Shown piece by piece: positions 1 through 64,000 of a stretch of 64,000 bases of DNA. The translations under genes and the position numbers were made by a program. The notes under the pieces are model-generated. The model did no database searches. It had not been told where the DNA came from and saw nothing but the letters and a program-made list of their open reading frames with translations. Within the stretch, counting starts at the first letter, position 1; each line of letters begins with the position of its first letter. Source of the stretch: an uncultured Bacteroidota bacterium (lineage in GTDB: Bacteria > Bacteroidota > Bacteroidia > Chitinophagales > Chitinophagaceae); the NCBI GenBank assembly GCA_903882965.1, contig CAIRZD010000279.1, positions 12,387 through 76,386 on the forward strand, in the 5' to 3' direction.

Positions 1-27
1 ACCTACCTTTGTTCTGAAATTGGAAAT

Positions 28-360
28 ATGTCAGTAGATAACACAGAATCACAGATGAGGAAGGGCCTGCTCGAGTTATGTATCCTTGGCATTATACAAC
101 GGCAGCAGGAAGCATATCCAAGTGATATTTTAGAACAATTGAAGGAGTCAAAACTGGTGGTGCTGGAAGGCACATTATATCCTTTGCTTACCCGGCTCAA
201 AAATGCCGGTATGCTCAGTTACCGCTGGGAAGAGTCGGTTTCCGGCCCACCGAGAAAATATTTTGCACTTACCGGTGATGGCGTAAAGTTTTACGAACAT
301 CTCCGCACCACCTGGGATGAATTAAGTAACGCAGTAAACAACCTAACAGTTTCATTATAA
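28..360 (+). CDS. PadR family transcriptional regulator
   Basis: MRKGLLELCIL...EGTLYPLLTRL...GPPRKY winged-helix PadR motifs; sits upstream of a PspC-domain gene, a common Bacteroidota pairing. Confidence 0.93.
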   Translation: MSVDNTESQMRKGLLELCILGIIQRQQEAYPSDILEQLKESKLVVLEGTLYPLLTRLKNAGMLSYRWEESVSGPPRKYFALTGDGVKFYEHLRTTWDELSNAVNNLTVSL

Positions 361-371
361 AAACACACATT

Positions 372-1053
372 ATGCAACGTATCATTCAAATAAACATTGC
401 CGGCAGCATCCTGCCAATTGAAGAGGATGCATACATCATTTTAAAGGAATACATCACTTCTTTGCAACGCCAGTTTTCCGGCGACGACAGTAAAAGAAAT
501 AATTGAGGATATCGAAAACCGGATAGCCGAGTTATTCAGTATCCGCCTCCAGGGAGGCTCTCCTGCTATAGACCGTGCCGATGTGCAAAAAGTAATAGAC
601 ACACTCGGTGCTGCCGCTGATCTGCACGATGGCCCCCGCCCCGGCAGCACACAAGGTAACCCCGGCACATCATATACTTACAGCAACGCGCAGCGAGGCA
701 CTTACCAGCAATACCCCCGTTCCCACGACCGGCTCCTCCGCGATCCTTATAATAAAGTATTCGGTGGTGTATGCAGTGGTATTGCCCATTACTTTGATAT
801 AGATCCGGTGATGATCCGTTTAATAATGGTGGTACTCTTCTTCACTTTCGGTATAGGCTTTATAACATATCTTATAGCCTGGGCGGTCATTCCCGCAGCG
901 CGCAGCCAGGAAGAATTATACAACATGAACAATGTGAACCCCGTTACATTTCACGACATCACAAAAAATGTGGAGAGCGAACTTCAGGATCTCAAATACC
1001 GTGGCGAAAAAATGAGCCGCGAATTAAAAGATTTCTTTAGTAAGAAAAAGTAA
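372..1053 (+). pseudogene. PspC-domain membrane protein split by a +1 frameshift (or a sequencing error)
   Basis: ATG at 372 reads MQRIIQINIAGSILPIEEDAYIILKEYI and stops at TGA 504-506. The +1 frame from 496 continues EIIEDIENRIAELFS... into ORF 583-1053, which has the PspC motif LLRDPYNKVFGGVCSGIAHYFDIDPVMIRL. The extra A lies in the run at 492-495. Confidence 0.85.
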
Positions 1054-1117
1054 AAGTTTTTTGCAGAACTTTGAAGCAAGATTTACTTTAAGATGCTGAC
1101 TTGGGTTTGGGAAACTA

Positions 1118-1143
1118 TCTGCCGAAAGGCAGATTTGTTTTTT
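1118..1143 (+). terminator. Intrinsic terminator of the padR-pspC unit
   Basis: ATCTGCC-GAAA-GGCAGAT hairpin followed by TTGTTTTTT. Confidence 0.7.
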
Positions 1144-1202
1144 GTAAATTATTGCTTTAGGTTACACACTTTTAGGTTTTGCCTTTTAACTTTTCACTTA
1201 GC

Positions 1203-1898
1203 ATGGCTCCATATAAACATCTTTTCTTCGACCTCGATCATACATTATGGGATTTTGACGAAAACTCAAAAGCCACCATGAGACAATTGTATGATGAATA
1301 CGAACTCAAAAAAAGAGGTATCGAAGATTTTGATGAAATGTATAAATGCTACAGCGTACATAACGATAAACTGTGGGAGCGCTACCGCAATAAATTTATT
1401 AAGCGGGAAGAGTTGCGCTGGAAACGGATGTGGCTCATGCTCCTCGATTTTAAGATACCCGATACTGCCCTCGCCCACGAGATCAGCACAGCTTATCTCG
1501 AGATACTACCCACGCAAACCCTGCTCATGCCGCACGCCAAAGAAGTGCTTGAGCACTGCAAAGGCCGCTACGAAATGCACCTTATCACCAATGGCTTTGA
1601 GACCACCCAACGGTTAAAACTCCAATACTCCGGTATAGCCCGTTACTTCACGCACCTCATTACATCAGAGAAAAGCAACAGCATGAAACCCCACCGCGAT
1701 ATTTTCGACTTCGCGCTAAATCTAACAAAGGCGGAAGTTGAGCACAGTATCATGATCGGTGATGCCTTAGATATAGACATTCTCGGCGCCATCAACGCCG
1801 GCTGGGATACCGTTTACTACAATCCCAAAAACCTTCCCCACAGCCGCCAGCCCACTTATGAGATCAAGCATCTGGAAGAATTGATGAAGATATTTTAG
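1203..1898 (+). CDS. HAD-family noncanonical pyrimidine nucleotidase (YjjG-like)
   Basis: FFDLDHTLWDF motif I, ITNG motif II, KP motif III, IGDALDIDILGA motif IV; ATG 1203 preferred over TTG/other upstream starts. Confidence 0.9.
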   Translation: MAPYKHLFFDLDHTLWDFDENSKATMRQLYDEYELKKRGIEDFDEMYKCYSVHNDKLWERYRNKFIKREELRWKRMWLMLLDFKIPDTALAHEISTAYLEILPTQTLLMPHAKEVLEHCKGRYEMHLITNGFETTQRLKLQYSGIARYFTHLITSEKSNSMKPHRDIFDFALNLTKAEVEHSIMIGDALDIDILGAINAGWDTVYYNPKNLPHSRQPTYEIKHLEELMKIF

Positions 1899-1919
1899 GG
1901 ATATTAATAGACTGCCGTT

Positions 1920-2222
1920 TTACTGTTTCCGATATTTACTCCTTGGATTTCTGCTGGTATGGTATATCGCAGAGATATAGACTTCTTGAGTAATGTCATT
2001 AATTGCATAAACGATTACGAAAGGAAAAGCAGTCGTTCTTGCTTGTCTGTATGAATTCTTGTTTTTAGAAAAAGCTAATGGGTTAAGTAGTACCTGTTTT
2101 ATCTTATTATCTATTGCTTTTTCAAACTGCATTCCCAAACCTTCCTTCCGGGTTTCATACCAGATACTAGCCGCTTTATATTCATCAAGTGCTTTAGGGT
2201 GGAATGACAGGGTGTAGATCAT
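1920..2222 (-). CDS. Type II toxin, RelE/ParE family
   Basis: 100 aa, FHPKALDEY...WYE...LGMQF...FPFVIVY...ISAIYHTSRNP pattern; overlaps the upstream small gene by 4 nt. Confidence 0.88.
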   Translation of the reverse strand: MIYTLSFHPKALDEYKAASIWYETRKEGLGMQFEKAIDNKIKQVLLNPLAFSKNKNSYRQARTTAFPFVIVYAINDITQEVYISAIYHTSRNPRSKYRKQ

Positions 2223-2479
2223 TTTCTTTTTATTTCCGATAATGACTTCCTCGTTATTTTTTTCACCTCATCCCATGAGTATCCTTTTACTTTGCCACTC
2301 TCAAGCTCCTTTGTTCTTTTGTCCAGTTCTTTTACAAAAGCCTTATCCTCCCAAATGTCACCATCGGTGCCTTCTTCAGCAAAAGCTTTAGCCACACTTA
2401 ATACCACCTTCTTTTGTTTGGTATTCAATTGCTCCACATAATTCGCAATTTTTTTGTCCAATAACCCTACACTATCCAT
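2219..2479 (-). CDS. Antitoxin, addiction-module component type
   Basis: 86 aa with C-terminal ELDKRTKELESGKVKGYSWDEVK; translationally coupled to the toxin; TAAATTTG promoter box at 2494-2501 (minus). Confidence 0.8.
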   Translation of the reverse strand: MDSVGLLDKKIANYVEQLNTKQKKVVLSVAKAFAEEGTDGDIWEDKAFVKELDKRTKELESGKVKGYSWDEVKKITRKSLSEIKRK

Positions 2480-2521
2480 AAATATACTTTCTACAAATTT
2501 AAGAAATTAAATTCATCAAAT

Positions 2522-2557
2522 AAAAACAGCCCATCCGTTCAGATGGGCTGCAAAAAA
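2522..2557. terminator. Terminator downstream of pnp
   Basis: CAGCCCATC-CGTTCA-GATGGGCTG stem (2527-2550) with A-runs on both sides; T-tract on the minus strand. Confidence 0.8.
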
Positions 2558-2567
2558 TATTACGTAA

Positions 2568-2596
2568 CACCTCCCGCTGAGGGTCGGGGAGAGGTC
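2568..2596 (-). repeat. REP-like element, copy 1 (GACCTCTCCCC family)
   Basis: Minus strand GACCTCTCCCCGACCCTCAGCGGGAGGTG, directly after the pnp stop; related copies at 7611, 34852, 35754 and 63728. Confidence 0.75.
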
Positions 2597-2597
2597 C

Positions 2598-4937
2598 CTA
2601 CAATGCCATATCAGCATCATCACTCGCGCTCACCTGCGGTGCTTGTTGTTCAGTAGCTTCTGTTTTATTATCGGTGTGCTCACGGCGTGGGCGGTCTTCA
2701 CGTGGTACGCGGTCGTTACCACCACGGTTACGGTCATTGCCTCTGCGGTCATTACCACCACTGCGGCGATCACCACGGTCGCCACCTTCGCTGCGCTCAC
2801 GTTTTTCAGGTTCTACATAACCCTCAGGTTTCGGCATCAATACCTTGCGGCTCAGGCGCAGCTTACCCGTCTTAGGGTCTGTACCTACCAGTTGTATCTT
2901 CACCTTATCACCTTCTTTCAGCACACCGTCCAGTGTGTCCAGGCGTTTCCAGCTCACTTCAGATATATGCAGCAAACCCTGCTTACCCGGCATAAACTCC
3001 ACAAACGCACCGAAAGGCATAATGCTCTTCACAGTACCTTCATAGGTTGCGCCTATTTCAGGTATTGCTACGATACCGCGTATCCATGTTAGTGCCTTAT
3101 CAATACTTTCTTTATTAGCAGAGAATATCTTTATCACGCCCTGGTCGCCTACTTCTTCTATATTTATTTTAGCGCCGGTCTCTCTCTGTATCTCCTGTAT
3201 TATTTTACCCCCCGGCCCTATTACAGCGCCTATGAATTCACGGTCTATGTTCAGTTGTTCTATCCGTGGTGCATGAGGTTTCAGTTCTGCACGTGCCGCA
3301 GGTATGCAGGCATACATAGCATCAAGTATATGCAGTCTGCCACGCTTAGCCTGCTCCAGTGCCTGCATCATAATGTCCATACTCAGGCCATCACACTTTA
3401 TGTCCATCTGTATACCGCAGATACCATCACGTGTACCGGTTACTTTAAAGTCCATATCACCCAGGTGGTCTTCATCACCCAGTATGTCTGTAAGCACTGC
3501 AAATTTACCACCCTCAGATATCAGTCCCATTGCCACACCACTCACGTGTTTTGGAAAAGGCACACCTGCATCCATCAGCGCCAGTGAGCCTGCGCATACC
3601 GTAGCCATTGATGATGATCCGTTGCTCTCCAGTATATCAGATACCACACGTACTGTGTAAGGATATTCAGCAGGCATCATTTGTTTCAGTGAGCGCATAG
3701 CCAGGTTACCATGGCCTACCTCGCGACGGCTTTGTCCGCGCATCATTTTCACCTCGCCGGTAGAGAATGGCGGGAAGTTATAATGCAAAAAGAATTTTAC
3801 ATAATCTGATGTTGCAGCGGTTTCTGCCAGCAGTTCATCTTCCGATGTACCAAAGGTTACAGAGGTCAGCGATTGTGTTTCACCACGTGTAAACAATGAA
3901 GATCCGTGTGGCGAAGGCAGCTGGTTTACTTCCATTGTCAGTGGGCGCACTACTTCAAGCGTACGGCCATCAAGGCGCACTTTTTCGTTCAGCATCATTT
4001 CACGTATCACTTTCTTTTCCAGGTCATGGAAATAAGTGCCTATCAATGCTGCATCTTCAGCGGGGAGCGGATTAGCTTCCCCATACTGTGCTTTAAAATC
4101 TTCTTTTACTTTCTTATATGCATCACCACGCTCATGTTTGCCCAGTGCTGCTTTCGAAATATCGTATATCCGCTTCGTTCCGAAAGCTGCTATCGTAGCC
4201 TCAAACTCAGGGTTAGTATATGGTTTTGTATAATCACGTTTAGTGGTTACACCCGCTTTTTCACGCAGTTCGTGTTGTAGTTTTATGTGCGCGCGTATGG
4301 CTTCGTGGCCTACTTCTATTGCTTTTACAAGGCCTGCTTCTTCACACTCCTTGCCTTCGCCTTCCACCATCATTATATTCTTGTCGGTAGCGGCTACTAT
4401 TATATTTATATCCGCGTCTTTTATTTGTGAGCGGCCTGGGTTCACAATGTATTCACCGTTTATGCGGCATACACGAACTTCAGATATTACTTCCTGTATC
4501 GGAATATCACTCACCGCCAGTGCAGCACTTGCTGCCAGGCAAGCCAGCGCATCAGGCATTACTTCCGCGTCTGATGATATCAGGGATACCAGCACCTGCA
4601 CTTCACACAGATAATCATCCGGGAATAGTGGGCGCAGCGCGCGGTCTATCAGGCGCGATGTAAGTATTTCATAATCATTAAGCCTTGCCTCACGCTTAAA
4701 GAAAGAACCGGGTATACGACCTGCAGAAGCAAATTTTTCCTGGTAATCCACACTTAGTGGGAAGAAAGATTGCCCGGGTTTGGGCTCCTTCGATGCTACA
4801 ACCGTAGCAAGTATCATGCAATCGCCAAGGCGCACTACTACCGAGCCGTCAGCCTGGCGGGCCATCTTGCCCGTCTCAATCGATATTTCGCGGCCATCAG
4901 CTAATTTCAGCGATGCGGAAATGGGATTTGGTGTCAT
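2598..4937 (-). CDS. pnp: Polyribonucleotide nucleotidyltransferase (PNPase)
   Basis: ETGKMARQADGSVVVR, RGETQ, FLHYNFPPFSTGE, ESNGSSSMA, DFKVTGT, KH (IGPGGK) and S1 domains; downstream of rpsO. Confidence 0.99.
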   Translation of the reverse strand: MTPNPISASLKLADGREISIETGKMARQADGSVVVRLGDCMILATVVASKEPKPGQSFFPLSVDYQEKFASAGRIPGSFFKREARLNDYEILTSRLIDRALRPLFPDDYLCEVQVLVSLISSDAEVMPDALACLAASAALAVSDIPIQEVISEVRVCRINGEYIVNPGRSQIKDADINIIVAATDKNIMMVEGEGKECEEAGLVKAIEVGHEAIRAHIKLQHELREKAGVTTKRDYTKPYTNPEFEATIAAFGTKRIYDISKAALGKHERGDAYKKVKEDFKAQYGEANPLPAEDAALIGTYFHDLEKKVIREMMLNEKVRLDGRTLEVVRPLTMEVNQLPSPHGSSLFTRGETQSLTSVTFGTSEDELLAETAATSDYVKFFLHYNFPPFSTGEVKMMRGQSRREVGHGNLAMRSLKQMMPAEYPYTVRVVSDILESNGSSSMATVCAGSLALMDAGVPFPKHVSGVAMGLISEGGKFAVLTDILGDEDHLGDMDFKVTGTRDGICGIQMDIKCDGLSMDIMMQALEQAKRGRLHILDAMYACIPAARAELKPHAPRIEQLNIDREFIGAVIGPGGKIIQEIQRETGAKINIEEVGDQGVIKIFSANKESIDKALTWIRGIVAIPEIGATYEGTVKSIMPFGAFVEFMPGKQGLLHISEVSWKRLDTLDGVLKEGDKVKIQLVGTDPKTGKLRLSRKVLMPKPEGYVEPEKRERSEGGDRGDRRSGGNDRRGNDRNRGGNDRVPREDRPRREHTDNKTEATEQQAPQVSASDDADMAL

Positions 4938-5087
4938 AAAATAATGTATTAAAAGTTAATTCAAAAGGTAAAGCAGGATAACTCGAAACTCAATGCTGCG
5001 CACGATTTTTTGTTTATCATTTTTACCCGTTTGTAAAGTACACTCAGTGCCATTCGCACTTTTAAGAGCGCACATTACTAAAAAACA

Positions 5088-5112
5088 ATTCCCAACTTGA
5101 GCAGTTGGGAAT
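5088..5112 (-). terminator. Terminator/attenuator hairpin between rpsO and pnp
   Basis: TTCCCAACT-TGAGC-AGTTGGGAA stem followed on the minus strand by TTGTTTTTT. Confidence 0.75.
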
Positions 5113-5129
5113 GGTAAAGTAGTTTTGGC

Positions 5130-5402
5130 TTATTTGCGTAACCCAAGCTTTTCTATCAGCCCGCGATATGATTGCAGGTTATTGTTGCTAAGGTATGTAA
5201 GCAAACGCTTACGACGGCCTACCATCGACATTAATCCGCGGTTTGTTGAGAAGTCTTTTTTATTCTCCTTCAGGTGACCAGAGATATGATTGATCCGCTC
5301 TGTGAGCATTGCGATCTGTGCTTCAATAGACCCTGTGTTTTTTTCTTCTCCACCGAAGGTCTTGAAAATGTTTGCCTTCTTTTCAGCTGTAAAATGAGAC
5401 AT
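5130..5402 (-). CDS. rpsO: 30S ribosomal protein S15
   Basis: TGSIEAQIAMLTERINHISGHLKENKKD...GLMSMVGRRKRLLTYL; start at ATG 5402 or 5408. Confidence 0.99.
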   Translation of the reverse strand: MSHFTAEKKANIFKTFGGEEKNTGSIEAQIAMLTERINHISGHLKENKKDFSTNRGLMSMVGRRKRLLTYLSNNNLQSYRGLIEKLGLRK

Positions 5403-5408
5403 TTGCAT

Positions 5409-5474
5409 CAATTTTTTTGTTATCCCGCCCCATGCGGGATATGGTTATATATCTTTTTTCGAGCGGCGAAGATA
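5409..5474 (-). promoter_or_regulatory. rpsO promoter and candidate S15 leader hairpin
   Basis: TATCTTCG -7-like box at 5467-5474; perfect 8-bp stem TATCCCGC/GCGGGATA at 5421-5441 in the leader. Confidence 0.55.
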
Positions 5475-5858
5475 AACAAATAATACGAAAAAATGGAATA
5501 AAATTGATTTTTGTTGTTAAGTTTCGATCTTATATATTAATATTTTACACATAATTGCATTGCTGCTTTATCTGTTTGTTGCCACATTCTTGTTCGTTTA
5601 ACACATTACTAAGCCATGTAAAATATTGTAAATTATAATTATGCGACTTGTCTGCACCAATATTTAAAGTAAAGAATAACTCTGTAAAATCATCAAATGA
5701 ATTACCCACTCTAGTCCAAGGCCTCGCTTGCATATAATCACGCAGCCGCCTGGTTCAAGTCCAACGTAGTCAGGTCGTTTTATATGACATTTGTCAAATA
5801 AAGTAATGAAACAATAGAATAGATTTGTGATGATTAATTATAATGCTAAAACTTGTTT

Positions 5859-6284
5859 ATGAAAAACAAAGCAATATTACTGGTTGCATGCATGCTGTTT
5901 ATTGGTTTACAATTTTCTTATGGTGGTTTTGTGATCAAACAGTCTGCACATAAGTCCGTTGCCAATAAAGTAATAACGGCAGCCAATCACAGCACTGCAA
6001 AAGGATCATCCTTCGCATATTGGTTTCAAAAAAAATCCGGCCTGTTTAAAACAATATTTCGTGGTCATCCCGAAAAAGGAGCACTCGGTAATTGGGCACT
6101 TATTTTAGGGATATTGAGTTTCATCCCGCTTGTCGGATTCATATTTGGTATTCCTGCCATTATTTTGGGCGTAAAAGGAATCAGGAAAAATCAAAAACAT
6201 GCTCGTTTAGGTATGATCTTCGGCATTTGTACAATATCTGTGGGCCTTATTCTGATTATTCTAACCATCGTTCTGTTCCCTTAA
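5859..6284 (+). CDS. Secreted/membrane protein with a DUF4190-like C-terminal region
   Basis: Signal peptide, then GNWALILGILSF...GIPAIILGVKGIRK...ARLGMIFG two-helix pattern. Confidence 0.7.
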   Translation: MKNKAILLVACMLFIGLQFSYGGFVIKQSAHKSVANKVITAANHSTAKGSSFAYWFQKKSGLFKTIFRGHPEKGALGNWALILGILSFIPLVGFIFGIPAIILGVKGIRKNQKHARLGMIFGICTISVGLILIILTIVLFP

Positions 6285-6409
6285 TAATTTTCCCATTGGT
6301 ACGAGTTTACAATATTGCACTGTGTATACGCGACTTCCAAGCAAATTAGCCGGTTTGCAACTGGAAACTCCCACCCCAAAAAAAATAAAAATCAACCACA
6401 AAAATAATA

Positions 6410-6531
6410 GTTCAGACAATTCCATCCCACCTGGATCTTTCTTCCAGCGCACAACAAATTAATTATCAATGCTTATCACTGAAACAATAAAATCCTTCAT
6501 TCCTTTAATCAGGTGAATCGAGGTTCAGACA
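6410..6531 (+). repeat. Two short GTTCAGACA direct repeats in an intergenic gap
   Basis: GTTCAGACA at 6410-6418 and 6523-6531, each preceded by AATC-containing sequence. Confidence 0.35.
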
Positions 6532-6795
6532 GCTCACGAATATTCGGGATAAGGTGCATTCTAAAACCTAAATAACTTTGTCAAAACTTTTATCTCATGA
6601 AACAACAACAATTTAAGCATCACCAATCTCAATCAGTGCCAGGATAGAGGAAGAAGTATAGTGCAGCAGCAAAATCACCCCTAAGTTGTTACTTAATTAT
6701 TGGCATAATTTTTTATAGGTACTTTTTAAGTAGCTATGATTGCGGCTTCATTTATGTTATTAATTGATTTGTGAAAATGACCAAAATATATTCCC

Positions 6796-7185
6796 ATGGA
6801 AAAGAAAATTTATTTTTTAATCGCATTTATTGCATTGAGTATTAATGCAATTGCTCAAAAGCACTTAGTAGAAAATGCTATTAAGGAAGCAGTCCTCGTT
6901 CCTGCCACAGGCGATTATGCATGCAGGCTAAACACTAAGCCATGTGCTGTGACCAATAAAGACAAATCCCGCACCATCACCGTAAAGGTCGAAGAATCAT
7001 TTCTTGTCAATAGTGCACTATACAAGAAAATAATTGTGCTTGATAAAATTGCGCCCGGCGAAAAAAGATATGTCGGCTGCGCAGGCGCCCCCAAAGACGT
7101 CCGGAATCAGGAATCCACAGGCTACAAGATTCTGATAGCATATTATGATCAGCCCGATGGTACAGGAGTTACCGGATCGAAGTAA
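6796..7185 (+). CDS. Hypothetical secreted protein
   Basis: 129 aa with a Sec-type signal (…ALSINAIAQ); no family recognised. Confidence 0.7.
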   Translation: MEKKIYFLIAFIALSINAIAQKHLVENAIKEAVLVPATGDYACRLNTKPCAVTNKDKSRTITVKVEESFLVNSALYKKIIVLDKIAPGEKRYVGCAGAPKDVRNQESTGYKILIAYYDQPDGTGVTGSK

Positions 7186-7214
7186 TTTATCGCAGCTATA
7201 TTATCGCACCGCCG

Positions 7215-7580
7215 CTATTTACGCAGCGTCTTAACATATAGCTCGATCTGTGCCAGGTCTGGGTCAGGAAACAAAGAACCAAACATGGGCATAGCACCCT
7301 TACCATTCTTTATTATATTAATAATACTAATGCTGTCAATAACAGTTACAGACAGGTCCGCAGCATTATTATTCTTATAGTTGCCATCCACGCCATGACA
7401 TGCAATACATTTTGCCTCGAATAATTCCTTACCCCTTGATGTGTTTTGTGGATTGGTCATCTTGTAAGTAGTATCACTATATATTTTAGCCGGATTGCTG
7501 GGGCTGTTAGCATTATTACATGCCATGCAATAAAGCAGCATAAATACACACACACAAATATTATTTCTTCTTTCTCTCAT
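7215..7580 (-). CDS. c-type cytochrome, probable lipoprotein
   Basis: Heme motif CIACHG, GKELF...; distal Met in KNGKGAMPMF; lipobox-like CMAC. Confidence 0.88.
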   Translation of the reverse strand: MRERRNNICVCVFMLLYCMACNNANSPSNPAKIYSDTTYKMTNPQNTSRGKELFEAKCIACHGVDGNYKNNNAADLSVTVIDSISIINIIKNGKGAMPMFGSLFPDPDLAQIELYVKTLRK

Positions 7581-7610
7581 TACCTAAAAATTATTTCATA
7601 TACTCCACGG

Positions 7611-7667
7611 CGCTCATTCCACCTCACCCGCTCCAGCCTGCCCTGAGCCTGCCGAAGGGGAGAGGTC
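7611..7667 (-). repeat. REP-like element, copy 2, with an internal insertion
   Basis: Minus strand GACCTCTCCCC-TTCGGCAGGCTCAGGGCAGGCT-GGAGCGGGTGAGGTGGAATGAGCG, directly after the oxidoreductase stop. Confidence 0.7.
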
Positions 7668-7668
7668 T

Positions 7669-8592
7669 CTAGACATTAATAATGATCTTCCCCCGCACAT
7701 GCCCTTCCTCACTCAGCTTATGTGCCGCCTTAATATCTTTAAGCGCAAACTCTTTTTCTATGATCACCTTTAATCTGTTATCATCTACCAGGCCACTTAT
7801 TTCCTGCAGCCGCGCCCCGTTCGAATTCACCATAAAGCTTTTCGCATGTACACTATGTTGTTCGGCCGCTTTCTGGTCCGCACCTACGGTTGATACCAGC
7901 AAGCCGCCCTTTTTAATTACACCCCACGATTTTTTCTGCGTCTCCCCACCTATTGTATCAAACACAAGCGTTACATTTTTCACCAGTGTGCTGAAATCAT
8001 TCTTTGTATAATCGATCACTTTATCTGCGCCCAGTGCCTTTACAAAATCAACATTCTTTGTAGATGTAACTGCGATCACATGCGCCTTGGCAATCCTGGC
8101 AAGCTGCACCGCAAAAACGCCCACGCCACCCGATGCCCCATGTATCAGCACCGTTTGCCCGGAGTGCAGGTTACCCTGTTCAAATAAACCTGCCCATGCC
8201 GTTTGTGCAGCTAATGGCACAGCCGCTGCAAAATTCAATGGTATACTGTCCGGTGCAAACGCCACCTCCGCCGCACGTACCACCATATATTCCGCATACG
8301 ATCCATTGCGCGATGTGTCGGCACGTGCATACACCTTGTCACCTGCTGCAAAACGTGTCACAACAGCCCCAACCGATTCTATCACACCCGAAACATCCCA
8401 TCCCAGTATAAAAGGAAAATGGATTTTCAACCCCTCCTTCATATGCCCCTCCCTTATTTTCCAGTCCACAGGGTTTACACTGGCAGCTGTTATTTTTATC
8501 AACACTTCGTCCGCACCTGCTACTGGCATTGGTGCATCTTCATAAATGAGCGTTTCTAAACCGCCGTATTTATGGATCCTTACTGCTTTCAT
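7669..8592 (-). CDS. NADP-dependent oxidoreductase (MDR/quinone oxidoreductase family)
   Basis: AASVNPVDWKIREG, ILGWDVSGV, VLIHGASGGVGVFAVQLA, GHVRGKIII. Confidence 0.93.
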   Translation of the reverse strand: MKAVRIHKYGGLETLIYEDAPMPVAGADEVLIKITAASVNPVDWKIREGHMKEGLKIHFPFILGWDVSGVIESVGAVVTRFAAGDKVYARADTSRNGSYAEYMVVRAAEVAFAPDSIPLNFAAAVPLAAQTAWAGLFEQGNLHSGQTVLIHGASGGVGVFAVQLARIAKAHVIAVTSTKNVDFVKALGADKVIDYTKNDFSTLVKNVTLVFDTIGGETQKKSWGVIKKGGLLVSTVGADQKAAEQHSVHAKSFMVNSNGARLQEISGLVDDNRLKVIIEKEFALKDIKAAHKLSEEGHVRGKIIINV

Positions 8593-8679
8593 TGCACATA
8601 AATTTAATTCCGAAAAAACGATTTATCATTCTTGCACTTTGCAAACTCTTACCAGCATCATTAAAAAACATTACCCCCT

Positions 8680-8844
8680 TTATTTCCCGCCTATTTTAGC
8701 GATAATAAATATTATGAGGCCAATCACTGCAACTACAATAAAAATACCAACACCAACCCCGGCTTTAAAAATTCCTTCAACCAATTGGCAACTGCTCAGG
8801 GAAAACAGAATGCATAGCAACATAAACAATGATAGCTTTTTCAT
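8680..8844 (-). CDS. 54-aa lipoprotein with a C-terminal TM helix (absent from the ORF track)
   Basis: Hand translation: MKKLSLFMLLCILFSLSSC QLVEGIFKAGVGVGIFIVVAVIGLIIFIIAKIGGK*; lipobox LSSC. Confidence 0.85.
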   Translation of the reverse strand: MKKLSLFMLLCILFSLSSCQLVEGIFKAGVGVGIFIVVAVIGLIIFIIAKIGGK

Positions 8845-8962
8845 AAAATCGTTTTTATTATGAATAAATGATAATTCTCTATCCGCAATAAAAATAGTGC
8901 CACTATATTTCCTTCACTCTTTGTTTACTCCAAAACATTCAACTCCAGATCAACTCTTTTAA

Positions 8963-8994
8963 TAGGTACCTAAAAAAAGGTGCATGCACCTTTT
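8963..8994. promoter_or_regulatory. Two adjacent perfect palindromes (candidate operator)
   Basis: TAGGTACCTA at 8963-8972 and AAAAGGTGCATGCACCTTTT at 8975-8994. Confidence 0.45.
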
Positions 8995-9107
8995 CGCCTC
9001 TGTACCATGCATACCCGAATTTTACTTCATCGCCTGCTATAGTATTGTTTCACGGCAAAATTGAAACAGTTGCGGTAGTGGGCATCATCTTATAAAAACA
9101 TAAAACA

Positions 9108-9515
9108 ATGGCAGTAAATCCCAAAAGTCTCAAGAACCTCGAAAAAGCAGTAAGGTTCACAAAAGACGATCCACGAATCAAAGGTGGCAGAACAAAAGGT
9201 ACGCGTAACAGGAGAACCATTTTTCTCAATTTCCTCAACCGCAAAACCGAATGCACGGATCCTGATGGCAACACCGTTCAGCTACCACTCGCTGATCAGG
9301 TCGCAATAGCCATCATCAAAAAAGCAGCAGAGGGCCACGTAAGCGCAGCCAGCTTTGTCTTCGACAACGCCTTCGGAAAGATCACCGACATACCTCCGGT
9401 CATCGAGCCCCCAAAACAGCAAGTCGACTGGAGCAAATACACCGAAGAAGACATCATCCAGCTCACCGCCCTCATCGCCAAAGGCCAGCCCGATGAAAAA
9501 AATAAAACAAATTAA
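9108..9515 (+). CDS. Phage terminase small-subunit-like / DUF5681-like protein, orphan
   Basis: LKNLEKAVRFTKDDPRIKGGRTKGTRN N-terminal motif, AIIKKAAEGHVSAASFVFDNAFGK core, VDWSKYTEEDI tail. Confidence 0.65.
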   Translation: MAVNPKSLKNLEKAVRFTKDDPRIKGGRTKGTRNRRTIFLNFLNRKTECTDPDGNTVQLPLADQVAIAIIKKAAEGHVSAASFVFDNAFGKITDIPPVIEPPKQQVDWSKYTEEDIIQLTALIAKGQPDEKNKTN

Positions 9516-9526
9516 ACAATGATTTT

Positions 9527-9581
9527 AAAATGTCCCGGTTTCCAACACAAATACCATAGTGAGGCATAGCCGGGACATTTT
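9527..9581. repeat. 12-bp inverted repeat with a 31-nt spacer
   Basis: AAAATGTCCCGG (9527-9538) and CCGGGACATTTT (9570-9581). Confidence 0.7.
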
Positions 9582-9619
9582 TGTGACATTTTAAACACAA
9601 AAACACCTTAATTTGTAGC

Positions 9620-10399
9620 ATGAACAAGTACTTCACAGCAATTTTATTATTTATCTCGGTATCAGTTACACCGGCATTCGCCCAGCAGCAGTTTGGCGGT
9701 ATCGGCGCGCAGCTCTTTCTCGATACTATGGGCGGCCACACAATGCCCTGCATCCAGGGCCTCGTCGCCCATTCCTCCGCCGATGAGCACCTCAAGGTCA
9801 CCGACTTTATTATTAAGGTAAACGGCGTCAGTTGCCTCGATAAAAATATCCAGGAAGTTGTCGGTATGATTCGCGGAGAAGTCGGGAGCACCGTAAAAAT
9901 TACTGTAGCCGATACCAAAGAAGGCAAGCGCCCCCGCGAGTACGATCTTGAACGCAGGGCCATTACAACATCAGCCCCTCCCGGCACACCGCCCGTAGAC
10001 CCGGTCATAGCTTTTAACACACAATGTGAAACCGAAGTAGCAAAAATGAAAAAAGATGGGATCAAAGTTATCAAAACATTCCCCTCAGAATGTGGCAACT
10101 ACTTCTTTAATTTTGATGCTGAAAAAGAAATTTATCATATCAGGGTTTGGAGCATTGCTGATAAAAATAACATTGGCGAAGCAAATACATTTTCTATTTC
10201 CGCACGTGTTTTTGATAATACCAATGAAGCTGCCGCCACCCACATCACAAACTATGAAGCCTTCAACGGAGACAACCTCAATGGCGGAAAGCTCGAAGGG
10301 ACTGCCACCTTTAACAAACCTGGTGTAGGCGTGGTAAGTGTGCAGCTGAATGATGATAAAAAGAAATGCAGGGCAATGTATGTGGTTATCTATAAGTAG
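9620..10399 (+). CDS. Secreted PDZ-domain protein
   Basis: Signal peptide; FGGIGAQL...FIIKVNGVSC...VVGMIRGEVGSTVKITV, a Prc/CtpA-type PDZ; no S41 protease domain follows. Confidence 0.8.
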   Translation: MNKYFTAILLFISVSVTPAFAQQQFGGIGAQLFLDTMGGHTMPCIQGLVAHSSADEHLKVTDFIIKVNGVSCLDKNIQEVVGMIRGEVGSTVKITVADTKEGKRPREYDLERRAITTSAPPGTPPVDPVIAFNTQCETEVAKMKKDGIKVIKTFPSECGNYFFNFDAEKEIYHIRVWSIADKNNIGEANTFSISARVFDNTNEAAATHITNYEAFNGDNLNGGKLEGTATFNKPGVGVVSVQLNDDKKKCRAMYVVIYK

Positions 10400-10439
10400 T
10401 AGAATTAGTATAAAATAAAAATGAGTTATTTTGCATGCA

Positions 10440-11117
10440 ATGAAAAAAGTGTTACCCCTGTTTTTTTTAATATTATCCTTTAATTGTTATGCGCAGATTA
10501 GTGTAGATACAAGCGGCGGCAATGTGATCGTAATTGAAAAAACAAAAACGGCTACTAAAGCGCTGAGTATATACAGAATGTTTATTCCGCATCATGGCAA
10601 ATGCAACCTTATGGTCTATGAGCCAGACTGCGATGATTATGGCGATGATGCTGACACATTGATTCTGAATCTTGGTATAGAGTTGCAACATGCAAAAAGT
10701 ATGCTGGATGCTGCGCTTAAATATAAACGCTATAATTTTTACCGCTTTGCTTTTGATATCAGCCCTTACAGGGATTTCATAGGCAAGCTTGTAGATATTT
10801 ATGCCAATTCCAAAGAATGGAATGATTACTTACAAAAAGCCGGCAACCTCCAGCTTTCCAATACGTTGTATGATGGCAATGAGATCACAGAAATAGGTTA
10901 TGATAAAACAACAGCCGCTAATGTATTGGCGAAAAGTGATTTTACAAAAACCCTCAATGATTTTTTCCTCCCATACGGCTACAAAGTAACCGCAAATGGT
11001 TTTCCCGATGATCATCAGCAGATCGTCAGCCGCGCTAAACTCAGGTCGCTCGGTAAGCCGCAAACACTTTTTATCCCCATACCGAATAGTTATTTTAACC
11101 TCATCAAAATTAAATAA
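10440..11117 (+). CDS. Hypothetical secreted protein
   Basis: Signal peptide MKKVLPLFFLILSFNCYAQ; long open frame. Confidence 0.7.
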   Translation: MKKVLPLFFLILSFNCYAQISVDTSGGNVIVIEKTKTATKALSIYRMFIPHHGKCNLMVYEPDCDDYGDDADTLILNLGIELQHAKSMLDAALKYKRYNFYRFAFDISPYRDFIGKLVDIYANSKEWNDYLQKAGNLQLSNTLYDGNEITEIGYDKTTAANVLAKSDFTKTLNDFFLPYGYKVTANGFPDDHQQIVSRAKLRSLGKPQTLFIPIPNSYFNLIKIK

Positions 11118-11125
11118 CTTCGCGT

Positions 11126-11407
11126 ATGGCCTCATATAGCATTGGCGATGCTCTAAAACTATTCCTCGAAAAATCGCACTGGAAACCAAAAGTGTTGGAA
11201 CTGCGTATGCGCGACGAGTGGGAGCAGATTGTTGGCAAAACCATTGCTAAGTATACCCGCAGCATCAGCCTAAATGGCAAAACGCTATCTATCTATTCAG
11301 ATGTCGGCCCGCTCAAACAAGAATTGATGCTAGGTAAAGATCAGTTAATAGTTCGTATCAATGAATATTTTGAGGATAAGGTTGTTGAAGATATTATTAT
11401 CAAATAA
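11126..11407 (+). CDS. DUF721 / DciA-family protein
   Basis: WEQIVGKTIAKYTRSISLNGKTLSIYSDVGPLKQEL...LIVRINE. Confidence 0.85.
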   Translation: MASYSIGDALKLFLEKSHWKPKVLELRMRDEWEQIVGKTIAKYTRSISLNGKTLSIYSDVGPLKQELMLGKDQLIVRINEYFEDKVVEDIIIK

Positions 11408-11458
11408 AGCGCTTTTTAACATTTTTCAAGTGAACTATTTAATAGCTTTATATTCTGA

Positions 11459-11824
11459 ATGAAAGTAATAGCGTCCATATTGTGCTTGTATTTGTTTGGT
11501 TTGTGTGTGCAGCCTGCCCTTTTTATTTTGCATCCGAGGAAAACAAAAGTGATGAGTTGTTGTCTTAAAAAGAACATGAATAAAACTCATAAAGATGGGT
11601 GTTCAAAAGATAACAGCGGCAATGATGATTGTTGTGGTGGAAATCAGTGTAATCCTTTTTCTAGCCAATGCCCGGTATGTGCAGCTACAGGCGTAATTAC
11701 TCCAAAGTACCAGCTCCCTGATGGAGGATTTGATAATTACATTAGATCAAAATACTTCTCTTATTACCACTTCACAATTAGCAACTACCAGTCAGATATA
11801 CTTCATCCTCCCCGGGCAGTTTGA
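11459..11824 (+). CDS. Cys-rich membrane peptide with a C-terminal HPP motif (DUF2946/DUF6660-like)
   Basis: N-terminal hydrophobic helix ending VQP, CC...C...CC...CNPFSSQCPVC, terminal ILHPPRAV. Confidence 0.7.
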   Translation: MKVIASILCLYLFGLCVQPALFILHPRKTKVMSCCLKKNMNKTHKDGCSKDNSGNDDCCGGNQCNPFSSQCPVCAATGVITPKYQLPDGGFDNYIRSKYFSYYHFTISNYQSDILHPPRAV

Positions 11825-11888
11825 TAATACACACAAGTACCTTAATTGGGTTTTGATCTTTATTTTCAAACTTTTAAAATCAACAAAA

Positions 11889-12095
11889 ATGAAAAAGATA
11901 ATTTTTGCTGTTGCTACTGCAACAATATTGTCTGGCACTATTGGCATTGCCAGCGCTTACGACTACAATAACACAGCTAAGAAAGCAGCCAAATCTGCAT
12001 CATGCACTTGTGCAGATTGCGCTTGCAAAGATTGCAATTGTCCGGATTGTAGCAATTGTAATTGCTGTGGTTCTGGGAATTGCTGTAAGAAATAA
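11889..12095 (+). CDS. Secreted metallothionein-like small protein (68 aa)
   Basis: MKKIIFAVATATILSGTIGIASA signal peptide, then SCTCADCACKDCNCPDCSNCNCCGSGNCCKK (12 Cys); ATG at 11889 after an A-rich leader. Confidence 0.75.
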   Translation: MKKIIFAVATATILSGTIGIASAYDYNNTAKKAAKSASCTCADCACKDCNCPDCSNCNCCGSGNCCKK

Positions 12096-12111
12096 GCAAT
12101 TATATAGCTGA

Positions 12112-12150
12112 AAAAAGCCCCCGTAACTTATTATGTTATGGGGGCTTTTG
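12112..12150. terminator. Bidirectional terminator
   Basis: AAAAGCCCCC...GGGGGCTTTT hairpin between convergent genes. Confidence 0.75.
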
Positions 12151-12171
12151 TTATTTAAAAAAATGACTGGC

Positions 12172-14274
12172 TTATTTTTTTACCAATGAATGTTTTTGTT
12201 TTACCCCGGCTTTTTTAGGAGATATCAGCAGCGCTACTTTATAAAAGTCAGCGGCAGTGTTTATCACTTTCCGGTATCTTTCATAATCGTTCGGTGAGAA
12301 ATGGAGCTGGTTATAAAATTCGTTGATGGATATTACAACTTTATCACCGTTTTTCTTGTCGGGTATTATCTTGTAATCCGAGTTAAAACTGATCACAGGC
12401 TGTATTTCCCGGTTCACATAATCTGCGTGCATGCGTAGGGCTTCCGGGTTAAGTATTTTATAACCCACCGGCAGGTTTAATGTAATGGTACGGTTCTCAG
12501 AGTTTGGATAGTCCAGGTCCACCCGCAGTCTGCGGTCATCATCATTATAAAGCTGGTGTTGAGGGCCTATTATTTCTCCTACTTTAAAGAGGTAATTCTT
12601 ATCAGCTTGGTCCGTTAGCTGGGACGTGTTCACAGTAGCTGTGATCTCCAGCGGCTTATTTTTATAATAGTTGTCAAACCTTTCGTTGGTGATAGTATAC
12701 TTAATAATATCTCCGGGTTTGTCAGCGATAGTTACTATTCTTTTTATAAGGTCTTTTTCTTTATCCTTAGGCTCTGTAGCTATTTCTTCCCTCAGTGAAG
12801 TAGATGCGTAGCCGGTATAAGAATAGGAAATATCAATTTGTGCATCCATCTCATTTGTAAAGGAAACTGATGCTGCAATATTCGATTGGGTTTCATTTGA
12901 TGAGAATGGAGGTATCGTTCTTATTTCAGAAAGCGCCCCGGTTGGCAAGCCATTAGGTGGGATAGTACAAAACACACCCTTATTACCAACAACAACTTCC
13001 TGTACCATTGGGTAGCGAAGATATGTGCTTGTAGGTGAAATGAATTTATTGAAATCAGGGAAATAGAAAAGATGATAATCCATATTATCCCAGTTCTCAA
13101 ATTTGCTGTCAAATAACCTTTCGTGGCGGTTTCCTGCTACTCCCAGTTCATGGTTCACACCGGCCTGGATGAAGCAGGCAACGAAAAGCTTAATGATACC
13201 CGATGGAGTAGCAGCACGTTTTGCAATGATACTATCCAGTACGTTTTTGGTATCATCATAGGCTACATCATAAAGGGATATAGAGCGTAGGTTTTGAGTG
13301 GCCAGTACTTGTTTTCTTTCATCGTAGTCCACGTAGCCATATTGGACTATCCCGGTTTTTATTCCGTTCTCTATTTTCTTTAAGTTTTCCAGCTCATTGC
13401 CATTGGGCTTTACGCCAAGCTCAGAAAGATATGCATTCACAGCAGATCTTTCTTTGTCAGTTATCTTGTAGTAACTGTCGTATAAATTCCTGCCAAGATC
13501 ACTCCAGGTATATTGTTTTTTTCTGTTGTTCTCATTTTCATAATTAAAATGGTCTAGCCTGTATTCCAGGCGCATACGGCGCAGGTCGTAGTAGCTGTTA
13601 GGCTCTGGGCGCAACTTAGGAATATTATACATGGAGACGTCCATATGCCGCCTGTTATGTATCAATGTATCTTTCACATCCGGGAAACCATTGTATCCTT
13701 TCTCCTCGAATACCAGTTCTTTAGGATAAGACATCGAGAAGTGGCTGCTCAATACCGGTATTGGCTGTTGCAATACTTCGCTTCCAAAAAGTGACGCAGG
13801 TATGATCTCCCTGATAAGGTATTCTATTTCAGCGTCCTTCTCTACACCCTCCATTGCAATGATTATTGTCCAGCGGCCATAGGGGTCTTTGGTAACCTTT
13901 ATCATGTCCTTGGCAATATCCTTTACTTTGCCATTGGGTAATATCGTGCGTGCTTTTACCGAAGGAACCCTTGTTCCGGGATTAACTGGGAAATCAAGCG
14001 TGTTGAAATTTTCAATCCCCCTGTCATCCAGCACTTTTACAATACGGTGTTCAGTAATATAGGTATTTACACTTTTCCCCTCATTACGGTAATCAAGCGA
14101 AACATTTTCCAGTAATACAATAGCAGGCTCACTTGCATATTCCGGCGGCACAGGATGCACAACGGGTTTTTCAGCCCATTCCTCATAAGTTGGTTCGTAA
14201 CGGGATGCGCGTTGTGCCGTAACGGAAAACGCCATTATGGAGAAAAGGAAAATAAATAAAGTAAGTTTTTTCAT
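12172..14274 (-). CDS. DUF3857-domain secreted protein, transglutaminase-like fold without the catalytic Cys
   Basis: Signal peptide; HRIVKVLDDRG, VEKDAEIEY DUF3857 pattern; C-terminal RRLRVDLDYP; no GDCKD motif. Confidence 0.8.
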   Translation of the reverse strand: MKKLTLFIFLFSIMAFSVTAQRASRYEPTYEEWAEKPVVHPVPPEYASEPAIVLLENVSLDYRNEGKSVNTYITEHRIVKVLDDRGIENFNTLDFPVNPGTRVPSVKARTILPNGKVKDIAKDMIKVTKDPYGRWTIIIAMEGVEKDAEIEYLIREIIPASLFGSEVLQQPIPVLSSHFSMSYPKELVFEEKGYNGFPDVKDTLIHNRRHMDVSMYNIPKLRPEPNSYYDLRRMRLEYRLDHFNYENENNRKKQYTWSDLGRNLYDSYYKITDKERSAVNAYLSELGVKPNGNELENLKKIENGIKTGIVQYGYVDYDERKQVLATQNLRSISLYDVAYDDTKNVLDSIIAKRAATPSGIIKLFVACFIQAGVNHELGVAGNRHERLFDSKFENWDNMDYHLFYFPDFNKFISPTSTYLRYPMVQEVVVGNKGVFCTIPPNGLPTGALSEIRTIPPFSSNETQSNIAASVSFTNEMDAQIDISYSYTGYASTSLREEIATEPKDKEKDLIKRIVTIADKPGDIIKYTITNERFDNYYKNKPLEITATVNTSQLTDQADKNYLFKVGEIIGPQHQLYNDDDRRLRVDLDYPNSENRTITLNLPVGYKILNPEALRMHADYVNREIQPVISFNSDYKIIPDKKNGDKVVISINEFYNQLHFSPNDYERYRKVINTAADFYKVALLISPKKAGVKQKHSLVKK

Positions 14275-14279
14275 CGTTA

Positions 14280-16238
14280 TTATTTGTTGGCAGTGAGTAC
14301 TACTGATTCCTTGTATGCGTGATTTAGGTCGTCGATGATCTTATTATTTTTGGCAAATTCTTTATCGCTTAAAGAAAGTGATTGCAACTCATATTCTTTT
14401 GTGAGTATTATTTTTTTCTTATCAGCTTTGTAAGATATTTTGTAGCTCCATACACCATCAAGCGCACCATGTGCTTCGCCCGGCAAATGAGTTACTTTAT
14501 ACCCTTCAGGAATGTCGAGTACTACTACTTCCTTAGTCTTTGATTTGTTTTGATAATAGTAGCCCACATTACGTTCGCTGTCATCCATGCGCTGGTTCCC
14601 AAACATGCGGTCAAGGTTCATGTTCACATAGTATTCTTTGCCCACAATATGCGCGTAATCCTGTAAATTGAAATCGGCAGTAAGGGTAGCCTCTTTATTA
14701 CCTGTTTCGGCTGCATTTACTTCATACTTTAATTGTTTGTAGTTATCGGAACCCCTTGCCAGCAAAGATCTAATAGCTTTATCCCGGTCTTCGGTTTTAA
14801 GATAATTAGTAATGCGGGCAATATACCATGCCGGGTACCCTGTGCAATTTTGTTTTATGCTCCCCTGTAAGTTGGTATATGATAAATGAATGAAAGTACT
14901 GTCTGTGGTCACACTTTTATCAGCTGGTGCCACGGGTATCCGTACCACTTTATAGTTATTCTGGTCAATACAAATAAGCGCTTCTTTTCCTTGTATATCA
15001 AACCTGTTCTCACCAAATGGCTGTATATTGTCTGTACCATCCAGAAACACCCAGTCATCATCCAGTTTAATGGCACAGATCACATGGTTAAAGATATTCG
15101 GCGAGGGTAATTCTTCAGTTGTATAAGGAAGATCCCATGTGCCTATAATGGCGAAATAAGCTTTGATACCGGCCTGGCGGCACATAGCCATGCACATGCT
15201 GGCCATGTCTTTACAATCGCCGTATTTTCTTTTAAATACGGTGTCAGCGGGGCGGGGTACAAAACCTTCAAGGCCTTTTTCAAAGGCGATGTAATGAATA
15301 TTTTTCTGCACCCAATTATAAATATGTTTAGCCTTTTCACGTGGGGTCTTATCATTTTTGGTGATCTCTGCTACAGTTCTGGTAATGGCCGTATCCAGTT
15401 TTATATTAAGGTCTTTTACGTGCCGGAATTCGTACTTATAATGTGCATCAGGGTCTTTCAGAACCAATGAATCTTTCTGCGCGCCGGTAAGCCTGTATGA
15501 TGAAATGTAAGGAATGATATGAGGTGAGTAATACCAAATGGAAGGAGCAAGATTATAAGCCTTTGAAGCATGAAGGTCTTTGGCTGTAAACCTATAGATG
15601 ATCTTCCCGTCTTTTTCTTCTTTAGTCTGGGTTACATGTATGTTGTCGAGATTCTTTAAGACAAAATTTATCTTTACATAGTTCGGCACGGTTACTTCAT
15701 ACACGGTATTTACTATAGGTATATTTGCCTTAAAAACAAATGGTATGAGCTGTGCAATGTCGGTATGCTCCATTGTATACTTTGTTTCAGTTACTGAATT
15801 TTTTGTCAGCCCTGAATAATATGCCATCACGCCTCTCACGTCATCATAAAACGAGCTGGTTACCTGGCCACCTTCCCCAAATCCATAATTCTCTGTTCTT
15901 TTATAGCCACCGTTCTTATCCGGTATCAGTGCTAAACCGGAAACATTTGTAAGCGGATGAAAATCACTATACCAGAAATAATCCCTGTTATCATTAGCAG
16001 GAGAGAGGTCGCTGATCAATAATTTGTCCATGGTCACATAAGTATTGGCTACAAGGCTGCCATCCTCTTCTGTTATTATCAGTTTCTCGGTATAATTAGT
16101 ATAAACCGCATTCTCGTTTTTATATTTTTCGGCAATGCTGTCATATTTTTCACGTTCGGCGGTTTTCTGGGCCCACAAAGAGCTGGCCAGCAACAGCGTT
16201 ATTATCAGCAGGCATGCTGTCTTATTTAGCTGGGGCAT
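14280..16238 (-). CDS. DUF3857 and transglutaminase-like domain protein
   Basis: IYNWVQKNIHYIAFE, YGDCKDMA (Cys), FNHVIC (His), FLDGT (Asp) triad. Confidence 0.9.
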   Translation of the reverse strand: MPQLNKTACLLIITLLLASSLWAQKTAEREKYDSIAEKYKNENAVYTNYTEKLIITEEDGSLVANTYVTMDKLLISDLSPANDNRDYFWYSDFHPLTNVSGLALIPDKNGGYKRTENYGFGEGGQVTSSFYDDVRGVMAYYSGLTKNSVTETKYTMEHTDIAQLIPFVFKANIPIVNTVYEVTVPNYVKINFVLKNLDNIHVTQTKEEKDGKIIYRFTAKDLHASKAYNLAPSIWYYSPHIIPYISSYRLTGAQKDSLVLKDPDAHYKYEFRHVKDLNIKLDTAITRTVAEITKNDKTPREKAKHIYNWVQKNIHYIAFEKGLEGFVPRPADTVFKRKYGDCKDMASMCMAMCRQAGIKAYFAIIGTWDLPYTTEELPSPNIFNHVICAIKLDDDWVFLDGTDNIQPFGENRFDIQGKEALICIDQNNYKVVRIPVAPADKSVTTDSTFIHLSYTNLQGSIKQNCTGYPAWYIARITNYLKTEDRDKAIRSLLARGSDNYKQLKYEVNAAETGNKEATLTADFNLQDYAHIVGKEYYVNMNLDRMFGNQRMDDSERNVGYYYQNKSKTKEVVVLDIPEGYKVTHLPGEAHGALDGVWSYKISYKADKKKIILTKEYELQSLSLSDKEFAKNNKIIDDLNHAYKESVVLTANK

Positions 16239-16390
16239 ATGTATTCTTTTACTGGTCATTTAGGCAAGTATTAATGCTTGGTAATGGTCTTTAAAAAACA
16301 GAGTATAAATATAATGATAAAAATATTGTTGTGGTTAATTTTTAAAATATTAATAACAGCGCTGCCATTGCTAAATAATTAAAAAGTATA

Positions 16391-16426
16391 AAAAAAGGGC
16401 AGAAGGATGAAACCTCTGCCCTTAAG
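16391..16426 (-). terminator. tsf terminator
   Basis: AAGGGCAGAAGG...CCTCTGCCCTT hairpin with a T-tract on the minus strand. Confidence 0.7.
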
Positions 16427-16442
16427 TATATAAATGATTATA

Positions 16443-17282
16443 TTAACCTACAGCTAAACGTTGGAAAGAAACTACTGTAAGCCCCTTATCAACAGACCCG
16501 AGGTAATCGGCAACAGTTTTAGTGTTGTCTTTCACAAAAGCCTGTGGCAATAAGGTATTATCTTTAAAGAATTTGTTCAGTTTGCCGGCAGCTATCTTTT
16601 CAGCCATATCAGCCGGTTTGCCTTCAGCCATTATTTGTTCTACAGCAATTGCTTTTTCGCGGGCAATTGTCTCAGCTGATACGCTATCAGAGTCTACGGC
16701 CATTGGATTCATTGCAGCTATCTGCATAGCCACATCTTTCCCTGCTGAAATGATCCCATCATTAGCGGCATGGTTCATACCTACCAATACACCTATACGA
16801 TAGCCAGAGTGAATATAAGGCACCACAGCTGCTGCATGCACCTGCTCAAAACGGCTGATATCTATCTTTTCACCAATTTTAGCCACCATTTCCATCAGTT
16901 TTTCACCAACGTTGGCATTACCCATTGCAGCAGCCTTAAGGTCATCTATAGATGTAACTTTCGTATTAAGAGCTATTTCAGCAACGTTATTAGCGAAATC
17001 TACGAATTCCTGGTTCTTTGCAACGAAATCAGTTTCAGAGCTAAGGCAGATGGCAATACCATATGTATTGTCTGTTGATGCTTTTGCTATCACTACACCT
17101 TCTTTGGCTTCACGGTCGCTGCGGTTAGCGGCTACTTTCTGCCCTTTTTTACGCAGGTAATCTATTGCGTTTTCAAAGTCACCATTGCTTTCTGCAAGGG
17201 CTTTACGGCAATCCATCATTCCGGCGCCTGTTTGCTGGCGCAGTTTATTTACTTCTGCCGCCGATATTGTTACTGTGCTCAT
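16443..17282 (-). CDS. tsf: Translation elongation factor Ts
   Basis: VNKLRQQTGAGMMDCRKAL, ETDFVAKN, AMQIAAMNP. Confidence 0.99.
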   Translation of the reverse strand: MSTVTISAAEVNKLRQQTGAGMMDCRKALAESNGDFENAIDYLRKKGQKVAANRSDREAKEGVVIAKASTDNTYGIAICLSSETDFVAKNQEFVDFANNVAEIALNTKVTSIDDLKAAAMGNANVGEKLMEMVAKIGEKIDISRFEQVHAAAVVPYIHSGYRIGVLVGMNHAANDGIISAGKDVAMQIAAMNPMAVDSDSVSAETIAREKAIAVEQIMAEGKPADMAEKIAAGKLNKFFKDNTLLPQAFVKDNTKTVADYLGSVDKGLTVVSFQRLAVG

Positions 17283-17336
17283 TTTATTTTTTTTCCTTTT
17301 ATTGGTTTTGAATAAGGGTGCAAAATTCGCATTTTA

Positions 17337-17368
17337 TTATTAAAGCCCCAAATGTGGGGCTTTAATAA
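17337..17368. terminator. 14-bp perfect hairpin between rpsB and tsf
   Basis: TTATTAAAGCCCCA-AATG-TGGGGCTTTAATAA. Confidence 0.65.
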
Positions 17369-17406
17369 GGATATTGTATTGTTAATTTTAGTTTAATTCT
17401 GGGGTT

Positions 17407-18384
17407 TTAGTGTTTTACAGGGTTTGGCCTGCTTCCGCCGCCACCACGGTTACCACCTGGGCCACCGGGCCTGCTGCCTGCACCACCACGGGCTCCGCCA
17501 CCGGCGCTACCACGTCCACCACCTGGGCCACTACCACCTGGTCTGCCTGCACCTGCACCCGGACCAGCGCTTTTAGCGCGGCCACGGCCACCACGACGGC
17601 CACCTTCGCCATCTTCTTCAGTGATCTCTAATCCACGACCCCTGTTATCTGTATTATCTTCTACGTTATCTTCTTCACTTTCTTTTACCTGTGCGCGCTC
17701 CTGGAGACCTTCCAGTATTGCAGCGGTGAGGTATTGGGTAATGATAGCTATTGATTTTGTAGCATCATCATTTGCCGGTACAGGGAAATCTACCTTAGTA
17801 GGATCACTGTTAGTATCTACCATAGCAAATGTAGTGATACCAAGGCGCTTAGCCTCTGCTAAAGCAATATGCTCATGGCTGATATCCACCATAAATATAG
17901 CTGCAGGAGTACGGCCCATCTGGGATATACCGCCAAGTACTTTTTCCATCTTTTCCTTGCTGCGGGTAAGGGTCAGGCGCTCTTTTTTGGTAACGCTGTC
18001 CATAGTACCATCCTGCAACATTTTTTCGATGCTCAACATCTTCTTTACACTCTTACGGATAGTGCTGAAGTTTGTAAGCATACCACCCAGCCAACGCTCA
18101 GTAACAAAAGGCATGTTGGCCCTTGTTGCTGCTTCGGCTACGATTTCTTTAGCTTGCTTTTTAGTAGCAACAAACATGATCTTCTTACCGCTTTTTGCGA
18201 TAGATTTCAGTGCTGCAGCTGCCTCATCAAGACCTTCAATAGTTCTGTTAAGGTCTATGATATGTATACCATTCTTTTCAGCAAAAATGTATGGCAACAT
18301 CTTTGGATTCCATTTTTTCTTCAGGTGGCCGAAGTGCACGCCAGCCTCGAGGAGCTGCTGGTGTAATGTTTTATTATCTTCCAT
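17407..18384 (-). CDS. rpsB: 30S ribosomal protein S2 with a long acidic and Gly/Arg-rich tail
   Basis: LLEAGVHFGH...WNPKM, RWLGGMLTNF, VDTNSDP...PANDDA. Confidence 0.99.
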   Translation of the reverse strand: MEDNKTLHQQLLEAGVHFGHLKKKWNPKMLPYIFAEKNGIHIIDLNRTIEGLDEAAAALKSIAKSGKKIMFVATKKQAKEIVAEAATRANMPFVTERWLGGMLTNFSTIRKSVKKMLSIEKMLQDGTMDSVTKKERLTLTRSKEKMEKVLGGISQMGRTPAAIFMVDISHEHIALAEAKRLGITTFAMVDTNSDPTKVDFPVPANDDATKSIAIITQYLTAAILEGLQERAQVKESEEDNVEDNTDNRGRGLEITEEDGEGGRRGGRGRAKSAGPGAGAGRPGGSGPGGGRGSAGGGARGGAGSRPGGPGGNRGGGGSRPNPVKH

Positions 18385-18455
18385 TTGAATAATTTCTTGT
18401 TTGTTTAAAATAATTTTTACATCCCTTTGGTAAAACCCATCCAGGGATTAAGGGT

Positions 18456-18845
18456 TTAACGTTTAGAGAACTGGAAGCTACGACGAGCCTTAGCCTTACC
18501 AAATTTCTTACGCTCCACCATGCGGCTATCACGTGTCATCAGGCCTTCCTTTTTCAGGGCTGGGCGATGCTCCGGATTCACTTCGCAAAGTACACGTGCT
18601 ATAGCCATTTTAATAGCTTCAGCCTGTCCTTTCGGACCACCACCCTGTACATTTATTACAATGTCAAAAGAGCTTAGTGCGTCTATTGTTTTCAATGGCA
18701 ATTCCACTTGGTTTTGCAGGTAGATGACAGGAAAATATGCTTTATATTCTTTATCATTCACCAGTATCTTACCAGCACCTTTACTAAGGTATACGCGTGC
18801 TACAGCTTCCTTTCGGCGGCCAACGGCGTTTTTTTGTTTTTCCAT
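18456..18845 (-). CDS. rpsI: 30S ribosomal protein S9
   Basis: GRRKEAVARV, GGGPKGQAEAI, RDSRMVERKKFGKAKARRSFQFSKR. Confidence 0.99.
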   Translation of the reverse strand: MEKQKNAVGRRKEAVARVYLSKGAGKILVNDKEYKAYFPVIYLQNQVELPLKTIDALSSFDIVINVQGGGPKGQAEAIKMAIARVLCEVNPEHRPALKKEGLMTRDSRMVERKKFGKAKARRSFQFSKR

Positions 18846-18918
18846 TTTATGCTAATGGTTTTATTTTTTTTAATAAATTTTTGATTCTTTGCTTACACGA
18901 TTATGATCGTGTAGTAAT

Positions 18919-19371
18919 TTATATTCCTTTAGGAGTAAGCGTCTTTGGATTCTGTGCTTTATGCGGATGCTCTGCACCTTCATATACAAACAGCTTTTTG
19001 TACATCGCGCGTCCAAGGCGGTTCTTAGGAAGCATACCCTTTACAGCACGCTCTATCATCAGGTTAGGACGGCGGTTTTGCATATCCTTGGCCATTTCTA
19101 TTTTTTGTCCACCTGGATACATAGAATACGTCTGGTATTCTTTATCATCCATCTTAGAGCCGGTTAATATCACCTTTGATGAGTTGATAACGATCACATA
19201 ATCTCCGCAATCAAAGTGCGGTGTGAAATATGCCTTGTTCTTACCACGCAATACTGCTGCGATCTTAGAACTCATACGGCCCAGCGTCTGGTTAGTTGCG
19301 TCTACAATATGCCACTCGCGGTTTACGATCTTTTCGTTGGCAGATTGTGTTTTAAAACTTAGATGTCTCAT
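18919..19371 (-). CDS. rplM: 50S ribosomal protein L13
   Basis: WHIVDATNQTLGRMSS, LRGKNKAYFTPHFDCGDYV, AVKGMLPKNRLG, GAEHPHKAQ. Confidence 0.99.
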   Translation of the reverse strand: MRHLSFKTQSANEKIVNREWHIVDATNQTLGRMSSKIAAVLRGKNKAYFTPHFDCGDYVIVINSSKVILTGSKMDDKEYQTYSMYPGGQKIEMAKDMQNRRPNLMIERAVKGMLPKNRLGRAMYKKLFVYEGAEHPHKAQNPKTLTPKGI

Positions 19372-19414
19372 TATTAATTCAAAAATTAAAAGTTAAAAGC
19401 AAATTTTATTCTTC

Positions 19415-19472
19415 TGCGCTCAAAACAATACCCTGATATCGAACGCATTTTTTTATTGGGAGTGCAAAAGTA
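19415..19472 (-). promoter_or_regulatory. rplM promoter and candidate L13 leader stem-loop
   Basis: TACTTTTG at 19465-19472; leader stem UGCGUUC/GAGCGCA (19447-19441 with 19421-19415) enclosing a smaller stem. Confidence 0.55.
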
Positions 19473-19955
19473 AAGCCACACGATCAAAGAACCAAAAAAT
19501 TTATTAACTTTTTTTATGGTAACGTCATAACTAATTGATTATCAATAAAATTATCACCAAAAATTATTGCCTTCAGCTATTATCACCCCAAAAACCGGCT
19601 ATTATTTTGCCCGTTCATAACAAATAACCCTTTGCTGCATCTATTTATGGATATTATCAATATAAATTAAATCGCAAATTACGTCTGATCAAGCACTTTT
19701 ATCACATATATCAGTAGCTGTGGAATAATAATTATAAATAATTATTTTTAATCGTAAATAATTGGAAATTAATAAAATAGTAAACAAATTGGCACGAAAA
19801 TGCCCCAAGATTAAAAAATTGTTAAGAAAATTTCACAGAAAAGTTTGTTAATTCGGAATGTTATAATAATTTCACCCTTGTTTTCACCCCCTTTGGGTTA
19901 AACACAATAAAAAGATAAAGCCATAATAAATAATTTTTCAGCGCAATTAAAAAAA

Positions 19956-22900
19956 ATGAGTATGAAAAGAATTCTGTTACTATTTGCATTATTACTTGTT
20001 GTTGGGGCAAAGGTATTCGCCCAGACACACGTTGTTACCGGAAAAATAACGGATGAAAACGGCCAGGGGTATCCCGGTGCGGGCATCACTATTAAAGGTA
20101 CGCAGTTAGGTACTGTTACGGATGTCAACGGTGATTTTTCGCTCGACGTTCCGGATGCTAATCATCAATTAATAATACAGGCTGTAGGTTATGCCACACA
20201 AACAGTTACTGAAAGTGGCGCTCCGGTTATGGTAAAGCTTACGCCTACCGCCAAACAACTGGAAGGTGCAGTTGTAACTGCCCTTGGTGTAAAAAGGGAA
20301 AAAAGGGAATTAGGATATAGCACTACAACTGTAGACGCTGAAGACCTTACCGCTGGTCAGAATACCAGCGCTATATCAGGACTTGCAGGTAAAGTTGCCG
20401 GTGCTAACATCAGCAGTACTACAGGAGGCCCTGGCGGTGATGTGCGTATAGTACTGAGGGGTGAAAAATCAATATCAAAAGATAACAATGCCCTTATAAT
20501 AATAGATGGGGTGATCATGAATAACTATGATCGTACTTCCGATCCAAGCTCTTTGGCTCAAATTGATTTTGGTAACTCTGCCAATGATCTTGATCCGGAT
20601 GAGATCGAATCAATAACTGTACTCGAAGGGCCTGCCGCCGCAGCGCTTTACGGTGCAGCCGGTGCTAATGGTGCCCTTATGATCACCACAAAAGCCGGTA
20701 AACATACAGGAACTAAGAAAGGCAAAATGGACGTTACTTTTAAAACTACATATACCTTATCTGATGTTTTGAAATATCCCGAATACCAAACTCAATTTGG
20801 CCAGGGCGCACCCGGTGTTACTGACGACCGTCCTGATAACTTTAGCTGGGGCCCGAAATTTGATGGGCAGTTAGCTCCTTGGGGTCAGATCATTGATGGC
20901 AAGCAGCAGGTAAAACCGTACTCTGCCATTTCTTCTACACCAATGAATCAGTTCTTTAACCGTGGCACTAACCTTACTAATTTCGTATCGCTTTCAGGCG
21001 GTACTGAAACATCTACTTACTACCTTTCTTTGAATTCGTTAAACAGCGCCGGTATCATACCTAATACAGGCAATAATAAGTATAGCATCCGTTTCAATGG
21101 CCATACTGATCTGACTAATAACTTCTATTCTGATATCAATGTAAATTACATCAGTTCTAATTCACGCGCTGCTGCACAAGGGCAATCCACCGGTGGTATC
21201 ATGCAGAGTTTGCTGCAAGTACCGGTAGATATTCCAATAGGTCCGCTGAAGAATCTGAACAATAAGTTTAATTCTATGGATTTCCTTGATTCGACAGGTA
21301 CTCATAGGTTTGGTTATTTTGGCGACTTTGCCGCAAATCCATATTGGATGGCACAGAACTATGTCAACACAAATAAAACAGACAAGGTATTGGGCGATTT
21401 GAAACTGGGTTATAAAAAAGGCGATTTTAATGTTTACGATCGTGTAGGTTTGGATATGTCAGACGACCGCTCATCATACGAAACGCCTTATCTCAACGCA
21501 CAACCTGTTGACCAGACATCATACTACCCCAGCTTTCCTTATACTAATTATCCTGGTGGCTACCAGCAGAATTTATATACTGGTGTTCGTTTTTATAACG
21601 ACCTCATAGGAAATTATGCACATTCCTTAAGCGATAATTTTGGTATTAATGCTACAATAGGTAACAGTACAATACTTTCCAATGACGAAAGCCTTATTTC
21701 TACCATCAACCCAAAGACCAATGGCCTCGTGATTCCCGGCTTTTATAATTTCACCAATAACACAGGCCCTGTAACTGTTAATAACTATTTGACCCAATAT
21801 CGCACACAGGCTATATATGCTGATTTAAGATTTAATTTCCAGAAAGAATTGTTCTTGGAGCTTACAGGCCGTAACGAATGGTCTTCTACACTGGCTGCCT
21901 CTAACAACTCTTATTTCTACCCGGGCGCTAATGCTTCTTGGGTATTTACAGAGCGCATAAAGGATGCCAACTTTAAGAAAATACTTAATTATGGTAAAGT
22001 GCGTATAGGTACTGCCGGTGTAAGCCGTGATGCCATCGCTTATAAAAACAACCCTGCATTGTATTCACAGGGGCCAATAAGCAGCGGCTTTGGAACCATC
22101 CAGCCCCCCTTTAATGCAGTTCCTGCATACCAGATTCAATCTTCGTTTGGCGATCCTAACTTGAAACCCGAATTAACACGTGAGTATGAGTTTGGTACAG
22201 ATCTTTCATTCTTAAAAGACCGGTTAACATTATCATTCACTTACTACAACGACCTTACTCATCAGCTTATCACAGATGTGCCTGTTCCGCCATCTTCAGG
22301 CTACCTGAGCAACACCATCAATTTGGGTGATGTGCGCAATAGTGGGGAAGAATTGTCCATCAAGGGAACACCAATATCCACCAAGTGGGGTTTGAAATGG
22401 GACCTTTACGGCACATACACGCACAATGTTAATAACGTAGAAAGTCTTTCAGGTGGTGTTTCGCAGATTACAATAGGTGGTTTTAGCGGAATGGGCATAG
22501 TAGCGGCTGTCGGTCACCCTATGGGTACATTTTACGCTGCCGATATTAGCTATGAGCACGATGCTACTGGTTGGCATCCTATCATTGACCCTGCGTCTGG
22601 TTTACCTGTACCTACCGCAAAACCTGTATTGCGCGGTTCATACCAGCCAAAATTCATAGCTTCATGGGGTAGTGATCTTACTTACAAAGGATTTAAGCTC
22701 CACTTCCTGTTTACAACAAAACAAGGCGGGCAATACTATAGCCAGAATAAGTCATTGATGGATTTCACAGGTGCTTCCGTTGAGTCTGCTGCTGGCAACC
22801 GTACTAACGCTTACTGGCCAAACTCTGTTTATGTTCAGACCGGAACCGGTACAAGTACCACACCTGCTGTATATGTAACAAATAATGCTGCTAACAGCGG

Positions 22901-23228
22901 TACTAAATATGTACCATACAATTATTGGGTTACACAGGTTGGGCAAAATAACCTCCCTGCTCAAAACCTGGTTGATGCTAGTTATGTCAGGTTACAGGAA
23001 GCTGCTCTGGGGTATAAAATACCATCCAGGTATTATTCAAGGTCTCCTTTTGGCGCACTTGAGGCAGGTGTTTTTGGTAACAACCTGATCCTCTGGACAC
23101 CTAAGAGCAACAAATATGATGATCCGGAAGAAAATACATCCGGTGCTACATCAAACGGTCAAGGATTTAATTTCAGCGCCACTCCATCTGTAAGGAATTA
23201 TGGCTTTTACATAAAAGCTAATTTCTAA
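19956..23228 (+). CDS. SusC/RagA family TonB-dependent outer membrane transporter
   Basis: CarboxypepD-like N-terminus, VVTALGVKREKRELGYS, LIIIDGV, DPDEIESITVLEGPAAAALYG, NLKPELTREYE, C-terminal Phe. Confidence 0.97.
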   Translation: MSMKRILLLFALLLVVGAKVFAQTHVVTGKITDENGQGYPGAGITIKGTQLGTVTDVNGDFSLDVPDANHQLIIQAVGYATQTVTESGAPVMVKLTPTAKQLEGAVVTALGVKREKRELGYSTTTVDAEDLTAGQNTSAISGLAGKVAGANISSTTGGPGGDVRIVLRGEKSISKDNNALIIIDGVIMNNYDRTSDPSSLAQIDFGNSANDLDPDEIESITVLEGPAAAALYGAAGANGALMITTKAGKHTGTKKGKMDVTFKTTYTLSDVLKYPEYQTQFGQGAPGVTDDRPDNFSWGPKFDGQLAPWGQIIDGKQQVKPYSAISSTPMNQFFNRGTNLTNFVSLSGGTETSTYYLSLNSLNSAGIIPNTGNNKYSIRFNGHTDLTNNFYSDINVNYISSNSRAAAQGQSTGGIMQSLLQVPVDIPIGPLKNLNNKFNSMDFLDSTGTHRFGYFGDFAANPYWMAQNYVNTNKTDKVLGDLKLGYKKGDFNVYDRVGLDMSDDRSSYETPYLNAQPVDQTSYYPSFPYTNYPGGYQQNLYTGVRFYNDLIGNYAHSLSDNFGINATIGNSTILSNDESLISTINPKTNGLVIPGFYNFTNNTGPVTVNNYLTQYRTQAIYADLRFNFQKELFLELTGRNEWSSTLAASNNSYFYPGANASWVFTERIKDANFKKILNYGKVRIGTAGVSRDAIAYKNNPALYSQGPISSGFGTIQPPFNAVPAYQIQSSFGDPNLKPELTREYEFGTDLSFLKDRLTLSFTYYNDLTHQLITDVPVPPSSGYLSNTINLGDVRNSGEELSIKGTPISTKWGLKWDLYGTYTHNVNNVESLSGGVSQITIGGFSGMGIVAAVGHPMGTFYAADISYEHDATGWHPIIDPASGLPVPTAKPVLRGSYQPKFIASWGSDLTYKGFKLHFLFTTKQGGQYYSQNKSLMDFTGASVESAAGNRTNAYWPNSVYVQTGTGTSTTPAVYVTNNAANSGTKYVPYNYWVTQVGQNNLPAQNLVDASYVRLQEAALGYKIPSRYYSRSPFGALEAGVFGNNLILWTPKSNKYDDPEENTSGATSNGQGFNFSATPSVRNYGFYIKANF

Positions 23229-23247
23229 ACTTTTTAAAATTGTTATT

Positions 23248-24840
23248 ATGTCAATAAATAAAAAAATATTAGTTGCAAGTTTTATAGCAGTCTTGCTTGG
23301 GGCATCGTCCTGCAAGAAATACCTGAATGTAAATACCAACCCGAACTATGCACAGGTAGCTACTGTTAAGACGTTGTTGCCTGCGGCAGAATTATACGTA
23401 GGCACTGGCCTCGGTGTTGATCTGCAAGTTGCAGGTAACTTTTATGCCCAGTTCTGGACACAAAGCCCTGGTGCCAGTCAATTCCACAACTTCGACCAGT
23501 ATGCACCCGGTCAGGATGCATCTTCGTATGGCTGGACCAACTTATATAATGCCGAAGAGAATCTCTATCAGCTATACAAACTGGCCGATTCTCAAAAGAA
23601 TACGCAATACATGGCTATTGCGCTGCTGATGCAGGCATATACTTTCCAGCTCATTACAGATGGTTGGGGCGATGCGCCATGCAAGGAAGCATTGAAAGGG
23701 CAATATACTGATGGGCATCTGGTAAATCCTCATTATGACCCGCAGGATTCTATATATACTACTATATTGGCGCTTATCGACTCTGCGAATAAGTTGATTA
23801 ATCCTAATGCCCCCATACTACCGGGTACCGACGACCTCATTTACGGGGCAGCTGCCGCAACCAATCAAGTTAATATTATGACTTATTGGCAGAATTTTTC
23901 AAATACATTGGCGCTTAAGGTTTATTTGCGTATGAGCCAGGTTGCTCCCGGTACAGCTGCCGCTGGCATTGCTGCCTTGTATGCTAACCCCATCACTTCC
24001 ACATTTATAGGTAGCGCCGCCGGCGATTCGGCATGCATTGCCTATGGATTTAATTCCGCTAACAATAATCCGCTCTATGCCGATGAATTAGGCCTGACCG
24101 GTACTCGTAACTTTGTTGGCAGTGCCAGTTGTCTCGATACAATGAGCGTAGAGAACGACCCGAGGTTATGGGTATTTTATCAGCCGATTTCAGGAGCTAA
24201 TTTCGTAGGTCTTCAGCAGGGATTATACAATGGGATTCCTTACACAGGCTATTCTTACCCTACTGCTTACGTAGCAGGTGATGGTCAAAATTCAGCATCA
24301 GGCAAAGCTCCGGTTAACCTAATTACTAACTATGAAAGCTTCTTCCTTCAGGCCGAAGCTGTTGCTCGTGGTTGGGCTCCTGCTACTGTTTCAGATATGT
24401 CTTTGTTTTATAATGGTATTCAGGCTAGCTTCAATTATTATAGTGCAGGTTTAAATGCCACATATGTTGCATATTATGGTGGGACAGCAACTTCCACTGT
24501 CGATAGTGATTATTTAACACAAGCTACCGGCTCTATGGCTAATGCACCGCTTTGGGCGCAATATCCTGCTGCAGGTACCGTTCAGCAAAAAGTACAATAC
24601 ATCATTACCCAAAAATGGTTTGCTATGTGCGGTAATCAGGGTTTTGAAGCATGGAGTGAGTGGCGCCGTACCGGTTACCCTTCTTGGTTTACTTATTCCG
24701 TATCTACTATCATCGGAAATACGTTCCCTAAAAGGTTATTATACCCAACTTCAGAAAGCACAGTTAACTCAAATTATCCTGGCCTCGCACCGCTCACAAG
24801 CAGGGTTTGGTGGGATGTTACTGCAGCTACTGACCATTGA
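23248..24840 (+). CDS. SusD/RagB family lipoprotein
   Basis: Lipobox ASSC, NTNPN, ITDGWGDAP, IITQKWFAM...FEAWSEWRRTGYP, RLLYPTSE, RVWWD. Confidence 0.96.
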   Translation: MSINKKILVASFIAVLLGASSCKKYLNVNTNPNYAQVATVKTLLPAAELYVGTGLGVDLQVAGNFYAQFWTQSPGASQFHNFDQYAPGQDASSYGWTNLYNAEENLYQLYKLADSQKNTQYMAIALLMQAYTFQLITDGWGDAPCKEALKGQYTDGHLVNPHYDPQDSIYTTILALIDSANKLINPNAPILPGTDDLIYGAAAATNQVNIMTYWQNFSNTLALKVYLRMSQVAPGTAAAGIAALYANPITSTFIGSAAGDSACIAYGFNSANNNPLYADELGLTGTRNFVGSASCLDTMSVENDPRLWVFYQPISGANFVGLQQGLYNGIPYTGYSYPTAYVAGDGQNSASGKAPVNLITNYESFFLQAEAVARGWAPATVSDMSLFYNGIQASFNYYSAGLNATYVAYYGGTATSTVDSDYLTQATGSMANAPLWAQYPAAGTVQQKVQYIITQKWFAMCGNQGFEAWSEWRRTGYPSWFTYSVSTIIGNTFPKRLLYPTSESTVNSNYPGLAPLTSRVWWDVTAATDH

Positions 24841-24877
24841 TTCAATATACAATACATAACTTATAAATATTTATAAA

Positions 24878-25528
24878 ATGAAAAGAATATTAATATTGTC
24901 GGTTCTCTTGGTGGTTTTCGCTGCTTCCTGTAAAAAAGACCAAGGCGACCCATCAACACCTCGCACGGTTTCTTATCCTACAATTACATTGACAGGTGCT
25001 CAGTATTACAGCATCGCTGTAAATGGCGCATTGCCCAGCATTGCAGCTACAGCTTATGATTCATTCTATAATGAAGTTTGTCCTGTATTGCTCGATCTCA
25101 GTACACTCGACAATACCACAGCTGGCCTCTATGCAGTTACTGCTTCTGCAAAGAATAAATATGGCATGACCTCGTATCAAACAGTTTATGTCGGTGTAAC
25201 CAATGAGCCATCTACCCTGGATATTTCCGGTGTATATTGGAGATTGGCAACATCTACACGCGTCTCAAACATATCTAAAGTAGCTACCGGTATGTTCCTC
25301 ACCGATAACGTAGGTGGCGTTGATATAGTTTCACAGGCAGGTAGTGTGGTTTCTGCCGTTTTTGTTGTAACCAGCGATACTACCCTCGATTTCGGTTCAC
25401 AGCTTACCAGTGCAGGTACACTTACAGCATCAAGCGAAACGCTTAGCCTCGCTACGCCTGTCACGATTAATTATGCACTTAACCTTTCCGGCTTCGGCAC
25501 ATCGGTTCGTACTTTCGTAAAACAATAA
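24878..25528 (+). CDS. SusCD-associated lipoprotein with an Ig-like (DUF5011-like) N-terminal domain
   Basis: Lipobox AASC, YPTITLTG...LDNTTAGLYAVTASAKN; third gene of the unit. Confidence 0.75.
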   Translation: MKRILILSVLLVVFAASCKKDQGDPSTPRTVSYPTITLTGAQYYSIAVNGALPSIAATAYDSFYNEVCPVLLDLSTLDNTTAGLYAVTASAKNKYGMTSYQTVYVGVTNEPSTLDISGVYWRLATSTRVSNISKVATGMFLTDNVGGVDIVSQAGSVVSAVFVVTSDTTLDFGSQLTSAGTLTASSETLSLATPVTINYALNLSGFGTSVRTFVKQ

Positions 25529-25548
25529 TAATCAGTATCAAGATATAG

Positions 25549-25583
25549 ACTCCCTGCAATCGATATTGCAGGGAGTTTTTTAT
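25549..25583 (+). terminator. Terminator of the susCD unit
   Basis: ACTCCCTGCAAT-CGAT-ATTGCAGGGAGT followed by a T-run. Confidence 0.85.
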
Positions 25584-25760
25584 TCCTCTTTCATTACAGT
25601 TTTTTGAGATCTGCTTTTGGAATAAAATCAAAGCAAATCAATACCTGTATCACTCGTTTTTACCCGTGAACTAAGAATTTCTGAAATAATTACCATAAAT
25701 CGCTTTTTTAACAAATTTTCCATTTCACTACCATTATATTTGCGCACTAATTATTGCTTT

Positions 25761-26489
25761 ATGCGAAAGATACTTGCCGTACTGGCATTATTAATGATAT
25801 CCCATACGCTTTTACTGGCGCAGGATGATAAAATGAACAGCAATGCTGTGCCACCACCCATCGTTAAGCCCTCAAGGGATTTTATCATGCTGCAGCTCAA
25901 TTATGTTAACTGGATCAAAAAACCGGATAGTATAAAAACCAAACCATTCGGTTATGGCTTCAATGGTTTCCTTTGCTACGATTTCCCTATTAAAAGATCC
26001 AAACTCAGCTTTGCTGCCGGTTTAGGAATAAACGTATCAGTAGTATACCTCGATCTCCAGCGCATAGCAAATACAGATACTTCCAGTCCATTCCAGCAGG
26101 CAGCACGCTTTGTCCCTGATCCTGCCAATGATTCGGAAAGCTTTAAAAGATACAAATTTGTTACTACCTACTTACAAGCCCCTTTTGAGCTGCGTTACTT
26201 CAGTAATTCACAAAACAGGAACAAAGGCTTCAAAGCCGCTATCGGCATGCAGATAGGTACACTACTTGGCGCTGATACAAAAGGCGTTACATCTGTAGGA
26301 TCCACTAAAATTAAAGAGAAGATCGATACTAAAAGATACGTAAGCCCCTGGAATTTTGCAGCTACTGCACGTGTAGGTTATGGTAATTTTTCGCTTTTCG
26401 CTTCTTACAACCTTACAAATGTCTTTAAACAAAACGCCGGGCCACCCATCACGCCTGCAGCTATCGGCATTTGCTTAACAGGGTTATAA
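25761..26489 (+). CDS. Outer membrane beta-barrel protein (PorT-like)
   Basis: TATATTTG box at 25735-25742; signal peptide; YLQAPFELRYF, ARVGYGNFSLFASYNLT...GICLTGL. Confidence 0.8.
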   Translation: MRKILAVLALLMISHTLLLAQDDKMNSNAVPPPIVKPSRDFIMLQLNYVNWIKKPDSIKTKPFGYGFNGFLCYDFPIKRSKLSFAAGLGINVSVVYLDLQRIANTDTSSPFQQAARFVPDPANDSESFKRYKFVTTYLQAPFELRYFSNSQNRNKGFKAAIGMQIGTLLGADTKGVTSVGSTKIKEKIDTKRYVSPWNFAATARVGYGNFSLFASYNLTNVFKQNAGPPITPAAIGICLTGL

Positions 26490-26553
26490 AGTTCTGATCA
26501 ATCAATTGGCAATAATCAGGTATACCCCTGATAAAATGATCTGTATCTCAAAT

Positions 26554-26650
26554 AAAAAAGAGTGCCTCAACAGGCACTCTTCGGAAATCTAATTTATTGC
26601 CCTTTCCTTTCTTAAATTTCCATCAAACACACACACTTCGGAAGGGCATA
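26554..26650 (-). ncRNA. Candidate small RNA with a sigma54-like promoter and intrinsic terminator
   Basis: TTGGCATGGGTTTTGGA at 26675-26659; 5' stem UGCCCUUCC/GGAAAGGGCA; GUGUGUGUGUUUG in the loop; terminator AAGAGTGCCT/AGGCACTCTT plus U6. Confidence 0.5.
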
Positions 26651-26761
26651 TATAAATGTCCAAAACCCATGCCAATATACGGCATGCTTAAATAAATTAA
26701 CAATGGACTAAAGGAAAGTAATCAAAAACGAAAAAGTAAAAGGCAGCTTTATATTCGGTTA

Positions 26762-27487
26762 TTAAAAGCGCCATCTAAGGCCCACAGTCTCTGGGAAATA
26801 TAACAGGTGGAAATTGGTATTTTCACTACCGTACTTAACGTCATTTGTTGTAACACCGGCATACCGCATTCCCAGTTCAATATTTACACCTAGCCTTGGA
26901 ACGATATAATAGGTGTAGCCCATCTGAAAACCATAACTCCAACCAACCCCCATACCATAATTATACTTGGATACATAAGTAGCTCCTGAATCAGCACCGG
27001 TCTGATACTTACTATATCCGAGCGATCCATCACTGACAGTTGTTATCAAACCCAGCATCACACCAAAATATAGATTAGACCTGTTAAAAGTATGGAAGTG
27101 CGTATAAAACGGGATGTTATAATTAAGTTGGAGTGACTCTGAAATTGCATGATCTGCAATCTGGTAGGTTATTTGTTCTTTAGGCATTGTCTGGCCATAG
27201 GGACCCACTCCAGGTGTCCAGTCTCCATAGGTTTCCCATTTTCTGTTTCCAAGATCAAAAGTCATAAACCAATGTTCATTGAAATAGCGGGTGATCTGAG
27301 CAGAAAAATCATTAACAACATTTGTCCTGGTGCCTTGATAACCCCGGGATGGCCCCAAAGGCCTGGTTATAACACTAAGGCCACCATTTACACCTACTTC
27401 CCAGTCATACTCCGGCGGCAGGTTTTGTGCAGATATACTGCCTGTAAAAACCATCAAAACTGCGACCGTAAGTAAAAATGCCTTCAT
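26762..27487 (-). CDS. Outer membrane beta-barrel protein
   Basis: Signal peptide, alternating aromatic strands, C-terminal VGLRWRF. Confidence 0.8.
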   Translation of the reverse strand: MKAFLLTVAVLMVFTGSISAQNLPPEYDWEVGVNGGLSVITRPLGPSRGYQGTRTNVVNDFSAQITRYFNEHWFMTFDLGNRKWETYGDWTPGVGPYGQTMPKEQITYQIADHAISESLQLNYNIPFYTHFHTFNRSNLYFGVMLGLITTVSDGSLGYSKYQTGADSGATYVSKYNYGMGVGWSYGFQMGYTYYIVPRLGVNIELGMRYAGVTTNDVKYGSENTNFHLLYFPETVGLRWRF

Positions 27488-27634
27488 ACTATAAGCAAAA
27501 TTTAGAAATTAGAATCAAATCTAAGAAATTTATCCGAAACCCCAAACCTATGTACCCTTCAGACATTACATACTAAGTTTACGGCGATGAACTACCAAAA
27601 TATGTATTTATATGAATATGTTATAGGCCGGTAT

Positions 27635-29149
27635 TTAAAAATCTTCATCGTCATTTTCACCTAAGGTCATATTCAGCATGCTACCCAGCATGTCTCCAAA
27701 AGCATACCCACCTTTTTCCACACCTTTTTTACTGATCATAGAAAATTCAGATAAGCCATGCAATAAAAACTCCATCAATAAGCCTGCCTGTGCTTCATCA
27801 GCATTCGGGTAGAATTGTTTTACAGCAGCATAAAGGCCATCAACTTTATATAGATGTGCCAGGTAAGAAGCATCTGTTTCGTCCTGCAATATAAGAAGGT
27901 CATTTCCTTTCCCAAACCAATCTACTATGGGTTGGTAAGGACTTGGTTTTGCTTTCGCTTTTTGAGGATCTTTTCCTTTTTTAAACGATTGTGGATCAGG
28001 GAAGTATTGACCAAACAAAGAGCGGGTAGCCAACCCTAATAGCCGGTACGCCACATTTAAAGGCCCTTCCTGCTCGCCTTCATATACAAGCTCTATCTTA
28101 CCGGTGATGGAGGGTACCACGCCAATAAAATCTGCAATACGCACCATTGTACTTTTCTCACCACTACGTAGTGCTCTCAATTCCGCTGTGCTCACCAGGT
28201 TTTCATATGCAGAAATTGTAAGCCTTGCAGATACACCGCTTTTCTGGTCCACAAATTCACTTTTGCGGGCTTCCATTGCAAGTTGCTCAATCAGTATGCG
28301 GCACATTTCAGGCACTTCCACTCTTTGAAGTTGCTCCGGAAGTATATCTGCTTCCTGTGCTGTGATTGCCTGCGATATTTCTACCGTTTTTGGATAGTGA
28401 GTTATGATCTGGCTTTCAATACGGTCTTTAAGCGGAGTTACAATGCTCCCGCGGTTTGTATAATCTTCGGGGTTAGCAGTGAAGATAAAAAGAATATCAA
28501 GTGGCAGGCGTAGTTTAAAACCGCGTATCTGGATATCGCCTTCCTGTAGTATATTGAACAAAGACACCTGTATGCGGGCCTGTAGATCAGGCAGCTCATT
28601 GATAACGAAAATACCTCTGTGCGAACGGGGTATTATTCCATAATGCAGCGCCTGCTCATCAGCAAAACTCAGTCGCATATTCGCAGCTTTGATCGGGTCT
28701 ATGTCGCCTATCAGGTCTGCTACAGATACATCCGGTGTGGCCAATTTTTCACCATATCTCTGGCTACGGTGCAGCCATGATATAGACGTATTATCTCCTT
28801 TTTCTTCCAGCATTTTGCGTGCATACAGTGACACCGGAGCAAAAGGATCGTCATTTATTTCACTTCCTGTTATCACTGGTATCCATTCATCAAGGAGGTT
28901 TATCATTTCCCGGGCCATACGTGTTTTGGCCTGCCCTCTGAGGCCAAGGAATAAAATGTTATGCCGTGATAATAAAGCCCTTTCCACATCAGGGATTACA
29001 GTATGCTCATATCCAAGTATGGTATTAAAAGGGCTTTGTTTCTGGGCGATGAATTTTTTTAGATTATCGCGTATTTCTTCTTTAACATTCTTACGAACAT
29101 GCCCTGTTTTTTTCAGATCGCCAAAGTTGTTTATTTCCGGTTGTATCAT
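27635..29149 (-). CDS. AAA+ ATPase, Mg-chelatase ChlI/MoxR-related
   Basis: Walker A GLRGQAKT, Walker B FVINELPDL, FTANPEDYTNRG, LKDRI. Confidence 0.88.
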   Translation of the reverse strand: MIQPEINNFGDLKKTGHVRKNVKEEIRDNLKKFIAQKQSPFNTILGYEHTVIPDVERALLSRHNILFLGLRGQAKTRMAREMINLLDEWIPVITGSEINDDPFAPVSLYARKMLEEKGDNTSISWLHRSQRYGEKLATPDVSVADLIGDIDPIKAANMRLSFADEQALHYGIIPRSHRGIFVINELPDLQARIQVSLFNILQEGDIQIRGFKLRLPLDILFIFTANPEDYTNRGSIVTPLKDRIESQIITHYPKTVEISQAITAQEADILPEQLQRVEVPEMCRILIEQLAMEARKSEFVDQKSGVSARLTISAYENLVSTAELRALRSGEKSTMVRIADFIGVVPSITGKIELVYEGEQEGPLNVAYRLLGLATRSLFGQYFPDPQSFKKGKDPQKAKAKPSPYQPIVDWFGKGNDLLILQDETDASYLAHLYKVDGLYAAVKQFYPNADEAQAGLLMEFLLHGLSEFSMISKKGVEKGGYAFGDMLGSMLNMTLGENDDEDF

Positions 29150-29173
29150 AATAGTATATTACTGGCTTTTTTA

Positions 29174-30376
29174 TTAATTATTGTCGTTACCCCTGTCTTC
29201 GTTCATCTTTTTTTCTTTCTCTTGCCTGATTTGCTCTTGTGTTTTTTCTTTTTCGGGAAGGCTTGCTTCATTCACACTACCTGATAGGCCCCTGTCAAGG
29301 ATATTATCCAATTCTTCAACTTTTTTTTCACTTATGTCTGTTTGTTTGAGCAATACATCATAGCCTGTGCCGTTATCATTGTTGGTCCACGAGCCTGTAT
29401 ATATTTTGTCTTTCAGGATCAATTCAAGTGACCCCACCGGCGGGTCATCGTCCATAGTCCATTTTCCATCAGCGCTGTGGTTAATTTCAAGCTTCACAAA
29501 GTTTTTCTGGTCACCGAATTTATATAGCCCGTCATAAGAAAATAATTTGCCTGTACGCTGGTCTTTCATATACCGCACGTATAGTTTTACAGGTATCTCT
29601 TCATCAAATTTACCTTCGTAGTATTTCCTGTCAATAACTTCTTTTCTTATTTTAGAATTATCATCATCGCTGTTGGCGTTTAATTGATCTGTATTTGCTT
29701 TTTTCAGAGAGTCTGTATTGACGGTGTCTACTATCGGATGGGTTGCCAGCCATTCAAAATATTTTCTTTCTTTTGCTTCACTCGCCAGGAATTGGTCTAT
29801 TGAAGTGGCTGCCAAAATGTTTATAACCTGCCCACCGAAAAATGAGCCTTCTATTTTTTGTATCTCGGTGATGGTGATGCAAAAAGTTTGCCTGCCCAGC
29901 AGGTCTCTTACAAACAAATAACCTTTAAACTGCTCCGGGGAAATTTTATCATATCCGGCGAGGTTTTGGGAGAGGCTTTCTCTTTGAAGTTCATATCGCT
30001 GTATCACTATACTGTTCCAGTGTATGCCTGAATCTTCACCTTTCGCAAGTAAGGTAGAAAAGCGGTTTATTATGTTGTGATTATAAAAAGGATCAAAATC
30101 AATAAGGCTTTGAGGATGTTCTTTTAAATATGCTAATTGTTTTTCCGCCTCCGGAGAATGGTCTGAATTATGCATTACCATATGCCAGAGCGTATCGAAA
30201 GGAGGGAAAAGATAATAATAGCCTACTGTATCTTTCCGGCTCAGGCAATCTACCACACTGTTCATCAATTCCACCTCAGTTTTCGGCTCACCCCGGTGCT
30301 TATGTTTCTTAAAGAAGGCATCAGATGTGCCGGCTATAAGCAAACAGGGTAGTAGCAAAACAAAAAAATACCGCAT
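29174..30376 (-). CDS. Hypothetical exported protein
   Basis: 400 aa with a signal peptide; no family recognised. Confidence 0.75.
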   Translation of the reverse strand: MRYFFVLLLPCLLIAGTSDAFFKKHKHRGEPKTEVELMNSVVDCLSRKDTVGYYYLFPPFDTLWHMVMHNSDHSPEAEKQLAYLKEHPQSLIDFDPFYNHNIINRFSTLLAKGEDSGIHWNSIVIQRYELQRESLSQNLAGYDKISPEQFKGYLFVRDLLGRQTFCITITEIQKIEGSFFGGQVINILAATSIDQFLASEAKERKYFEWLATHPIVDTVNTDSLKKANTDQLNANSDDDNSKIRKEVIDRKYYEGKFDEEIPVKLYVRYMKDQRTGKLFSYDGLYKFGDQKNFVKLEINHSADGKWTMDDDPPVGSLELILKDKIYTGSWTNNDNGTGYDVLLKQTDISEKKVEELDNILDRGLSGSVNEASLPEKEKTQEQIRQEKEKKMNEDRGNDNN

Positions 30377-30497
30377 TCATTTTAATTAGGAGCCAATAAA
30401 GTTAAGTATTTAACTTGATTGAAAGACGAATAACCCGATAAGTAAATGTGATACCATCTATACTATATATCAAGCAGTTACACTTTCTGGTTTTGCC

Positions 30498-31742
30498 TTA
30501 AGATATCATATACACCACCAGCCCATCTCTCAGCTTAGGTTCAAACCAGGTGCTTTTCGGTGGCATTACATTGCCACTGTCAGCTATGTCAAAAAGTTGT
30601 TGGATCGTTACGGGGTATAATGAGAACGCCGCCGCCGCTTCGCCGCTATCCACCCTTTTTTCCAGTGCACCCATGCCGCGTATACCCCCTACAAAGTCTA
30701 CACGTTTATCTACGCGAGGGTCTTTAATGTCAAGCAGTTTATCCAGCACATTTTTTTGTAGTATCGTTACGTCAAGTATACCAATCGGGTCTTTGGAGTA
30801 AGTACCCGGCTTTGCAAGTAATTCATACCAGCGCCCGTCAAGGTACATACCTATATGATGCGGGTCCATGGGTTTATAAGCTTCATCACTGGGCAATGAT
30901 ACATCAAAGTCATTCGTAAGCTTTTGCAAAAACTCTTCTGCGCTATTGCCATTGAGGTCCTTGGCCACACGGTTATAATCCATTATCTCCAGTTGGCTTG
31001 CTGGGAAAATACAGGTAACAAAATAGTTGGCAGGCGCATCACTCTTCAGCGCTGTATTATTATCCTGCATGTCTTTGCATACTTTTGCTGCAGATGCTGC
31101 ACGGTGATGACCGTCTGCAATATAAGTGCAGGGCACATCTTCAGAGAAATGACGGGTTATCGCAGCCACTTTTGCAGCATCATTCACTACCCACAAAATA
31201 TGCCTTACGCCATCTGTAGCAGTAAAATCATATTCAGCAGCATGTCCTTTTTTCCAGTCATAAATGATTTGCTGCACGCTGTCGCAATCGTTATAAGCAA
31301 GAAACACGATACCGGTTTCAGCACCGGTAGTTTTAATATGGTTTATCCGGTCGAGTTCTTTTTCCGGGCGGGTAAATTCGTGCTTTTTTACAATGCCATT
31401 ATTATAGTCGTCAACTGATGAGCCACATAAAAGGCCTGTTTGAGAGCGGCCATTCATCACCAGCTCATATATGTAATAGCAAGGTTCCTTGTCCTGGATC
31501 ATTACGCCGTTCTGTATCATTGCATCAAGGTTGGTCTTAGCCATATCATATACCTCCTGGCTATGCACATCCACTTCGTTCGGAAGGTCTATTTCAGCAC
31601 GCGTTACGTGGTAAAAATTATAAGGATCTTTTTTAAATTCCCGTGCTTCGGCAACACTTACTACGTCATAAGGTAGGGTAGCTACTTCGGCAGCTAATTG
31701 TCTTGTTGGCCTCAGCCCTTTGAATGGAGTTATCTTTGCCAT
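30498..31742 (-). CDS. DUF1015 family protein
   Basis: PFKGLRP...LPYDVVS, YIADGHHRAASA, MPPKSTWFEPKLRDGL. Confidence 0.95.
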   Translation of the reverse strand: MAKITPFKGLRPTRQLAAEVATLPYDVVSVAEAREFKKDPYNFYHVTRAEIDLPNEVDVHSQEVYDMAKTNLDAMIQNGVMIQDKEPCYYIYELVMNGRSQTGLLCGSSVDDYNNGIVKKHEFTRPEKELDRINHIKTTGAETGIVFLAYNDCDSVQQIIYDWKKGHAAEYDFTATDGVRHILWVVNDAAKVAAITRHFSEDVPCTYIADGHHRAASAAKVCKDMQDNNTALKSDAPANYFVTCIFPASQLEIMDYNRVAKDLNGNSAEEFLQKLTNDFDVSLPSDEAYKPMDPHHIGMYLDGRWYELLAKPGTYSKDPIGILDVTILQKNVLDKLLDIKDPRVDKRVDFVGGIRGMGALEKRVDSGEAAAAFSLYPVTIQQLFDIADSGNVMPPKSTWFEPKLRDGLVVYMIS

Positions 31743-31852
31743 AAACCTCGATCCCGCCGTGGGGCTTTATTATTTTGTTGCTTAATAATTATTTCCGCTA
31801 ACCAAATTATTACTTTATTTTCATTTGGTGGTACTTCTTCTGAAAAACAATA

Positions 31853-32932
31853 CTACCCGTTTGCCGCCTCAAATTCGCCCATTAACGCCACTAGCTGCTC
31901 TACCGCTTCAAGAGGCACTGCATTATACAGAGATGCTCTGAAACCACCCACAGAGCGGTGGCCCTTTATACCAGTGATGTCATTTTTATCACACAATTCA
32001 AGAAAGGCTTTTTCTGTCTTTGCACTATTTGCAGTGAAGCAAACATTCATCATACTTCTGTGCGGCTTTTCTTTTACATGCGCAGCAAAAACAGAGCTTT
32101 TATCTATTGCGTCATACAGTATTTTTGCTTTTTGCTTGTTTTCTTTTTCTATTGCAGTTATCCCCTTGGCCTTTATCCAGCGCAGCATCAGCAACGATAC
32201 ATATATGCCAAAGACATTGGCGGTGTTAAGTATCGAGTCTTCTTTTACCTGTGCGCTATAATTGAGCATCGGCGGTAATGACCGCACTATTCGCTCCAGC
32301 ATATCCTTACGGATCACGGTTAATGCTGTGCCAGGTGTCCCCAGGTTTTTTTGCACCGCAGCATAAAACATTGAGTACTTTGTATAATCATGTTCACGGC
32401 TGAAAATATCACTGCTCATATCTGCTATAAGCGGCACATTTTTGGTTTCAGGGATGTTGCTCCACTGCGTGCCATAAATAGTATTGTTGGTAGTGAAATG
32501 TACGTAAGCAAGTTGTTTGGGTATTTTTGAAGGCCATGCAGGCAGGTGGCTGTAATTGGCTTCCTTTGATGTCGCCAGCACTTGCACATCTCCATAGTGT
32601 GTAGCATACTCCAGGGCTTCTTCAGCCCAGTGCCCGCTGTCTATATACCCTGCAGATCCATCCGCAGCAAGAAAGTTCATAGGGATCATAAAAAATTGCT
32701 GCCTGCCCCCGCCATGCAGCCACAATACCTCATAGCGGTCATCAAGCCCACATAGCTCTTTCACAAGTTGCTTACTCTCGGCTATTATTTCTGCAAATTC
32801 TTTGCCCCGGTGTGGTAATTCAAGTATTGAAAGCCCCGTCTTTTTATATTTATTTACGGCTTTAGCTGCTTCGTGTAGCACTTCAGGCGGCATTGCTGAC
32901 GGCCCGGCATTAAAGTTGATCTTTGTTAGCAT
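31853..32932 (-). CDS. serC: Phosphoserine aminotransferase
   Basis: NFNAGPSAMP, NNTIYG, ADMSSDIFS, YAAVQKNLG (PLP Lys), KGHRSVGGFRASLYNA. Confidence 0.97.
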   Translation of the reverse strand: MLTKINFNAGPSAMPPEVLHEAAKAVNKYKKTGLSILELPHRGKEFAEIIAESKQLVKELCGLDDRYEVLWLHGGGRQQFFMIPMNFLAADGSAGYIDSGHWAEEALEYATHYGDVQVLATSKEANYSHLPAWPSKIPKQLAYVHFTTNNTIYGTQWSNIPETKNVPLIADMSSDIFSREHDYTKYSMFYAAVQKNLGTPGTALTVIRKDMLERIVRSLPPMLNYSAQVKEDSILNTANVFGIYVSLLMLRWIKAKGITAIEKENKQKAKILYDAIDKSSVFAAHVKEKPHRSMMNVCFTANSAKTEKAFLELCDKNDITGIKGHRSVGGFRASLYNAVPLEAVEQLVALMGEFEAANG

Positions 32933-33512
32933 TGTTTTCTGTGTCTTCTACTGTTGTTATTCCACCGCTTACTGCAAACTTCATAGCTTCGCCGGATGTC
33001 ATATCTTTTACCGGCTTCACATTTTTTCCTTCAGTTATAATTACCCACCCTGATATTGCATAAGCATGCGGCAGGTATACCGCTACTTTATTTTCCATAC
33101 CAAAGTGGGTCATATCCTTTTGGGTCATAAATCCTATTCTCCAAATTTCAGGGTTTACATTCACACATACCCATACAGGTTTGTTAAATCGTTTTTTATC
33201 TCCCACAAATGATTTTAAAATATCCCGTACAGATGAGAATATGTATTTAACCCCCGGTGTGCGCTCCAAAACGTGTTCAAAGGAATCAAACAGCCATTTC
33301 CCCACAAAAAAGCGTGTACCCAGGTACCCGATTACCGTTACAAGAACAATGATTATGATAAAACCAAAACCAAAACCCCGGGGCACAAAAGGCACCATAT
33401 TATCTACCCCACTGAAAACAGAGTAAAGCACATATCCGGTAATAGCTATTGGACTAAGCAAGAGGAGGCCTTGTAAAAAAGACCTTAATAATATAGCTGC
33501 AAAACGACGCAC
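32910..33512 (-). CDS. DUF502 family membrane protein
   Basis: FLQGLLLLSPIAIT, ERTPGVKYIFSSVRD, VAVYLPHAYAISG, EAMKFAVSGG; GTG start at 33512 just after TACCTTTG. Confidence 0.9.
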   Translation of the reverse strand: MRRFAAILLRSFLQGLLLLSPIAITGYVLYSVFSGVDNMVPFVPRGFGFGFIIIIVLVTVIGYLGTRFFVGKWLFDSFEHVLERTPGVKYIFSSVRDILKSFVGDKKRFNKPVWVCVNVNPEIWRIGFMTQKDMTHFGMENKVAVYLPHAYAISGWVIITEGKNVKPVKDMTSGEAMKFAVSGGITTVEDTENNANKDQL

Positions 33513-33649
33513 GGACGCAAAGGTACATAAAAACCCTATCCCCAAAGGTGTATTCCCCCCAATTTAAATGCCGCGTTTTTTCTGAGAGGAATGACAATTC
33601 ATAATACCTTTCGGGTCTAAGACGGTATATTTGTTACCTGTAGTTTTGT

Positions 33650-34786
33650 ATGTCCCGTAATCTTTTAAAATATTTCTTATTTACCATCATTACATGGGTA
33701 AGCCCCTTCAGGGGGGCGGGGCAAGACATTCTGCCATGGTCTGGGTTTGGTATTGAAGCTAGCCCTATTGCCGGCAAAGTAATTAAACATGAAGAAAAAT
33801 TCACCTTGCCTATCCCGGCATTAACAACCGGTCTTGATATAAACCTATTATCTCAGACTTACGGCAAAAATGAATGGCAGCAACGGCGCAGGTATCCTGT
33901 TATTGGCATTGGCTTTAGCTATATTCACTACGGTATTGATTCCATTTATGGCAGCTGTTTCGGAATGTACCCCAATATAACACTGCCTTTATTAAGTGGT
34001 AAAAACCTGGAATGGACACTCCGCCTTGGCGATGGTATTGGATATGTAACCAAAACATACCATCGCACAGCTCCGGTTGATACTATAAATGTTGCCATAG
34101 GTAGCCATATCAATGATTTCGCAATGATCATGACCGATCTGCGGTATCATATTAACCATCATTGGGACGTGCAGATCGGTGCAGACATCACACATATTTC
34201 AGATGGCTCTTATCGTAAGCCCAACCTCGGAATAAACATGATCGGCGCACATATCGGTGTGCGATATTCACCGGTTACATCAAGGCCCCCGCATATAGTA
34301 CGCCAGTTACAGCCGCTCAAAAACCGCTGGCTCCTGGAGGCGCGCGGCACCATGGCATTGGTCTCAAGTTATACCCCGGGTGGGCCTCGCTATCCTGTTT
34401 ATCTGGCTACCGTTTACGCCAGTCGGCGATGGCTCAGTAAAAACAAATTTTTCGGCGGGATAGATTATTCTTATCACGAGAACATTTACGCCTACCTCCG
34501 CAACAATGGCCTCCAGCTTGGGCATGAAGCCGGTAATTCCTACAAAAGCGCCATCATCGCCGGCAATGAATTTTTACTTGGCAGGTTGGGCATCGTTTTA
34601 CAGGCAGGTATTTATCTCAAACAGGCATATCTAAAGCAAGACCCTATTTATGAAAAGATAGGCGGCAATTATTACTTCGTACAAAAAGAACATGGCCCCA
34701 TAAAAGAGTTCTTTTTATGCGTCTATGTAAAGACTGATCTCAGTGTTGCCGAACTCGGCGAGGTAGGCTTTGGAATCGGGTTTTAG
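33650..34786 (+). CDS. Acyloxyacyl hydrolase / lipid A deacylase-like outer membrane barrel
   Basis: NVAIGSHIN, THISDGSYRKPNLGIN motif, C-terminal GIGF. Confidence 0.78.
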   Translation: MSRNLLKYFLFTIITWVSPFRGAGQDILPWSGFGIEASPIAGKVIKHEEKFTLPIPALTTGLDINLLSQTYGKNEWQQRRRYPVIGIGFSYIHYGIDSIYGSCFGMYPNITLPLLSGKNLEWTLRLGDGIGYVTKTYHRTAPVDTINVAIGSHINDFAMIMTDLRYHINHHWDVQIGADITHISDGSYRKPNLGINMIGAHIGVRYSPVTSRPPHIVRQLQPLKNRWLLEARGTMALVSSYTPGGPRYPVYLATVYASRRWLSKNKFFGGIDYSYHENIYAYLRNNGLQLGHEAGNSYKSAIIAGNEFLLGRLGIVLQAGIYLKQAYLKQDPIYEKIGGNYYFVQKEHGPIKEFFLCVYVKTDLSVAELGEVGFGIGF

Positions 34787-34851
34787 TAATATTATTATCA
34801 GGGTTTTTTATAAATGCATACGTCACTGCGAGAAATGAGGTAGTCTCAATG

Positions 34852-34898
34852 CGCTCACTTGATCTCACCCGCTCCCTCAGAGAGGGCCGGGGAGAGGT
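34852..34898 (-). repeat. REP-like element, copy 3, overlapping the last codons of the SRPBCC gene
   Basis: Minus strand ACCTCTCCCCGGCCCTCTCTGAGGGAGCGGGTGAGATCAAGTGAGCG. Confidence 0.75.
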
Positions 34899-35313
34899 AC
34901 CTCTTCAACGACGTTCCGATAATATAAGTCCATCCGCCCATAAAATTCTCTTTTGCAAAATCCTTATGTTCCGTAACAGGGAAGCTTTCCAGCCCTTCAT
35001 GAGTCACCTTCACCCCCGTTTTACTCCCATCATCAAACAACTCAAATGTTACAACCGACATTCCTGTATAACCCTCATATTGCCATGTATGCGCAAGTTT
35101 TTTACCCGGCATTATTTCTGTTATCCTGCATAGATGCTTGAATTTCCGCCCATCGTTTTCTCCCATAAACGAGAACTCAAAATCCACCTCAGCCTTGAAT
35201 GCAGCGAGGTCAAAATACCACTGCTTCATTTTGTCTTTATCGGTTATTGCTGCCCACACTTTATATATCGGGGCATCAAATGTTTCTTCAACTACAACAG
35301 GTGCTGTGTCCAT
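34855..35313 (-). CDS. SRPBCC/AHSA1 domain protein
   Basis: FDAPIYKVWAAITD...MKQWYF, SVVTFELF...TGVKVTHEG...GGW. Confidence 0.9.
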   Translation of the reverse strand: MDTAPVVVEETFDAPIYKVWAAITDKDKMKQWYFDLAAFKAEVDFEFSFMGENDGRKFKHLCRITEIMPGKKLAHTWQYEGYTGMSVVTFELFDDGSKTGVKVTHEGLESFPVTEHKDFAKENFMGGWTYIIGTSLKRYLSPALSEGAGEIK

Positions 35314-35753
35314 TTTTGTTTGCAATTTTTTACACTTGCGGATACAAAAATAGTAACTATAAGCATTAGGGTATAAATGAATTAGACAAATAAATAGCAT
35401 CCAACACTTGGATCAACATTACATCAACACCAGACTACTCAATCTCTACTATTTGCAAAAAGACTTCTTAAACCTGGCCGGGCTTATTTAACTGGGATGA
35501 CGTGTTATTTTTGTTTTCTGGCACAAGTACGTTTTCTGGAAAACCCTACTGGCAAAGGATTTCCAAAAAGGTGTATACACTTCCGCAGGTAGCTCAGATC
35601 TCTTCACGAAATTTACACATTGCTAGATTACTCCGGCTACATTTATTTCTTCACAGTTCTTAGTGTGTTTTTGAACCCTTTTTGTGAGAAAATCACCAAC
35701 CAAATTTAGCCGGCTGGCAGCAAAAAAAGCTCTTTGAAAATTTTGGGATTAGG

Positions 35754-35794
35754 TAACACCTCCCCCTCCTTCGGAGAGGGCTGGGGGAGAGGTC
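35754..35794 (-). repeat. REP-like element, copy 4
   Basis: Minus strand GACCTCTCCCCCAGCCCTCTCCGAAGGAGGGGGAGGTGTTA; shares its GGAGGTGTTA end with copy 1. Confidence 0.75.
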
Positions 35795-36123
35795 TCATAT
35801 TATAAAATATGCGCGCGAAAATATTGTGACATTTTTGAAATATTTTTTGGAACTAATTTGTTGATTATCAATATTTTAGCATGAAATAATAATTTTTACA
35901 AAAAACGCAATATTTTTTAAAGATCAACTGTAAAACTTTATGCTTTTTTACTTGTTTCACAGCTCTATTTTGGCTATTTTTGTAAGGCTGGGAAAGCCAC
36001 TCAAATTAAAGGTTTTTTTATTGCAATTTAACCACAGCTTATCTATAAGTACCGCACCCCAAAATGGCAGATCATCAAAAGGTTTGCGTTACACACTTTT
36101 AGATATTGGCTATTGAATCTTGA

Positions 36124-38109
<1,986 letters not shown>

Positions 38110-38126
38110 TGCTTATTTATTGAAAA

Positions 38127-38169
38127 AAATACTCCCGGTATCGTTCATTTAGAACTACCGGGAGTATTT
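38127..38169. terminator. Bidirectional terminator between gyrB and msrB
   Basis: AAATACTCCCGGTA / TACCGGGAGTATTT 14-bp stem. Confidence 0.8.
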
Positions 38170-38689
38170 ATTTTTCATCAGGTTCAAACTCAAGCACTGC
38201 GGAATTCATACAGAATCGCTGGTGCGTAGGCGGTGGCCCGTCATCAAAAATATGGCCAAGATGAGAGTCACAACGACCACAAAGCACTTCTGTACGGCGC
38301 ATACCATGGGTATTATCGTTTTCATAGCGTACGCTGCCCGGTCTCATAGCTTCGTAGAAGCTAGGCCAGCCACAGCTGCTTGCAAACTTAGCATCTGATT
38401 TAAAAAGAGGATTACCGCACACGGCGCAATAGTAAGTGCCCTTAGTATCGCTTTTCCAGTACTTTCCTGAAAATGCATATTCTGTAACCTTTTCGCGTGC
38501 AATGTTATATACATTCGATGGTAGCACTTTTTCCCACTCTGCATCACTTACCTGCAAATGGGTAGTATCAGTTCGGGAATAGAATGGATTATTTTTGTTT
38601 GTCGACATAGTATCGTTTTTTTGTGCATTTTTACAATAAGAGAAAGAAAGCATAAGGCACATTGCTGTAATTACATTCAATTTACGCAT
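38168..38689 (-). CDS. msrB: Peptide-methionine (R)-S-oxide reductase, exported lipoprotein form
   Basis: TEYAFSG, CAVCGNPLF, SSCGWPSF, RTEVLCGRCDSHLGHIFDDGP, RFCMNS; N-terminal signal ending FSYC. Confidence 0.95.
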   Translation of the reverse strand: MRKLNVITAMCLMLSFSYCKNAQKNDTMSTNKNNPFYSRTDTTHLQVSDAEWEKVLPSNVYNIAREKVTEYAFSGKYWKSDTKGTYYCAVCGNPLFKSDAKFASSCGWPSFYEAMRPGSVRYENDNTHGMRRTEVLCGRCDSHLGHIFDDGPPPTHQRFCMNSAVLEFEPDEK

Positions 38690-38791
38690 AACTATTCATA
38701 ACGGATTTCATATAATAAACGAGCCATAAGAATGAAAGGTTTTTTTTAAATTGTTTTAATACTTTATTAACGGTAATCGGAGATTAAAATT

Positions 38792-39319
38792 ATGCACATT
38801 AACGATCTTATTATAACCCGTGCAAGTGTTGAGGATGCAGAGATACTTACAAAGCTTAGCATAACTACTTTTCGTGATGCTTTTGGCACTGATAATAAGC
38901 CGGAAGACATGAATAAATATATAGCTGATGAAATGAATTTGGAACAGCTTACAAAAGAGCTTAGTAATAAGGAAAATGTTTTTTTCCTTTCTTGGTATAA
39001 CTCAATGCCAATAGGTTATGCAAAATTAAGAGCAACAAACACCCCGGAAGAACTAAAAAACAATAACCCAATAGAAATAGAACGGCTATATGTACTCAAA
39101 GGATACCAAAGCAAAAAAATAGGGGAAGCAATCATGAAGTATTGTATTGAGTATGCTATAAACCAAGAACATGATATTATATGGCTTGGAGTATGGGAAC
39201 ATAATCAAAGTGCCATAAGATTTTATAGACGATATGACTTTGAATTATTTGGAGCACATAGTTTTGTGCTTGGGAATGATGAGCAAACAGATGTGCTGAT
39301 GAAAAAGGCATTGAAATAA
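38792..39319 (+). CDS. GNAT N-acetyltransferase (PaiA-like)
   Basis: EIERLYVLK...KIGEAIM, WLGVWEHNQSAIRFY. Confidence 0.92.
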   Translation: MHINDLIITRASVEDAEILTKLSITTFRDAFGTDNKPEDMNKYIADEMNLEQLTKELSNKENVFFLSWYNSMPIGYAKLRATNTPEELKNNNPIEIERLYVLKGYQSKKIGEAIMKYCIEYAINQEHDIIWLGVWEHNQSAIRFYRRYDFELFGAHSFVLGNDEQTDVLMKKALK

Positions 39320-39473
39320 TCTATACTTAATAATATATTGATACACTGGTGTATGATTAATCGTACCAGAAGTTTATCTTAATTCAGTGCCATTATATTC
39401 AGATATTTTTGTATTAAATAAGTATCCCGAAAAATATACCTTTGCTGCACTCCAGCTATGAATATAAAAGGCG

Positions 39474-39941
39474 ATGAAAACACTAATTGTAGATGTATAT
39501 AGGTTTGTATACCGTATTTCCGGAGCAAAAATGCTCTCGGTAGCTATTGGGGTAATTTATGTTACGATCCTCAATATGATAATGTTATGTGGACTTAGCC
39601 AGCTAATGGAAGGGTGGATGCCAACAAGCTTTGTAAGTCATTTATTTGTTTTTCCTTACTTTTTTTTCACAGCTGCTTTAGTGTTGTTGTTCACTGCCCG
39701 ATACATGCCATCAAAGAAAGTAATTGCTAAAGAGGCAAAAAAGACGAACGATTATACATTCATAATTGTCTATTCGGTTGCTGCAATAATTCTGGCGCTT
39801 TATATGCGATATGGAGCTAAGATAAATTTTAATGAGCGAAAAAAAATGGCCCATAGCGAATCAGTTCTGCGTAGAGAGAGAGTAAATGTTAGTAAAAATC
39901 AAGACATCATAATACACAAATTGGAAGACAACATTTTATAA
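39474..39941 (+). CDS. Hypothetical membrane protein
   Basis: Three hydrophobic helices; TACCTTTG box upstream. Confidence 0.7.
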   Translation: MKTLIVDVYRFVYRISGAKMLSVAIGVIYVTILNMIMLCGLSQLMEGWMPTSFVSHLFVFPYFFFTAALVLLFTARYMPSKKVIAKEAKKTNDYTFIIVYSVAAIILALYMRYGAKINFNERKKMAHSESVLRRERVNVSKNQDIIIHKLEDNIL

Positions 39942-39958
39942 AATAGGTTTGTTTAAGA

Positions 39959-40501
39959 TCAGTCTTCGTCCTTGGTCTTTTTCTTAGATGGAGTATCCTC
40001 ATCTGTATCCTCATCATCATCATCGCCCTTCTTTTTTTTAGCATTGGTTTTCTTTACGCCTGTTTTTTTATCAGATTCATCCTGCTCTACGTCAGACGTT
40101 TCACCTGTGGCTTTTACAGAAACTATTTTTTTAAGTGAGCGGTCGTATGTTATTTCGTATACATTTACCGAGTTATCACCTACATTTTCAGTGATATAGC
40201 CGGTAAGTGTTTTGTTTTTGTCATTGTCCAGCACATCATCTACAGAATCAATAGTGGAAACTATCTTTACCGGCATTTTACTTGCTTTTTGAAGGGCAGG
40301 TATCTTTTTACGCTCATCGGCATATTCTTTTAGTGCAATGATCTGGCGGTGAAAAAGGTTGTAATCAACTTTTTCCTTCGTGATTGTTTTTCTTTCCTGT
40401 GCATTGTCTCTGATGTCTTGTTTTCTGTCGTCCTTATCTGTTTGAGCGTAAGAAGTAATATTGAAGGAAAGCAGCAGCAGTAGTACGATCTTGTTTTTCA
40501 T
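39959..40501 (-). CDS. Hypothetical secreted protein with a charged low-complexity tail
   Basis: Signal peptide; KKKKGDDDDEDTDED tail. Confidence 0.75.
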   Translation of the reverse strand: MKNKIVLLLLLSFNITSYAQTDKDDRKQDIRDNAQERKTITKEKVDYNLFHRQIIALKEYADERKKIPALQKASKMPVKIVSTIDSVDDVLDNDKNKTLTGYITENVGDNSVNVYEITYDRSLKKIVSVKATGETSDVEQDESDKKTGVKKTNAKKKKGDDDDEDTDEDTPSKKKTKDED

Positions 40502-40585
40502 TTGGAGTTTATTTATCTGCCAGGGATAAAAAAATGAAATGTAAATTTATTGGTTTCTTAGTTATACTTTATGTATGTTTTCAGC

Positions 40586-41785
40586 CTATTTACGTAAACC
40601 TTTGTATTTCTTTTTTTTAGGTTTAGAAAAGGATTGCCCAATTGGCGGGGCCTCACCGAATTGTTCGGGGATTGGTACTTTTGTTACAGGATGGCCAAGT
40701 AATTTTTCTATTTTCTCAAATTTATATTGTTCCTTCTCGCTTACAAAAGTATATGCTGTGCCTTTTGTTTGGGCACGTGCAGTACGGCCTATGCGATGTA
40801 TGTAATCTTCGCCATCATGCGGCACATCAAAATTTATAACGAGGTCAATATCTTCAATATCAATACCCCGGCTTAATATATCTGTAGCTACGAGTATCTT
40901 CGTCTTCTTGCTTTTGAAATCGAGCAGCACCTGTTCTCTTTTCTCTTGCTCCAGGTCAGACTGGATCTGGTCAACAGAAAACCTGGCACGTTTTAGTTCT
41001 TCGCATAATTTTTTCACACTTAGTTTACTTGAGCAGAATACAAGTACACTATCAAAATGAGATTGTTGCAGTACATACTTTACCAGTGGTATTTTCTGAG
41101 CTTCGTAAACGATAAACGCTTCTTGTTTTATTTGCTCAGGTGGTTTTGATATTGCAATATTTATTTCTGCAGGGTTTTTCAACATTGAATTTGCCAACTT
41201 CCTTATTGCTGGTGGCATTGTTGCAGAGAACAAAAGGTTCTGCCTGTGTTTAGGCATATAACCTATGATCTTTATGATGTCGTCAAAAAAGCCCATGTCC
41301 AGCATACGGTCTGCTTCATCGAGTATCAAATAACTGAGGCTATCCAGATTTACATAACCCATGTTGAGGTGAGAGATCATTCTACCGGGTGTGCAGATCA
41401 CTATATCTACACCTGATGAAAGTGCCTTTTTCTCATTTGCAAACAAAGCGCCACCTGTACCTCCGTATACTGAAATAAAACTGATTGAAGTATAGTAAGA
41501 AATACCTTCGAGTGCCTGGGATATTTGCACGGCTAATTCACGTGTTGGCACAATGATCATCGCATTAATCTTATGTGCTTCATGAGACTTTGTAAGAAGA
41601 TTGTGTATTACGGGCAATAAAAAAGCTGCGGTTTTTCCGGTGCCTGTTTGTGCAGCAGCGATAATATCCCTGCCGGCAATGATGTATGGTATTACCTGCT
41701 CCTGTACAGGGGTGGCTGTGTGATATCCCATAGCATCTATACCATCCATTAAATCATCGTCAAATCCAAATTCATCAAAATTCAA
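40586..41785 (-). CDS. DEAD-box RNA helicase
   Basis: Q motif TPVQ, AQTGTGKT, PTRELA, TPGR, DEAD, SAT, RGID, HRIGRTAR. Confidence 0.97.
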   Translation of the reverse strand: MNFDEFGFDDDLMDGIDAMGYHTATPVQEQVIPYIIAGRDIIAAAQTGTGKTAAFLLPVIHNLLTKSHEAHKINAMIIVPTRELAVQISQALEGISYYTSISFISVYGGTGGALFANEKKALSSGVDIVICTPGRMISHLNMGYVNLDSLSYLILDEADRMLDMGFFDDIIKIIGYMPKHRQNLLFSATMPPAIRKLANSMLKNPAEINIAISKPPEQIKQEAFIVYEAQKIPLVKYVLQQSHFDSVLVFCSSKLSVKKLCEELKRARFSVDQIQSDLEQEKREQVLLDFKSKKTKILVATDILSRGIDIEDIDLVINFDVPHDGEDYIHRIGRTARAQTKGTAYTFVSEKEQYKFEKIEKLLGHPVTKVPIPEQFGEAPPIGQSFSKPKKKKYKGLRK

Positions 41786-42039
41786 AACAAATACATTTTC
41801 AATAAAGATACGTCAGAAACGGGTTAATGAGTCCTTTAAACATATCATAATACATACCTCTATTGTTAAAAGATATTAAAACGAGCATTCTAAATAGGCC
41901 GGTAAAGCGCTTTTTACCCACTAAAAAGTTAATAATGGCATGTTTTTTGGTGAATTTATTAATATAGGCAAACGTTTTGTTCATTATGTACGTCTATATA
42001 GTAGTTGGTTCTATTATTTTACCCTTAAAAACGTATCTT

Positions 42040-42507
42040 ATGTTTTTCACAAGAACTCAGAGGTATCTGGCCTCAATACCTAAAGAAGACATCAAAAATC
42101 GCTTGATTGGCAATCATGTAAAGATCCACGACATGGATTTTGAAGTGTACGAAAAAGATCACTCCTTGCGTATCATCCCGCATGCAGAGCAATCAGAAGG
42201 TATTAAAACGCTGCCTATCACACGCGTGGAAATGAATGAAGAAGGAAATAAAATGAATATAGTTGTGACTTCTAAAATGCGTAAACTGGATTCTGGTGGG
42301 CCCATTTTAATTATGTTCTTCTGTACTTTCCTGATCCTTGCATCTCTTATTCTTATGGCTGTTGATGGGGAGCCGAAGATGACTTATTCACTATTGGGAA
42401 TAGGGTCAGGTATTTTCATTGTGTTTTTTATACGGATGCAAATGGGGTACTTCGATTATGTACGGAAAATACGCAGCTATGTAAAAAGCCAGATGGACTT
42501 TGCATAA
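42040..42507 (+). CDS. Hypothetical membrane protein
   Basis: Two C-terminal TM helices; start uncertain (41977 or 42040). Confidence 0.7.
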   Translation: MFFTRTQRYLASIPKEDIKNRLIGNHVKIHDMDFEVYEKDHSLRIIPHAEQSEGIKTLPITRVEMNEEGNKMNIVVTSKMRKLDSGGPILIMFFCTFLILASLILMAVDGEPKMTYSLLGIGSGIFIVFFIRMQMGYFDYVRKIRSYVKSQMDFA

Positions 42508-42645
42508 CCAGGGTTGCAGGCCCAATTTTAAAATAGCAGTCTAATAAAATTTGTTAGCCGTATTGTATATCTTTTGTGGTTGCCGATACCACTTAAGCTT
42601 TATACAATACGGCTATAATATTTTAAATAAAAGGAGAATTTACTT

Positions 42646-43188
42646 CTATATTCTTGATGTACTCTGCTTGGTAAACAACAGAAGATATACAACAATGAAT
42701 AACATGGAAGTAATAGACGAAGCAAGTATTTTTAGCAGGAGGAATCCAAAATTAGAAACGTTCCACAATTCAATTGTAAAGAATACAAAATGGTGGAGTA
42801 CTATTAAAAAGGCGCTATAAACAAGGAAAGGCATCCAGCTCATACTTCTTATTGAAGGGCTCTGGCCGGCATATTCAGACAGGTTGCGGGGTAGTAAGGC
42901 ACTGAGTACATTAGTGCGCAGATAAGCAATAAGTACTGTGGCACATGCATGCATACCGGCGGTATTCATAAAAGAATCGACCGTAGTGCCAAGTATAAAG
43001 CCCATGATCAGTAAAGCCCATACCGGTGTTTCGAAGGGTAAAAGAAGAATAAACAAAGGATAAACATAAGGTATGAATATAGGAAACCCAGGCTCACTCC
43101 ACCAGCGCAGGGTGATCTTATTGAGGATCAGTACCTGCAGAAGTATGATGATGCAAAAACGCAAAGTATTTTTTAAATAAACGTTCAT
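42646..43188 (-). CDS. mreD: Rod shape-determining protein MreD
   Basis: LQVLILN...YPLFILLLPFETP...FILGTTVDSFMNTAGMHA; follows mreC. Confidence 0.85.
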   Translation of the reverse strand: MNVYLKNTLRFCIIILLQVLILNKITLRWWSEPGFPIFIPYVYPLFILLLPFETPVWALLIMGFILGTTVDSFMNTAGMHACATVLIAYLRTNVLSALLPRNLSEYAGQSPSIRSMSWMPFLVYSAFLIVLHHFVFFTIELWNVSNFGFLLLKILASSITSMLFIVVYLLLFTKQSTSRI

Positions 43189-43191
43189 TGC

Positions 43192-44046
43192 TTACTTTTT
43201 TGCTGTTGAGTCTTCAAGTTGTTTTCTTTCGGTTATCATTTTATTTTCAATTACATAAACATACTGCAGGTTATGAAAATTTGTTGATGATTGCAGATAT
43301 AAAAGCTGCATAGCATTTTTCTTTACTGTCTCAACTTTTAATACCGTGCCTATTAATATATCAGGAGAAAAAATTGAGAATATGGCTGTATAGACAGAAT
43401 CTCCTTTTTTCACTTTTGCCTGTTGTGGCACATCGGTCATGATCAGGACATCGGGCTGCTTCTCATCCCATATTATGTATCCGTTATTGCCGTCTTTTAA
43501 TTTTGCACTTACTTTTTGTTTGGAGCTTAATATAGATAGCACACTTGCATAGTGAGCAGACACATGCTCCACCCGGCCCACGATCCCCGTGCCTGATATC
43601 ACCGCCATATTTTTGCTGATCCCATCTTTGGATCCACGGTCTATAGTAATATAATTATCACTGGCAGTTGTAGAATTACTGATAACGCGGGCAGTGCGGT
43701 ACATATAATCTGCATACTTCACTATGTGAGTTGAAGAGTCATCGGGGTATATCTTCCTGTGTACAAGACTGTCTTTGAGTGTATCCAGGGTACGGACCTG
43801 GTCTATTTCTTTTCTGAGGCGTACATTTTCATTAAGGAGGCTGTCATTCATTTTTCGAAGCCCGAAATAATAAACCACATCGCTTTGCTTTTTATATACA
43901 ATACCGGAAACCATATTGGCAGAGCTTACTATGTCGTTTCCCTGTAAAGTATTGGTGCGCTCTATAAGCACTACACATATTATCTCTAAGCCGAGAAATA
44001 ATATGAGATTAAAAAAGCGGCGTATAAAGAGTATAAAATTGCGCAC
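43192..44046 (-). CDS. mreC: Rod shape-determining protein MreC
   Basis: LLNENVRLR, ARVISNS, ITIDRGSKDGI, GIVGRV; GTG start at 44046. Confidence 0.95.
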   Translation of the reverse strand: MRNFILFIRRFFNLILFLGLEIICVVLIERTNTLQGNDIVSSANMVSGIVYKKQSDVVYYFGLRKMNDSLLNENVRLRKEIDQVRTLDTLKDSLVHRKIYPDDSSTHIVKYADYMYRTARVISNSTTASDNYITIDRGSKDGISKNMAVISGTGIVGRVEHVSAHYASVLSILSSKQKVSAKLKDGNNGYIIWDEKQPDVLIMTDVPQQAKVKKGDSVYTAIFSIFSPDILIGTVLKVETVKKNAMQLLYLQSSTNFHNLQYVYVIENKMITERKQLEDSTAKK

Positions 44047-44067
44047 GTCTTTATGAATTTGCAAAAA

Positions 44068-45099
44068 TTACTTCATCAGGAAGGGCATCCTGGCAATATT
44101 CTTAAGCGCCATCCCGGTGCCACGCACCACTGCACGCAGCGGATCATCAGCAACATGTACCGGCAATTTTATTTTGTGCGATATGCGTTTATCCAAGCCA
44201 CGTAATAATGCACCACCGCCGGTAAGATACAGGCCACGGCGATAAATATCTGCAGCAAGTTCAGGAGGTGTACTTTCAAGGGCTTTTAATATAGCTTCTT
44301 CAATTTTGAATATAGATTTATCAAGCGCCTCTGCTACTTCCTGGTAAGATACCATTATCTGTTTCGGAATGCCCGTTACAAGGTCACGGCCGTTTACAGC
44401 TATATCATCGGGTGGGTTGTCCAGTTCTTTCAATGCCGAACCCACATGTATCTTTATTTGCTCAGCGGTGCGCTCACCTATCATAAGGCTATGATAACGG
44501 CGCATAGCTTCCATAATATCACCGGTAAATTCATCACCTGCTATACGTATTGATTGGTCGCATACTATACCTGCCAGTGCTATTACAGAAATGCCGGTTG
44601 TACCACCACCAATATCAATGATCATATTCCCCGTTGGCTCTTCCACATCAATACCTATACCGAGGGCCGCAGCCATTGGCTCATGTATCATGTATACTTC
44701 TTTGGCACCTGCCTGTTCGGCAGAGTCACGTACTGCCCTTTTTTCCACTTCAGTAATGCTGGAGGGGATACAGATAACCATGCGCCAGCTGGGTGGGAAC
44801 ATTGGTTTCTTAGGGTACACTAACTTGATCATTTCACGAAGCATACCCTCGGCAGCATTAAAATCAGCTATCACTCCATCTTTAAGCGGGCGGATAGTTT
44901 TAAGATTTTCATGAGTTTTTTCATGCATCATCATAGCTTTTTTACCTACGGCTACAATTTTATTTGTAGTACGGTCTATAGCTACAATAGATGGTTCATC
45001 AACTACTACCTGGTCGTTATGTATGATAAGCGTATTGGCAGTGCCAAGATCTATTGCGATTTCTTGTGTCAGAAATTTAAAAAACCCTAAAAAACTCAT
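44068..45099 (-). CDS. mreB: Rod shape-determining protein MreB
   Basis: IAIDLGTANT, IRPLKDGVIADF, EPMAAALG, IDIGGGTT, LTGGGALL; ATG at 45099. Confidence 0.98.
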   Translation of the reverse strand: MSFLGFFKFLTQEIAIDLGTANTLIIHNDQVVVDEPSIVAIDRTTNKIVAVGKKAMMMHEKTHENLKTIRPLKDGVIADFNAAEGMLREMIKLVYPKKPMFPPSWRMVICIPSSITEVEKRAVRDSAEQAGAKEVYMIHEPMAAALGIGIDVEEPTGNMIIDIGGGTTGISVIALAGIVCDQSIRIAGDEFTGDIMEAMRRYHSLMIGERTAEQIKIHVGSALKELDNPPDDIAVNGRDLVTGIPKQIMVSYQEVAEALDKSIFKIEEAILKALESTPPELAADIYRRGLYLTGGGALLRGLDKRISHKIKLPVHVADDPLRAVVRGTGMALKNIARMPFLMK

Positions 45100-45417
45100 T
45101 ATGGCGGAAATTTTATAATATTCGCAAAAGTGCGAAAAAAGTAATACAGTTTTGGATAGTTTTACCCAATTCTGCAAAATTATGCAAATAATTATCCCCA
45201 AATCAGCATTTGCTGATATATAGCAATATAAATACATCACTCATTAAAAATTTCCGAATACATGTTTTTCTTCATTTGCTTTAGGTTTCGATTTTCGCGG
45301 GTTGGTAAAATGTGTTTTAAATAGTTTGTTTTTTTGAATTTATAGCGATGTTAAATTGGAAAAACAGATGTAATTATTTTTAGCTATTAATCTGGTTCGG
45401 CAATCGGTATTTTTTTA

Positions 45418-45502
45418 TACTTTTGCACCTCGGGCGCTGAGCCCGATTTTTATATCTGCTCATCGCGCGCTTTTTTTATTTTTTTACCTGCCGGTAGGCA
45501 GG
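45418..45502 (+). promoter_or_regulatory. carB promoter and structured leader
   Basis: TACTTTTG at 45418-45425; TCGGGC/GCCCGA hairpin plus T5; alternative pairing of 45431-45442 with 45458-45469 plus T7; CCTGCC-GGTA-GGCAGG at 45487-45502. Confidence 0.55.
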
Positions 45503-45524
45503 CTTTTCACCTTAATTTTTTTAA

Positions 45525-48374
45525 ATGCGCGATCTTTCTATTAAAAGTGTACTCATTATCGGTTCTGGTCCTATTGTTATCGGGCAGGCATGTGAATTTG
45601 ATTATTCCGGTTCCCAGGCGGCAAGAAGCCTAAGGGAAGAGGGGATAAAGGTGATACTCATTAACTCCAACCCTGCAACTATTATGACCGACCCTATAAT
45701 GGCAGATAGGGTTTATTTATTGCCACTTACGGTAGAAAGTATAGAGCAAATACTGGAAGAAAATGAAATAGATGCTGTGTTGCCAACGATGGGTGGGCAA
45801 ACCGCACTGAACCTGGCAAAGGAAGCAGATGAACTGGGTGTATGGGAGCGGTTTAATATCAGGCTTATTGGTGTAGATATTAAAGCAATAGACAAAGCTG
45901 AAGACCGGGAATTGTTTCGCCAGTGGATGATTGCTCTTGGTGTCCCTGTGGCAGAGGCAAGGACTGCAAATTCATTACTGGAAGGGAAAGAATTTGCGCA
46001 GCAAATAGGATTGCCAATAGTTATACGCCCATCATTTACCCTGGGTGGTTCAGGTGGTGGAATAGTAATGCATAAAGATGAACTGGACGGGGCATTGGAG
46101 CGTGGCCTTACCGCATCACCCATGCATGAGGTGTTGGTGGAAAGAGCTGTGCTGGGATGGAAGGAATTTGAACTGGAGCTGCTACGCGATATGAATGATA
46201 ATGTAGTGATCATTTGTACCGTTGAGAATTTTGACCCGATGGGCATACATACGGGCGACAGCATTACTGTGGCGCCCGCCATGACGCTTAGCGATACTGC
46301 GTTCCAACTAATGCGTAACACTGCCATCATGATGATGCGCGACCTTGGAAATTTTGCAGGTGGTTGCAATGTGCAATTTGCACTGAACCCCGAAACAGAA
46401 GAGATCATTGCTATAGAAATAAATCCACGAGTAAGCCGCTCATCTGCGCTCGCATCAAAAGCTACCGGTTATCCTATAGCCAAGATCGCAGCCAAACTGG
46501 CGATAGGCTATACACTTGATGAATTAAAAAACCAGATCACACAAACCACATCAGCATATTTTGAACCGGCACTTGATTATGTGATCGTGAAAATGCCACG
46601 CTGGAATTTTGATAAATTCAAAGGGGCCGATGACACTTTAGGATTGCAAATGAAATCGGTGGGAGAGGTAATGGCCATAGGCCGTACGTTCCCTGAAGCT
46701 TTGCAGAAAGCTTGCCAGAGCCTGGAAAATAATGCTACCGGCCTTTCTTTTATCAGCACAAGCCGCCTGCGCCCTGAAGAACTGATAGATACACTTAAAA
46801 GGCCAACGTGGGACCGTATCTTCCGCATCAAGGAAGCTATGGCTGCCGGTGTATCAATTAAAACGATAAGAGAACTGACGCAAATAGACCGCTGGTTTTT
46901 ATACCAGATACAGGATATTGTAAATCTTGAAACAGAGATACGCAAATACAAACACCTTGAAAAACTTCCTGATGACCTGCTGCGGCAGGCAAAACAAATG
47001 GGTTTTGGAGATGAACAAATTGCTGAGCTTGTAAAAGATTGCACGGAAGAAGAAGTTTATGAGCACAGAAAAGCCCTTGGAATAACGCGTGTGTTCAAAA
47101 TGGTAGATACCTGTAGCGCAGAATTTGAAGCCAAGACACCCTATTTCTACAGCACTTTTGAAACAGCTCCAGTATCTTCAAAAGGAGCAGGAATGATAAG
47201 TAATGAGAGTATTATTTCTCCAAAGAAAAAAATAATAGTTCTTGGTTCAGGCCCCAACCGGATTGGGCAAGGTATAGAGTTTGACTATTGCTGCACGCAT
47301 GGCCTGATTGCAATAAGAGAGGCAGGTTATGAATCAATAATGGTGAATTGCAACCCTGAAACAGTATCAACTGATTTTGATATTGCCGACAAGCTATATT
47401 TCGAGCCGGTATACTGGGAGCATCTTTGGGAGATCATAGAGCATGAAAAACCAGATGGTGTAATAGTGCAGCTCGGTGGCCAAACAGCATTAAAGCTGGC
47501 AAGACGGCTGCATGAAAAAGGCATAAAAATAATTGGTACTTCGTTTGACGACATGGATATTGCTGAAGACCGTGGCCGGTTTAGTGATACACTCAAAGAA
47601 CTGGGCATCCCTTACCCTAATTATGGTACTGCCTATACTACAGATGAAGCGATAGAAGTGGCTAAAGAAGTAGGCTACCCGGTACTGGTGCGCCCTTCTT
47701 ATGTGCTAGGCGGGCAGCGGATGCGCATAGTTATCAATGATGACGAACTTGAAAAAAGTGTAGTAAGCCTGCTCAAGCATTTACCCGGTAATAAAATATT
47801 GATAGATCATTTTCTTGATAGGTGCCAGGAAGCTGAAGTGGATGCTATATGCGATGGGGAAAGTGTGCACATAATGGGTATTATGGAGCATATAGAGCCG
47901 GCGGGTATCCACAGCGGCGATAGCCATGCGGTATTACCGGCCTTCAACCTTACACCATTAATAGTAGATGAGATGGCAGACATTGCTAAAAAAATTGCAT
48001 TGCGCCTCAACATAAAGGGACTTATAAATATCCAGTACGCCATTAAAGATGGCAAAGTATTTGTAATAGAAGCAAACCCGCGTGCCAGCCGCACCACACC
48101 ATTTATTGCAAAGGCGTACGGCATCCCTTACCTCAATATTGCCACTAAAGTGATGCTTGGTGAGCTAAAATTAAAAGACCTTAAGCTCGTGCAAAAACTC
48201 GATGGGTTTGCTGTAAAAGAACCTGTTTTCAGTTTCAATAAATTCCCGAACGTAAATAAAGAACTGGGTCCCGAAATGAAAAGCACAGGTGAAGCGATAC
48301 GGTTTATTAAAAACCTGCGCGACCCTTGGTTCAGGAATTTATATAAAGAGCGCAGCATGCACCTGAGTAAATAA
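45525..48374 (+). CDS. carB: Carbamoyl-phosphate synthase large subunit (949 aa, no C-terminal MGS-like domain)
   Basis: [69 protein letters not shown]. Confidence 0.97.
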
Positions 48375-48426
48375 AAAATATTTTATAATATGCAGGATTT
48401 CCAATAGATTTGCAAAAACCATTTTT

Positions 48427-49584
48427 ATGAAAAAAACCATACTCTTATTCGCAGGCTTATTGCTTGCATCTATTACCCAGGCACAGATAACGCTTAACTC
48501 AAGTAACTATACCGGATCTGTTACTGGTACGGATAGCCTTATGACGCTAATTCCTTCTACCTCATTCCCCTTTCCTTCGCTTGTTGCAGCTACCAATGGC
48601 TCATGGGATTTGAGTACTATGCCTGATTCCGGGATGTCATTTGCTTATAGAGTTAGTGCCGATACATCTGCTGCACAGTTTGCAGATAGTAATACGTATA
48701 GTTTTTCTACTTACACTTACCAGGGCAATGTGCAGGCTGCTATTACAAGCGCCGGCCTTATAGAATATGGGGCCGATATTCCAGCTACTACATTTACGTT
48801 AACCAGCGGCTCAATTACTGTCCCCACCCAGCATGCAGTATTTTCATCACAATATACCGTAATTAAGTTTCCTGCTACTATGAGTAGTACATGGTCATCG
48901 AATTATGAATCTGATTTTAATTTCCTAGTAAGTTATACTGTTAGTGGTTTCCCTGTTTACACTAATGCTCCAGGTGTTGTAAAATCTTTCATTACTGAAA
49001 CAGATTCTGTAAAAGGATGGGGAAAAATGAGAGTACCGGGTTTTAGCGGCGGTGCTTCATCCTGGTTTAACGTATTACAGGTACAAACAACAACTATGGT
49101 TATAGATAGTTTTTTTATTAACGGATCTGTCCCTCCATCCGCAGTTTTAACTGCCTTAGGTGTAACAGAAGGCCAGTTAACAACTACTTATCAACAAAGT
49201 TATTATCGCACAGGTGAAGTTACTCCATTTGCAAAAATCCAGTATCCCGATGCCACATTCAGTGCACCTTCTCGTGGAACTACCAATTCACAACGCCTGA
49301 TCAATACAGGTATTGCTAATGTGATTAATAACTCCGGTGTGAACATTTATCCTAATCCCGTAACCGGCAACGAGGTATCAATAGATCTGCCAGTTGCAGG
49401 AGGTGTATGGTCTTATGAACTTATTGACATGAGTGGAAGAAACGTTACTTCCGGATCATTACAAACAAATGGTACCCATACCCAAGTGTCAATTCCATCA
49501 GTAGTAACACCGGGCATATACTATATACGCATTAATAATAACGGCAACCAGATCTGTGTAAGATCTATAGACATTGCAAAATAA
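48427..49584 (+). CDS. T9SS type-A CTD secreted protein
   Basis: Signal peptide; NIYPNP...LIDMSGR...GIYYIRI C-terminal domain. Confidence 0.9.
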   Translation: MKKTILLFAGLLLASITQAQITLNSSNYTGSVTGTDSLMTLIPSTSFPFPSLVAATNGSWDLSTMPDSGMSFAYRVSADTSAAQFADSNTYSFSTYTYQGNVQAAITSAGLIEYGADIPATTFTLTSGSITVPTQHAVFSSQYTVIKFPATMSSTWSSNYESDFNFLVSYTVSGFPVYTNAPGVVKSFITETDSVKGWGKMRVPGFSGGASSWFNVLQVQTTTMVIDSFFINGSVPPSAVLTALGVTEGQLTTTYQQSYYRTGEVTPFAKIQYPDATFSAPSRGTTNSQRLINTGIANVINNSGVNIYPNPVTGNEVSIDLPVAGGVWSYELIDMSGRNVTSGSLQTNGTHTQVSIPSVVTPGIYYIRINNNGNQICVRSIDIAK

Positions 49585-49602
49585 TATTCCTTAATGATAA
49601 TG

Positions 49603-49636
49603 AAGGCTACCCTGTAATAGGGTAGCCTTTGTTTTT
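49603..49636 (+). terminator. Intrinsic terminator
   Basis: AAGGCTACCCT-GTAAT-AGGGTAGCCTT then TGTTTTTT. Confidence 0.75.
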
Positions 49637-49681
49637 TACATTATCTTGTAGCCGGGTAGTTTTCTTTTAATAGTATAGTCT

Positions 49682-51112
49682 ATGGATGCAAGTCAATCCA
49701 CTTTAAAAAATGTTGCCAGAGTAGCACTTGCAGCTATGGCTGTGTTATTTGTTTTAGGTGCTGTATACTATAAAGAACGTACTTTATTTTCTGATGCTGC
49801 TTACAGCATATTTAATCTTATCAATTTTTCGAGAATAGATGTTCCCGGGGGCAACAGGTATGGTGCCGCTATTGTGCAAGTGCTGCCTTATTTTGCACGG
49901 AAGCTACATTTGTCAGTAAATGTAATTCTGTTCTTTTTTGGTGCCAGCTATAACCTATTTTACTTCATCGCAGCCTTTTTAGTATACAGATGCAGGCAAT
50001 ACGCTTTTACAATATTAATGGCGCTGTTTTATTTTTTGTTTGTCAGCGAATCGTATATATGGGTCGATGAAACATTTCATGCCACAGCATGGATGAGTTT
50101 GCTTTTTGCGCTGCTACTATACCTCGGGAATAAAAAGGTGAATATTTTTTTATTACTCGTTCCTTATTTCTTATTGGCATTTATTACCATTTTTAGTCAG
50201 TTTGTAATAATTATACCAGTGACTTTTTTGCTGGTATACCTTATCATTGAAAAGAGAAACTGGCCGTTTTCTGTAAATACTTCGATACTCCTTATCAGTG
50301 CCATTTTATTAATTATCGGGCTTAAATTTCTTGCTACAAGTTCATCTTACGATGCAGACCATTTGCGCGGTGTTACCCATTTCTCCATTAAAGATATTAT
50401 CACCACTTTTCAGAAATCGGTGGTACAAATGTTTTTATATCGTTGCCTGGTCAATTATTGGCTGGGTGTGCTGGTTTTCATTATTGGTATGGTAACGCTC
50501 ATTAAAAAAAAGGAAAATGCTTTGGCAATATGGACTGGTGTTTCAGTATTAGGCTACCTTATTATTATGGGATTAACCTACCCCAATCTTGATAGAAATA
50601 CCCTTTTATTTCATATAGAAAGTGAGTGGTCATGTATAGGTATCATTGTGGCAACACCTTTTGTTTTAACATTTTTACCCGGTCTCAGATCATCAACTGC
50701 TGTTTGGTTGCTGGCAGGTATATTTTTTGTCAGGCTGATATATATTGTTTCCTTCATTCCTGCTTTTAGCCAGCGTAATGAAATGACAGAACAGATATTA
50801 AACCAAATGAGGAAGAAGGGGATCACAAAATTGGCATTATATAATGACCAGCATCTTATGTCATTAGTTAAGTTAGACTGGGGATTACCTTTTGAAAGCA
50901 TATTAATGTCGTCAATGGATGGTGATAAACAAAAGCTGACATTTTTATTTGTTAATCCGGATGATAAAAAAACGATCGGGGAATTAAATAATTCTAAAGA
51001 TTTTTATCATGCATGGATGATGCTGCCCTACAACGATCTGAATAAAGAGTATTTTAATATAGATACCACAAAACCGTATCAAATAATGACATACGACGAG
51101 TTTCTAAAATAA
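49682..51112 (+). CDS. Polytopic membrane protein (possible GT-C fold glycosyltransferase)
   Basis: About 11-12 hydrophobic helices, FSDAAY in the first loop, soluble C-terminal domain. Confidence 0.6.
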   Translation: MDASQSTLKNVARVALAAMAVLFVLGAVYYKERTLFSDAAYSIFNLINFSRIDVPGGNRYGAAIVQVLPYFARKLHLSVNVILFFFGASYNLFYFIAAFLVYRCRQYAFTILMALFYFLFVSESYIWVDETFHATAWMSLLFALLLYLGNKKVNIFLLLVPYFLLAFITIFSQFVIIIPVTFLLVYLIIEKRNWPFSVNTSILLISAILLIIGLKFLATSSSYDADHLRGVTHFSIKDIITTFQKSVVQMFLYRCLVNYWLGVLVFIIGMVTLIKKKENALAIWTGVSVLGYLIIMGLTYPNLDRNTLLFHIESEWSCIGIIVATPFVLTFLPGLRSSTAVWLLAGIFFVRLIYIVSFIPAFSQRNEMTEQILNQMRKKGITKLALYNDQHLMSLVKLDWGLPFESILMSSMDGDKQKLTFLFVNPDDKKTIGELNNSKDFYHAWMMLPYNDLNKEYFNIDTTKPYQIMTYDEFLK

Positions 51113-51165
51113 TAATGTCATAACAGCCGATATTGCATTAATTTTCGCTTTCAAATTAATGTACA

Positions 51166-51678
51166 ATGAAAACAAAAAGGCCACAAGACTCATTTGTAAT
51201 AATGTCTGAATTGGTTTTACCAAATGATACAAATACACTTGGTAACCTGATGGGCGGAAGACTTATGCACTGGATGGACATTGCTGCTGCCATTTCCTCT
51301 CAAAAACATTGCAACTGCCCGGTAGTCACTGCATCTGTTGATAATGTATCTTTCACCAGCCCGATAAAACTAGGTAACCTCCTCACCATAGAAGCCAAGC
51401 TTACAAGGTCGTTCAATACGTCTATGGAAGTGTATTTGCGGGTATGGGGCGAAGACCTTTCAGCACAATACCGGTATATATCAAACGAGGCTTACATGAC
51501 TTTTGTAGCGCTTGACCCTAACAGCAAACCACGTAAAGTACCGGAACTGATTCCCGAAACCGACCTTGAAAAGAAAATGTATGACGATGCTTTGCGCCGC
51601 AGACAGTTGAGGTTAATACTTGCTGGTAAAATGAAAACCGAAGATGCCGGCGAGTTAAGAGCATTGTTTATTAAGTAG
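51166..51678 (+). CDS. Acyl-CoA thioesterase (hotdog fold, YciA-like)
   Basis: LPNDTNTLGNLMGGRLMHWMDIAA, VTASVDNVSF, AYMTFVALD. Confidence 0.95.
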   Translation: MKTKRPQDSFVIMSELVLPNDTNTLGNLMGGRLMHWMDIAAAISSQKHCNCPVVTASVDNVSFTSPIKLGNLLTIEAKLTRSFNTSMEVYLRVWGEDLSAQYRYISNEAYMTFVALDPNSKPRKVPELIPETDLEKKMYDDALRRRQLRLILAGKMKTEDAGELRALFIK

Positions 51679-51717
51679 CTTTATGTTTTAATATTGATAA
51701 AAGTAAAGAAATCGATA

Positions 51718-53001
51718 ATGACGATAGATAGAAAAATACACCCGGCAATACATGACGCTGTAGAATTTGAATATAAGTTGCCACCCATTCAGCAGGAAAA
51801 ATTAGACAATGGGCTGCCCTTGTACTGGCTGGATGCAGGAGTGCAGGATGTAGTCCAGATCGACTGGGTATTTCCTGCCGGGTTATGGTATGAACAAAAG
51901 CCATCTGTAGCACATGCCACAGCAGGGCTGCTGAAAAACGGCACATCAAAATACACAGCACAGCAAATAGATGAGGCGCTTGAATTTTATGGTGCTCAAT
52001 TAAAGGTAAATGCAGGTAATGATTATGCTACCATTACCCTTTACTCGCTAACCAAACATCTTCCGAAGCTGTTACCTATGGTTCGCGAGATCATAACAGA
52101 TGCTATTTTCCCCGAAGCTGAAGTGGAGATACATAAGCATAACGCACTTCAAAAATTACTCGTAAACCTGCGCCAATGTGAATTTGTGGCTAATCAGCAA
52201 ATAGATGCAATGTTGTTTGGAGCAACACACCCTTATGGACGCTACTCTCAAAAAGAAAATATTGAAGCAATAAGGCGCGAAGACTTGTTGATCTTTTATC
52301 GTCTTCATTACAACCTCGCAAATGTCCGCATATTTATGGCCGGCAAAACAAGTGAAACTGAAGTAAAGTGTGTGAATGAATTTTTTGGAAAGGTAACGCT
52401 GGAGAAAAGTAGTATCGATAAAGGGCATTTTGCGATCAAAACAACGGAAACTAAGATCCATAAAATAGATAATGACCCTAATGGAGTGCAGGGAGCCATC
52501 CGTATTGGCAGGCTTTTCCCTAACCGCCAGCATCCTGATTATTCTCCCATGGTGGTGCTCAACACTTTATTTGGCGGCTATTTCGGCTCACGCCTTATGA
52601 GCAATATTAGAGAGGAGAAGGGGTTCACTTATGGTATCTATAGTTCATTATCTCCTGAGATCAGTGGAGGCTCATTGATTATCCATACTGAAACCGGAAG
52701 GGCGGTAGTGGATGATGCAATAAAAGAAATATACCATGAAATGGAAGTACTACGTAACGAACCTGCTTCTGAAGATGAATTGCTGCTTGTGAAAAATTAT
52801 TTACTTGGAGGCCTGCTCGGAGATCTTGATGGACCATTCTCCATTCTTCAGCGCTGGCGCACACTTATATTAAATGGATTTGACGAAACTTATTTTAACA
52901 ACAACATAAACATTTACAAAACAGTCACTGCGAAAGAGTTGCAGTTGCTGGCGCAGAAATATTTCGACAGGGATACTTTTTGTGAAGTGGTTGTGATCTG
53001 A
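51718..53001 (+). CDS. M16 (pitrilysin-family) peptidase, non-catalytic subunit
   Basis: LDNGL, FGGYFGSRLMSNIREEKGFTYGI; HxxEH replaced by AHATAGLLKNGT. Confidence 0.88.
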   Translation: MTIDRKIHPAIHDAVEFEYKLPPIQQEKLDNGLPLYWLDAGVQDVVQIDWVFPAGLWYEQKPSVAHATAGLLKNGTSKYTAQQIDEALEFYGAQLKVNAGNDYATITLYSLTKHLPKLLPMVREIITDAIFPEAEVEIHKHNALQKLLVNLRQCEFVANQQIDAMLFGATHPYGRYSQKENIEAIRREDLLIFYRLHYNLANVRIFMAGKTSETEVKCVNEFFGKVTLEKSSIDKGHFAIKTTETKIHKIDNDPNGVQGAIRIGRLFPNRQHPDYSPMVVLNTLFGGYFGSRLMSNIREEKGFTYGIYSSLSPEISGGSLIIHTETGRAVVDDAIKEIYHEMEVLRNEPASEDELLLVKNYLLGGLLGDLDGPFSILQRWRTLILNGFDETYFNNNINIYKTVTAKELQLLAQKYFDRDTFCEVVVI

Positions 53002-53004
53002 ATA

Positions 53005-53038
53005 ATACAGGCCGGTCTTGGTAAAGACCGGCCTGTAT
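53005..53038. terminator. Terminator hairpin between convergent genes
   Basis: ATACAGGCCGGTCTT-GGTA-AAGACCGGCCTGTAT, 15-bp stem. Confidence 0.8.
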
Positions 53039-53057
53039 ATTTATCAATAAGCTTTTA

Positions 53058-53684
53058 TTATTCTTCTGTTTTCTTTTTCTTCGCGGTTTTTTTAGCAGGT
53101 TTTTCTTCACCTTCTTCACTGGCTTCATCACCTTCCGCTTTTTTCTTTTTTGCCGTTTTCTTAGGTTTTTCTTCGCCTTCCGTCGCGCTGGTCTCTTCCG
53201 CTTTTTTAGCTTTAGCTTTTTTAGCAGGCTTTTCTTCAACTACTACTTCAGCCGGTGCTGCATCTTGTTCCGGTGCAGCAACTTCTTCTTCCGTTTCAAA
53301 ACGGAGCAGGTCATTTGATTTCAGCACTTCATACCACTTCAGCATTTTCTTCATATCACTTACATAAACGCGCTCCTGGTCAAACTCAGGAAATATGTTC
53401 GTGAAATAAAGTTTAATTGCTTTATCATCAGCCTTTTTTACATCCACCAATGGTATTTTGGTTTCTTGTTCCTGCATCTTCTGAAACACATGGTGCAAGC
53501 GCACATTATCTCCTGTAGTGTATACTTCTATACTTTCGAGGGGAGTTACATTATGCTGGCGTGCCGAGATAAATTTCGTTGTCTTGTCCGCCACATTACG
53601 CACAATAGCGCCATCGCTTTTTGTGGTCAATAATTGGTAAAGTCCGCCGAGGCCTGTAACTGCTACTATTTCTCTATATTCCAT
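53058..53684 (-). CDS. DUF5606-domain protein with a Lys/Glu/Ala-rich tail
   Basis: IVAVTGLGGLYQL, VTPLESIEVYT, FPEFDQERVYVSDMKKMLKWY. Confidence 0.85.
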   Translation of the reverse strand: MEYREIVAVTGLGGLYQLLTTKSDGAIVRNVADKTTKFISARQHNVTPLESIEVYTTGDNVRLHHVFQKMQEQETKIPLVDVKKADDKAIKLYFTNIFPEFDQERVYVSDMKKMLKWYEVLKSNDLLRFETEEEVAAPEQDAAPAEVVVEEKPAKKAKAKKAEETSATEGEEKPKKTAKKKKAEGDEASEEGEEKPAKKTAKKKKTEE

Positions 53685-53831
53685 AAACAATCTTAAAAGG
53701 GGAGCAAAAATATAATTTTTAAGGTAATTAACCCGCAATTTTTTCATTGAAATTTAATTTATATAAGGAAATTGACCAAAGTTTGACCTTCAGGGAGTAA
53801 TGGAAGGGCATGTTTATTATATATTTGCCCC

Positions 53832-54368
53832 ATGATACTCTCTGATTCACGCATTCTTGAAGAAATTGAAAAAGGTACTATTGTAATAGATCCTTATGAT
53901 CGCAGCAACTTAGGCTCTAATTCTTACGATGTTCATTTGAGCAAATACCTTGCTATTTATAATGATAATGTATTGGATGCCCGCAAGCATAATGCAATCT
54001 CCCACTTCGAGATACCGGAAGAAGGATATGTACTGTTACCGGGTACTTTGTATCTGGGAGCTACAGTTGAGTATACTGAAACACACGCCCACATTCCTTT
54101 TCTCGAAGGAAAGTCCTCAACCGGCAGGCTGGGAATAAATATACATGCCACAGCAGGTAAGGGTGATGTAGGCTTTTGCAATGCCTGGACATTGGAGATA
54201 TCCTGCATTCAGAAAGTTCGGGTATATGCAGGTATGCCCATTGGGCAGCTCATTTACTTCGCAGCAGAAGGTGAAGTGCTGAACAAGTACAATAAGAAGG
54301 AAGGAGCTAAATATACAGGCCGCACAAATAAGCCCGTAGAAAGCATGATGTGGAAGAATAAGTTTTAA
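53832..54368 (+). CDS. dcd: dCTP deaminase
   Basis: MILSD, NSYDVHL, EGKSSTGRLG, GDVGFC...TLE, GMPIGQL, KY. Confidence 0.96.
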   Translation: MILSDSRILEEIEKGTIVIDPYDRSNLGSNSYDVHLSKYLAIYNDNVLDARKHNAISHFEIPEEGYVLLPGTLYLGATVEYTETHAHIPFLEGKSSTGRLGINIHATAGKGDVGFCNAWTLEISCIQKVRVYAGMPIGQLIYFAAEGEVLNKYNKKEGAKYTGRTNKPVESMMWKNKF

Positions 54369-54823
54369 AACTTTATACCGGCGCGGATATCCTGCTTGCC
54401 CTCATAATTTACCGGCACTTTGATGTAAACACCGTGCCTGCCTGCTTTTACCGTACCTGCGAGTTTTATATCTACTTCAGGATTCAGGATAAGCTGCAAT
54501 ACATTGGGTACAGCATTTTTCAAGTCTACGCTCAGCATGACAGGCATTGAAAAAGTATCCAAACCTGGTACTGCAAAAAGGTCGCGCACTTCCATTTTAC
54601 CTAACTTGTTACCATTAACGAATACATCTACATCCGCATCTTTTAACTTCATCCCATAATTATTCGGATTGAAAAGACGCAGATCCAGTGATACTTCAGT
54701 TTGTTGCTTGTCTGTTTGTTTTAGTTTAAAATTCTCTATGTTTTGGTATACGAGTTGTTTAGGCTGCCTGCAGGAGCATGTAATGGCAAATACCAGCAGT
54801 GAAAAGAAACAAATACGCCTCAT
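54365..54823 (-). CDS. LEA type 2 (WHy domain) lipoprotein
   Basis: Lipobox TCSC, LRLFNPNNYGMKL, DVFVNGNKLG. Confidence 0.85.
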   Translation of the reverse strand: MRRICFFSLLVFAITCSCRQPKQLVYQNIENFKLKQTDKQQTEVSLDLRLFNPNNYGMKLKDADVDVFVNGNKLGKMEVRDLFAVPGLDTFSMPVMLSVDLKNAVPNVLQLILNPEVDIKLAGTVKAGRHGVYIKVPVNYEGKQDIRAGIKF

Positions 54824-55279
54824 TGAATTTTTATTAAAGATAACAGGCAATATTAGGGCTTCTTACTCAATAAACTTTGCTAAAATAATTAAGGCTGCTT
54901 TTCGGTTTAAAGTTTATACAGCCATGTATATATACTTTCGACACCGTATGTAAATGCTTATAGGTGATAAAATCAGCAGGAAAAACAACTCTTGGTTTAT
55001 ATACTGTTTTACAGAAAAAAATAATCAGGAATTTCTCACATTGCCACCATTTCTTTCGTCATACTATTGGCGCAAACTTATTGTTTAGAAAATAATTTAG
55101 CCACTTTTAACTTCGGGTTAGAATTAATTGCATCATTAATAATGATGCTTTTCGTGTTTTATAATATGTTGTTTTACAGCTACTTAGTAATAATTTTTCA
55201 CAAAAATAACCCAACTATTTACCACATAACAATGTCTTTTATGGTAACCAAAACTATTTTTCACTCAAAAAAAGGACTT

Positions 55280-57115
55280 ATGAAAAACAAACTACTATTT
55301 TCAACGATTTTTATTGTCTTGCTCTCCGCTTTCAGAACGGAGAAGGCAAACGCCCAGGTCACAGGAGTCACCGTTTCCGTTACCGACTCTGTATACACCT
55401 ATTGTACATTACCCAACCCCGCCCAGGTTCTTGTATCGGGAACGCTCACCGGCACCATAACCGCAACAAATGATACGGTATTCCTGTACGTCAATTTCGG
55501 TGATGGCTCTGATACTTCTCTTTATCTGCTTACAACCACAGGCACTTTTGTGTATTGGGGCACCTACTTTAATCATACCTACACACTGCCCGGCACATAT
55601 GCTTCCTATGCAGTGGCCACCGTTTCCGGCGGGTTAACAGGCAGCGGCACTGCTTTTCCGCTCACCTTCTCTAATACCTGCGCCCAGTTGCAAGGCAAGC
55701 TGTACATTGATGCCAACACTAATTGTACACCTGATGCAGGCGAAGCCGGAGTAGCTTATGTGCCGGTTTGGCTCGTTAATGCCGCAACACCCACCGATAC
55801 AGTGTGGGCTACATTTACCGACGATACCGGTTACTATGCCATAGACCTCCTGCCCGGCACTTATACCATCCTTGCCAATAGAGCATCTTACTACGGCTGG
55901 TATTGGTGGGGTGGATACGGCGGCAGCGGTATCACACCTACTACATGCCCTGCAGGCGGGATATATACCCTTACTGCGGTATCAAGTGCCAGCTATACTG
56001 AAAATTTTGCGTTTGCATGCACAACGGCAATGGACACATTTGACGTGAAGGCTACGCTGGGCGCTAATGAATTTGTGCGGGGCGACACAACATGGGTAGA
56101 CGTATGGACCGGTGACTGGTGGTGGTACTGGGATTATACCTGCGCCAGCCTTTCCTCAACCATTACACTTACACTCGATCCGCACCTTCATTATGCAGGT
56201 ATGAATGAGGGACCTGCGCCTACAAGTGTTTCCGGCAGCGTTGTAACCTGGGACTATACTACCGGCTCAGACATTTTTAATTTCTTTGCAGAGGTGCGTG
56301 TGTACTGCGATAGCGCCAGTACTTTAGGCGAATCACTTTGCAATACTGTTTATGCAACACCTACTGCTTTAATAGACCCTGACCTGGCAAATAATACAGA
56401 CACTCACTGTGGCACCGTACTTTCTTCCTGGGACCCGAATGAGTTAGCCGTTTCTCCACAGGGAACAGGCACACCCGGCTATATTAATAATGAAACAGCG
56501 CTTAGCTACAACATCCGCTTCCAGAATACCGGCACAGCCCCGGCCAACAATATTACTGTGAATGATACGCTGAGCACAAACATTGATATGAATACACTGC
56601 ATGTGCTCAAATCATCCGCACCGGTAGAAATGTATGTAGCGGGCAATGTGGTTAAATTCAGGTTCAGCGATATCAACCTGCCCGATAGTGCGGCTAATCC
56701 AAGCGGCAGCATAGGCAACATAGTATTTGGTGTATTACCTAAGCCTGGCCTTGCCGCTGGTACTCCGATACCAAACAGTGCAAGCATTTATTTCGACTAC
56801 AACCAGCCTGTTATTACTAACAGCGTATTGAATACGATAAATAACGCGCTTGGTGTAGTGCATCTCTCCAGTGTGTCAATGACTGCAACTGTTTATCCAA
56901 ATCCTGCAGACAACATTGTGTATGCAAAAACAGATGACAAGTCTGATTTTACAATGACGATGATGGATATGTTGGGTCGCTCGGTTGCTGCTAACAAGAG
57001 TATTTCAGGGAGTGCTGTTGTAAATACACAAAGCTTGCCCACAGGGATATATATTGTAACGCTTACAAACAGCACAGGAAAAGTACTAACAACGAAAGTT
57101 ACCATAGAGCACTAG
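55280..57115 (+). CDS. T9SS type-A CTD secreted surface protein with PKD-like, SdrD-B-like and C-terminal Ig/FN3-like domains
   Basis: NFGDGS, GKLYIDANTNC..DAGE, SSWDPNELAV, YNIRFQNTGTAPA, IYFDYNQPVITN, VYPNPA...GIYIV. Confidence 0.88.
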   Translation: MKNKLLFSTIFIVLLSAFRTEKANAQVTGVTVSVTDSVYTYCTLPNPAQVLVSGTLTGTITATNDTVFLYVNFGDGSDTSLYLLTTTGTFVYWGTYFNHTYTLPGTYASYAVATVSGGLTGSGTAFPLTFSNTCAQLQGKLYIDANTNCTPDAGEAGVAYVPVWLVNAATPTDTVWATFTDDTGYYAIDLLPGTYTILANRASYYGWYWWGGYGGSGITPTTCPAGGIYTLTAVSSASYTENFAFACTTAMDTFDVKATLGANEFVRGDTTWVDVWTGDWWWYWDYTCASLSSTITLTLDPHLHYAGMNEGPAPTSVSGSVVTWDYTTGSDIFNFFAEVRVYCDSASTLGESLCNTVYATPTALIDPDLANNTDTHCGTVLSSWDPNELAVSPQGTGTPGYINNETALSYNIRFQNTGTAPANNITVNDTLSTNIDMNTLHVLKSSAPVEMYVAGNVVKFRFSDINLPDSAANPSGSIGNIVFGVLPKPGLAAGTPIPNSASIYFDYNQPVITNSVLNTINNALGVVHLSSVSMTATVYPNPADNIVYAKTDDKSDFTMTMMDMLGRSVAANKSISGSAVVNTQSLPTGIYIVTLTNSTGKVLTTKVTIEH

Positions 57116-57137
57116 TCATACATAATAGTGCAGCAAT

Positions 57138-57170
57138 AAAAAAACGGGAGTGTGCGCTCCCGTTTTTTTT
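57138..57170. terminator. Bidirectional terminator
   Basis: AAAAAAACGGGAG-TGTGCG-CTCCCGTTTTTTT. Confidence 0.85.
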
Positions 57171-57189
57171 ATTGGTAAAAAGTTGAAAC

Positions 57190-58149
57190 TTATTTTTTCC
57201 TGCTGATGGCATTTTGTGCAGCAGCTACAATATGTTCTTTCGTAAGGCCATATTTGTCCAGCAACTGTTTTGGTGTACCACTTTCTCCAAACGTATCCAT
57301 CACCGCTACATACTCATGAGGCACAGGGCATGTGCGCGAAGCCACATTAGCTATACTGTCGCCAAGGCCGCCATTTATCTGGTGTTCTTCGGCAGTAACA
57401 ATACAACGTGTTTTGCTGATAGATTTTATTACTGCCGCTTCATCCAGCGGTTTTATAGTATGGATATTTATCAGTTCTACCGAGACGCCTTTTTCTGCAA
57501 GAATTTTAGCAGCTTCCACAGCAAGCCATACCATATGCCCGCAGGCAAAGATGGTAACATCTGTACCCTCGGCAAGTACCTGCGCTTTGCCTATTTCAAA
57601 TTTCTGGTCTTCAGCCGTAAAGTTTGGCCACTTCGGTCTTCCGAAACGCAGGTACACAGGTCCCTGGTATTCTGCGATAGCAATTGTTGCAGCCTTGGTC
57701 TGGTTATAATCACATGGCACTATAACGGTCATGCCCGGCAGCATTTTCATCATACCTATATCTTCCAGCACCTGGTGTGTAGCACCATCTTCACCCAGCG
57801 TAAGTCCGGCATGCGATGCGCATATCTTCACATTTTTGCCGCTATACGCTACCGACTGGCGTATCTGGTCATATACGCGCGATGTTGAGAAGTTGGCGAA
57901 CGTAGTTGTAAAAGGGATCTTGCCGCCAATCGTCAGCCCTGCACCTACCCCTATCATATTTGCCTCAGCAATACCGCATTGTATAAAGCGGTCGGGAAAT
58001 TCTTTTATGAATGCATTCAGCTTCAGAGAGCCGGCAAGGTCGGCAGTAAGTGCAACAACATTAGGGTTGCGGCGCCCTGCTTCCAGTATGCCATCACCAA
58101 AACCCCCACGGGTTTCTTTCTCGTTTAATATCTGTATATCGTTTAACAT
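57190..58149 (-). CDS. Transketolase, C-terminal (pyrimidine-binding) subunit
   Basis: GIAEANMIG, GEDGATHQ, GPVYLRFGR, IKPLD, EEHQINGGLG. Confidence 0.95.
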   Translation of the reverse strand: MLNDIQILNEKETRGGFGDGILEAGRRNPNVVALTADLAGSLKLNAFIKEFPDRFIQCGIAEANMIGVGAGLTIGGKIPFTTTFANFSTSRVYDQIRQSVAYSGKNVKICASHAGLTLGEDGATHQVLEDIGMMKMLPGMTVIVPCDYNQTKAATIAIAEYQGPVYLRFGRPKWPNFTAEDQKFEIGKAQVLAEGTDVTIFACGHMVWLAVEAAKILAEKGVSVELINIHTIKPLDEAAVIKSISKTRCIVTAEEHQINGGLGDSIANVASRTCPVPHEYVAVMDTFGESGTPKQLLDKYGLTKEHIVAAAQNAISRKK

Positions 58150-58207
58150 GTAGTGGATATGTGCGGCAAAAATACACTTTTAGCTTTCACTTTCGAATTT
58201 TCACTTT

Positions 58208-58546
58208 TTACTTTGTCAACACATATCCCCAATCTTTCAACCAGGCAATGACTTTTTCACGATAGTCGCCTTGTATAATAATAAAACCATCTTTTACACT
58301 GCCGCCGGCACCGCACTTTGTTTTTAACTGCTTGCCAAGGGCTTCCATATCCTCAGTTGTGCCTGTAAAGCCATCTACGAGCGTCACCACCTTGCCTGCT
58401 CTTTGCTTTGTATCCAGTTTCACACGGAGCTTTTGCTTGTCTTTAGGCAGGGTTTCCATGTTTTCCGGTTCGGGGAAGTCATTAAAAAAATCCTTATTGG
58501 TAGAGTATGCCAGCCCATCTGGGCGGGATGTGTGTTTTTTTGACAT
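58208..58546 (-). CDS. SUI1/YciH family translation factor
   Basis: RAGKVVTLVDGF, LGKQLKTKCGAGGSVKDG.IIIQGD. Confidence 0.95.
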   Translation of the reverse strand: MSKKHTSRPDGLAYSTNKDFFNDFPEPENMETLPKDKQKLRVKLDTKQRAGKVVTLVDGFTGTTEDMEALGKQLKTKCGAGGSVKDGFIIIQGDYREKVIAWLKDWGYVLTK

Positions 58547-58642
58547 AAAAGATATTTTCAAGACGCAAAATTAGTATTTAGTACTCATAGAGTACTTGCA
58601 ATGCAATAAGTTTTATATTTGCTATTACCTTAATCTATTATT

Positions 58643-60265
58643 ATGATAAAGCCAGGCAATAAAATAGAACCCGTTAAAATAAAAAGCTTTAAATATCTAA
58701 TAAACCAAATAAAGAAAAAACATACAGAAACAGAAAGCCCTAAACATGCGTTATTAATTGGGGCGGGGTGCTCGTATAAATGTGGCATACCATTAGGAAG
58801 TCAAATAATAGAGTTATGTAAAATTCATTCTTTTATAGAGAACGAAATAATACAACCCCCTAATTTTTGGGATTTGAACCCTATTAAATTTAATTTTGAA
58901 GAGCTTGAAAAATATTTGAAACAGAAAAAGGAATGGGATAATTTTCAGAAGTACGTAAAAGAAAAAGAATCTTATTTGAAGGAATTAGTAGTTAGGGATA
59001 AAGATATTTATTTAAACAGGATTATTTCGATTTTTGGAGCCTTAGCAGAAGATGAAAAAAAAGGTATATGGAAATCATTTGAAAAAAACATTGTTGCTGA
59101 TTGTAGCTATGGGTTTTGGATGGATCAATACTCGTCAGAAGATCCTTTAACTAGGCAAAAATTAATTGAAGATATCATTGAAGGCAAAAAGCCAAATGGC
59201 GCTTATATATTGCTCTCTTATCTTATTGATCAAGGCATATTTACTAATTTATTAACTACGAACTTTGATGATTTGATTAATGAAGCATTAGTTTATTATA
59301 CAGAATCCAGATGCAGATTCTATGCTGATGATGAAATATCGCAATATATTTCTATTTACAGCAAAAAACCTAATATTATTAAAGTTCATGGTGATTATAG
59401 ATATGCCAATATAAAAAACACAGATAACGAAACTGATAAATTGTCAGGAAATATTAGTATAAAACTAAAGGAATTATTATCTCAATTAGGTTTAATAGTT
59501 GTGGGGTATAACGGTGCAGACCACTCAATAATGAGTGTCCTATATGATTTTAAAAAAAATCAAAAATTCCCCTTCCCAGTTTTATGGTGTGGGCAAAACC
59601 CCAATAATGTTCATTGGCGTGTTGCTCAATTAATAAATAATACTGAAAATAGTTTCTTTGTAGAAATCGAGGGATTTGATCAAATGATTGGGAAATTAGC
59701 CCCTGAATTATTTATTAACGCACCGGAGTTTAACAAGCTAGCAGAAAAAGCAAAGAAAAGAGAGCAAGAGATTGATAAATATTTGCATGACTTTGGAATT
59801 GATTTTAAAAATAGTGCAGCTTCAGTTAAAGAGAAAAAGAACTTGAGGAAGACACTAGACAAATGGCACTACTATAGCAAAGCATATGAGATTAAAGATC
59901 CATTAGAGCAAATGAAATTATATAACAAGGCCATAGAATTAGATAGTTCTTTTGCTGAAGCATACAATGATCGAGCAGATGTATATAGAGAATTGGGAGA
60001 TTACGAAAATGCACTTAAAGACGTTACAGTAGCTATAAAGTTAAACCCCAAGTATCGTTTTTCATATGGTACATTGGCTGAAATATATGGTGAAATGGGA
60101 GAGGAAGAGAAATTTTATGAAGCAATCGAAAATGCATTGAAATTGGGCTATAAGATAGACAATTATTTAAATGATAAACAATATGAAAAAGCCTATAAAT
60201 TATTTAAAGGGCAGGCACGGTTTAAAGAATTATTAGAAAAATATAGAGTTATTAGAAAAATATAA
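58643..60265 (+). CDS. SIR2-like NADase domain with C-terminal TPR repeats; candidate anti-phage protein
   Basis: ALLIGAGCS, LLTTNFDD, IKVHGD, VVGYNGAD; TPR segments LYNKAIELDSSFAEAYNDRADVY and AIKLNPKYRFSYGTLAEIY; AT-rich; own TATATTTG box at about 58614-58621. Confidence 0.85.
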   Translation: MIKPGNKIEPVKIKSFKYLINQIKKKHTETESPKHALLIGAGCSYKCGIPLGSQIIELCKIHSFIENEIIQPPNFWDLNPIKFNFEELEKYLKQKKEWDNFQKYVKEKESYLKELVVRDKDIYLNRIISIFGALAEDEKKGIWKSFEKNIVADCSYGFWMDQYSSEDPLTRQKLIEDIIEGKKPNGAYILLSYLIDQGIFTNLLTTNFDDLINEALVYYTESRCRFYADDEISQYISIYSKKPNIIKVHGDYRYANIKNTDNETDKLSGNISIKLKELLSQLGLIVVGYNGADHSIMSVLYDFKKNQKFPFPVLWCGQNPNNVHWRVAQLINNTENSFFVEIEGFDQMIGKLAPELFINAPEFNKLAEKAKKREQEIDKYLHDFGIDFKNSAASVKEKKNLRKTLDKWHYYSKAYEIKDPLEQMKLYNKAIELDSSFAEAYNDRADVYRELGDYENALKDVTVAIKLNPKYRFSYGTLAEIYGEMGEEEKFYEAIENALKLGYKIDNYLNDKQYEKAYKLFKGQARFKELLEKYRVIRKI

Positions 60266-60330
60266 ACCTAAATCGTAAATCATTACTTTATCCCTTATTC
60301 AACTAATTTAGCACTCAAATTCCTAATTAA

Positions 60331-61029
60331 ATGAACAAAGTAGTTGCAGGCGCAGATGAGGCAGTAAAAGATATCCCTTCAGGCGCCACACTCATGCTCG
60401 GTGGTTTTGGCCTCTGTGGTATACCGGAGAATTGCATTCATGCACTCGTAAAAAAAGGCATCAATAATCTTACCTGTATCTCTAACAATGCAGGTGTCGA
60501 TGATTTTGGTATTGGTCTTATGCTCCAGGGCAGGCAGGTGAAAAAAATGATCGCTTCCTATGTAGGTGAGAATGCTGAGTTCGAAAGACAAATGCTCACC
60601 GGTGAGCTGGAAGTAGAGCTAGTGCCGCAGGGCACACTTGCCACACGTTGCATGGCTACAGGCTATGGCATGCCTGCAGTATTTCTTTTAGCGGGTATAG
60701 GTACAGAAGTGGCCGAAGGCAAAGAGGTGCGCAACTTCAATGGCAAAAATTATTTGCTGGAGCATGCTTTCGATTCAGACTTTGCCATCGTAAAAGCATG
60801 GAAGGGTGATACACAAGGCAACCTTATATTCAAAGGTACTGCGCGCAATTTCAGCCCGCTTATGGCTATGGCCGGCAAAATAACTATTGCAGAGGTAGAG
60901 CATCTGGTTCCCGCAGGAGAGCTTGATCCGAATGCTATCCATGTGCCAGGTATTTATGTACACCGCATATTCCAGGGCGATAAGTATGAAAAGCGTATAG
61001 AGCAAAGAACAGTTAGGAAAAGAAGCTGA
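60331..61029 (+). CDS. scoA: 3-oxoacid CoA-transferase subunit A
   Basis: [43 protein letters not shown]. Confidence 0.93.
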
Positions 61030-61130
61030 TAAACTGATCAGATTGTAAGGCATAAAATATTTACGAAGTAGAATAATAAATTACTTAACACATAAAACAA
61101 GAGGAAGCCCCTTTTAGGGGTTTTGGGGTT

Positions 61131-61787
61131 ATGGCACTTAATAAAGAACAAATAGCGCGCCGTATAGCGCAGGAACTGCAAGATGGCTTTTATGTAAATC
61201 TTGGTATAGGTATTCCCACCCTTGTGGCTAATTATATTCCGCATGGAGTGGACGTTGTATTACAAAGCGAGAACGGATTACTCGGTATGGGCCCATTTCC
61301 CCTCGAAGGTGATGAAGACGCAGACCTTATCAATGCAGGTAAGCAAACCATCACAACAGTTCCCGGCTCTGCTTTCTTCGACAGTGCCATGAGCTTTGGT
61401 ATGATCCGTGCCGGCAAGGTAGACCTCACTGTACTCGGAGCAATGGAGGTTGCAGATAATGGCGATATAGCAAACTGGAAAATACCCGGGAAAATGGTAA
61501 AGGGCATGGGCGGCGCTATGGATCTTGTTGCTGCTGCAAAAAATATTATTGTAGCTATGCAGCACACTAACCCCAAAGGAGAAAGCAAGCTCTTGCCAAA
61601 ATGTTCATTGCCGCTTACTGGTGTGGGCTGTGTAAAAAAAGTGGTATCCGATCTTGGAGTGTTTGACATTACCCCCGATGGTTTCAGATGTATAGAATAT
61701 GCACCGGGAGTTACTATTGATGAAATAAAAGCAAAGACCGCAGGCCGTTTAATTATAGCAGATGATGTAAAGGAGATGATTGTATAA
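61131..61787 (+). CDS. scoB: 3-oxoacid CoA-transferase subunit B
   Basis: VNLGIGIPT, QSENG (active-site Glu), INAGKQ, KGMGGAMDL. Confidence 0.93.
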   Translation: MALNKEQIARRIAQELQDGFYVNLGIGIPTLVANYIPHGVDVVLQSENGLLGMGPFPLEGDEDADLINAGKQTITTVPGSAFFDSAMSFGMIRAGKVDLTVLGAMEVADNGDIANWKIPGKMVKGMGGAMDLVAAAKNIIVAMQHTNPKGESKLLPKCSLPLTGVGCVKKVVSDLGVFDITPDGFRCIEYAPGVTIDEIKAKTAGRLIIADDVKEMIV

Positions 61788-61812
61788 TTTTTATAGTCGT
61801 TAATACTTTTCT

Positions 61813-62811
61813 ATGGAATACAGAAGAATGGGGAAATCAGGATTGCAGCTAAGTGTCCTCTCTTATGGATCGTGGGTTACATTCTCAAAACAGGTAGACG
61901 ATACTGCATCTGATCGGTTGATGGGCCTGGCATACGATAGCGGTATCAATTTCTTCGACAATGCCGAAGGTTATGAAGGTGGCAGGTCGGAAGAAATAAT
62001 GGGCAGAACATTAAAGAACAAAAACTGGGATCGTACCTCTTATTGTATATCCAGCAAAGCTTTCTTCGGCCTGCACGGAAAAGACAACAAACCCAACCAG
62101 GGCGGCCTTAGCCGTAAGCATCTTACCGAGGCGTGCCATGGCGCATTACAACGTTTACAATCAGACTATCTCGACCTGTTCTTCTGCCACCGCCCTGATC
62201 CCGAAACACCAATGGACGAGATAGTATGGACCATGAACATACTTCTGCAGCAAGGCAAAATACTTTACTGGGGTACCAGCGAATGGAGTGCCGGTGAAAT
62301 AATGGAAGCACACAAAGTTGCAGATAGGCTCAACCTCATAGGCCCCGCAATGGAACAGCCACAATACAATCTTTTCGAGCGGCAGAAAATGGAAGTTGAT
62401 TATGCGCGTATATTCAACAACGTTGGGATGGGCACCACAATTTGGAGTCCACTTGCATCGGGGCTCCTCACCGGTAAATATAATAACGGGGTGCCCGCGG
62501 GCTCTCGCCTCTCACTCGATAATTATGGCTGGCTCAAAGAACGGACCATGCAGGAAGAAAAAATAAATAAAGTTCGCAAGCTCGAAAAAGTTGCCAAAGA
62601 GCTTAATGCTTCGCTGGCCACATTATCCATTGCCTGGTGCATTCACAATACTAATGTCACTACAGCTATTCTGGGTGCAACCAAAGAAAAGCAACTTACC
62701 GAAAACCTTCAGGCGCTGGATATATACCCTAAACTTACCGCCGGCATTATGAGTGAGATAGAACTCATTATGGATACAAAACCTGCCCGTGCTATTAATA
62801 CCGGCATGTAG
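61813..62811 (+). CDS. Aldo/keto reductase (Kv-beta subunit-like)
   Basis: GINFFDNAEGY, LQSDYLDLFFCHRPD, LYWGTSEWS, WSPLASGLLTGKY. Confidence 0.94.
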   Translation: MEYRRMGKSGLQLSVLSYGSWVTFSKQVDDTASDRLMGLAYDSGINFFDNAEGYEGGRSEEIMGRTLKNKNWDRTSYCISSKAFFGLHGKDNKPNQGGLSRKHLTEACHGALQRLQSDYLDLFFCHRPDPETPMDEIVWTMNILLQQGKILYWGTSEWSAGEIMEAHKVADRLNLIGPAMEQPQYNLFERQKMEVDYARIFNNVGMGTTIWSPLASGLLTGKYNNGVPAGSRLSLDNYGWLKERTMQEEKINKVRKLEKVAKELNASLATLSIAWCIHNTNVTTAILGATKEKQLTENLQALDIYPKLTAGIMSEIELIMDTKPARAINTGM

Positions 62812-62868
62812 CTTTTTTTCTGATAATACGCTGACAATTCAAATACCCTAAGCACGTATCTTTGTAAT

Positions 62869-63729
62869 GTGCCAAATGTTATAGAACAAGCCCAAACACA
62901 ATGGAGTTCGTTAAATGCCTTCGATGGCATGGAATTCCACGTGCTTAGCTATAAGCAGGCGGCTATAAATAATTGCATACATGCCGAATGGCATGAGGTA
63001 TCCTTACCTGAAGATGAGCAGCCTGAAGATAAAGGTATTCTGCGCTTGTTCCCGGTCGATGATAATAAATATTGCATGGAGCTTTTGTACCTGCAATATG
63101 CCGGTATGTCATCCACAGAAGCTACTGTTCATTCCCTGCGTTTTCTACCCTTGTTTTTTGAGCAATATCCTGCTGAGATCCTGATAGCCAACCAGCCCTT
63201 CCGGTTCGACCGTACTACAGAGGAGTCATTCCCTTTATGTGGGCAATCACAATCGCTGCTGGAAAAGCTACAGGAAGATGTAATGCTTACCCCCTTTATA
63301 AGATCACTCAGGCGAAGCGAAACAGCCATGCAACTGTTGCGCTGTGCGCTGGAGTGTATTACAATACCATACACCGTTTGCCAATTGCCAGCCTGTGGTT
63401 TTCTGGCATATGAAAGCGAGCGGGAAAAGATACAGGTAGCCTGTGATATCATAGCCCAAAACACAGACCAGCCCCTCACCATCCGTGAGCTCTCCCGCAA
63501 GGTGGCTATGAATGAGTGCTACCTCAAAAAAGGCTTTAAGACCATCACCGGCAAAACCATTCACGAATACCAGCAGCAGCTCCGGATCACCAAAGCTAAA
63601 GAGCTCCTCCAGCAGCAAGGCCGTTCTGTTACCGATGTAGCCAATATCCTCGGCTATAGCAGCATATCCCATTTCAGCACGGCATTCAAACGCGTTACTG
63701 GTTTGAAACCTTGTGAGTTGCTGAAGTGA
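62869..63729 (+). CDS. AraC family transcriptional regulator
   Basis: LTIRELSRKVAMNECYLKKGFK, SVTDVANILGYSSISHFSTAFKRVTG. Confidence 0.94.
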   Translation: MPNVIEQAQTQWSSLNAFDGMEFHVLSYKQAAINNCIHAEWHEVSLPEDEQPEDKGILRLFPVDDNKYCMELLYLQYAGMSSTEATVHSLRFLPLFFEQYPAEILIANQPFRFDRTTEESFPLCGQSQSLLEKLQEDVMLTPFIRSLRRSETAMQLLRCALECITIPYTVCQLPACGFLAYESEREKIQVACDIIAQNTDQPLTIRELSRKVAMNECYLKKGFKTITGKTIHEYQQQLRITKAKELLQQQGRSVTDVANILGYSSISHFSTAFKRVTGLKPCELLK

Positions 63730-63772
63730 CCTCTCCCGGCCTCTCCTAAGGAGAGGTGAGGTCGAATGAGTG
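63728..63772 (+). repeat. REP-like element, copy 5
   Basis: GACCTCTCCCGGCCTCTCCTAAGGAGAGGTGAGGTCGAATGAGTG, overlapping the AraC stop codon. Confidence 0.75.
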
Positions 63773-64000
63773 TAGTTGCAGGCTTTTATTAAAATGTCCC
63801 ACTTTTTTTGAAATTCTTTATTTTCTGATAATTGGGTGATTGTCAATGCGGTTTTGTGAAAAATGTGGCAGATGGTGTGCATGGAATGTCGCAAAGTGGC
63901 CCACATTGCCGGGGTTGGGGACATGGTGGGTGGGTATGTAATATCTGCAAGGGGTTTTGGTGGAGTTTGTGTGTACATGATTTTATGGATCTTATTTTTT

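Follow-up and report, generated by a model that had tools for sequence, protein, structure and literature searches.

We describe a compact two-gene cassette of about 700 bp in which a metal-gated leader, ORF1, may control an exported thiolate metal sponge, ORF2. Judged from comparative sequence evidence, this reading stands at about an even chance. It is also what the original prediction had proposed, a putative exported metal chelator with a putative metal-responsive HPP leader, and it emerged as the best-supported account of the locus, since ORF1 is related to DUF6660 over its full length, the layout resembles that of CutF and CruR, and ORF2 has both the signal and the composition of such a chelator. 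The cassette lies in a 64,000-nucleotide stretch of DNA that was analysed as a whole (the window) and comprises the following features:

11443-11450, plus strand: promoter-like box TAGCTTTA, which resembles the Bacteroidota -7 box, 16 nt 5' of the ORF1 start
11459-11824, plus strand: ORF1, 121 aa, putative DUF6660-related, CutF-like metal-sensing leader (arrest peptide)
11465-11536, plus strand: hydrophobic N-terminal segment (residues 3-26) of ORF1, either a signal anchor or a signal peptide
11558-11680, plus strand: Cys cluster of ORF1, residues 34-74, SCC...C...CC...CNPFSSQCPVC, putative metal-sensing site
11801-11812, plus strand: L-H-P-P of ORF1, residues 115-118, putative ribosome-arrest motif, 3 codons before the stop
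11818-11872, plus strand: AU-rich hairpin, its 5' arm lying over the final ORF1 codon (Val) and the TGA stop
11889-12095, plus strand: ORF2, 68 aa with 12 Cys, predicted Sec-exported metallothionein-like mini-protein
11889-11957, plus strand: signal peptide of ORF2, MKKIIFAVATATILSGTIGIASA, predicted cut after A-S-A
12003-12086, plus strand: Cys-rich candidate metal-binding region of ORF2, residues 39-66, 12 Cys
12113-12153, plus strand: intrinsic terminator, a hairpin at 12113-12149 with a 15-bp GC-rich stem, then a T-run

We propose that ORF1 acts as CutF and CruR do, as an arrest-peptide sensor of metal. The hydrophobic helix at its N-terminus would bring the nascent chain to the membrane, and once the ribosome stands at the (L)(H/R)PP codons, the Cys cluster 42-43 residues behind would lie just outside the exit tunnel. 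A thiophilic metal bound to this cluster, most likely Cu(I), with Zn, Cd and Ag also possible, would prolong the pause at PP. The ribosome paused 9-12 nt 5' of the hairpin would hold the hairpin open, and the open hairpin would favour ORF2 expression from the shared transcript. ORF2 would be exported unfolded via Sec and its signal cut after A-S-A, and the mature peptide of ~45 residues, 27% of them Cys, would bind excess periplasmic metal by thiolate clusters in the manner of a sponge. The inferred steps are ribosome arrest, metal binding by ORF1 and by ORF2, the identity of the metal and the direction of the control. The kind of regulation is already known from CutF and CruR; its target here is undescribed.

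The cassette is self-contained, running from the promoter-like box through ORF1, the hairpin and ORF2 to the terminator, and its small size makes it directly testable by reporters and peptide chemistry. Sequence inspection and conservation bear out the earlier claim of a two-gene unit with a shared terminator: ORF1 and ORF2 are real, lie next to each other on the same strand with a gap of 64 nt, and are followed by a strong hairpin at 12113-12149 (dG -27 kcal/mol, z -5.5) and its T-run. A strong GC-rich hairpin is found 3' of ORF2 at 15 of 15 loci checked, usually with a T-run. Rfam matched nothing but the terminator, and that below threshold; the ORF1-ORF2 hairpin had no match. The Bacteroidota -7 promoter box has the consensus TAnnTTTG, and a TAnnTTT[AG] box, scored by pattern match only, is present 13-19 nt 5' of the ORF1 start at 9 of 14 loci. 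Transcription from the box at 11443-11450 would yield a nearly leaderless ORF1-ORF2 transcript. Genes 5' of the cassette encode DciA (11126-11407), an unknown 228-aa protein and a PDZ protein, and the 3' neighbours, on the minus strand, encode two DUF3857-type proteins. No transporter adjoins the cassette, as had been stated, and no metal-homeostasis gene lies beside it within the window.

The adjacent ORF1-ORF2 pair recurs at no fewer than 15 independent loci in Chitinophagaceae genomes and metagenomes, with intergenic gaps of 46-99 nt; identities are 34-59% for ORF1 homologues and 38-66% for those of ORF2. A survey of 301 Chitinophagaceae genomes found strong ORF1-clade matches in five, which are the same five that carry strong ORF2 matches, and the two genes are adjacent in all five. 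The pairing is well beyond chance. The genes next to the pair vary between loci, and no conserved maturase gene accompanies it. One locus, L007, carries ORF2 without ORF1, suggesting that ORF1 is dispensable for ORF2 function, as expected of a regulator. A degenerate-pattern scan with ORF1 found none in the GTDB representative genomes; relatives of ORF1 were recovered by whole-genome profile search. The ORF2 family comprises only 19 clusters among 1.84 billion representative proteins. Gene callers frequently miss or misframe both genes, which partly accounts for the near-absence of the ORF2 family from protein databases. RNA evidence comes from two short contigs of metatranscriptomes, a type of data that can contain DNA. 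The first covers 11583-11762, inside ORF1, and the second, 11791-11967, aligns with 0 mismatches and bridges the hairpin, from the tail of ORF1 into ORF2.

The start of ORF2 had been placed correctly at ATG 11889, where all homologues begin with MKK; the list of open reading frames shows the gene only within a 124-aa frame from 11721. ORF2 consists of MKKIIFAVATATILSGTIGIASA followed by YDYNN...SCTCADCACKDCNCPDCSNCNCCGSGNCCKK and ends at 12095. Inspection of 26 family members revealed an n-region MKK, a stretch of 21 uncharged residues and a small-x-small site in all 26, indicating that the predicted Sec signal is conserved. Likewise, the 12-Cys tail described earlier (CxCxxCxCxxCxCxxCxxCxCC....CC) occupies residues 39-66, and the family shares the invariant core CxCxxCxCx[DN]CxCx[DN]C. 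The family alignment (A6, 16 sequences) has seven invariant Cys (C39, C41, C44, C46, C51, C54, C66) and three nearly invariant ones (C49, C57, C59), set among residues that vary. By a crude cleavage rule the mature peptide has 49 aa with 12 Cys (24%), and by the A-S-A cut ~45 aa (27%). It contains 4 CxC, 5 CxxC and 2 CC motifs and 2 Tyr, and no His. AlphaFold2 predicts one short helix and no autonomous fold (pLDDT 52). Searches of ORF2 against Pfam and NCBIfam gave no match at E <= 1, and the PDB returned only signal-peptide-level similarity to cytochrome c precursors (E >= 0.095).

A small, signal-bearing, Cys-rich product from a compact cassette that also encodes a single-pass membrane protein could be a disulfide-rich secreted peptide, for example an antimicrobial or a signal, that has nothing to do with metals, ORF1 then being its membrane immunity or processing partner. 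We consider this rather improbable. Members of the ORF2 family have 9 to 15 Cys, with an odd number in 12 of 26, and a variable, often odd count combined with dense CxC and CC motifs, unfavourable for disulfides, fits poorly with a fixed disulfide scaffold. Furthermore, neither DsbB nor VKOR is encoded in four of the five carrier genomes, and neither a transporter nor a maturase gene is linked to the pair. The remaining carrier genome (G088) has DsbB, which favours the disulfide peptide, and thiols in the periplasm could become oxidised non-enzymatically as well. The relation of ORF1 to DUF6660, a family found at the head of CusA/CzcA pump genes, and the HMA and HMBD metal-binding domains at sister loci, both described below, also argue against a peptide with no metal role.

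As a putative metal sponge, ORF2 conforms to the operational composition of metallothioneins, being small, with CxC, CxxC and CC motifs and few aromatics; it has no sequence similarity to any metallothionein family in Pfam, NCBIfam or the PDB. SilE and PcoE are periplasmic Met/His 'metal sponges', and since mature ORF2 lacks both Met and His its ligand chemistry would differ from theirs. ORF2 shares with SmtA/BmtA and MymT its small size, a Cys content of 20-27%, the CxC/CxxC/CC motifs and the scarcity of aromatics (PMC7558416), and like bacterial metallothioneins it has no predicted autonomous fold. In contrast to the cytoplasmic SmtA/BmtA and MymT, it carries a Sec signal peptide. The earlier statement that bacterial metallothioneins are cytoplasmic agrees with how the characterised ones are described (PMC7558416), but it omits Csp1, which is exported via Tat (PMC7558416), and the bufferins, which use Sec (PMC11626156). 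Csp1 is a four-helix bundle that binds copper (PMC7558416), whereas ORF2 has an MKK n-region without a twin arginine or Tat motif, and no helical bundle. Csp1, the bufferins and SilE/PcoE resemble ORF2 in being small and exported, and copper or silver buffering outside the cytoplasm has been proposed or shown for them. A literature search on bacterial metallothionein, periplasm and signal peptide revealed no evident exported Cys-thiolate metallothionein. Such a 'metallothionein' would differ from the helical bundle of Csp1, the thiooxazole of the bufferins and the Met/His chemistry of SilE/PcoE.

Bufferins are Sec-exported, Cys-containing RiPPs that complex copper in the periplasm, and their hallmarks are a DUF2282 or BUF_6/12Cys precursor together with MNIO (DUF692) and DUF2063 genes (PMC11626156). 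By this likeness ORF2 could give rise to a modified peptide metallophore, with the genes for the modifying enzymes lying at another site in the genome. We rejected this reading as highly improbable because MNIO/DUF692 (PF05114) is absent from the five carrier genomes, while the Caulobacter control was positive. Moreover, no maturase is conserved beside the pair, whose neighbours differ between loci, and ORF2 has no Pfam or NCBIfam match at E <= 1, a null for which the library content of bufferin models (DUF2282, BUF_6/12Cys) is unconfirmed.

The metal-gated leader reading draws on the ancestry of ORF1. Profile comparison shows homology between ORF1 and the uncharacterised Bacteroidota family DUF6660 (PF20365), of which ORF1 represents a divergent sister clade. 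Aligning 8 ORF1-clade sequences (A4) with 8 DUF6660 members above cut-off (A3) by hhalign gave a probability of 98% and an E of 1.4e-13 over 102 aligned columns. The alignment is full length, spanning columns 1-115 of ORF1 and 1-106 of DUF6660, and it places the Cys region of ORF1 on the CSPFCxCxCC motif of DUF6660. Likewise, the ORF1 profile retrieves bona fide DUF6660 genes, full length, in genomes G148 and G053. The HMM searches suggested earlier (DUF2946, DUF6660 and metallothionein) were all without match when run directly: ORF1 hit no Pfam or NCBIfam family at E <= 1, and a genome-wide search with PF20365 (gathering score 27 bits) did not match the ORF1 locus.

ORF1 and DUF6660 have the same order of elements, namely a hydrophobic helix, C(S/N)PF...C..C, a spacer of ~43 residues and a C-terminal (W/L)xPP. 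They differ after the helix, where ORF1 has VQP and a basic flank whereas DUF6660 has PCSD and an acidic one, and an extra SCC...C...CC block is found in ORF1 and not in DUF6660. They also differ in the next gene, which is ORF2, with its terminator, for the ORF1 clade and CusA/CzcA for canonical DUF6660. Each of the best 8 canonical DUF6660 genes lies 107-270 nt 5' of a CusA/CzcA RND gene (TIGR00914). Sister DUF6660-like genes are followed at L019, L022-L025 and L046 by other secreted Cys mini-proteins, which have no evident sequence similarity to ORF2, and at L020, L021 and L045 by a secreted HMA-like protein. A gene for an HMBD metal-binding lipoprotein lies 5' of one sister gene. These neighbours point to metals.

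At L020 and L021 the HMA-like protein is followed by a thioredoxin-like (AhpC/TSA) gene. This neighbour and the dominance of Cys in both proteins would suit a thiol/redox cassette, in which ORF2 is a sacrificial periplasmic thiol buffer against oxidants, electrophiles, polysulfide or arsenite and the Cys of ORF1 sense the same stress. We judge such a role improbable, since the informative neighbours of the relatives are mostly metal-specific (CusA/CzcA, HMA, HMBD) and since CutF and CruR, which have the same layout, respond to copper (PMC9973294, PMC9426467). If the metal-gated leader reading is correct, the uncharacterised DUF6660 family and its relatives gain a testable function.

The Cys clusters and terminal HPP previously noted in ORF1 are present, as SCC, DDCCGGNQCNPFSSQCPVC and the end ...ILHPPRAV. 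Comparison of 8 ORF1 sequences shows that C34, C35, C48, C58, C59, C64, N65, P66, C71 and C74 are invariant, as are L115, P117 and P118. The spacer from the last core Cys to PP is variable in sequence but 42-43 residues long in 15 of 16 clade members, and exactly 3 residues follow PP in 13 of the 16. A spacer of fixed length and variable sequence is expected for a tunnel-length ruler and hard to explain for a folded protein. AlphaFold2 predicts only the N-terminal helix of ORF1 (pLDDT 47). To our knowledge, (H/R)PP(Q/R) is not documented as a strong arrest motif.

Residues 3-26 of ORF1 form a run of 24 uncharged residues with a mean Kyte-Doolittle hydropathy of 1.94, preceded by a net charge of +1 and followed by +5 in the next 15 residues. 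Across the ORF1 clade the hydrophobic segment has 22-27 residues, and the net charge after it is +3 to +5 in seven of eight members and +1 in that of L016. According to the positive-inside rule, a basic flank predicts the cytoplasmic side, so the Cys domain, in contrast to that of CutF, may remain cytoplasmic. The segment and its flank suggest a signal anchor, perhaps in a C-terminus-in orientation.

A hydrophobic segment of membrane-spanning length with an anchor-like basic flank could belong to a stable membrane-anchored, Cys-rich metal binder, such as a chaperone or sensor partner, that forms a two-protein relay with ORF2. Other functions, for example protein-protein contact or mRNA stability, would then fall to the PP motif and the hairpin. 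The 8 invariant Cys of ORF1, far above the CxxxC of CutF, would suit a relay, and according to Öztürk et al. not every CutF-like protein has the same function (PMC9973294). We regard the relay as unlikely because the Cys-to-PP spacer is fixed in length and variable in sequence, AlphaFold2 finds no fold for ORF1, L007 has ORF2 without ORF1, and the hairpin starts on the ORF1 stop codon.

The arrest-peptide reading of ORF1 is modelled on CutF and CruR, which are arrest-peptide copper sensors (PMC9973294, PMC9426467, bioRxiv 10.1101/2025.02.05.636593). CutF is encoded in the cutFOG operon of Rhodobacter capsulatus (Öztürk et al. 2023, PMC9973294), and the published distance from its Cys motif to the proline motif is 45 residues (PMC9973294). 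The rules for CutF-like proteins ask for fewer than 150 aa, PP in the last 15 residues and a co-oriented 3' gene at less than 1000 nt (PMC9973294). ORF1 has 121 aa, PP at 117-118 and ORF2 64 nt 3', so that three of the four Öztürk criteria apply to it; the fourth asks for an N-terminal signal peptide, for which the hydrophobic segment of ORF1 is a candidate. Like CutF, ORF1 is small and has an N-terminal hydrophobic segment and a Cys motif about 43-45 residues before a proline motif. Both loci continue with an intergenic stem-loop and a co-oriented exported metal-handling gene, a role that is putative for ORF2. The motifs differ, being CxxxC and PPP in CutF, and 8 invariant Cys and (H/R)PP(Q/R) in ORF1, and so does the downstream target, a multicopper oxidase for CutF and a 68-aa Cys-rich peptide for ORF1. 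The sensor of CutF is periplasmic, whereas the sensor part of ORF1, given its basic flank, may face the cytoplasm. Unlike that of CutF, the hairpin of the ORF1 locus lies over the ORF1 stop codon and not in the start region of ORF2. CutF itself is reportedly translated yet escapes detection as a protein in vivo. The text supplements of PMC9973294 contain no Bacteroidota members.

CruR (Bp2923) of Bordetella pertussis is a DUF2946 upstream ORF that senses copper via Cys (Roy et al. 2022, PMC9426467) and has a conserved C-terminal arrest motif, R-A-P-P (PMC9426467). Copper relieves its arrest, leading to Rho-dependent termination and turning the uptake transporter off (PMC9426467). The opposite logic would be expected of a leader whose target sequesters metal. 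CruR acts independently of its own signal sequence (PMC9973294), which would fit a cytoplasm-facing ORF1. The cruR intergenic region, at 162 nt, is long compared with that between ORF1 and ORF2. No sequence similarity was detected between ORF1 and CruR, and DUF2946 (PF11162) gave no match to ORF1 at E <= 1. Furthermore, PF11162 had no match above cut-off in 101 Chitinophagaceae genomes, and the DUF6660 loci were not connected to it. The link from DUF6660 to CutF and DUF2946 is one of layout only, without demonstrated homology.

A bolder reading, which we put forward tentatively as possible rather than probable, is that ORF2 founds a family of natural Sec-exported thiolate metallothioneins gated by an unrecognised Bacteroidota branch of arrest peptides. 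The leaders of this branch would be DUF6660-like and carry (L/W)-x-P-P at a spacer of ~43 residues after a multi-Cys sensor that possibly faces the cytoplasm. The paused ribosome would open a hairpin that incorporates the stop codon of the leader itself, and leaders of sister lineages would be repeatedly paired with exported Cys mini-proteins dissimilar to ORF2. If the metal-gated leader reading is correct, metal sensing of the CutF/CruR type would be extended to a Bacteroidota lineage. A hairpin on the stop codon would then couple arrest to downstream expression where Shine-Dalgarno initiation is mostly absent, and since translation initiation differs in Bacteroidota, such coupling would be new in its details.

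The hairpin at 11818-11872 (z -2.6) has a 3' arm that ends 17 nt before the ATG of ORF2; across loci this distance is 17-25 nt, leaving the start codon uncovered. Bacteroidota largely lack Shine-Dalgarno initiation, and together with the uncovered start codon this means that the shielded-SD mechanism of CutF cannot apply unchanged. Folds anchored on the stop codon revealed an equivalent hairpin at 13 of 15 loci, compared with 42% of shuffles, a background that makes this a weak control. At these 13 loci the hairpin begins on the last codon and the stop, 9-12 nt after the PP codons, and the intergenic stem-loop could be opened by a ribosome paused at the C-terminal motif of ORF1. Base 2 of the stop codon and the base opposite it show covariation, pairing as G-C at 6 loci, A-U at 6 and G-U at 2, as counted in individually predicted folds of phylogenetically related loci. 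RNAalifold predicted no structure on the MAFFT alignment of the intergenic regions, because the loop lengths are too variable to align. Canonical DUF6660-CzcA loci have a stop-codon hairpin at only 1 of 8, indicating that it is no general feature there.

An intrinsic terminator as the main explanation of the ORF1-proximal hairpin was rejected, since the hairpin is AU-rich and lacks a consistent T-run. The RNA contig that reads through it (11791-11967) also speaks against termination at this site. In contrast, the hairpin 3' of ORF2 is GC-rich and terminator-like in every locus checked.

A two-gene unit with a terminator had been proposed from the sequence alone, and both genes and the hairpin with its T-run lie where this original prediction put them:

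11126-11407: DciA, the 5' neighbour of the cassette
11459-11824, + strand: ORF1, 121 aa; MKVIASILCLYLFGLCVQPALFILHPRKTKVMSCC...DDCCGGNQCNPFSSQCPVC...ILHPPRAV
11889 (ATG), ending at 12095, + strand: ORF2, 68 aa; MKKIIFAVATATILSGTIGIASAYDYNNTAKKAAKSASCTCADCACKDCNCPDCSNCNCCGSGNCCKK
12113-12149: terminator hairpin, 15 bp, GC-rich with a T-run (dG -27 kcal/mol, z -5.5)
12172-14274 and 14280-16259, - strand: two tandem large paralogous secreted DUF3857-type proteins, just 3' of the cassette

A 228-aa protein without known identity and a PDZ protein also lie upstream. As predicted, ORF2 appears in the ORF list only within a mis-started 124-aa frame beginning at 11721, and no transporter gene adjoins the cassette in the window, DciA, PDZ and DUF3857-type genes being its flanks. 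The DUF3857-type pair is not kept beside the cassette at other loci.

The original prediction had asked for the pair to be sought in relatives, and it is conserved. A census combining a profile search of 301 same-family genomes, one metagenome scan and database-entry loci recovered ORF1 and ORF2 together at at least 15 loci, separated by 46-99 nt. Across the 301 genomes, the same five account for all strong matches both to the ORF1 clade, i.e. the close ORF1 relatives (E < 1e-25), and to ORF2 (E < 1e-17), with the two genes side by side in 5/5 of these carriers. One lineage (locus L007) has ORF2 without ORF1, and one ORF2 homologue entry is named Flavipsychrobacter sp., which makes Chitinophagaceae the probable family. 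In 15/15 loci checked, ORF2 is followed by a strong hairpin, rich in GC and in most cases bearing a T-run, indicating that the two genes form a closed cassette. Among metatranscriptome contigs, two match the window with 0 mismatches; one lies within ORF1 (11583-11762), and the other spans the end of ORF1, the intergenic region and part of ORF2 (11791-11967). They provide direct, though weak, support for expression and co-transcription. We are highly confident that this is a conserved, linked and real two-gene unit related to DUF6660 (PF20365).

A word-indexed search covering 5.8 billion protein clusters returned only 3 entries per gene, the window's own included. Likewise, when 1.84 billion representative proteins were searched exhaustively with an HMM of the ORF2 family, only 19 clusters emerged, whose listed members are Cys-rich proteins of 50-88 aa (besides one 178-aa mis-started call) with a hydrophobic, signal-peptide-like N-terminus. 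Both families are under-represented in protein databases because they are frequently miscalled. Reading the DNA directly, we found an uncalled ORF1 homologue 48 nt 5' of the ORF2 homologue at locus L001, and an ORF2 gene call in the wrong frame at L006. Public gene calls miss ORF1 or cut it to 82 aa, and misframe ORF2 or begin it far upstream (178 aa); examples are L001 5596-5952, L006 5422-5652 and the database proteins P0001 and P0017.

ORF1 has no match in Pfam or NCBIfam. Neither the DUF6660 nor the DUF2946 model, both suggested by the original prediction, matches it, and DUF6660 run on the window's genome did not recover it. This genome lacks a canonical DUF6660 gene; the domain is present in 72/151 genomes of this bacterial family. 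Aligning 8 ORF1-clade proteins with 8 bona fide DUF6660 proteins, profile against profile (hhalign), gave a full-length match (probability 98%, E 1.4e-13). Both have a hydrophobic helix at the N-terminus, then cysteines clustered as C(S/N)PF...C..C, a weakly conserved spacer and (W/L)-x-P-P a few residues from the stop. The top canonical DUF6660 genes (8/8) sit 107-270 nt 5' of a CusA/CzcA-family heavy-metal RND gene, which ties the relatives of ORF1 to metal homeostasis. A literature search found no papers naming DUF6660. Its link to CutF and DUF2946 is one of layout; the DUF2946 HMM recovered nothing above its cut-off in 101 genomes of this bacterial family.

CutF of Rhodobacter capsulatus (PMC9973294; preprint 10.1101/2025.02.05.636593) and CruR of Bordetella pertussis (PMC9426467) are small upstream ORFs whose nascent chains use cysteines to sense copper and make the ribosome pause at a C-terminal proline motif, and the pause controls the next gene via an intergenic RNA element (PMC9973294, PMC9426467). 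By the rules for CutF-like leaders (PMC9973294), ORF1 is shorter than 150 aa, carries PP among its 15 C-terminal residues and lies 64 nt from a gene of the same orientation; for the remaining rule, an N-terminal signal peptide, the ORF1 clade has a helix of 22-27 residues with a basic flank in 7/8 members. The last core Cys and the first Pro are 42-43 residues apart in 15/16 clade members; the corresponding range is 41-44 for DUF6660 and 38-41 for further DUF6660-like proteins, and the spacer sequence is variable despite its near-fixed length. For CutF, the authors point to a distance of 45 residues, by which the metal site has just emerged from the tunnel of a ribosome standing on the proline motif (PMC9973294; 10.1101/2025.02.05.636593). 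AlphaFold2 predicts only the N-terminal helix of ORF1 (pLDDT 47), as would be expected of a product acting during its own synthesis. We know of no documentation of (H/R)PP(Q/R) as a strong arrest motif. ORF1 could instead be a stable membrane metal protein working jointly with ORF2, which we consider unlikely; the Cys-to-Pro ruler, the hairpin described below and the absent predicted fold fit specifically with a putative arrest-peptide sensor. Over the 15 residues past the helix, 7/8 clade members have a net charge between +3 and +5 (+1 at L016), opposite to canonical DUF6660, suggesting that the sensor may face the cytoplasm. Such a sensor would resemble CruR, which works independently of its signal sequence (PMC9973294), more than CutF.

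The intergenic hairpin (11818-11872) includes the last Val codon and the stop codon of ORF1 in its 5' arm, 9-12 nt past the PP codons. Stop-codon pairing occurs in 13/15 loci as against 42% of shuffles, and in most close loci the fold energies lie 2.6-6.6 SD under shuffles. Base 2 of the stop codon, which is G in TGA and A in TAA, covaries with the base it pairs with (six loci have G-C, six A-U and two G-U), and further positions flip too. The hairpin is AU-rich with an inconsistent T-run, differing in this from the terminators 3' of ORF2, and the RNA contig passes through it. It ends 17-25 nt 5' of the ORF2 start, which it leaves uncovered, and Shine-Dalgarno initiation is largely absent from Bacteroidota; thus the shielded-SD mechanism of CutF is inapplicable as published. 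Opening of the hairpin would favour ORF2, with a standby site or RNA stability as candidate routes.

The Sec signal predicted for ORF2 is conserved in 26/26 family members; here it comprises an MKK n-region, ~17-21 hydrophobic/uncharged residues and A-S-A before Tyr24. Little or no variation occurs in the core CxCxxCxCx[DN]CxCx[DN]C or in the C-terminal CCxK, while the inter-Cys residues vary freely. Mature ORF2 is 24-27% Cys, depending on the cut site, with 2 Tyr and no Met or His, and its predicted structure lacks an autonomous fold (pLDDT 52). No relatives were found in Pfam, NCBIfam or PDB, and the proposed HMM check for metallothionein returned no Pfam/NCBIfam model. ORF2 might be a secreted disulfide-rich peptide with ORF1 as its partner, which we judge improbable. 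Disulfide-knotted peptides hold a fixed, even Cys framework. Mature parts in the ORF2 family have 9-15 Cys, an odd number in 12/26 members; judged by sequence, this variable, often odd count is unlike such peptides and like metallothioneins. DsbB and VKOR are both missing in 4/5 carrier genomes, one of these 100% complete, so enzymatic oxidation of periplasmic thiols may be weak in carriers, which is suggestive only. Neither was detected in the window's genome (G000); of the other carriers (G041, G088, G096, G215), G088 has DsbB. ORF2 as a bufferin-like RiPP precursor is disfavoured by the lack of an MNIO gene in the carriers (0/5, Caulobacter control positive), and we regard it as extremely improbable. 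A literature search found no description of an exported bacterial metallothionein. The cassette would combine a CutF-like leader, a known regulatory type, with an undescribed target family.

More distant same-family DUF6660-like genes have a small secreted protein <100 nt 3', with no evident similarity to ORF2. Neighbours at these loci are:

L023, 1078-1434, - strand: 118-aa protein, 21 Cys in CC repeats
L025, 1292-1435, - strand, and L046, 746-892: 47-48-aa peptide type, three CC pairs
L019, 1895-2083; L022, 1268-1447, - strand; L024, 1413-1598: 59-62-aa peptide type, six Cys in the mature part
L020, 1929-2863, and L021, 1911-2849: secreted HMA-like protein, then thioredoxin-like (AhpC/TSA) protein
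L045, 1782-2135: secreted HMA-like protein
L046, 77-322: lipoprotein with heavy-metal-binding domain PF19335, just 5' of the DUF6660-like gene

The Cys mini-proteins (L019, L022-L025, L046) have no Pfam matches above cut-off. A thiol or redox role for the cassette seems very improbable to us; among the contextual arguments for metal handling by ORF2, the strongest is that leaders of this type are repeatedly paired with exported Cys/metal-binding proteins. The full mechanistic reading, with ORF1 a putative CutF-like leader and ORF2 a putative metal binder, is in our judgement evenly balanced.

In 9/14 loci, the ORF1 start codon is preceded at 13-19 nt by a TAnnTTT[AG] box similar to the -7 promoter element of Bacteroidota (a pattern match at 11443-11450 in the window, and L006, L015, L016, L034, L035, L038, L040 and L041). 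With such a promoter, the ORF1-ORF2 mRNA would be nearly leaderless and separate from DciA transcription. At most loci, in several genera, the cassette lies directly 3' of dciA, a helicase-loader gene (11126-11407 in the window, plus L006, L015, L016, L018 and L035-L044). The order is probably inherited, since a functional link with the cassette is not obvious. On the metagenome contig L006, an IS1595-type transposase and a Bro-N/BstA-like gene (1351-2241, 2705-3469) lie 5' of dciA-ORF1-ORF2.

Follow-up and report, generated by a model that had tools for sequence, protein, structure and literature searches.

Organization of the SIR2-TPR locus

The window (the whole 64,000-nucleotide stretch of DNA that was analysed) contains, between two housekeeping loci, an open reading frame at 58643..60265 on the forward strand that starts with ATG and encodes a protein of 540 amino acids, referred to here as SIR2-TPR. 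The features of the locus are as follows.

58208..58546, reverse strand: SUI1/YciH-type translation initiation factor gene, the left flank (Pfam SUI1, E 3e-19)
58548..60281, forward strand: insertion of 1.73 kb, comprising the gene, 95 bp upstream and ~16 bp downstream (comparison with congeners)
58614..58621, forward strand: Bacteroidota-type -7 promoter-like box TATATTTG (TAnnTTTG), 22 nt before the ATG
58643..60265, forward strand: SIR2-TPR gene, 540 amino acids (open reading frame; Pfam SIR2_2 and TPR; full-length homologues; AF2 pLDDT 89)
58643..59722, forward strand: SIR2 (SIR2_2/'SIRim') NADase-type domain, residues 1-360 (PADLOC Aga_SIR2, Foldseek, phmmer)
58760..58774, forward strand: GAGCS NAD-binding glycine loop, residues 40-44 (conservation in 44 homologues)
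59261..59263, forward strand: predicted catalytic Asn N207, in TTNFDD (invariant in the alignment of 44 homologues; aligns with SPARSA N142)
59387..59389, forward strand: predicted catalytic His H249, in KVHGD (invariant in the same alignment; aligns with SPARSA H186)
59729..59809, forward strand: long linker helix from SIR2 to the TPRs, residues 363-389 (DSSP on the AF2 model)
59825..60157, forward strand: three TPR repeats, residues ~395-505 (Pfam TPR_17/11/8/2/1; PDB consensus-TPR matches; model helix pairs)
60176..60262, forward strand: C-terminal capping helices, residues 512-540 (alignment consensus; model helices 512-519 and 525-539)
60331..61029, forward strand: scoA, CoA transferase subunit A, the right flank (Pfam CoA_trans)
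61131-61787: scoB, following scoA (Pfam CoA_trans)

The SUI1 gene was present in 25 of 26 relatives and, because their alignments start at residue 5-6, the ATG at 58546 is its likely start and not the TTG at 58561. The CoA_trans matches of scoA and scoB had E values of 1e-72 and 2e-47, with 83-96% identity to congeners. The siting given in the preliminary description, between two housekeeping loci with no partner gene, was borne out by these flanks (SUI1/yciH on the left, scoA/scoB on the right), and the neighbourhood of SIR2-TPR in the window consists of housekeeping genes and is not a defence island. When 57000-62000 was scanned with Rfam (E <= 0.1), no non-coding RNA was detected.

The SIR2-TPR gene has a GC content of 30.1% (GC3 25.3%) compared to 46.5% for scoA, 44.9% for scoB, 43.2% for SUI1, 46.9% for the transketolase C-terminal gene and 41.2% for the window. 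The AT-richness claimed at the outset is real, but both figures then offered (22-25% against ~40% in the neighbouring gene) were too low, the measured contrast being 30.1% against 43-47%. The gene had also been credited with its own TAnnTTTG box; this is present as TATATTTG at 22 nt 5' of the ATG, however, the motif occurs 71 times in the window against 78 expected from shuffles, with no enrichment. Because this frequency equals chance, the box is not evidence of a promoter, and a promoter role for it is suggestive only.

Domain architecture of the protein

The 540-residue protein begins with a SIR2_2 domain (PF13289; Pfam, E 9.6e-12, 45.6 bits; cut-off 24.5), which a single linker helix joins to three TPRs, and it closes with a conserved C-terminal cap. 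The SIR2 domain consists of a Rossmann core with an alpha-helical insertion (residues ~52-200) and no Zn module, and nothing but the one long helix (363-389) lies between it and the TPRs. Several TPR families matched residues ~405-505 (e.g., TPR_17, Pfam, E 8.7e-10), and the AF2 model (pLDDT 89.3, pTM 0.76) contained three canonical helix pairs at ~403-433, 438-467 and 472-500 followed by two capping helices (512-519 and 525-539), in agreement with the 'about three TPRs' counted in the first reading of the sequence. The three TPRs are presumed to form a sensor or ligand-binding module. The consensus of the alignment of 44 homologues (identity down to 28%) closes with F-x-x-L-L-x-x-Y, a family-conserved end motif, and because SIR2-TPR ends in the same way the protein is not truncated. 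NTPase, SLOG, APAZ and Zn-ribbon domains, which the preliminary description had reported as absent, were indeed not found in the 540-residue protein with Pfam, NCBIfam or PADLOC, nor was a Macro domain, and no P-loop family was found with Pfam or NCBIfam.

A one-gene insertion at a variable junction

Homology to six congeneric SUI1/scoA junctions ends at ~58547 and resumes at ~60282-60304, delimiting a 1.73-kb insertion of 29.8% GC that delivered one gene only, SIR2-TPR. Two congeners (G007 and G004) have an empty site, with ~60-70 bp between the SUI1 and scoA flanks. Neither terminal repeats nor a target-site duplication were found at the insert ends, and no IS, integrase, transposase, tRNA or other mobile-element gene was found in or beside the 1.73-kb insert. 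The same junction is occupied in another lineage by a 58%-identical allele, where the flanking proteins are 86% identical. What lies at the SUI1-scoA junction varies across the genus, with at least four alternatives. In a search of reads the locus occurred in metagenome contigs only, with no RNA runs among the matches. It was 100% identical in contigs from lake water and permafrost, which indicates that it is stably kept in the species, and no empty-site joints were seen in the lake-water and permafrost metagenome samples.

The SIR2 domain and its catalytic motifs

The motifs GAGxS, TTNFD, KVHG and GY.GAD, described earlier as intact, were all read directly from the translation (GAGCS at residues 40-44, TTNFD at 205-209, KVHG at 247-250 and GYNGAD at 288-293). 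In the 44 homologues G40 and G42 were invariant, A41, C43 and S44 were at least 90% conserved, and N207 and H249 were invariant. The features of a SIR2_2/'SIRim' domain were found together: PF13289 above its cut-off, invariant G40, G42, N207 and H249, and no Zn module. The best PADLOC matches were the Aga_SIR2 (Aga_SIR2-PNTD) profiles (E 1.8e-44, SIR2 part only). The top Foldseek matches were SPARSA Sir2-APAZ structures 8y80_E and 8jkz_A (E 1e-9), followed by DSR2 and SIR2-HerA, and phmmer against the PDB returned 8jkz_A for the SIR2 domain at E 2e-12. SPARSA Sir2-APAZ, DSR2 and SIR2-HerA are all NAD+-depleting defence effectors. Both sequence and predicted fold place the SIR2 domain in the clade of immune NADases, where its closest relative is the Argonaute-associated SIR2-APAZ of SPARSA. 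N207 aligns with N142 and H249 with H186 of G. sulfurreducens Sir2-APAZ (SPARSA), both of which are required for NADase activity (PMC11452484). The flexible 'catalytic loop' that follows H249 (residues 251-257) was the sole segment of the model with pLDDT <50.

A canonical sirtuin deacylase (CobB/Sir2) was rejected as the identity of this domain. The canonical deacylase profile PF02146 gave 15.9 bits (E 0.013) where 24 are required, the NCBIfam CobB profile stayed far under its threshold (15.5 bits against 320), and the protein has no four-Cys Zn module; canonical deacylases need a Zn-binding module (PMC12700824).

Distribution and divergence of the family

SIR2-TPR was missing from all 24 other species of the genus and from 298 of 300 other genomes of the family (present in two), and the sole match among 400 further genomes of the phylum covered the SIR2 part alone. 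Carriers amounted to ~30 of 185,579 species representatives, across several phyla. More than 60 full-length homologues (36-58% identity) and at least 70 clusters (50% identity) with the SIR2-TPR architecture were found, and gene GC was more than 3 points under the flanks in 12 of 22 loci. SIR2-TPR is a single AT-rich gene, horizontally acquired and of rare architecture.

In a second lineage the gene lies at one syntenic site beside BPL/RsfS/FtsH in three organisms (FtsH identity 72-81%), with host-like GC in two of the three. This pattern looks more like that of a long-retained cellular gene and counts against the defence reading, and because of it the label 'recently acquired island gene' is untrue of the family as a whole. 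Synteny and vertical conservation across the family with normal GC had been named in the preliminary description as a finding that would refute a defence role; the gene is here an insertion of low GC and sporadic occurrence, the site being unoccupied in congeners, whereas in the second lineage it is syntenic and host-like in GC.

The syntenic, GC-ameliorated residence at BPL/RsfS/FtsH in three diverged organisms would suit a cellular regulatory enzyme, in which the TPRs recruit a host protein for deacylation or ADP-ribosylation by the SIR2_2 domain, in the service of stress or metabolic physiology and not of immunity. The housekeeping genes on both sides of the present locus, its stable retention with 100% identity in lake-water and permafrost contigs, and the nature of TPRs as generic protein-protein adaptors are all consistent with such a role. 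We nevertheless consider it unlikely, as the Zn-binding module needed by canonical deacylases (PMC12700824) is absent, every one of the nearest relatives, whether judged by sequence or by fold, is an NADase defence effector, and the distribution is very patchy (0 of 24 congeneric species, <1% of family genomes), crosses phyla and includes a provirus-borne homologue.

The TPR part is the fastest-evolving portion of the protein, with identities of 28-44% compared to 49-69% in the SIR2 part. When the two alleles from the same site were compared, dN was 0.47 for the TPR part and 0.13 for the SIR2 part, the tail diverging 3-4 times faster; dN alone was used here, as dS had reached saturation (>2 or undefined) in the gene as well as in the two flanking genes. 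Repeat number varies among homologues (proteins of 540-1003 amino acids) with the N-terminal module and C-terminal cap conserved, and the same SIR2 module is elsewhere fused to a different C-terminal domain (~450 amino acids).

Neighbouring genes and mobile elements

Among 293 neighbouring ORFs in 23 full-length loci no gene family occurred in more than five loci, and no conserved partner gene was identified across the 23. The recurrent families were a T9SS subtilase and a MacB/FtsX permease. Some homologues had AbiE, RES-Xre, a ThsB-like TIR, an AAA_15/21 ATPase or a methylase with HATPase within 10 kb, an anecdotal association, and in one case a ThsB-like TIR gene was located ~1.1 kb upstream. 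No Piwi (PF02171) was detected in the 95%-complete genome, with control genomes positive, and a SPARSA system acting in trans was rejected on this ground.

Most characterised SIR2 effectors need a partner, namely ThsB, HerA or pAgo (PMC9503650, PMC11452484), and a two-gene TIR/TPR system has been reported (10.1101/2023.05.26.542521). SIR2-TPR might likewise be the effector half of a split system, in which the TPRs dock a separate sensor or receive its signal (from a TIR as in Thoeris, or from a STAND/Avs-like NTPase) and the gene alone is inert, and the ThsB-like TIR gene upstream of one homologue would fit such an arrangement. The survey of neighbours argues otherwise, with no family in more than five of 23 loci and the recurrent ones being unrelated paralogous families. 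Moreover, the insertion here brought one gene only, signal-binding domains such as SLOG or Macro are missing from the protein, and Piwi is missing from the genome; we regard a split system as distinctly improbable.

Homologues were also located on mobile elements. The Haloferax provirus Halfgib1 encodes a collinear 555-residue SIR2-TPR beside its integrase (gene GC 38% vs 54%), the copy lying in an accessory region and adjoining int, wHTH and Dcm genes, and a Vibrio prophage carries a related SIR2_2 gene between cI and int. The distribution of SIR2-TPR is accessory and mobile and extends to a provirus. Together with GC below that of the host in many loci and the variability of the junction (four or more alternatives in the genus), these copies could point to an inter-element weapon or addiction module for superinfection exclusion or post-segregational killing, with chromosomal copies as remnants of mobile elements. 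No integrase, transposase, att-like repeat or mobile-element gene is present in or beside the insert, however, and no antitoxin-like small ORF lies inside it. The mechanism would also overlap with the triggered NADase that we favour and would not replace it, and overall we give an inter-element weapon or addiction module very little credence.

Predicted function

From bacteria to humans, SIR2 NADases recur as effectors of immunity (ThsA, DSR, SPARSA, Avs5, FAM118/SIRanc). The SIR2-TPR gene probably provides, on its own, a compact anti-virus system of this kind, and we predict, with a probability of about 0.6, that it causes abortive infection as a single-gene NADase system in which the TPRs are the sensor. 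The computational tests set out with the preliminary description each favoured a defence role. As a whole, that role is partly supported: the immune SIR2 clade, the sporadic low-GC insertion, the lack of a partner and the provirus homologue are in its favour, whereas the housekeeping neighbourhood is not.

We infer NADase activity, its trigger, activation by oligomerisation and protection. SIR2-TPR would be a self-contained sensor-effector immune protein, with the N-terminal SIR2_2 ('SIRim') domain acting as an NAD+ glycohydrolase that stays inactive as long as the cell is uninfected. The sensor would be the short TPR array at the C-terminus, binding a peptide or protein that appears or changes upon infection by a phage or mobile element. 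Ligand binding would change the oligomeric state, so that the catalytic loop after H249 becomes ordered and aligned with N207, and the resulting hydrolysis of NAD+ would stop the infected cell from supporting replication (abortive infection). A point that counts against this explanation is that the surface offered by three TPRs is small for recognising a phage protein specifically.

More tentatively, and at slightly less than even odds, SIR2-TPR may represent a distinct minimal family of single-gene immune receptors in bacteria and archaeal proviruses. A SIR2 domain of the pAgo clade would here have swapped the nucleic-acid sensor APAZ/pAgo for an array that can be as short as three TPRs and would read a viral or guarded-host peptide directly, with ligand-induced self-assembly leading to NAD+ hydrolysis without an NTPase.

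To our knowledge, all characterised SIR2 NADases need a partner protein or a large sensor/NTPase region. If the prediction is true, the 540-residue protein would rank with the smallest NADase systems that combine sensor and effector in complete form, and would provide a minimal, tractable system for studying the control of a sirtuin active site by a repeat sensor. It would further mean that the pAgo-associated SIR2 module spreads on its own, without Argonautes, and would add a defence or exclusion gene common to Bacteroidota, several other phyla and a haloarchaeal provirus. The family is labelled merely 'tetratricopeptide repeat protein' in current annotation and has therefore been missed by defence-system annotators.

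Comparison with known systems

No family name was found in PADLOC or NCBIfam, and no use of the terms SIR2-TPR, TPR-SIR2 or sirtuin-TPR was found in the papers searched. A preprint on modularity (10.64898/2025.12.08.692795) leaves out single-gene systems and contains no mention of TPR. A full match to an already named system, which had been put forward as a finding that would refute the candidate, was not obtained: only the SIR2 part of the SIR2-APAZ and PDC-S65 profiles was matched.

The closest likeness in the active site is to SPARSA, with identical TTNFDD and K-[IV]-HGD motifs and a flexible catalytic loop following the His in both. SIR2-TPR differs in that APAZ (PNTD1-PNTD2) is missing, profile coverage stopping at ~303-310 of 558/1010, and nine homologues likewise have no APAZ. 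There is also no adjacent short pAgo (the neighbours being SUI1 and scoA) and no Piwi in the genome. The sensor of SPARSA is a guide-RNA-loaded Argonaute, whereas that of SIR2-TPR is presumably the TPR array. Y168 of the SPARSA tetramer interface is not conserved, I232 of SIR2-TPR aligning there, and any SIR2-TPR oligomer would therefore use another interface.

PDC-S65 (PADLOC) is, like SIR2-TPR, a single-gene SIR2 defence candidate, and it is similar in length, with profiles of 503-592 amino acids and a match to the SIR2 part at E 3.2e-23. This match spans only profile positions 120-288 of 592, however, leaving the C-terminal part unmatched, and its score is below those of the pAgo-associated SIR2 profiles. 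Unlike Thoeris ThsA, SIR2-TPR has no SLOG or Macro domain, no ThsA profile match and no TIR gene in the locus, and unlike SIR2-HerA (Nezha) it has no adjacent HerA ATPase gene.

DSR2 of B. subtilis combines an N-terminal SIR2 NADase and a C-terminal alpha-solenoid sensor in one polypeptide, the sensor binding the phage tail tube directly and abortive infection proceeding via NAD+ depletion, as outlined in PMC11850899 and PMC10981675. SIR2-TPR shares the single polypeptide, the N-terminal SIR2 and the C-terminal repeats (Foldseek E 2e-4, a remote fold similarity). DSR2 is a tetramer of ~1000-residue chains with MID and a HEAT-like CTD, compared to 540 residues and three TPRs, and the two SIR2 domains belong to different subclades. 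The DSR1/DSR2 profiles in PADLOC (proteins of ~1000-1200 amino acids) gave no match to SIR2-TPR even at E <= 1.

Avs5/SIR2-STAND and the eukaryotic SIRim-NLRs, outlined as a SIR2 effector with a TPR-type sensor (PMC11897194, PMC12931631, 10.1101/2024.09.18.613514), likewise have SIR2 at the N-terminus and TPR-type repeats at the C-terminus. In Avs5 a central STAND/NOD NTPase drives oligomerisation, whereas SIR2-TPR has a single helix (363-389) in this position and no P-loop (NACHT/NB-ARC) domain. Kaur et al. (2021; PMC8195603) described stand-alone Effector-TPR-GreA/B-C-PIN conflict proteins with a swappable N-terminal effector, SIR2 being one of 13 listed. SIR2-TPR resembles them as a stand-alone gene with an N-terminal effector followed by TPRs and few conserved neighbours; their TPRs are followed by GreA/B-C and PIN, whereas SIR2-TPR ends at residue 540 with neither domain.

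HfxHg1_085 of Halfgib1 (annotated 'tetratricopeptide repeat protein') is the only archaeal-virus sirtuin according to Iyer et al. (2022; PMC9503650). It differs from SIR2-TPR in being encoded by an archaeal provirus and in having a shorter helical insertion in the SIR2 domain. It shares the SIR2_2 and TPR architecture in 555 amino acids, with 33% identity over residues 137-466, and has the GAG loop and the NFDD, KLHGDY and GY-G-D-SIM motifs.

A complete SIR2-TPR protein in a single-gene insert

The SIR2-TPR gene is a real feature, correctly recognized in the preliminary description, which had its ORF limits exact. The gene and its flanks are arranged in the window as follows.

58546, minus strand: real ATG of the SUI1/YciH-type gene, left flank, followed by the insert
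58614-58621: TAnnTTTG box, TATATTTG, 22 nt upstream of the ATG
58643..60265, plus strand: SIR2-TPR gene, ORF with ATG start, 540 aa
Downstream of the SIR2-TPR gene: scoA-scoB, right flank

All four motifs quoted initially were read in the translation (GAGCS 40-44, TTNFD 205-209, KVHG 247-250, GYNGAD 288-293). Pfam gave a SIR2_2 match (E 9.6e-12; score 45.6 bits, cut-off 24.5), and several TPR families covered residues ~405-505. The AlphaFold2 model, made from an alignment of 44 homologues, was confident (mean pLDDT 89.3, pTM 0.76). It displayed an N-terminal Rossmann core carrying a helical insertion (~52-200), a single long linker helix after the SIR2 domain (363-389), and three TPR helix pairs (~403-500) followed by two capping helices. 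The "about three TPRs" placed directly after SIR2 are thus these three pairs behind the single linker helix. NTPase, SLOG, APAZ and Zn-ribbon domains are absent, as first described, with no residues left to hold one, nor a Macro domain.

Identity among family members was 49-69% in the SIR2 part and 28-44% in the TPR part. Because the N-terminal module and a C-terminal F..LL..Y cap are conserved across the family while TPR number varies (proteins of 540-1003 aa), the 540-aa form is, judged from sequence, a complete, minimal member and not a truncation. A sister family shares this SIR2 module (37-41% identity over residues 1-400), but its TPRs are replaced by a ~450-aa C-terminal region that has no Pfam or PADLOC match and may be an undescribed sensor domain.

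~850-aa sister family: P0072, P0076, P0081 (Polaribacter), P0091 (Mariniphaga); loci L048, L050-L052, L054, L060, L066

Immune sensor-effector proteins usually show this pattern, in which the effector is conserved and the C-terminal modules evolve fast and can be swapped.

All 24 other species of the genus lack the SIR2-TPR gene; one of them has only a distantly related SIR2 protein of 1069 aa. In several congeners SUI1 and scoA are direct neighbours in divergent orientation, and the presence/absence check proposed for this junction found it empty in two of them (G007 and G004; flanks ~60-70 bp apart). Window-congener homology ends at ~58547 and returns at ~60282-60304 which, with the short congener junctions, defines an insert of ~1.73 kb (58548-60281) containing the SIR2-TPR gene, its own upstream region and nothing more. 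Terminal repeats, a target duplication, an integrase and a tRNA were looked for at the insert ends, and RNA families across the region, all with negative results. The congener junctions compared with window 58547-60331 (L011-L016, from G004, G007, G003, G009, G015 and G013) included one with 272 bp of tandem repeats (~25-nt unit, AAATTCAAAAGTAAAAACACTACTT), one with a 68-aa ORF between SUI1 and scoA, and two with a 231-232-aa ORF with an acyl-carrier-protein-like N-terminus (MGLDSVELLVEIE...). The SUI1-scoA junction is thus a small variable spot in the genus, occupied by SIR2-TPR in the window and in contigs L017 and L032.

The reported low-GC anomaly is real, but its values (22-25% against ~40%) are corrected to 30.1% (GC3 25.3%) against 43-47% for SUI1, scoA, scoB and the transketolase C-terminal gene; the whole window has 41.2%. 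The gene's own TAnnTTTG box is present but suggestive only, because the motif is as frequent across the window as chance predicts (71 observed vs 78 expected). Elsewhere in the window, a 682-aa T9SS-secreted protein (DUF7619 + Por_Secre_tail; 55067-57115, plus strand) has a local GC of 48-53% vs 41% for the window; its listed TTG start probably over-extends the N-terminus.

The closest homologue (P0001; 58% identity, likewise 30% GC) lies at the same junction on metagenome contigs L017/L018 and MAG contig L032, with SUI1 and ScoA proteins 86% identical to the window's. Between the two loci dS was saturated for SUI1, scoA and SIR2-TPR; dN was 0.09 for SUI1 and 0.11 for scoA, and within SIR2-TPR 0.13 in the SIR2 core, 0.39 in the helical insertion and 0.47 in the TPR tail. 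These data fit either an old insertion with repeated losses and a fast-evolving sensor, or a spot that captured the gene more than once from a low-GC pool.

A SIR2 domain of the Argonaute-associated clade with conserved catalytic residues

PADLOC, run as the preliminary description had proposed, matched SIR2 profiles exclusively and no named system in full. The best were Argonaute-associated SIR2-APAZ models (E 1.8e-44), matched in the SIR2 part only, up to ~position 310; the single-gene SIR2 candidate PDC-S65 matched partially (E 3e-23), and ThsA, DSR and HerA-type profiles did not match the window protein. Nine homologues gave the same pattern. Foldseek against the PDB ranked SPARSA Sir2-APAZ chains first (8y80_E, 8jkz_A; E ~1e-9), then DSR2 and SIR2-HerA. 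TTNFDD and K-I-HGD align exactly with 8jkz_A (phmmer), so N142 and H186 of GsSir2, the SIR2 protein of SPARSA in G. sulfurreducens, correspond to N207 and H249 here. SPARSA NADase activity requires both residues, and H186 is carried on a "catalytic loop" repositioned upon SIR2 tetramerisation (PMC11452484). Across the 44 aligned members, with identities as low as 28%, G40, G42, N207, D209, H249, G250 and D251 were invariant. Model pLDDT fell below 50 only at 251-257, the equivalent of this loop, which is consistent with, and not proof of, assembly-dependent activation. In NCBIfam, CobB-type deacylase models score far under threshold, and the other matches were partial and TPR-type only. We consider a TPR-guided regulatory deacylase or ADP-ribosyltransferase unlikely.

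No Piwi domain was found in the 95%-complete genome, with control genomes positive; a SPARSA subunit acting in trans is therefore ruled out.

Neighbours, distribution and mobile carriage

The insert is one gene and, in line with the initial claim of no partner, clustering of 293 ORFs from 23 full-length loci (~+/-8 kb) gave no neighbour family in more than 5 of the 23. The most recurrent were a T9SS subtilase and a MacB/FtsX permease, the remainder being Pinibacter local synteny. On the proposed check for defence islands around homologues there are anecdotal observations: defence-like or toxin-antitoxin genes (AbiEi/AbiEii, RES-Xre, a ThsB-like TIR, an AAA_15/21 ATPase and a HATPase + methylase trio) occur within 10 kb of some homologues. 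The window copy is surrounded by housekeeping genes. On L027, a contig from an ENA bioreactor metagenome, a ThsB-like TIR gene of 127 aa (8537-8920) lies ~1.1 kb upstream of homologue P0007 on the same strand, which may be a Thoeris-like pairing at this single locus; a 1250-aa LRR protein (L027:1997-5749) is also nearby. At L019, a HATPase_c_3 + PP_RS20740 + DNA_methylase trio (1357-5169), ~5-8 kb upstream of P0006, looks like a defence system. A split system in which SIR2-TPR supplies just the effector, a reading that the L027 pairing favours and the neighbour clustering opposes, is quite unlikely.

In the family survey, SIR2-TPR was present in 2 of 300 other genomes, both of genus g33 (Pinibacter-like), and in the phylum survey 1 of 400 matched, over the SIR2 part only. 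A scan of 185,579 species representatives with two peptide patterns, of limited sensitivity, gave ~30 full-length loci in Chitinophagaceae, Pinibacter, Spirosoma, Cytophagales, Flavobacteriaceae, Bacteroidales, several Ignavibacteria, a Smithella, a Spirochaetota MAG and others. Among 1.84 billion cluster representatives, searched exhaustively with HMMER, 361 matched at E <= 1e-30. Counted from the match ranges of the best 150, 43 clusters were collinear from the N-terminus into the TPRs and 27 more were collinear over a shorter N-terminal part, for a total of at least 70 clusters (50% identity). Homologues were annotated "tetratricopeptide repeat protein" or not at all. Gene GC was >3 points under the flanks in 12 of 22 species loci (median -3.6, largest deficit -15).

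A second recurrent site places SIR2-TPR convergent with BPL_LplA_LipB and adjoining RsfS-FtsH.

L019, L024 and L027, 10001-~12000 in each: SIR2-TPR at the BPL-RsfS-FtsH site

FtsH identity among these three organisms was 72-81% and SIR2-TPR identity 43-51%, with host-like GC in two of three. The fixed site and host-like GC indicate a long-term resident in some clades, and suggest vertical retention over long time in this one.

The Pinibacter soli copy (L056, NZ_JASBRG010000007.1; G305:C11:95097-96554), with an in-frame TAG and annotated as a 473-aa fragment (P0060), is probably a pseudogene; intact syntenic copies lie beside thiamine-biosynthesis genes in the sister species, Pinibacter aurantiacus and Chitinophagaceae bacterium 26-R-25. 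Window 58300-60600 matched 100%-identical contigs in lake-water metagenomes (probably the source) and fragments in permafrost metagenomes of other studies, so the gene-bearing strain appears widespread in cold freshwater and soil.

Haloferax virus Halfgib1, an integrating pleolipovirus, encodes a collinear 555-aa SIR2_2+TPR protein (33% identity; tblastn against phage records) with GAG, NFDD, KLHGDY and GY-G-D-SIM motifs. Its gene (38% GC vs 54% for the rest) lies in an accessory region adjoining integrase, a wHTH regulator and Dcm. The protein had been recorded, but not analysed further, as the only sirtuin of an archaeal virus (Iyer et al., PMC9503650). A related 612-aa SIR2_2 protein (L029:4749-6587) is encoded in a 186-like prophage, Vibrio phage 10N.286.45.B12_PE001 (PQ189330.1), between cI repressor and integrase, a classic position of prophage-borne defence genes. 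SIR2-only relatives occur on a few plasmids. A module chiefly for mobile-element exclusion or addiction would suit such carriage; it is the least probable alternative.

Proposed function and comparison with known systems

We favour a single-gene abortive-infection system, with a probability of roughly 60%. The TPRs would bind an infection-specific peptide or protein, altering the assembly state; the catalytic loop behind H249 would then become ordered, and the SIR2 domain would hydrolyse NAD+, giving protection. The analysis establishes the architecture, the clade, the catalytic conservation, the absence of a partner and the accessory, mobile distribution, from which activity, trigger, assembly and protection are inferred. 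The defence reading is plausible and has several independent lines of comparative evidence behind it; SIR2-TPR would combine a predicted immune NADase of the SIR2 type with a sensor arrangement that is new and minimal. Specialists expect new domain combinations around SIR2 effectors. The protein is a good experimental target because of its small size, its link to the Argonaute-associated clade and its cross-domain, provirus-borne distribution.

SIR2_2 proteins with TPRs appear as labels on a sirtuin tree (PMC12700824), and the literature searched neither named nor tested a SIR2-TPR system. On sequence criteria, SIR2-TPR lacks features that define each of the named systems compared. SPARSA has the nearest SIR2 domain, but the window protein has neither APAZ nor pAgo. 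It lacks the SLOG and ThsB of Thoeris, the STAND NTPase of Avs5, and the GreA/B-C and PIN domains of effector-TPR-GreA/B-C-PIN proteins (Kaur et al. 2021, PMC8195603), and no HerA accompanies it at the window locus, unlike SIR2-HerA. It has no profile match to DSR1/2 and is half their size, but DSR2, a single chain in which SIR2 is joined to a repeat sensor and a phage protein is bound directly, would be closest in way of working.
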